DNA from: Amoebidium appalachense
Lineage: Eukaryota > Protista > Ichthyosporea
DNA: 64,000 nucleotides
Direction: 5' to 3'
Assembly: GCA_963693365.1 (NCBI GenBank)
Contig: CAVNZM010000004.1
Coordinates: 12,118,468-12,182,467, forward strand
Part shown: in pieces, positions 1 through 64,000 of the stretch
How positions within the stretch are numbered: position 1 is the stretch's first letter
Layout: the number at the start of each line of letters is the position of its first letter
Program-made: the position numbers and the translations under genes
Notes under the pieces: model-generated
Told to the model about the DNA's origin: nothing
Seen by the model: the letters and a program-made list of their open reading frames with translations, nothing else
Database searches by the model: none

Positions 1-2
1 GG

Positions 3-47
<45 letters not shown>

Positions 48-116
48 GGGGAGGGGAGGGGGGGGGGGGGGTGGAAGCGAAGGTGGTGGTGATGGTGGTG
101 TTTGTGTGGTGTGCGT

Positions 117-148
<32 letters not shown>

Positions 149-203
149 GGGGGGGGGGGGGGGGTTGGGGAAGGGGAGGGGAGGGGTTTAGGATGAAGCA
201 TAC

Positions 204-1100
204 CTCGTCAATGGTTACTGTAGGGCCGTTTTGGTAGGGCCATGTGAGGGAGAGACTGCCGGCAGGGAGGGAAGACAGGCCACGGAACACGGCACAGACC
301 AACTGCCCCGTATGGCTGTATGAAGTGGTGGCTGTCTCCTGCAGCCGGTCTAGCAGCCCGGCAAGAACCAAACGAAGACCCTCCGGTGTGTTGGTGTTAT
401 CGTCCAATCGCACGGCTCGGTTTGGATCCACGAGCCCAGCAGTTGTCCCTGATTGGATGACGTGTAGAAGGAGCAATTGCCATTGGCCAGAATTCAGCAA
501 GCCGATCTCGGTGTTGCGCATGAGATCAGCGTCACGAATAGTCTCCTGCTCAGAGGGTGCCATGGGCAGCACACCCACCAACCGGGCCCACCGGGTGGCC
601 ACCCACACGGCCAAAAACATTTCGGGTCGGGCCAGGTACAACCCGAGAATGAACCGGCACTTGTCCACTCCGTCGGTGCACACAGTGACGTCCATATTGA
701 GGGCCTCGGTGGCTCCTTCAGCCGTTGCTAGGCAGCAGCGAATCACAGGGGTTGGTGCCTTCACGGCCGACCGATTGATGCTCACCGCCAGCCCCTCCAG
801 TGCGGGCACAATCTGATACTCCAGCCAGTGCTGTCGGAGATTTCGGTCGGTGGCCAATAGGATTTTCCCAGCTGGGGCATATGGCGGTTGCATCGCCGCG
901 GGCTGTGGGCGCAAACATAAATCCAAATCGCTCGACTCATCGCACGTGAAAAGCGCCGCTGACCCATAGATGTGCGGAAGGAAAGGGCCAATCAGGTTTG
1001 CCGATTGGAGGTGGGCATATACCTGCTCGGCCAACTGGAGCTTCTCCTCAACCCCCCGCTGTAGGCCGGCCACGTGGTCGACAAAATAGCGCTGTGACGT
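204..1100 (-). other. Pol-beta superfamily nucleotidyltransferase, non-canonical poly(A) polymerase/TUTase (Cid1/GLD-2/RDE-3) type
   Basis: [21 protein letters not shown] (GS at 960-965, DxD at 921-929), KAPTPVIRC, third Asp in NMDVTV (690-692), then [11 protein letters not shown] and [17 protein letters not shown], matching the KxWAxxxGl and GgLsSY motifs of Cid1/TUT enzymes. Same reading frame and exon as the RdRP. Confidence 0.85.
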
Positions 1101-4100
1101 CCGACCAATAGAATCCTGCACCGTACCCAACGGGCAAATCGGCCGGCTTTGATTTGCACCAGCCGACATGGCCGCCAGGTGATCCCCCGGGATCCAGGCA
1201 AAACCAAGGCATGACTCGGAACCAGTAATCGGCGCCAGTTTGCCCTGTGATGAGGGAGTGTAGGCAGCCTGGTACCATGCCGATGCGGCATCCAACCAAT
1301 CATCATTGGTGGGCTGGCCCTTGGTCACCCCCGCCACAATCTGTTGGAATATCTCCCGATGGTGCTGCCACACACTTGCAGCCGCCTGCTGCATGCCCTC
1401 AAACGCTCGTCCTCGATTGGCCGCCATCAGGGGGTGCAATGCTGGGCACCAGCCAATCAAAAGCTCGCTCTCGTGGTCTGCGCCATAAATAGACACGGCC
1501 TGCGCAATTTCCACGCAATACTGCACGTGGGCAGTTCGTGCCGGTGCCATAAACCGCCTAGCCCCCGGGCGCTGAAATACTCTGTGCACTTTTGCCGCCG
1601 AAACCACCTCTGCGCGCAATTCTGCTGCGGCATCATACCCCTTTGCCCGGCGATACAACTCACCGAGAATTTTTCCGGACGTGTAGGAATCTTTGTCGGC
1701 CTTTTCCATGAAATCGGGGTATCCCTTGATCTCGATCAACTGCATTGCCTGCACGGGCACCATGGGTGCAATGCCCGTCTTGAGCGAATCCACCGCCACT
1801 GATTGGGCCTCGGCAACGGTTAATGCAATTTGATTGGTTGCCCCGCCTTCGAGCATGTCGCATAGCGCCAGGTGCATGGATGCGACCCGGCCCAACAAAT
1901 CGCTATCCATGGCCTTCGAAATGTACTGGCCCAAATTCCGCTCTGTGGAATGGACCAATGACAACTCGTCGTCGGAACCCATAGAGCCGGCCAATGACGA
2001 CTCGTCGTCGGAACCCGTCCAGCTGCAGGGGTCGAGGAAATTGGCCCAAAAAACGTCGTCGTGCATTAGTGCAAGAGGGTTTAGGGGGCGGGTTTCAAAC
2101 AGTTGGCGTGCCTGCTCCTGGACTTGTGCGTAATTCAGGGGTAAGTGCCGGTATCGCTCAGGGGGGATCAACCGTTTATCCCAAATAAGGGAAAGTTTAT
2201 CCCCGTCGAGATCACCGCCGCTGCATGCAGCCAATAGGGACGACCGGATAACTGAACTTGCCGGAACAATGACGACATTCTTGTAGGCCCTGAGCTCGGG
2301 CCTGTCCACTACACGCACCACCTGCACGTCCCCTGGATGTAGGCATGGGTTGCGGTACACCATGCACTGTGACGTCACACTGGCAAGAATAAAGGACCCC
2401 CCCCTCTCCCCCACAGGTGCTTCGTGGGTGTAGTCGATGCTGGCAAATATCTCGCCGTCGTTGAGGCAGCCAATCGGATCGGGGACTGCAAGTAGCATCA
2501 CCGAATCAGGCACGGGGATCCAGGTCTTGGCAACCAATCCCCTCACGGCCCTGTGGTATGCGGTCTGGACCAATGAGAAGAGGAATGGCTCCCCAAGAAT
2601 GTCGATCCCTGATTGGACGGCCACATCCAAAACACTGCGGAGAGGAAGTGGAACCATGGGTCGCACGTGCTCGTACGCTTTGCCCCCCTCCACCAATAGG
2701 GTGAGAGCATCCGAAAGTGCCCTCTCCTGCAGGTCGGCCAACGCGCCGTCCGGGGACCACGTGCCAATTTGTGATTGGCTCTCGCTGTTGCCTTTTTCGG
2801 CAAGCGACGAGAGGAGGGTAATAATCTCACGGTTGAGGCTGACCTTGGTGGGGCGGGATACACCCACCACCCCAAACACCACATGTCTGGACTGGAGTTT
2901 CTCCGTGCTCTCCCGGTACACCATCTTAACCCCTGGACCGTACCGCCGCATGTCTGGGTCGGTGCTTGGATCAACCACCAATGCCACCCCCTTGCACCCC
3001 GCCCACCGATATTGGAACGCGGACGGAACATACCCCAACCCAAGTGCGGTGGAGATTTGCTGTGCCGTGGTGTAACTCACTTTTGCTGCGCCGTCCGTTA
3101 ACAAATCTTGGCCCGAGAACGTGCGGATATCCGCAACCTTCACCGCTTCCGTAGTCGGAATCTCAATGGTGGGTTTGTCGGCAGTGCAAAACAGGGCTAG
3201 ACGTGAGCGTGCCTTGGCCGTTTCCTGGCTGGTGGAGCCAGAGAACACCTCAACGTCAGCCTCGTCAACTGCTCGAACGATACGGTGCCTGAGCAAAGAA
3301 ACGTCGTCCGATTGGCCGTTGCCCACATGAACAAAGAGCGCAGATTGGTTGCGCACCATGCTGTTGCTCGCGTTGAGAAACCGGTAGGTTTTATCGTGCA
3401 CCACATACCCATTCGTAAGAATCTCCCTCACACGATCGCGTGCATATGTTCCGCTTATCTTCTGGAATTGCTCCTCTCGGAACGTAACGACGGTCAGTGA
3501 TGCCCCTGGTGTTGCAATGGCCTCACGAAGCATCCGGCTACATTCGGTGGCCACCGAGGGAAGGGGAATAGTACGGGATGGAGTAATGATAACACGTGGC
3601 ACTGACACGTGATTGGGCGGCATGGAAACGGACGGTGCTGATAGGCTAGAAAGTGCCTCTTGCAGGTGTTCGAATTCAGCGGCGCTGTCCGACCAATAGT
3701 TGCACTCTAGCCGCCGACGAGTTTCATACAATGTCGCGGCTATAACGGCCAGTTTTGATTGGTCACCCGCTGCCGTTTGCACCTGGAATCGGACTTTGTG
3801 CAGCACTTTTTCGCTGGCTGCCTGTGGGGAAAATGCCGCGGTTGCGTAAAATGCCGATAGCGCCCACCAAATCTCTCGCCCAATGGCTGAATCGGAATTA
3901 TAGCCGGGAAGATCGACCCACAGGGGCTTGCTCCAATCAAAAACGGGAGAATGGCGCGCTGCTGTGGCGACGGAAATCCGTGTGTCGAATAGGGGGACAG
4001 GCACTGCCGCGTGATTGGTGAACGCCTGGTGCAGGCCTAGCCAATCACACACCAGGGATTGGCGGGTGGTGGGGACGGAGAAACATATAGCTGCCGCCGT

Positions 4101-4420
4101 CGACACTTGGCTGAAGATGGGCCCAGAGAGGTTCCTCTCCTCCACGAGATCACCGTCCCTGTTCTCTTTTTCTGAAAAAAGAAAGGCGGGAGACGAAAGT
4201 GGGACACACACACGGAAAAACGGCGTAGCACTGGACGATTCACTGCTGATAACGATGAATCCAGCTATTTGATTGGTGGGGATTCGCATGATGTAACGCG
4301 CGGATGCATGGCTGAATGAAACGTCGAGTGACCCCCTGGGATAGAGGGTGAGGGCAAGTGGTTCCGGGATGGCTGTTTGCTCTTCGAAGGTGGTGGGAGT
4401 AGTCAGGACACCCAGCGTGG

Positions 4421-4516
<96 letters not shown>

Positions 4517-5246
4517 TGTGTATGTGTGTGTGTGTGTGTGTGTGTATGCGTGTGTGTGTGTGTGTTGGGGGGGGGGGGGGGGGGGGGGGAAGAGGTCAGC
4601 AACTGTGTAGAAATCTCCATTGGCTAACTGCTGTCAGAACCCCCCCCCCTCACCCCCATTACCACCACCACCACCCATCTAAAGACACTCGCGCACGCAC
4701 AGACACACCTAGGCTTGTACCCCTTGCCCCCCCTTCCCCAACACCACCACCACCACCACCACCCTTTCCCCCCACCGGTCCGCCCTTCTTCTTCTCCCCC
4801 TCTCGGCACCTTCGCTCTGCTAACAGCATAACGATACCCCATGGGCACTTGTTCAACTTAGCTCCTTTCATTACCATGCACCAACAGCCATCCTTGCGCC
4901 CTAAACCACGTGTAAATTTGTGCCTTCCCACTACTCTGCCCTGCCATTCTCCCCTTTCCTTCTCACCCTCCAACTACACCTTTCAACACACACCCTTCCG
5001 TGAATTCCACTGCCTCCCCCCCACCCCCTCACCCCCCCCCCCCCCCCCCCAAAAAAAAAAAAAGACCGCGCTACACTTAGACCTCTCTTGCCCTTCCTAC
5101 CCCCCATCTCCCTCCTCCTCATGACGACAGCTTAGTACCTATGCTAAGATTTATCCCCCCCCCCCCCCCCCTCCCCCCCCACAAACCCCCACACACACAC
5201 ACCCACAAACACACACACCGTGCTCTCCTTTCCCCCACTCCCCCCC

Positions 5247-5277
<31 letters not shown>

Positions 5278-6468
5278 AAAAAATAAGAGAGAGAGAGAAA
5301 GAAAAGAAAGATCCTTCCCTCCAACCTTCTCCAACTTCTCATGAGCAGCCACACTTCCGGGCCTGTCCTTACTGTCTGATCACCCCCCTCCCCCTCCACC
5401 CCCCCCTCCTCTCCCGACCCCATGGCCTTAAGCTTACCTTTGCCAGCTTCCAGGGCTTTCCGTGCGGGAATCGGTTGCCGGCCTGCACGTGCAGCAGTTG
5501 TGAACTCATGCGCGGCAGCCACCACATGGTTAGACCAGATGATTGGTTGCTACGGAAGTCCCAATAGGAACACAGCTCCGCATATCCATGCACCACATTG
5601 GGCACGGTTCTCGCGGCGCTCTTGCTGATTCGCAGGTTGAGCAGATGGATATTGTCGCCATAGCAACCGTTCACGCCACGGGTCCCGCAACCAATCGCTT
5701 CAATCGATTGGATCTTGATGCCCTCAGCCACACGTGACAACGTGTCAACCAGGATCTGCGAGTCAATTTGATTGGTCGATGATGAGCCTGGCTGGTTCTG
5801 ATTGGCCAATCGCACGTGCACCTCCACCACAAAATCACGCACGTCGTAGCCAATCAACCGTTCGGGTGGGGGGGTTGGCTGTGTTGAGTCGCTGCCCCCA
5901 AGTTGGCGAAGAAGTGAAAGTGCCTGCAAGAGGTAAAACTATTAGGAGAACCCCACGAGAATACAAAGTGCACTACCCCAAGGCATGTTGCACTCTTATC
6001 TCAACACCTCCCCACATTCTTTCCTTGACCTCTGTTATCTCTCCCCCCCCCCCCCCCCCCCCGAGTCCCCCCCCCCCCCCCCAAAAAAAAAAAAAAAAAA
6101 AAAAAGCATACACATCCTTACACCCCTCTATTCAGTCACATCTGACATCTGACCGTACGGTAAAGCCTGCCAGCGTCCCCCCCCCCCCCCCCCCCTCCCC
6201 CTTCTCTCTCTCTCTCTCCCCCCCCCCCCCCCCCTCTCCCCCCCCCTCCCTCCCCCCCCACACTCCACCCCCCTCCCCCCCCCCCTCCCCCCCTCCGCCT
6301 CCCTTCAACATGCTGCCGCCAACTCGTCCTTCCCCACCCCCCCTTCTTTCCTGCTAATCTTGTACTCCCTTTCTACCGGGCTTGTACCTTGACAGATGTG
6401 CGATCAAAGTACTCATCTGCTCCTCATAACAGCACGAAACCCCCAACTCCACCCCAGAAAGCCCTCTT

Positions 6469-6504
<36 letters not shown>

Positions 6505-6619
6505 CCGCCTCCCAAAACCCATTTGTATCTGAAAGACAACTTTGCCCATTCTACTCGCCCTTTCCCTCCTTTCGGTTACCCAAAAGATCCAGCCCTCATT
6601 TATACGACCACCGAGCCCT

Positions 6620-6650
<31 letters not shown>

Positions 6651-7491
6651 GCCCCCTTTCTCCCCTTTTTCTTTTTTCGTACCTGGGCGGATGGTAGGTG
6701 CTGCTCCTCAGCCAACTTGTTCAGGTACATGGCCATAAACCTATTCTGCGACTGAATTTTCTCCAACTGGAATTTGCCCTCCTCACTCGCAATCACAACC
6801 GTTTTGCTGTTCATCTTCCGCGCCCTTCCGCGGCTCTGGACCAGTGAAATTAGCGAATTTACGCCGTCGAATCGGATCACGAGATTGCAATCGGGCACGT
6901 CCAGGCCCTCCTCCAATACTGAAGTGCACACCAGCAGCCGTGTCTTGCCCTCTCGAAAAGCTTCAAGCGCGGTTTCCTGCTCGTCTGCCAAAAAAAAAAA
7001 AATTATGATTGGAAATACACCCCAAACCTAAAATGTAGTGGTGGGGGGCATACATAGAGGAACAAAGAAGGGGAAAGGGGGTTGGTGGTGGTGGTAGTAG
7101 GGGGAGAGGGGGGAGGGGGGAGAGAGGGGGGAGTGAGAGAGAAAGAGAGAGAAGGAGAGGAAGTGTGAAAGGTAGAGGGAGAGAAAGGGAGAGTACTGCG
7201 CCGGAGGGGGGGGGGGGGGGGGGAGGGTGGGGGGGGGGGGAGCGGGTATGGAAGGGAGAGAGCAAGAGATGGACCAGAGAGCAAGCCCGTGGGAGGGAGG
7301 ATAGCATTTGAAAGATAGAAGCATTAAGCAGGGTACTAAGACCATGATGGTTGGGAGGTAAAGAAATGCTTGGACGGTTGGGGTGAAGCAGCTATTTGGC
7401 CGCAGGGTGGGTGGGTGGGGGGGGGGGGGAGGGGGGGGGGAGGGGGGGGGGAGGGGGGGTGAGAGGGGGGGGGGGGGAGGGGATGGACTTT

Positions 7492-7533
<42 letters not shown>

Positions 7534-10152
7534 GGAGAGGGGGGGGGGGGGGGGGGGAAGGGGGGAGATGGAGGCGTGGTGCTGCTTATTGGTAATGGTG
7601 TGAACATGAAAGAGACTGATGCGAAATCGGATGTTTCACAAGGGGATTCAAAAGTTGAAAAATGCAAGAGGGAAGGTGAGGTGAGGGAAGGCTTCAAGGG
7701 GGCTAGGTAGAATTTTTTTTGGGGGGGAGGGGGGTCGCAAGTAGATTGATGGGTGGATTGACAGGTTGGAAAATCCAAATGGATGGCTGTGAAACGCGTG
7801 GAAGGAAGGTGAAAGCCACCCAGATGGGGGTGGGTGGGTGGGGGTGGGGGGTGGGGTGGGCTGTGGGGGAGGGGAAGGGAAGAGAGAGGGGTGGGGAGGG
7901 CAGGAGGGAGGGGGGAAGGGGGGAAGGGCGGGGTGGGCAGGTGGAGGGGAGGGGAAGCTAAAGGGGGTGGGTGGGGGTGGAGGTGGGGGTGGGGCGTGTA
8001 AGAGGGGGGGGGGGGGGGGGGGGGGAGGGAGAGTAAACACACCTTCCCACTGCATGCCATCCTCCCCCCCGTGCCCAACCACCATCATTGGCGCATACGC
8101 CTTCCCCACCTCCCTCTCTCCAACCACCTTAAGCAACGTGCGTGCCAAACTACGCGTCAGCACAAACACAAGAATTTTCGCACCCGGGCCTGCGCTGTGC
8201 AAAAGCTCCATAAGAATCCTCAGACGATCTGAATCGTGGCCCACTCCATCTGCACGGGAAAGAACATATTCATCCGATAATCTGGTGTAGACGGATTTAT
8301 CGCGATAATGCGATTTCAGCTCCTGTAGGCCGTAGTGTGCACCCAGCACGGTGCCGATCTCCACCACACCCATGAGCACCAGAATACTCTGCCCGAGTGC
8401 AAGTATGTCGTTTTGGCTCTGCCTGCGTGCATCATCACACACCCCTCTGATCTTGCCACGTGCCTGGCCCATGCCCCCCAACCTGCCGGGAACAGGCGCC
8501 TTTAGTAACACAGCGTTTCATCGTCCCCTCTCCTATCTCCCCCTCTCTTTGTCCCCCCCCCCTCTTCCTCCCTCCCCCCTCCTCCCCCGGGTTAATCTTT
8601 GCTCTGCCGCCTGTCTGAAACCCTTCTCATTCCTAAACATAATCCTCCTCCCCCCCCCCCCCCCTGCCCCTCCCCCCTCCCCCCCCCCCAAAAAAAAAAA
8701 TGCAATACACGTGCACATTCTTCCCTTCCATTTCGCCCATAACGCTCTGCCTTCTGTTCTTATCGGATTTATGACTAATCTCTCTACTCTCTCACGTACC
8801 CACTCAGGCACTCTCTCCCATTTACATGAATACCCCTTCATTACAACCATTATCGAAGCCCAAGCGCCCCCCCCCCTGCCCCCCCCCCCCCCCCCCCCTC
8901 TTTTCCCCCCTCCACCCTCCACCCTCCTCCCCTCCCCCCCCTCCCCCCCCCCCCTCCACCCTCCTCCCCCCTCCCCCCCCCCTACCTTTCACACACACAC
9001 ACGTCATTCTTTGGCCCCTTTGCTCTTTTCTTCTTCCTACACGCCATCATCTGCAACCCCTTGCTTCACTTCTGGGACATTCAATCTTCTACTTAGGCAC
9101 ATGACCTCAAAGAAGTTCTTAACCATTTGCCCGAAACCCCCCAAAACACACACCCACGTACAAAGTTATCACTTTCCTCCCCATTTGGTCAAGATGGGTC
9201 GATTTTTACGTTTTTTGTGTGTGCCTGTGTGGCAGGGGCCGGGAGGGGCGGGGGGGCGGCGGGGAGGGGGGAGGGGGGGGGGGGGGGGGGGGGGCAGCAG
9301 GAGAGGGGAGGAGTGACTGCGGGGGGGGGGGGGGGGGGGGGGGGGGGGTGTCATAAATGATTTTTCAGGCAGATGCAAGATGGGGCAACGGATGGGTCGG
9401 GTCAGTGCGTAATGAGTGTAATGAATACGGTTTTCTGTTTGGACAGGGAGGGAGGGGGGGGGAGAAAGAGGGGGGAGGGGGGGAGGAGAAAGAGGATGAC
9501 AGGAGCAACCCACCTAGTGACCAGCTCACCAAAAGTCAGCATGCGCTGATCAATCATGTCCAGCCCCCCTCCACGATTTGCGCCGCCAACTCCTGGATTT
9601 TTCTCACAACGCCAGTAAGAAACCTAAATTCCGCATCTGAAAGTTGCGCAATCTTCACCTCCTCTTCGTGAGACGGACGGGGGATATCCAATGGGCGATA
9701 GATGGGGGCATCGCAGTAGTAAGAGGAGAGTTTTAGGCGGGCATTGTCTGCTTTGGCGAAGTTTTCGGCGGCAAAAGGCGATGCGGTCAGGCCGAGAAGA
9801 CGAGGGCGGTTGGTGGGAGGTAGTAGGCGGATTGCATCTAGCACGGGCATGTACTTGTGGTCTCCTGGGGGGGTTGCAAAAGGTTTGTGTGTGTGCCGAA
9901 AAGTGGGGGGGGGGGGGGGGGGGAGGGGGGCAGCGGAAGACGGTGCTGGAAAAAGTTCAATGGAGATTCAATGGAGGGGGGGGGGGGGGGGGGGGGTGTT
10001 GCGGGAAAGGGGGAGACGGGGAGGCTGAAGGGTGAAGGGGGGGGGGGGGGGGGGGGTGGCCAGGGCCATTAGGTGATGTTTAAAGGGGTAAGAAAGAAGG
10101 CTATAGACACGTGTAATTGTGTGTGTGTGTGTGTGTGTGCGTGTGTATGTGT

Positions 10153-10185
<33 letters not shown>

Positions 10186-10636
10186 AAAAATGGGCACACA
10201 GGCAAGCTTGAGCCACCTCTACCACACCATCAATACATGGCAAAGCAATAGACACAGCACCCGATATCTCTTGAAATAACTAATAACCTATCCACCCGTA
10301 ATAGACACAACACCCGATATTTCTTGAACTAACTGATAACCTATCCACCTGTAATAGACACAACACCCGATATTTCTTGAACTAACTGATAACCTATACA
10401 CCTGTAATAGACACAACACCCGATATCTCTTGAACTAACTGATAACCTATCCACCTGTAATAGACACAACACCCGATATCTCTTGAACTAACTGATAACC
10501 TATCCACCTGTAATAGACACAACACCCGATATCTCTTGAACTAGTGACAACCTATCCACCTGTAAAGCCACACCCCGTCAACAGCATCAGCACACGTGCT
10601 CTTTCCAAACTCATGATCCCTTTGGCCCCTCCCCCC

Positions 10637-10678
<42 letters not shown>

Positions 10679-10814
10679 CCTTCTTTATCCCCCGGCCCTT
10701 ATCCTTTGATGTTAAGATCTGCATATTCACGATTACATTCACCATCCATGTGACAGCCCTTCGCACCATTTACCCACCCATCACCCCCTTTCCATGGCCC
10801 CATGTCAGACCTTC

Positions 10815-10851
<37 letters not shown>

Positions 10852-11337
10852 ACCCCCACCCACCTACCCACCCACACACACACACACCTCGCCCCTTTCT
10901 TACTTGGCCCAAAAATTCTACTTTCGCCCCCCCCCCCCCCCCCCCCCCTCCCCCCCCCCCTCCCCTCCCCCCCTCCCCTCCGGTCTTGCCCTCTCTGAGC
11001 TCTCTCCCCTTCCTCCCCATCTCTTCCGTCCGACACGCAAGAAAACACACAAACTCCTCCATCCGTTCGAATCTCTCCTGTTCCGCGTTTTCGGTCACCT
11101 GCTTTTGCCTCCAACTCTCGTTGTTTTCTCCCCGTCCTCATCTCCCTTTTCGTACTGCCTTGTTTGGTAAACCCCCCCCCCCCCCCCCCCCCCCCCTCTT
11201 CCCCCAGCACATCCATATTTTACTCCCCACTCCTTTTCATGGCCAAACTATCTCACCCACCCACCCCGTTCCTCACCCCAATACTCACACCGGGGCCATA
11301 GGTATCCCCCCCCCTCCCCCCTTTACGTAGTATACCC

Positions 11338-11368
<31 letters not shown>

Positions 11369-11392
11369 AAAAAAAAGCATACACACAAACAC

Positions 11393-11427
<35 letters not shown>

Positions 11428-12863
11428 TCCCCTCGCCCCCTCAAAAAAAAAAAAAAAAAAAAAAAAAGGTTGTGCAATTTGCTCCTGCTGGGGCAAGCAC
11501 ATTGTGGCTCATAAGCCTGTTTTCGGACTATAGTAACTCTCACTCCCCGCCACCCCCTCCCCCCCCCCCCCCCCCCCCCCCCTCTTCCCCACAAACACCC
11601 CTTCCCCTTTTTCTCTTCTGCCCCAAGTACCAAACCTCACTCCACCACCACCTTATCTACCGTAAGCCACAAATGTAGGGAGAAACCGTGGGCAAAAACC
11701 AACTAAATGGCAAAGACAGGAGAAAGGCACCTGTGGCATGGTGTGCCTCGTCAACCACACACACGCAGAAGTGATCCAGTCGGATCAGCCCATTGCGGAT
11801 CAGATCCACCAATGAGCCCGCAGTGGCCACCAGCACATCAAATCTGCCCCCGTGCAGTTGCCTCACCAATGTTGGGGTTTTCGTTTCGCTGCACATCCGG
11901 CACACACTCAGCCCTGTTTCCACGGCAATTGCCTGGCCCTGTGGATTGGCAAAACATCAGTAAAAGATATTCTTACATCTGTTCTAACCCTGTACCAGAA
12001 TCACACCATCCAAGCCAAAGTTACGAAAAAATACGAAGGAAGTACATGCATAATGCATGCCAGGAGGGATGACACGGACAGTGAGGTAAGGGTGTAAGCC
12101 CCTAGTACACCAGCAGTTAGAACCCCCCCCCCCCCCCCCCCCCCCTCCTTCCCCCCCCCTCCCCCCCCCCCCCCCCTCCGGCTACACACCGGCACCACCA
12201 CCACACACATACGTCCACCCACCACGCACAACCACACTCATAACAACACACATGTCACCACCACCACCACCTGTTCAATCAGGGGTTCTGTGCTGTATTC
12301 AAGTATATCTTGCGCAGTTTGAGGGTGAAGGGGGACACTGGGAGTCGAAAACGGGGGGAGGGGAAGGCGGGGGGTGAGGGGGGGGGGGGGGGAGTGCTGG
12401 GTGATTGGGTCAGTGTGTTTGTGTGTGTGCAGTTAAAGGGGGGGAAGGCGGGGGAGGACGACATTGCAGGGTGGGACAGAATAGAGAGCAGCTTATGCTT
12501 TCCTACTCCCCCTCAATCCGCACCCCCCCCCCCCCCCATCTCTCCCCCTCCCCCCTGCACCCCCCCCCCCCCCCCCCCTCTCACCCCGTTTGCCGTCCCA
12601 AGTTCCGAACACCAATTTTTTTTCCGTGTGAGCTTAAATGCCCCCAGTTTCACCCAAATCACATCCCACCCCCCACCCCATGCCGCTTCTTCCTCATTTT
12701 CCTTAGTGGCTCTATGAGGGGATGCGGGGGAAGGGGGGAGGGGGGGGAAGGGGGGGAGGGGGGAGGGGGAACTAATGCAATGAAAATACGAAAGGCCCAG
12801 AGGGGCAGAGAAGGCCACAATCCCCCCTCCCCCCCTCCCTCCCTCCCCTCTCTCGCCCCCTTC

Positions 12864-12896
<33 letters not shown>

Positions 12897-13414
12897 AAAT
12901 GAAAAAAAGCAGAAATACAAAAAATATCCAGGCAAGAGACATTAGAACAGTCTATAACCCCCCCCTCCCCCCCCCCCCCCCCCCTCCCCCTCCCCCTCCC
13001 CCCCTTTCTCCCCCCTTCCCGAAAACAAAAAAGAAAAACAAGAAATAAAAAAAAAGAAGCAGAGATACAAAAAAATGCAGGTGAGAGACATTAGAACAGA
13101 GTCTGTCAGCAGGGGAGCTCTACGGTTCAAAGAAAATGTGTTCGACTGTTTTTCATCCAGCTCTGGGGGGGAAAGAGGATGCTGGGGGGGGGGGGGGGAA
13201 AGGGGAATAGATACTAATTAGATTTTTGTTTGCAAAAAGTGAGAGTAGATGAGGCTTGGGCAAACATCCACACATTTCCCCTTTCCTCACAGAATTTCAA
13301 ATCTTATCGGACCAGTGGAACTCCATAAAGTGAAGATATCACTGGAAACAAGCTGCTATGGGGTGGTGGCAGTTGATGTAGTATTTTTTTCTCTCTCTCC
13401 CCCTTTTTTTTTTT

Positions 13415-13445
<31 letters not shown>

Positions 13446-14199
13446 GGGAGGGGGGGGGAGGGGGGGGGAATACCTGCTGAAAGACCAGCGGCACCCTCTC
13501 CACCAAAAACAGAGCCATCTTGTCTCTGTTGAGTGCCTTCATGCGATAGATCAACATGGCTGCTACCAGGGTCTTCCCTGCACCCGTCTCAGCAACTAGC
13601 ACAATGTCCTGAAGAAGCGCCTCGAGGTACGCCTTGATTTGGTAATCCCGTGGCGTTTTTACGACACATCCCTCCCAGGAAAACTCCTCTGGAACAGAAG
13701 GGCTTGCAAACCGAATGGGGGTGGTTGGTTTCGATGCCACCTGTGCGGCCAAACGGGATTTCCACCCGCCTTCAGACCCATCATCGGGCACCCCATCATC
13801 ATTCACGATGATATGATAATTCGTCTCACCCCGTTGTTGGACGTTTGAAAAACGAGGGTATGCCTCCCACCATTTTTCCTTGGGGCCAAGTTGGATCCCA
13901 TCGATGCACACCTTGTCAGAGCCAAAACTGATAACGTGTGTGCTTGAAGGCCCTGCTGCTAGCTCTTTACCCAGCGAAGATTTGCAATGATGACACGCCA
14001 CGTCGCTCTTTATGAAATTCTTCTTGCTGTTGCCCCCTTTGGCCAGAGGTCTCAGTTCGACTTTTTCGGTTGCGAATGCTTTGTGCTCGGGCTTGATTGA
14101 TAAGTGGACGTCCTTGCTACCCTTTACAAAGAAAAATATTTCGTCTGTCGCGAAAAGCTTGCGGTGGCAGGCCAAGCAGGCAAGCCCACTGGTTGCCAT
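204..14199 (-). CDS. Multidomain RNA-silencing protein: RLR-CTD-like Zn domain + RIG-I/Dicer-type SF2 helicase + eukaryotic RNA-dependent RNA polymerase + Cid1/TUTase-like nucleotidyltransferase (3'-partial, >=2244 aa)
   Basis: Exons read by hand, all GT-AG: 14199-13474, 11938-11731, 9864-9514, 8482-8043, 6984-6683, 5923-5438, 4421-204. Another GT donor follows at 203, so the gene continues outside the window. Phases match at every junction provided one base is restored in the C-run at 9564-9569. In-frame stops lie upstream of the ATG at 14199. Diagnostic motifs of all four domains are present in order. Confidence 0.9.
1185..3605 (-). other. Eukaryotic RdRP catalytic domain (QDE-1/Rdp1/RDR alpha-type)
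   Basis: Minus frame of exon 4421-204: [70 protein letters not shown] (DLDGD at 2199-2213), [40 protein letters not shown]. Confidence 0.96.
6683..13660 (-). other. RIG-I/Dicer/FANCM-family DExD/H helicase domain (exons 1-5)
   Basis: Q motif PRDYQ; motif I AETGAGKT; Ia [10 protein letters not shown]; [12 protein letters not shown]; III LGLTASP; [11 protein letters not shown]; [22 protein letters not shown]; [10 protein letters not shown]. Confidence 0.95.
10247..10563. repeat. 53-bp minisatellite, 6 copies, in intron 2 of the helicase-RdRP gene
   Basis: Unit AATAGACACAACACCCGATAT(T/C)TCTTGAACTAACTGATAACCTATCCACCTGT starts at 10247, 10300, 10353, 10406, 10459 and 10512, head to tail with no spacers. 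Confidence 0.95.
13905..14190 (-). other. N-terminal zinc-binding domain resembling the RIG-I-like receptor C-terminal regulatory domain (RLR-CTD / Yippee-Mis18 fold)
   Basis: [18 protein letters not shown]...DVHLSI...AF...[13 protein letters not shown]: two CxxC pairs about 55 aa apart, with a central His and a CxxCxxxhG end, as in RLR CTDs. Confidence 0.65.
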
Positions 14200-15606
14200 A
14201 GTGAAATCACCACCCAAAGCTCTGGTGGCAATGGGGCTCCTGGATGTGCAATGTTGGAAATGATACCATCGTCAGCGGAACAGTGGTCAATTGAAGATCT
14301 GTAGAAAAATTTGATGATTAGTATTATATTAGACCATGTGTGTAATCGATTTATGAAGAAATAGAGAGAGCTCTGACAGCCTCAAACAGCAACCAAGGGT
14401 GACCATGAGCAACATGGCATGCATGCACATGTTCGGAAAGTGGGTGGCTATGATAGATCTACGGTATCATCGGTGAGATAAGTACCAAATTCCTTACCTT
14501 TTAGCCACAGCGCAGTATCTTTGCCTAAAAACTAGAACTTCCTGACACATCTGTGGAATTCAGAGAAACATTCGCAACCCATCACAAGGCAAGATGGAGG
14601 GAACACGGCCCTCTCAGAACACCGGCAGGACCCTTCCTGTATAGCACAGGCTGCCTGTGGCAGCGGCAAGTTTCGGCAACACGAAATGAATGCTGATTGG
14701 TGGAATCCACATGTCATTGGAAGACGGCGAGCGAATTCGAAGGTGCATGTAATTTATCTCAGAAGTTAACTTTTTTTTTTTTTTGCCTGAATACAGACAA
14801 CCCACATGAATCCAAAAAAAAAAAAAGGAATCAAAATGAGAAGCTATATTGTGTATGCCATACATCGGTAACATCAAAACGGTTTGATCTTTCAACATCA
14901 ATTACATAAGCAACAACTGGAGCAATTATTGACAAAGCAAATCTATTGATGAAAAGTCACGCAAACGGGACAGTCATAACATTTTTGGCAACAATGTACG
15001 ACCTGACACGAAAACGAAAACATGGCCAGTCGACGTCATGTGACAGACAGCGTGGCAGTCCACATGTATACACATACAGTGTGTGTTTGTCTTGTGCTAC
15101 TCTAAAAGGAGGCCTTGCATTGCAGGTGGGAAAGCGGTGCTTACAGTCGCCCGAGTATGTACAATAGCGTATGCACATCACGTGTGTGGCATGCGCACAT
15201 GCATCCCGTTCATGATCGACTCCAGGGGGATGATTTATCTTTCTCTCTCTCTCAGTTTTTTAAAAAGGGGATGGGGGAGTAGGGGCGAGGGGGGAAGGAA
15301 GAGAGGGAGGGAGGGAGGGACGGACGGAGGGAGGGAGGGACGGAGGGAGGGACGGAGGGAGGGAGCGAGCGAGGGAGGGAGGGAGGGTAGGAAGGGAGGG
15401 AGGGAGGGAGAGAGGGAGAGAGGGAGGGAGGGACGGAGGGACGGAGGGACGGAGGGAGGGGGAGAGAGAGGGAGAGAGAGGGGGGACCTCGGAGAGAGCC
15501 TTGATGGGGGGATCCGGAGGTGGTGGGCCCGGATGGGGGGGCGTTTGTGTATGTATGTGTGTGTGGGAGGGGGGTGTTGGGGGGGGTGGAGTGGGGGGTG
15601 GGTGGG

Positions 15607-15711
<105 letters not shown>

Positions 15712-16135
15712 ACACGGTGGGGGGGGGGGGGGGGGGAGGGGGGCTTCGAAGTTCGGAGGAATATTATTATCTCATACTGAAAATAGTTTCAGGGGGAGTG
15801 GTCAGGGAGCCTCGACTCCGGTTTAACGAGAGTCACGCACGGTGTTGAAGACAATCGATACTAAGCAACACCCGCCGTCCGGGAAAAAAAAAAGAAAAGA
15901 AAAAAAAAGCACCTAACCCTTTGGATCTCGATCCCCCCCCCCCCCCCCCCCCCCCCCCCCCTTCTCCCTAGGGGCCCGGGTCTCTGTGCCCTCTTCCACC
16001 CCCCTCCCCCCCCTCCCCCCCCCCCCCTTCCCACCCTTCCCCCCCCCCTTCCTCCTTCTTCCCCCCCCCCCCCTCCCCCCCCCCCCCCCGCCCCCCCCGT
16101 CCCCTTCCCATCCCTTCCGCCCGCCCTTATTTTTT

Positions 16136-16172
<37 letters not shown>

Positions 16173-16289
16173 CGCGAGGGATCTGTGGCCACCAAGCTAG
16201 CGCTGGGTGCGAGACTCACGAAACGGCAATATGGTAACCAGTCAATAGTGATGCTGTTTAGCCATATAGAGTAATAATTTCAATATGTC

Positions 16290-16380
16290 TATTGGGTTTA
16301 GTTCACCAATCATAGTTGCAGCCGTCCTTCAATGTTGCATTCCATTCAGTGGCTCACAGCTGAGCCCACGTGACGTCATC
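16290..16380. promoter_or_regulatory. Candidate promoter elements between the divergent helicase-RdRP and zinc-finger genes
   Basis: CCAATC at 16306 and overlapping E-box/CRE CACGTGACGTCA at 16367-16378, in repeat-free DNA about 460 bp upstream of the ZnF ATG. These motifs are also common elsewhere in the window. Confidence 0.35.
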
Positions 16381-16839
16381 AACCCAAGGCTGCGGATAAA
16401 AACTTTGTGCCCAAAACTTTGGCAAGAAAACTGACCGAGTTGACTCAAAAACGCATGTGAATGAGAACGTGAATTTTTGTAGAACCACTCTGCCGGAGCT
16501 AAGGGGCACTTGCATAGGAGGAAAAACGAAAAGGATATACGACTGTGCATTATTACAGCTATTGCTAACGAAACCTAGTGCAAAGCCAAGTTAGCCGAGG
16601 GGTCTTTTATGAGCCTTTTGTCTTCTGTTTGCTGCATGCTTAGACGGTTTCAAGGTGTAACATAGTGTTTTTAGCTCTCAATCAGTTGATCCTGATATAT
16701 AATTGTGATAATGAACGATACTTGCACTAATGTAACACCATCCATAACTAGCACACATACACACACCACAATGTAATTAGCACACATACACACACCACAA
16801 TGCGCGGCGAATCATTTTTCAACCCGCACCCAAGCAAAC

Positions 16840-17711
16840 ATGGCCGATCCCCAGCAAGGGGACCCCAGTTTCCCCTTCCGCCCCTCATTTCCCCTCCCTC
16901 AACTCAACCAGCCCGCATCTATGTCCAGTATACATTCACAGCTTCCCGCACAAGCAACTGCAGCGACTTTCCCTCACCCCACACAACCTTTCTTTCAGCC
17001 ACAATACCCATTTCCTTGGGTGCAACAACCCTTGCTTTTTGGTGCACAGCTATTAGCTGCTACACGCCTGGACAGACACAACGAGCACTTCACAATCACA
17101 CAAGACGCGGCGCAAAATGCCTTCCCTTTCTCACAACAGAACGGGTTTGCACCCTTTGGGTTGGGGTTCACTGCACCTCCATTTCTTCCGTCGACTGATT
17201 CCGCACACCTTGGCACAGGTAGGGTTTGTTGCTGTTGTTTCGAGGGCTGCACAGCCACTGTATCCCCTTCGCTTTATATCTTGCTGCTCTTCCCCCTCCA
17301 GCCCCCCCCCCACCTCTCCTTTCTTCTCTTGGGCAGCAAGGTGTCATGAGCTTTCGAACACTCACTGGTATCATTCGCGAAAGAAGGAAAATGCTTCAGA
17401 GATATGTGAAAGGGTGGGGTGCAAAACCTAGTGTGCGTGTGTGCACGCTCGTAGTGTGGGGCAACCTCCAGTGTGGCTAGGAAAGAAGACGGTTACGGGC
17501 ACTCGGGGGGGGAGGGGGGGGGGGGGGGGGGGGGGCTATGCTCACTTGCTCATCGTGTACACTTGAAAGTCAAATGTTTGGGAGGAACATGTGAAGGGGA
17601 CCTGAAAAGAAAACTATTAGCATGCAATAAAAGGGTGAAAGGGACGGCAATTGCTTCATTTTCATTTTCAGGGCAATACACCGATGAACATTCCATCCTA
17701 CTCATCCCCCC

Positions 17712-17742
<31 letters not shown>

Positions 17743-18065
17743 ACACACGCACACACACCCCCTCCCCCCCCCCCCCCCCCCCTCCTTCCCTTGACCCCCT
17801 TCAGGTTTCCTATGCTGAGGCAGCAATAAGAGTGAGGTGGGGAAAGGAGAGGAGGGGGTGGGGAGGGGGGATGAAATTTACGGTGCGGTTAGATGGCCCC
17901 ACTGCCTGACCTATTCATGCCCTTTCCCTCCCTCTTTATTGATGCACGTGCACCAGCCTTTATACTGAGCAAAAGTATCCGTATCTGTGCGCACCCCCCC
18001 CCCTCCCCTTCCCCCCTACACACCCACACACCCACCCACCCACCACCACCACAAACACCCCCCCC

Positions 18066-18096
<31 letters not shown>

Positions 18097-20714
18097 ACAC
18101 ACACACATTTTACTTTCTCTTTCTTTCTGTGTTTTCTCCTTCTTACCTTCTTAACATTCTGTTGTGCATCTGTGTGAAAGGGAATGGGGCAAAGGACATA
18201 TGTGTGAAACGAAGTGGGGTGGCAGGGTGTCTTTTTTTCTTTTTCTTTCTTTCTTTTTTTTTTTTTTGGAGGGGGGGGGGGGGGGAGGAGGGAAAAGGGG
18301 GGGGGGGGGGGAGGGGGGAGGGGGTGGTAGCGGTGTTTTCAGAGGAATGTGGAATGGGGCTTGCATACAATGAAGCTAAAACCAACCCCTTCACAGGGAC
18401 AGCCACAAGCTCAACAGCAGTACAGCCCATGAACCACCCCCTACCCACCACCACCATTACACCCACCCAGCAACCCAACATTCCACTACAGCCAGTCCCA
18501 AGTATGCCTAGCGGCCTAATTGCACCAGAAACAAGCACACCTTCTCTGGTTCAGTTGCAACGGGGTGTAAAACACAAGTGCACCTTCCCACCGTGTGAAT
18601 TGACGTTTGACCGCCCGGCAGAGCTGGCACGCCACTTGCGGACTCACACGGGGGAGAAACCGTACGCGTGTTCTGAATGCAACGCCTCATTCAGGCAAAA
18701 AGCACACCTGAAAGAACATCAGAAAGCACACACCGGGGAGAAGACACACACGTGCACACACGAGGGGTGCGGGGCCAAGTTTCTCAACGCAAGCAGCCTG
18801 AAGAAGCACGAGCGAACACACACGGGCGAGAGACCGTATGTGTGCACGTACACAGGGTGCGATGCGGCCTTTTCTGTTTCGTCTGCGCTTGCGCGACATA
18901 CCCGCATGCACACGGGAGAGCGGGTGCATAGGTGTACGGTGGATGGGTGTGGTGTCATGTGTAAGGATTCAGAGGCCTTGCAGCGTCATTTGAAAAATCA
19001 CGTTCCGGCGTCTCGGTTGTACACGTGCCCGGAAACCGGGTGTGGGCAGATGTTTTCCACTGCGACGGATATGATGGTGCATAGACGGGCACACAGTCGG
19101 AGAGCGGATTTTGTGTGCACCGTGTGTGGGGAGGTGTTACCCGAAGGAACGGATCTGACCGAACACGTCTCCCAACACCAACAGTACACGCAAGCGGACG
19201 AACGACAAAACGGCGGTGGCGCCACAAACATGTTTCCGCCCATCCCTCGTGTGACAATTAACCCCACCACCAAGACCGTTTCTACTAATGCAACCATAGT
19301 AGATCCGATGTCTTCAGTTGCACTACCGCTATGCAACAATAACAACAATAGTGTTGCAGCCGTGGCTTCGGTTGCTTCATTGGTGGCTACAATCAGTCAG
19401 GCGTCTCTAACCGGGCCAATCATAAACCACACGGGATTAATTGCCTTTCCAGATGGTTCTATGTTCCCGCGCATGCCAAGCGTCGAATCAAACAGCACGG
19501 TTTCTAGCCAACACAACCAAACCGCGATTTTCCCACGGGCTTTCAGCGGCCAATCAAATGGGACGCTTGATTCCCAGCCGAACTCGGACCTTACGGCACC
19601 ATATGGCAACCTGTCGCTTGACGGCGACGATTTGGTTTTTGACACCACGGATGAGTTTGGGCTGCCAGGGCACCTTTCCGCCCTTTTCTCGATCCTTCCA
19701 TCCGGCTGCTTGGAACCTGCACTCGAACCGACGGTACGTGACGTGGTCGAAAACATCGGGGGAAACGAAGAAAACGAGGTTAACAATCAAAACGGCCGAA
19801 AACGGGTGCGTAAGAGCCAAGCAAAAAAACCGGCGGGGGAGAAGCCGAAAACGAAAAAGCACCGGCGAGTGGTGGGTGTCGGTGAAGGCAACGGTTTTCG
19901 CTGTGCAATGTGCGGACTTATTTTTTCGATCCCAGAGCACCTTTCCAGCCACTTACGCACGTTTCACGGGGACCTTCTCCCGTACGCGTGCCCCCATTTG
20001 GGGTGTGGCATGCGGTTTGAGCTGTCGGAAGACTATGCCAGTCACGCCATGTCCCATGCAGGTGAAACCCCGTACAAGTGCCGCCATGCAGGATGTACCG
20101 AGAGATATGAAGACTTGGAGCCCCTATTGACTCACCTGACCACCCAGCACGATGTGGAACAACGTGATCGGTTCTGGTGCCCTCTGGAAGAATGCGGAAA
20201 GAAATTCGACTCGGCGGCACACCTTAAACGTCACATATCGCACCACACGGGGGAGAGGAATTACTCGTGTGAGGTCCCCGGGTGTTTGGCGAGTTTTACC
20301 CTACCCCACCATTTGAAGGCACACATGCTCACACACACGCGCGAGAAGCAACATGCGTGTACCATTCCTGGATGCGGTGCGTTTTTCGAGCGAGAAACAG
20401 CTTTGAGGAAACATATTACAAAGGCACACGCAGATAAAGTGCTCGGGGCGAAGAAATTTCCCTGCACCCACGAGGGGTGCGGGCGCGTGTTTGTGGACAA
20501 AGATGCGTTGAAAAAGCACACACGGACACACACGGGGGAGAAACCGTACGTGTGTCTGGTGGACGGGTGCGGTGCACAGTTTGCACAAAGCGGGAATCTG
20601 ACTGCACACATGAGGAGGCATACGGGGGATAAACCCTTTCAGTGCTTGCATCCGGGGTGTGAAAAGAGTTTCAGGCAGTCGGGCCAACTCCGGTCTCACA
20701 TGAAGCGCCATTAG
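16840..20714 (+). CDS. C2H2 zinc-finger transcription factor, 16 fingers in two clusters (7 + 9), about 898 aa
   Basis: Exon 1 16840-17218 (P/Q/F-rich, GT at 17219) joins in phase 1 to exon 2 18397-20714. Repeated CxxxxC...HxxxH fingers with HTGEKPY linkers. Confidence 0.9.
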
Positions 20715-21107
20715 TATGTAGGGCCTTTATGGTGGCTATTTGTGTATCTTAAGGGCTATTTTGAGGTGGTTGATGGCAGATTTGGGTTTCCTTAGTTGAA
20801 GTCAGCTATACACATACACGGACGGGCACAAGACACGTAAATGGGCATGGAAATATGGATGCACACACAAACACAATGACAATAACGCACACCGTTGCGA
20901 TCACTTCCACACACACATAGACAGATAGATACACACGAAGCCTATGCACACTGGCTGTCGTGGTCTAATACTAGTAACACTGGCTTTGTTATTCCGCGTC
21001 CTGCGTGAGATGCACACAGTGGTTGTAAAGCTTTTTTTCTTTTCTATTCTTTTCTTTTTTTTCTTTTTTCTTTTTTCTGTTCTTTTCTTTTTTATTTTTT
21101 TTGTGGT

Positions 21108-21150
<43 letters not shown>

Positions 21151-22017
21151 GGGGGATTGGGCAGTTTTCGTGACGAGAATAATTAGTGATTGCACAGATG
21201 AGCACATATCACGGTGTATGGATGTATGACGCAAGATGATATATAGAGTTGAATGTATAGTTGACATGTAAAGTTGTGAGAGTTAGTACGAATAGCTAGC
21301 GTTGCGCAAGTTTTAGCCGTAAGATGTAGAAATAATGTATAGTACGTAATGTAGGTATGTTTTGAACCAGCTAGCTTTATGTGCGTTGGTGCTCGTATAC
21401 GCGTAATTATCATGCAAGAAGCAAGATCCGAGGCAGAATTGTGCACTAATACTTTCCATAGCGGTTGCTGAAACTGCCATTTCCGCAAGCAAAATACCTT
21501 AGATCCATTGCCATTTACACAGGCATACGAAATGCATTCAGTGCTAATTGAATCTACACATGTACAAGCATGCGCATAAGAAACGAATTAAGCTACTTAA
21601 ATATACGGCACAATGATGCACATGCAGGACAAACAAGCATCGGTGGGTCGGTAGCGGCCGAAATCACGTGTGTAGCGGGCCTGTATGAGTTTTTATTTTC
21701 AACTTGTTAAGCATGACATTCATATTTGACATAGGCTACATACATGTAAGCTACACCTTGGCTACACTACCGGTGCCGCGTATTCCCAGGCTAAGTATGC
21801 CATAGTATGCACAATCTGTCTATGGTTAAAAAAAATTCTGGCGTAAGTCTCGGCAGGGCAGCTGAAACCGTCTATTTTCCACTAATGCACGGTATAGAAA
21901 GAGTTCGTTATCCTTCATCATTACGGGTAACTATTCCATACTACAACATGCACGCAATACATCACATGCACTGCAATCACAAGTATAAATTGCTCATTCA
22001 TTCATATATCCCCCCCA

Positions 22018-22048
<31 letters not shown>

Positions 22049-22329
22049 TTTCCGCTCTCCCCCTAAAAGAAAAGAAGGGAAAAGGCTTTGAGATAATAAT
22101 TATCCACACTTCTTCCATATTTCACCACCTATTAACTCTCATGGTGTCTACCACCTAACGACAATGCAGAACTTTCGCCACAAATGGTCAAAGACAGATA
22201 ATGTGATACTACAAATTGATTATCTACAAAATCGAAGGAGAGGGTTACACCATACGGTTCTCCAAGTTTGCGTCCCCTTCTCTCCCATCGAGCCCCTCCT
22301 GACCGTGTTGCCTAGAACAGCCAATCAAA

Positions 22330-46922
<24,593 letters not shown>

Positions 46923-47811
46923 GGTCTCTGCACAGTGCCCCAGCAGGCACTTCCTCTCCAGTGTTTACCTCAAGCGAAATATTCTTTGGTGAAAAGTGGT
47001 GTGATCCATACTTATATATCAGCCAAACACGCAGAAATCAACGCTAGGACCACATCACCACGAGTTAATGGCAGCGTTACGTTACAGGTTTCGTCAACAA
47101 AGGTCATCCCGTCTTTCTACATATACGCGATGTGGGTGCATGCAAGCATCTGCTTGGCATGGCAGTCTTGTTTTGTGGGCAGGCTTCGACTAAACCCACC
47201 AATGACAAAAGCAGACGCTTTAATCTTCTCACCGAATGAGTGTATGCAACCTTATAGCTCATATTCAGACCCGTTTTCCCCGTCAACACTCCCGCTAACT
47301 CGTGACACTGTAGGCCAGTGGGGTGGGCGCCTGCAGCTGCGGCTTGTGTCACTCCGGCGCCGTGCGCACAAACACTCAACGAAACAGTGAGCCACCAGCT
47401 CAATCCGCGGAAGCCAAATCCTGCCTAAAAAGGCTAAAGAGCAGTTTGGCATTTAGTGAGCCAATCATACGGCACCATTTTATCGCCGCTTCCAGGGTTT
47501 GAAACATATGTTCTCGCACACAGGCCTAGGGCTTTAGCTTCCCTTTAAGCAGGAAGAAGAGGAAGATACATTCGGACTTCCATTCTATCCTGGACTGCCC
47601 ACTTTGTATGTACAGACTTATCTTCGTCACACGACTACAAGCATAAATCAGTCCATGATGGTGATTGAAAGCAGCACACACTGTGCGTAACCTTTGAGCT
47701 AAGAGACACCAGTTACTGTACATACATGGACTGTCGGGCAGTCAATTGAATAATCCCGGCTCCCCGGCTCACAATCACCACGCACCTACCTGTATCCCGT
47801 TCACTCAATAT

Positions 47812-48505
47812 CTATGCAGCAAATCGTGCGAACACGAGTGCAAGGAACAGAACAAATACAGCCACAAGCCGAAACCAATATGCCCCCTGTCCCCCACCCC
47901 CCTGTGCCAACCCTCCCTCCGGTGCAACCTGTGCACCAGCGACACCCCCTCCCACCCTGTTAGTCTGGTTGTCCCCGTTTTGTGACTGTTGCTGTAGCCT
48001 CTGGTTATACAATGCATTCGCAGCGCTCTGTCTCACATTCTGCTCGGCCTCCAACTTCTCCCACAGTTCTGGAAACAACTTCACAAATTTGGGATTTGCC
48101 AGGTTGAACTGCACCGAGCTTCTGGCCAGCTCCCTTTTCTTGGCATCAGACGTCTCAATGCTGCCCGTCGTAGGTGTGTTCTCCAACATGAAGGACAGGA
48201 GGCCGATGAGGATGCTAGCCACACTAGATTTGACCCAACCGTGTTAGCTTATATGGTATTGTATGGTTTCGACAATCACTGAACACCAACAGCAAATAAC
48301 AACAAAACCAAGAGCCCCCCCCACCCTCCCCCCTCCCCCCCCCCCCCACACACACACACAAAAGAAAAAACTTCAGAATTTTCCCCTCACTTTCTCTTCT
48401 GACTGTTTGCAGAACGTCTATATAAGAAGTGGAAGGGCATGAAATCTTTCGGAAAGAACAGCTATGTAATCGCGATCTTGATTAGTCTACTCGACTTGCT
48501 CCACC

Positions 48506-48538
<33 letters not shown>

Positions 48539-49120
48539 TGCCCCCACACCTTCTCCCCTTCCCCCCTCCCCCCACTCTCCTTCCCTACAAGGGGAACCTC
48601 AACCGCCAGCTTGCAGGACTTCGGTAAACGCAGGACAAAGTTACAGCCACTTAAAAGGCGCACACGGGCAAAACACGGAAAGCACCAACACAACCCAGTG
48701 AGTGATCAGTGAAAATTATGGCACACTCATCCCAGACCAAGAAACTGCACCCCTTTCCAGAAAAATCCCCAGAAACCCAGATCCACCCCGACGTCCCGCA
48801 ATCTCCAACACCGCTGCCAAAAAAAAAAAAAAAAAAATACGAGAACACTAGTGAGAGTGATTGAAAAAGCACAAAAAAAACAGGCGCTCACGATCTTAGG
48901 TGATGTAGAGTGGTTGTTCCTTTCTTTGCATGTGTTTATAGGTGTGTTAGTTTGCATGTGTGTGTGCTTGTGCGAGTATGTGCGTGCATGTGTGTGGTTG
49001 CGTGTATGTGTGTGTATGCGTGCGTGCCTGCGCGTATTTGTGTGTGCAATTTTGTGTGTGGTGTGTGTGTGTGCGTGTGTGTGTCTGTGTCTGTGTGTGT
49101 CTGTAGCAGGGTGTGTGTGT

Positions 49121-49162
<42 letters not shown>

Positions 49163-49567
49163 GGGGGGGGGAGGGGGGAGGAGGGGGGGAGGGGGGGGGG
49201 GGGGGGGGGGGGCGTGCAAGTATTTATACACTAATATTCATGCAGTAACAACTCACCTCCAACCGGGGTGCCATTGCTCTGGGTGGAAGTCGCTAAGCGA
49301 CAAGCACAGGCGTGTGTTGCATTGAAACCTTCCTGAAGGAGTAATCATCACGATAGATGGTGGCTTGAAGGGATAGTCTTGTGGAAAGAGCAACTTGCCG
49401 TGGTAAAACCCTCCAGCATACACAGAGTCTTCTGGGCCAGTGATTACATAATGCCACTCAAGAATGTTATTGGGAAGGGGCACAGCGCGGATGTATGGTG
49501 GCGGGTCACGGTTTATCTTGATGTATTCTTTCTGGAGACGTTGGTGGGAGGCTTTTGGTGCTGACAT
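47812..49567 (-). CDS. UBE2J2: ER-anchored ubiquitin-conjugating enzyme E2 (Ubc6/UBE2J2 family)
   Basis: Exons 49567-49257 and 48223-47812. Motifs RLQKEY, NILEWHYVITGP, YPFKPPSI, NTRLCLSLSDFHPEQWHPGWS|VASILIGLLSFM; C-terminal TM tail LVAVFVLFLALVFARF. Confidence 0.96.
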
Positions 49568-50164
49568 GTTGTCGGTTTGAAGCAGGCCTACTATACAGCT
49601 CCTACAGCAGGCCCAAACTCGTATCTCGCGCAGAACGCTGAACTGGCGCTTTTTTCAGAAACCTCCGCTAACTATGTGAAGACAGCTGATCGATACAACG
49701 AGAAGGCACTAAGTAGAACGAGAAGGCACCAAGTCAACTATGAGCCTGAGCATGGGTTGGAGTTTTCCCGAAAGAAGAAGAGCGGCCTCCACAGCTGTTT
49801 CAACTCACCCTCCCTCGTTACCCTCAACTATTGTGCCAGTTTGGTTCAGTGAGCTGGAGTTCGATTTACAGTCTCGGAGGAAGAAGTGAAAAAAAAATGA
49901 ACACCACACTTCGTGAAGACGGCGTTCTTGATCTGATCAAGGCCTTTACAAAAACAGAAATTTATCGAAGTTACATTGATATTTGTGCAACTTTCAGCTA
50001 TATTCCATCAATTACATGCCAAACGTGTCTGATTCATGTCGCATCATGCCAATTGTTTTCTGAGATCATGCAGTGACCCCTTGGTAACCTCCCCTTGTTG
50101 CCCAAAAGGCAGTCGACATCGTGCACCAGTTGCAGAACTCATTGATGGTGGTTGGGCACAAACT

Positions 50165-56925
<6,761 letters not shown>

Positions 56926-57171
56926 TCAGTGTGAACCCGCGAATGAAGGCGCTGTAAACGAGAGGACCCTGCTCCACGAGCATTTTGTGTTTGTAATTTC
57001 ACATAAATATTTGAGCCATTGAAGTTGGCGCTTGGGCATGTGGCCCACATGCATTGTATAGTTTTGAAGGCTCACAAGCAAGTTGCCCTGGTATCGCCTA
57101 TTCCCTCTTCCCCAACCTCCCGCCCCCCCCCCTCCCACCACCACCACCACCACCACCACCCGCGGGGCGTG

Positions 57172-57229
<58 letters not shown>

Positions 57230-58236
57230 GACACACCAATGAACATAAATAGCCAAAAAACGCAAGGAATGAAAATAAACATGCCAAAAAACCTTAACAC
57301 CCGGGAGGAGTCCCCTAGCACGCACAGACCGAATGTTCCTTCAAGTTCTTTTTTTTTTTTTTTGAGTTTTATTATGCATCCTTGCACAGCGCTGTGCCAC
57401 CATAAAAAGCTTATTCCCCCCGACCCCCCTCCCCCCCCCCCCCCCCCCCCCCCCCCCTTCCCCCCCTCTCCCCTCCCCTCCTAGACCTCCTCCTCCGCCC
57501 CTCCCCATGGTTCTGGTTAATTCGCACCTTTTTCTTCACGATGACCAGGCATTGTGCACACCGGTACGGTATACCAGTGGCCCCTACACCTTGACATCGA
57601 CATGTTATAGCCAGAATTACCGTAGTGGGGAACATGCCGCTTGATATTTCTACGTGCTTGTGTGGACGGTATCAAGGGTGACATATGCGTCTTCAACACT
57701 TTTTGGCCGGCCGTCAGGCACGCCTTTTTTCAGAGGGCCGTGCGTCCGGTCAGAGCGGCATGCTCTGCATGCTGCGTGCTGGTCCGCTCTGCTGGCCGGC
57801 CGCAAGCGGCATGAAGGGGCCACGATTGATTGGCGCGCTGTGTTTTATCAATGGATTGGTCTTTGCTATGGCGACATAGATCTACATAGCCACCGAGTCT
57901 TCTCCGATGAGTTTCTGTTTACTCTAATAAACCTCGGGGACATGATTTCGGCGGGGCGGGAGGCACGCACGGCACACGTGGCACACGTGGCACACACAGC
58001 AGGCACGGCACGGCGAGACTGGCATGCCCCTCACAGTGTCTGGATCTAGTGGAATCTTGCTATCACATGTGTGTGTGTGTGTGTGTGCGTGTGCACGTGA
58101 CTGAGAGACACTGCGCCCGGGGAGTGGTTCCTGCGGGCTGGCGAGGCACACACGGCACGGCAGACACACGTGGTGCACGTGCTGGCGGGGATGGGGGGGG
58201 CGGGCAGGGTGTCTGGATCGAGTGGAGTCTTGCTAT

Positions 58237-58281
<45 letters not shown>

Positions 58282-58322
58282 CTTTGTGTGTGTGTGTGTG
58301 TGTGTGTACGTACCGGTGTGAC

Positions 58323-58444
<122 letters not shown>

Positions 58445-58483
58445 TGTTTGTGTGTGTGTGTGTGTGTGTGTATGTGTGTGTAT

Positions 58484-58536
<53 letters not shown>

Positions 58537-59197
58537 AAGTTTCGCGCCAAAACGTCGTTCCTCCCAGATCAATAAATTACATCAAGATAGATAACGCAGA
58601 TATGGATAGCACGGGGTAAACCGCGGTGCTCTGACAGTGCTCTGTCATTTCTAGTGGATAGTCTTGATCCCAACTGATTGCCTTTATCGCATACCTTTGC
58701 CTGGAACGGGCTGCAATGATTACAATTCAAAGTTTTTTCCGAGCACTCATGCATGCAGTCAGTCAGAGGAACATCAGCATCGCTCCCACTAAGGTACATA
58801 CAGTGATCTGATTATAGTTGTTTCAATAAAAAAATTCTGGCTACTATAACTGCTTAAAAGTATTTGAGGTTCAGAAGTTTTATCATGCCGTTTGGCATCA
58901 ATAAGCAAAGGGAAGCACTTCTTACAAGGTAGCATGTTGCCATTAGGTGGGCATTCCTACCGCCCAGCCTGAATTAGGTGTTTAATTGTGACATCTGCAG
59001 GTGTATAACGCGAAAACAAAGTTTCCCCAGGTCAATCATCAGCAAGGCCCACTGGTTCAACATTTCCACACTCAAATTAACGGTGCCGCACAAGATTTTC
59101 CTTGACCTCAACCATTTCGGGTATTCCCTTTTCCCTCATCTGCTCTCCCAACCATAACGCCCCATTTCTGCGTGCAGGTTCTTTAGTCCGGGCCAAC

Positions 59198-59468
59198 ATG
59201 CCTCCCAAGAAGAAGACTGGGCCCAAGCGTAGCACCAAGGGCAGTAAGGCCAAGGTGGTGGTGAAGAAGAAGAGCAGCTCAAAGCTAAGGAAGCCAAGTG
59301 AGTGACCTGACACACCCGTGTTGTGAGTTACTTAGTTGTTTATAAAGATGGCTGCTCTAAACCGAAAAAAAGGTAGATACATGCAGGTTTACAAAGCCGA
59401 ACGACGTGTGTGAGAGGGCTGGGAGTGTGTCCTTTTTTTGTGTGTGTGTGTGAGGGGGAGAAGGGGGG

Positions 59469-59501
<33 letters not shown>

Positions 59502-60254
59502 TGGTTTGTGTGTGCCCGTTTGTCTCGGTGGGTAGGCAGGTATGGGTGCTCCCACCTGTAAGTATGCATGCCTTTGCTTGTTGGTGTGTCCCTGCGTTCG
59601 TTCGAGTATGTCCGTGTTCGATAAAGGTGGTGTCTGTGTGACTGCACACCAACACATCATGTGGTGCTGCCTTTTCCTTTACGTTCTCTGCCTCTGGAGC
59701 TGTCGTTCTTGTGCCTGTGTGTGTTTTGTGTTTGTGTGTGCTGGTGCTTGGGTGTGTGCATCAGAGCCCCTGTATATGTACTAACGTCATTTTGCTTTAT
59801 ACTTGAAGTTAAATGGTAGGGGCTTACTTGTGCCACAGGAGGGTGCGCAATGGCAAGGATTCGGTAAACGCGGCAGAGCAAAGTAGCATGTGAAAAATGG
59901 GACCGGGCTGGACTTGCACAGTAATCTTCTTTTGGTTGCGTTCTTACTTGCCATCTAGTCCTTCTGCACTTGTCTTGTTTGCTAACCTTCAGTCGGTGTT
60001 TGTAGGAGTCAAGTACACCCCTGTAGTCGGGGACTTGATCTGGGCCAAAATCGGCAATTATCCATGGTGGCCAGCAAAGGTGGGTCGCTGATGGGGGGTT
60101 GCTTATTGCTTATCCCTTGAGGTTGGGGTGAGGGCATGGCATAAGAAGTGGAGAAAGGACAGTAATTCACTGCTAGTGGAATCCCAGTGTCATTCTTGCC
60201 TGTTTTTATTTCAGGTTATCTATTTTGGTGGGCAGGAGAGGGAGGGAAAGAGGG

Positions 60255-60306
<52 letters not shown>

Positions 60307-60544
60307 CTGGGGCTGGGGCATTGCTAATAGGAATAGCAGGGAAAAAGGTCGGGGCAGGGGGGGGGGGGGGGGGGGGGGGGCGAGGGGGGAAGGGGGGAGA
60401 GGAGACAACGCACAATCTCGTGTATAACCTTGTGACATGCCTAATTGGCGGAGAGCTATAGTCAAGGCTGGCACCCCGTGCTACTTTCCTAATGCAGCCT
60501 GTGGCGTAGCATATGAACGAAGCTGGCTGCTCGGTTATCTTAGC

Positions 60545-60585
<41 letters not shown>

Positions 60586-62344
60586 AAGAGAGGACAGAGA
60601 GGGTGAAGTGTTTTTGTGCGTGATGATATGTTCTTCTGGGGGGAGGGGGGGGGGGGTGGGGAGGAGGGGGAGGAGAGGGGGGATGAATGTATGGGATGCA
60701 AGTGGCTAGCTGTTTTAACGATTCAACCCCTCCTCCCCCCTCCTTCCATTGGTTGCTTCTAGCCCATTTTAAACATCCACTCCAATTCCATTTATCACAC
60801 GCACCCGTCACCCTCCCCCCCCCCCCCCCCTCGTGCGTCCCACACCCCTACATGGAATCCTATTCCTCTTTCTCCTCCTTTCTCCTCCTTATTCCTGTGC
60901 CGCATTTTGCAGATCGAAAAGCTTGAGGAGAAGACACGCAAGGCCGATGTTTTCTTCTTGGGCTCTGAGGACAGGTACGCTTCAATCACATTCAATGGTT
61001 TTGTGTTCTGTTTGTGTGTGTGTGTGCATTGTCCCATCCCCCCTCCCCCCCCCCCCTTCCCCCACTCCCCCTCATCCTCCCCTTTTGCATTCCGGCACCT
61101 TTTTTTTTCTTCCAGGTACCAGGGGAGTTTAATCTGCCGTTCCTGGTAATAAAAAAAAAAAGAAAAGAAAAAGAGAGAGAGAGAGGGGGGGGGGGGGGGG
61201 GGGGCTTGGAGAGAGGTAAGTGAGGGGTGGCAGTGAGGAGGGGAGGGTGGGGGTGGAGGGGGGGGGGGGGGGGGGGGAGGGGAGGTAGTTTCAGGCTTCT
61301 GATGCGAGGCAGTGGGGATTGCCGCATCAATGTTCTGGTAAAGGAGGTTGGGGGGGGGAGGGGGGGGAGGGGGGGGGGGGGGGGGGGGGGGGAGAGTACG
61401 CTGCTAAGTGCTATGTGGCTAAACATAGAGATCGTTGTGTCGAATGGACAAGCAGTGCATGGATCTGACCGGTTACACATGCAGAGCAACCGTCAAGTAC
61501 TCATGCCTGCACCCATACAAACGCTTCCGGGTGAGTGTCTTAGTCGATTTATGGGGTGGGGATCTCGCTGGTTGGTTAGAAATGTGCAGGGGGTGGCCTT
61601 GTGTGGATAGCAACCACAACCACACGAGTTAGACAGTACTGGGACAATGTGCTCACAGTCAACACCAACCAGATTGTTTCTTCACATCTTCAGATAGATG
61701 TAACTGGCCTGCTTAGAAAAACTTGGTAATGTACCGGAGTAGCTTCTTTTAACTCCCTCCATCTCTATCTTCTTTCTCTCTCTTCTCTTTCTCTCGCTCT
61801 CTTTCTCTCTCTCTCTCTCCCCTGTCCTCCCCCTCCCCCCCCCCCTCCCCTTATGGATCTCTCTCTCTCTCTCTCTCCCTCATCCCTTTCGCTTTCTCTG
61901 TCCCCCTGATCGTCCCCCCCCCCCCCCTCCCTCCCCCTCCTCCTCCCTCCCCCCCCCCCCCCCCCTCGTGCCACTACGACCACAATCGCCACCACCCACC
62001 ACCATTCACCCAACCAACCGCCCAACACACAAAATCTGTATATACCCACATGCCCACATTCCTGGTTCCTTTTCTGTTACACGGCTGTAATCGTATAACT
62101 CAATGTATGCCTGGCTGCAATACCCCCCTCCGGATCCCCCCCTCGGCCCTGTGACGTAAAGACACTGGTGTCACGGTGTACATTTTAGGTAACGTGATGG
62201 GGGTTGCCGTTACTAAATTTGCTTGGTGTGCAGGAGGAATATGGGGCCAAGAAGGTGAGGGGTGCCTTCCAGAAGGGCATAGAAGAGGCCGATAAGATTG
62301 CCGTCGATATGCCGGGTACGTGTATGACTGGTTTTGCCCCGCTC

Positions 62345-62375
<31 letters not shown>

Positions 62376-62543
62376 AAAAAAGAAAGAAAGAAAGAAAGAA
62401 AAATACCGTCCCCATGCTCCGTGTTCCATCGCATGGCGTCACAACCCACACAATGTTGGTGAAAGGAAATTTTCCTGTGGTTTTGTGTGTTTTGCTTGCC
62501 TGGGTGTGCGTGCATTGCTCATTGAAAGATTGAGCTTCCCCGG

Positions 62544-62588
<45 letters not shown>

Positions 62589-63627
62589 ACATCCATAGAT
62601 TCTCGGAATGCCCTGGGGTCCAAGCAATACCCATTTTTCACACGCACGTTGACTGGTTGGTGTCCCCATAGATCCCGAGCCTGAGCCAGCGAAGAAATCT
62701 GCCAAAAAGGCGAGCGAGAAGAAGAAACCGGCTAAGAAAACAAGCACCAAAAAGCCACCAAAGAAGAAGGCAAAGACGGAAGAGAGTGAAAGCGAGCAGG
62801 AATCTAGCGAGGAAGAGGAAGAGGAGGAGGAGGAAGCAGAGGAGAGTGAGACGGAATCAGACAATGGGAAGAAGAAAAAAGAGAAGAAAAAGGGTGGGAA
62901 GGCGCTATCGAAAGAGTTTATTAGTGACTCGGAATCTGACGGGGAGGAAGAGGAAAAGACAAAGAAACGAAAGAGGATGGCGGGGTCTTCGGATGAGGAA
63001 AGCGAGAGTGAAGAAGAGGAGAAAAAGCCAAAGAAGGGAAAGAAGAAGCAAGAGAGCGAGTCGGAGCAGGAAGAGAGTGAGGAGGAAAAGAAACCAAAGA
63101 GGGGGAGGAAGAAAGCAAAGAGTGATTCGGAAGAGGAGGAGAAAGAGTCAGAGAGCGAATCAGAGAAGAAGGAGGAAAAGAAAGAGGAAGATTCAGATGA
63201 TGAGGTGATTGTAAGAAAAAGACCGGCCAAGGCTGTGAGTGACTCGGAAGAGGAGAAGGAAAAGAAGGCTGCAAAGAAGGCAAAGAGTAGTGAAACAAAA
63301 GAGGATGAAAAGGAGGAGGTAAAAGAAAGGCCCGATGATGATAAGAAAGAGGAGGAAAGCAAAGAGGATGATAAAAAGGGGGAACGGGAAAACAAGGAAG
63401 AAGGTGTGGCGGCTGCTGAAGAGCCAAAAAAAGACGAGACACAACCACAAGAAAAGCCGCTAGAAGAGGGCAAGGAAGAGAAGGAGGGAGAGGGAGAGAA
63501 GGAGGAAGAAAAGAAAGAGGAAACGGATGCTGCTGCTGCTGCACTTGAGAAAAACGAGGGTGCGGCCAGTGAAGAAAAGAAGGATGACGGTGCAGAGCCA
63601 ACCCCTATGGATACCGCAGATGCATAG
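59198..63627 (+). CDS. PWWP-domain chromatin protein with long Lys/Glu/Ser-rich tail (HDGF/LEDGF-like architecture)
   Basis: Phase-consistent exons 59198-59297, 60006-60079, 60913-60974, 61485-61530, 62234-62315, 62672-63627. Motifs GDLIWAKIGNYPWWPAKI, VFFLGS, LHPY, FQKGIEEA; basic NLS-like N-terminus MPPKKK. Confidence 0.92.
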
Positions 63628-64000
63628 ACATAGTGAGTTCCCTCCCCGCCTCCCCCCCCCCCCCCCCCCACCCACCCACACACACACACACAAACACACC
63701 ACCACCACCACCACCACCACCACACATGTGCACGCGCACACACACAAATACATACATACATGCACACACAGAGCACACACAATTACACACACGCGTGCGC
63801 GCGCGCGCACAAACACACAAACACATGCACACATGCACACACACATATGCACACATGCTCACACGCACACCCCATCCATCACACAACACACACCCGGCCC
63901 ATCGCTCTCTCTCTTTCTTCAACCGAAGCCTAAATTGGAGTTTGGAATAGGAAAAATTGGAGTCAAATGTTCGGGAACGGCATGGGAGCTCGGCCGCCAA

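Follow-up and report, generated by a model that had tools for sequence, protein, structure and literature searches.

A gene on the minus strand of contig CAVNZM010000004.1 of Amoebidium appalachense raises the question of whether an RdRP and a terminal nucleotidyltransferase belong to one protein and, if so, what they would do there together. The window, meaning the whole stretch of DNA that was analysed, comprises 64,000 nt. A first-pass annotation, made from the letters of the window, had proposed that a TUTase/poly(A)-polymerase-like domain is fused directly behind the RdRP in a single exon. The comparisons below show that this is a real and conserved feature, namely a protein of the helicase-RdRP class with an added, non-standard transferase that is probably active.

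An RdRP and a nucleotidyltransferase in one exon

On the minus strand, a single stop-free frame extends from 4595 to the window edge, and the RdRP and the transferase share it within one exon (exon 7, Table 1), as the first-pass annotation had stated; all the protein motifs that it quoted were located in the same frame. The RdRP match is complete, covering profile positions 1-581 of 582 over aa 272-918 of window:183-4400 (Pfam, E 4e-102), and the catalytic motif GGDLDGD is intact. The order of the RdRP end motif and the transferase was as proposed, with a measured distance of 78 aa from FAW (RdRP) to YGS (transferase) in place of the "about 70 aa" given there. The transferase follows the pattern YGS-x10-DLD, with the third Asp 77 aa past the second, and of 5000 shuffled versions of the domain only 3 contained the full motif. 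Among the RNA contigs listed, none reached the exon 7 donor at 203, the nearest ending at 220.

Table 1. Positions of the exons, domains and key residues of the gene in the window
Feature	Position	Strand	Content
Exon 1	13474..14199	minus	zinc domain with two CxxC pairs; GAGKT of helicase motif I
Exon 2	11731..11938	minus	DEAH box; Pfam DEAD E 1.7e-5; joint 9863/11730 in run X1
Exon 3	9514..9864	minus	helicase motif III LTAS; spliced contig
Exon 4	8043..8482	minus	helicase insertion and start of second lobe; spliced contig of X1
Exon 5	6683..6984	minus	helicase C: LEEGLD, QSRGRAR; Pfam Helicase_C E 2e-15
Exon 6	5438..5923	minus	linker, helicase to RdRP region; joint 5922/6682
Exon 7	204..4421	minus	4218 nt; RdRP and nucleotidyltransferase in the same frame; AG/GT ends, GT donor 203-202
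Cellular RdRP domain (PF05183)	1647..3587	minus	E 4.3e-102; catalytic DLDGD at 2199-2213
Pol-beta-fold nucleotidyltransferase, TENT/TUTase class	204..1148	minus	predicted fold and motifs
Transferase GS	960-965	minus	motif position
Transferase Asp (three)	927-929, 921-923, 690-692	minus	motif positions
Transferase family Lys	660-662	minus	
Transferase Gly at the Cid1 Tyr position	486-488	minus	
Invariant Trp	240-242	minus	at the predicted recognition-loop position

Searched alone, the transferase domain gave a Pfam match to PF22600 below the cut-off (E 0.0074) and no relevant match by phmmer against the PDB, and a profile built from seven family sequences matched GLD-2 (E 3e-9), CutA, Tailor, TbTUT4, Cid1 and MEAT1. 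An AlphaFold model of 204-1148 (pLDDT 87, pTM 0.86) aligns with TbTUT4 (2q0e) over 255 residues (VIA-align, Z 19.0, rmsd 3.9) and has the two-lobed TUTase/ncPAP fold, so that the proposed fold class is borne out by both profile and structural matches. All 50 structural matches listed by VIA-align are terminal transferases, Foldseek returned TUTases and GLD-2, and the top ESM Atlas clusters are PF22600/PF01909 (score 0.96). Across the Foldseek and VIA-align lists, TENTs rank far above the OAS, cGAS and CD-NTase folds: neither OAS nor cGAS is among the 50 VIA-align matches listed, and CdnC, the sole CD-NTase in the Foldseek list, stands at rank 44 (TM 0.29). The domain resembles Cid1, TUT4/7, TbTUT4, Tailor and GLD-2 (Z 15-19) in its two-lobed fold, its GS-x10-DxD and its third Asp, and the G[GS]x7-13DhDh and third Asp that define pol-beta rNTases in the available text of a preprint (10.1101/422972) are found in all 25 sequences, that is, 24 relatives and the window.

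A helicase upstream and a conserved family

The gene is larger than the first-pass annotation had it, with a helicase spliced on upstream. Six coding exons lie upstream of exon 7, all GT-AG. In run X1, exons 2 to 6 are connected by spliced contigs, and a contig with a loose end at 4423 runs on into exon 6, which ties exon 7 to the helicase exons; the junction of exons 1 and 2 is predicted from GT-AG and homology. Since its contigs are spliced, X1 was treated as RNA, and since it is possibly a sample of the window's own organism, it supports the splicing and not an independent occurrence. The contigs linking exons 2-7 place DEAD and helicase-C domains N-terminal to the RdRP in the same transcript, the arrangement of the helicase-RdRP class. 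At 9563 a spliced contig (one contig) has a base that the assembly lacks, and the assembled frame breaks at aa 414, most likely through a homopolymer error in the assembly; once this base is supplied, the exons encode a stop-free protein of 2244 aa with CxxC pairs, GAGKT, DEAH, QSRGRAR, DLDGD and transferase motifs.

This error, which makes at least one single-base fault in the assembly, and the stretch 1137-1182, bridged by no single contig among those listed, are what an origin of the fusion by assembly artefact or chance read-through could draw on. The homologues refute such an origin and leave it exceedingly improbable: 24 relatives are collinear over the RdRP-transferase junction; FxW and GS stand 65-84 aa apart in the 23 relatives that allow the measurement and 78 aa apart in the window; and residues 6-2233 of the spliced window protein can be aligned with family member P0002 (26% identity).

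Three homologue searches were restricted to long proteins, so that stand-alone transferases lay outside their scope. The first gave 14 matches among 7996 candidates, two running through the transferase and 12 being plain RdRPs; with a profile restricted to the part behind the RdRP, 22 of 6440 candidates matched, all of them with PF05183; and a more diverse profile gave two among 7993, adding Macrostomum lignano. Hydra vulgaris (two), Hydractinia, Rhopilema and Macrostomum are among the 24 relatives that carry the fusion. Helicase domains are present in 18 of them, the other six being N-terminally shorter and possibly partial, and the DxDGD motif of the RdRP in 24 of the 25 sequences. Judged by these sequences, the fusion is a conserved family and not a peculiarity of the Amoebidium genome. 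The family helicase is nearest to Dicer and RIG-I-like helicases among PDB entries. The window zinc domain in exon 1 is weakly RIG-I C-terminal-domain/Yippee-like and had no sequence match in the PDB, and the RIG-I_C-RD matches to the zinc domain of the homologues (E 0.0022 in Rhopilema, 0.018 in Hydra) were both below the cut-off.

A quick IQ-TREE analysis of the RdRP region included 22 fused rows and 11 plain plant, fungal and other RdRPs, with duplicates, cluster members and four proteins that are partial in the RdRP region (P0004, P0025, P0037, P0038) excluded. The fused RdRPs lie on one side of a branch against the 11 plain RdRPs (SH-aLRT 100), and they may be of single origin. A single clade with cnidarians in it takes up 18 of the 22 fused rows, which leaves about five deep independent lines in the tree. 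Outside this clade, next to P0039 (support 89), the window stands on a long branch; its RdRP groups with Hydra proteins against the 11 plain ones, in a tree that holds no reference gamma or beta RdRPs. Candidates from other sources were set aside: three metagenome loci, from 38 pattern matches, appear to be ordinary plant-type RDR ends, and none of four candidates among viral contigs was confirmed.

Helicase-RdRP fusions have been published as RDR-gamma in oomycetes, in Dictyostelium and in both Hydra and Nematostella (PMC4791657), the named examples being Hydra RDR1-3, Nematostella RDR1, an oomycete RDR and Dictyostelium RrpA/B/C (PMC4791657, PMC3950715), and two functional domains are described for such proteins (PMC3950715). 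The present family shares with them the N-terminal DEAD and helicase-C on a cellular RdRP; by the published descriptions, as far as their available text goes, it is set apart by the transferase and by the KH and tunnel domains considered below. By eye, the first 400 residues of HydmRDR1, as given in PMC4791657, are nearly identical to family member P0029, and published Hydra RDR1 appears to be this protein. The word "nucleotidyl" occurs 0 times in the available text of PMC4791657, PMC6396948, PMC12768352 and PMC13650160, and no report of a C-terminal transferase tail was found in the literature searched, where the domain may appear in figures or supplements. In databases the transferase can already be seen, since precomputed Pfam labels put PF22600 on the Hydra proteins.

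Catalytic residues and the nucleotide pocket

The G, the S and the three Asp of the transferase are invariant in 25/25 sequences (relatives and window, the relatives at 16-26% identity to the window), which argues that it is probably a live enzyme. In Cid1, N171 contacts the ribose and uracil O2, Y212 base-stacks, and D330, E333 and H336 read the base edge (PMC3479196). HMMER alignments to GLD-2, CutA and Tailor place the N171 and Y212 positions, which are occupied in the family by Lys (25/25) and by Ala (20) or Gly (5 of 25), respectively, and the ribose/O2-binding Asn and base-stacking aromatic of Cid1 and TUT4/7 are thus both missing. Because these uridine-selecting residues are replaced, the transferase, as read from its alignments, is not a standard TUTase. 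GLD-2 retains both the Asn and the Tyr, so the replaced residues give no pointer to A either. It seems that the added nucleotide is probably chosen in a non-Cid1 way, and strict U-specificity is doubtful; such pocket residues are described as poor predictors of specificity in the TRAID-seq preprint (10.1101/422972).

The nucleotide-recognition part, which the first-pass annotation had thought might lie outside the window, has its counterpart inside it. Residue 315 of the model, its last, corresponds to Cid1 343 in the structural alignment, past the D330-H336 loop, and for this reason we place the loop counterpart in the last ~15 codons of exon 7, with the end [11 protein letters not shown]; the register comes from the end-points of the structural alignment and is not residue by residue. 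The predicted loop is non-canonical: its Trp is invariant, and the copy in the window lacks a His. The search for a PAP-associated motif that had been suggested earlier therefore has a divided outcome, in that the structural counterpart is spanned and PF03828 matched 0/7 tail pieces and 0/7 whole proteins. The family differs from the TENTs in the Lys at the N171 position, in the Gly/Ala at the Y212 position, in a short stretch from the last helix to the recognition loop that carries the invariant Trp, and in the lack of a PF03828 match.

These differences bear on two alternatives. The transferase domain could be without catalysis and act as a clamp, holding the 3' end of templates in position for the RdRP; such a clamp would fit with the missing Tyr (base-stacking) and Asn (ribose-binding) and with the lack of a PAP-associated profile match, but the three metal-binding Asp and the GS are invariant in 25/25. 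Pseudo-transferases usually lose these very aspartates and the GS, which counts against the clamp, and we consider it very unlikely. Alternatively, the domain could perform another nucleotidyl-transfer chemistry, either making an OAS/cGAS-like oligonucleotide signal upon RNA sensing by the helicase or joining a 5'-triphosphate RNA end to a 3'-OH. In favour of this, all members have a changed pocket (Asn to Lys, Tyr to Gly/Ala, and the invariant Trp), the chain has RIG-I-like sensor modules and a predicted triphosphate tunnel, and in Nematostella three RdRPs are induced by poly(I:C), yet no secondary siRNAs were seen (PMC12768352). However, the absence of OAS and cGAS from the 50 VIA-align matches listed, the low rank of CdnC and the TENT matches of the family profile make it quite unlikely.

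The C-terminal tail and a candidate mechanism

Behind the transferase, a YFMEG-like motif is conserved in 24/24 relatives. Nine relatives have tails of 737-851 aa, and the other 15 of the 24 end at 495-526 aa, part-way in the tunnel region, perhaps because these gene calls were cut at an intron. In a model of the Hydractinia tail (pLDDT 81), a KH domain (Z up to 8.8) is accompanied by a triphosphate tunnel that matches RESC1 (Z 22.8, rmsd 3.4, 281 aligned), Cet1 (Z 17.4) and Pct1 (Z 15.1), so the Cet1-type tunnel fold belongs to the Hydractinia model and not to the window sequence; an ESM Atlas search of one relative's tail gave scores all under 0.8. Two arginines are invariant among the nine full tails. 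At the presumed motif-a positions, in a register taken from strand order, the metal-binding glutamates are not conserved among them, the second Glu being Thr/Ser in 9/9, and for this reason the tunnel domain is likelier to be a binder than a phosphatase. As described in PMC10201420, two of the three catalytic glutamates are missing from RESC1/2, and RESC2 is a non-enzyme binder of the guide-RNA 5'-triphosphate. The relatives share a C-terminal tunnel fold with RESC1/RESC2 and the Cet1-type triphosphatases and differ from them in that the tunnel is fused to an RdRP and the presumed second motif-a Glu is replaced. From these relatives, we infer that the Amoebidium gene also has KH and tunnel domains, beyond the window.

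We propose that the protein works as an RdRP complex within one chain, in which the template is first tailed and then copied and the 5'-triphosphate product is retained, a reading that we regard as somewhat probable. The domain order, the intact catalytic motifs, the helicase-RdRP splicing and the conservation of the layout are established, and the KH and tunnel behind the transferase are predicted from a single relative. The steps would be as follows: (i) the zinc and helicase modules may engage structured or double-stranded RNA; (ii) the transferase would tail the 3' end of the target RNA; (iii) the tail would license primer-free initiation by the RdRP, which would then copy the RNA; (iv) the tunnel may keep the new 5'-triphosphate product without hydrolysis; and (v) the resulting double-stranded RNA would feed Dicer/Argonaute against transposons or viruses. 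Template tailing reportedly influences RdRP initiation in Tetrahymena. The RDRC systems (S. pombe Rdp1-Hrr1-Cid12, Tetrahymena Rdr1-Rdn1/Rdn2, C. elegans MUT-2/RDE-3) likewise combine an RdRP with a Cid1-family transferase, often with a helicase, and the comparison is one of working only, since these are separate proteins there and one chain here. The helicase here is RIG-I/Dicer-type, whereas Hrr1 of the S. pombe RDRC is an Upf1-like helicase. An RdRP and a Cid1-family transferase are described as separate subunits for Rdr1-Rdn1/2, Rdp1-Cid12 and Paramecium Cid1/2 (PMC4066745), and MUT-2 pUG tails recruit the RdRP in C. elegans (PMC7988573).

Several observations stand against the template-tailing reading. 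With its altered N171 and Y212 positions, the NTP pocket could serve another chemistry, and the domain order would be the same for the tailing of templates and of products. Nematostella has four RdRPs, yet no secondary siRNAs were detected (PMC12768352), in a comparison that concerns them as RdRPs and not as tailed fusions; this counts against a plain amplification role.

The transferase might instead tail RdRP products or the small RNAs derived from them, and so mark them to be sorted or turned over, in the manner of CDE-1 and EGO-1. In that pair, CDE-1 is bound to EGO-1 and adds uridines to the EGO-1 siRNAs (PMC7988573). A 5'-triphosphate tunnel in one chain with the transferase would keep the product near it. 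However, the U-selecting residues are replaced here, and the RdRP partners known from ciliate genetics are needed for silencing and do not limit it (PMC4066745), so that product tailing appears unlikely. Further from tailing, the transferase could join or circularise RNAs, using the 5'-triphosphate end made by the RdRP as donor, or make an oligonucleotide alarm signal, as part of an ancient eukaryotic one-chain machine. The base-stacking Tyr is gone, Lys sits where TUTases grip the free ribose, and the tunnel would hold the donor end; we nevertheless hold this to be improbable. If true, it would be new chemistry in RNA silencing or innate immunity.

The choice of template by RdRPs is described as largely unresolved, as are the roles of cnidarian RdRPs (PMC13650160). 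In the template-tailing reading, tailing and subsequent copying, which are divided among subunits in yeast, ciliates and worms, are likely done by one chain, whose layout recurs in proteins from Hydra, jellyfish and flatworms. From the rebuilt NTP pocket, a specificity or chemistry is predicted that the Cid1/GLD-2 rules do not give. A single recombinant protein and point mutants make the tail-copy idea testable in Hydra, Hydractinia and Macrostomum. Such hard-wiring of helicase, RdRP, transferase and tunnel makes tail-coupled copying look like an old design and not a set of separate inventions.

Transcript structure and helicase frame

In a spliced contig from run X1, which we treat as RNA, an intron is removed 5' of the RdRP gene's ATG at 14199, and the first exon of the gene is therefore non-coding. 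At window position 9563, within a run of G, the assembly is one base shorter than the spliced contig (one contig), and the helicase reading frame is interrupted there in the assembly as it stands; the missing base is likely to be an assembly error.

The gene's introns (for example, 4422-5437 and 5924-6682) are dense in poly-G/poly-C, poly-A/T and CA/GT runs, and the one separating exons 2 and 3 carries a tandem array of a unit of about 60 bases, recognised by eye. A zinc-finger frame lies in divergent orientation to the RdRP gene.

Features in and around the RdRP gene
Feature	Window position	Strand	Remark
Acidic insertion	1920-2060	-	Behind RdRP catalytic region
Tandem array	10280-10570		
5' intron	14298-14498		
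Long frame rich in C2H2 zinc fingers	17943-20714	+	Pfam E 1e-55

Insertion and catalytic sites among relatives

The acidic insertion contains a short duplicated stretch (DDESSLAG / DDELSLVH) and is mostly missing from the database proteins P0002 and P0003. The clusters of P0032, P0033, P0035 and P0036 form one sub-clade; each comprises 15-81 members drawn from ENA assemblies, and some of these members sit on megabase contigs. In the relative P0035, the RdRP site reads HLDGD, with the first aspartate gone, and the transferase triad is retained; it may represent a natural RdRP-dead, transferase-live form.
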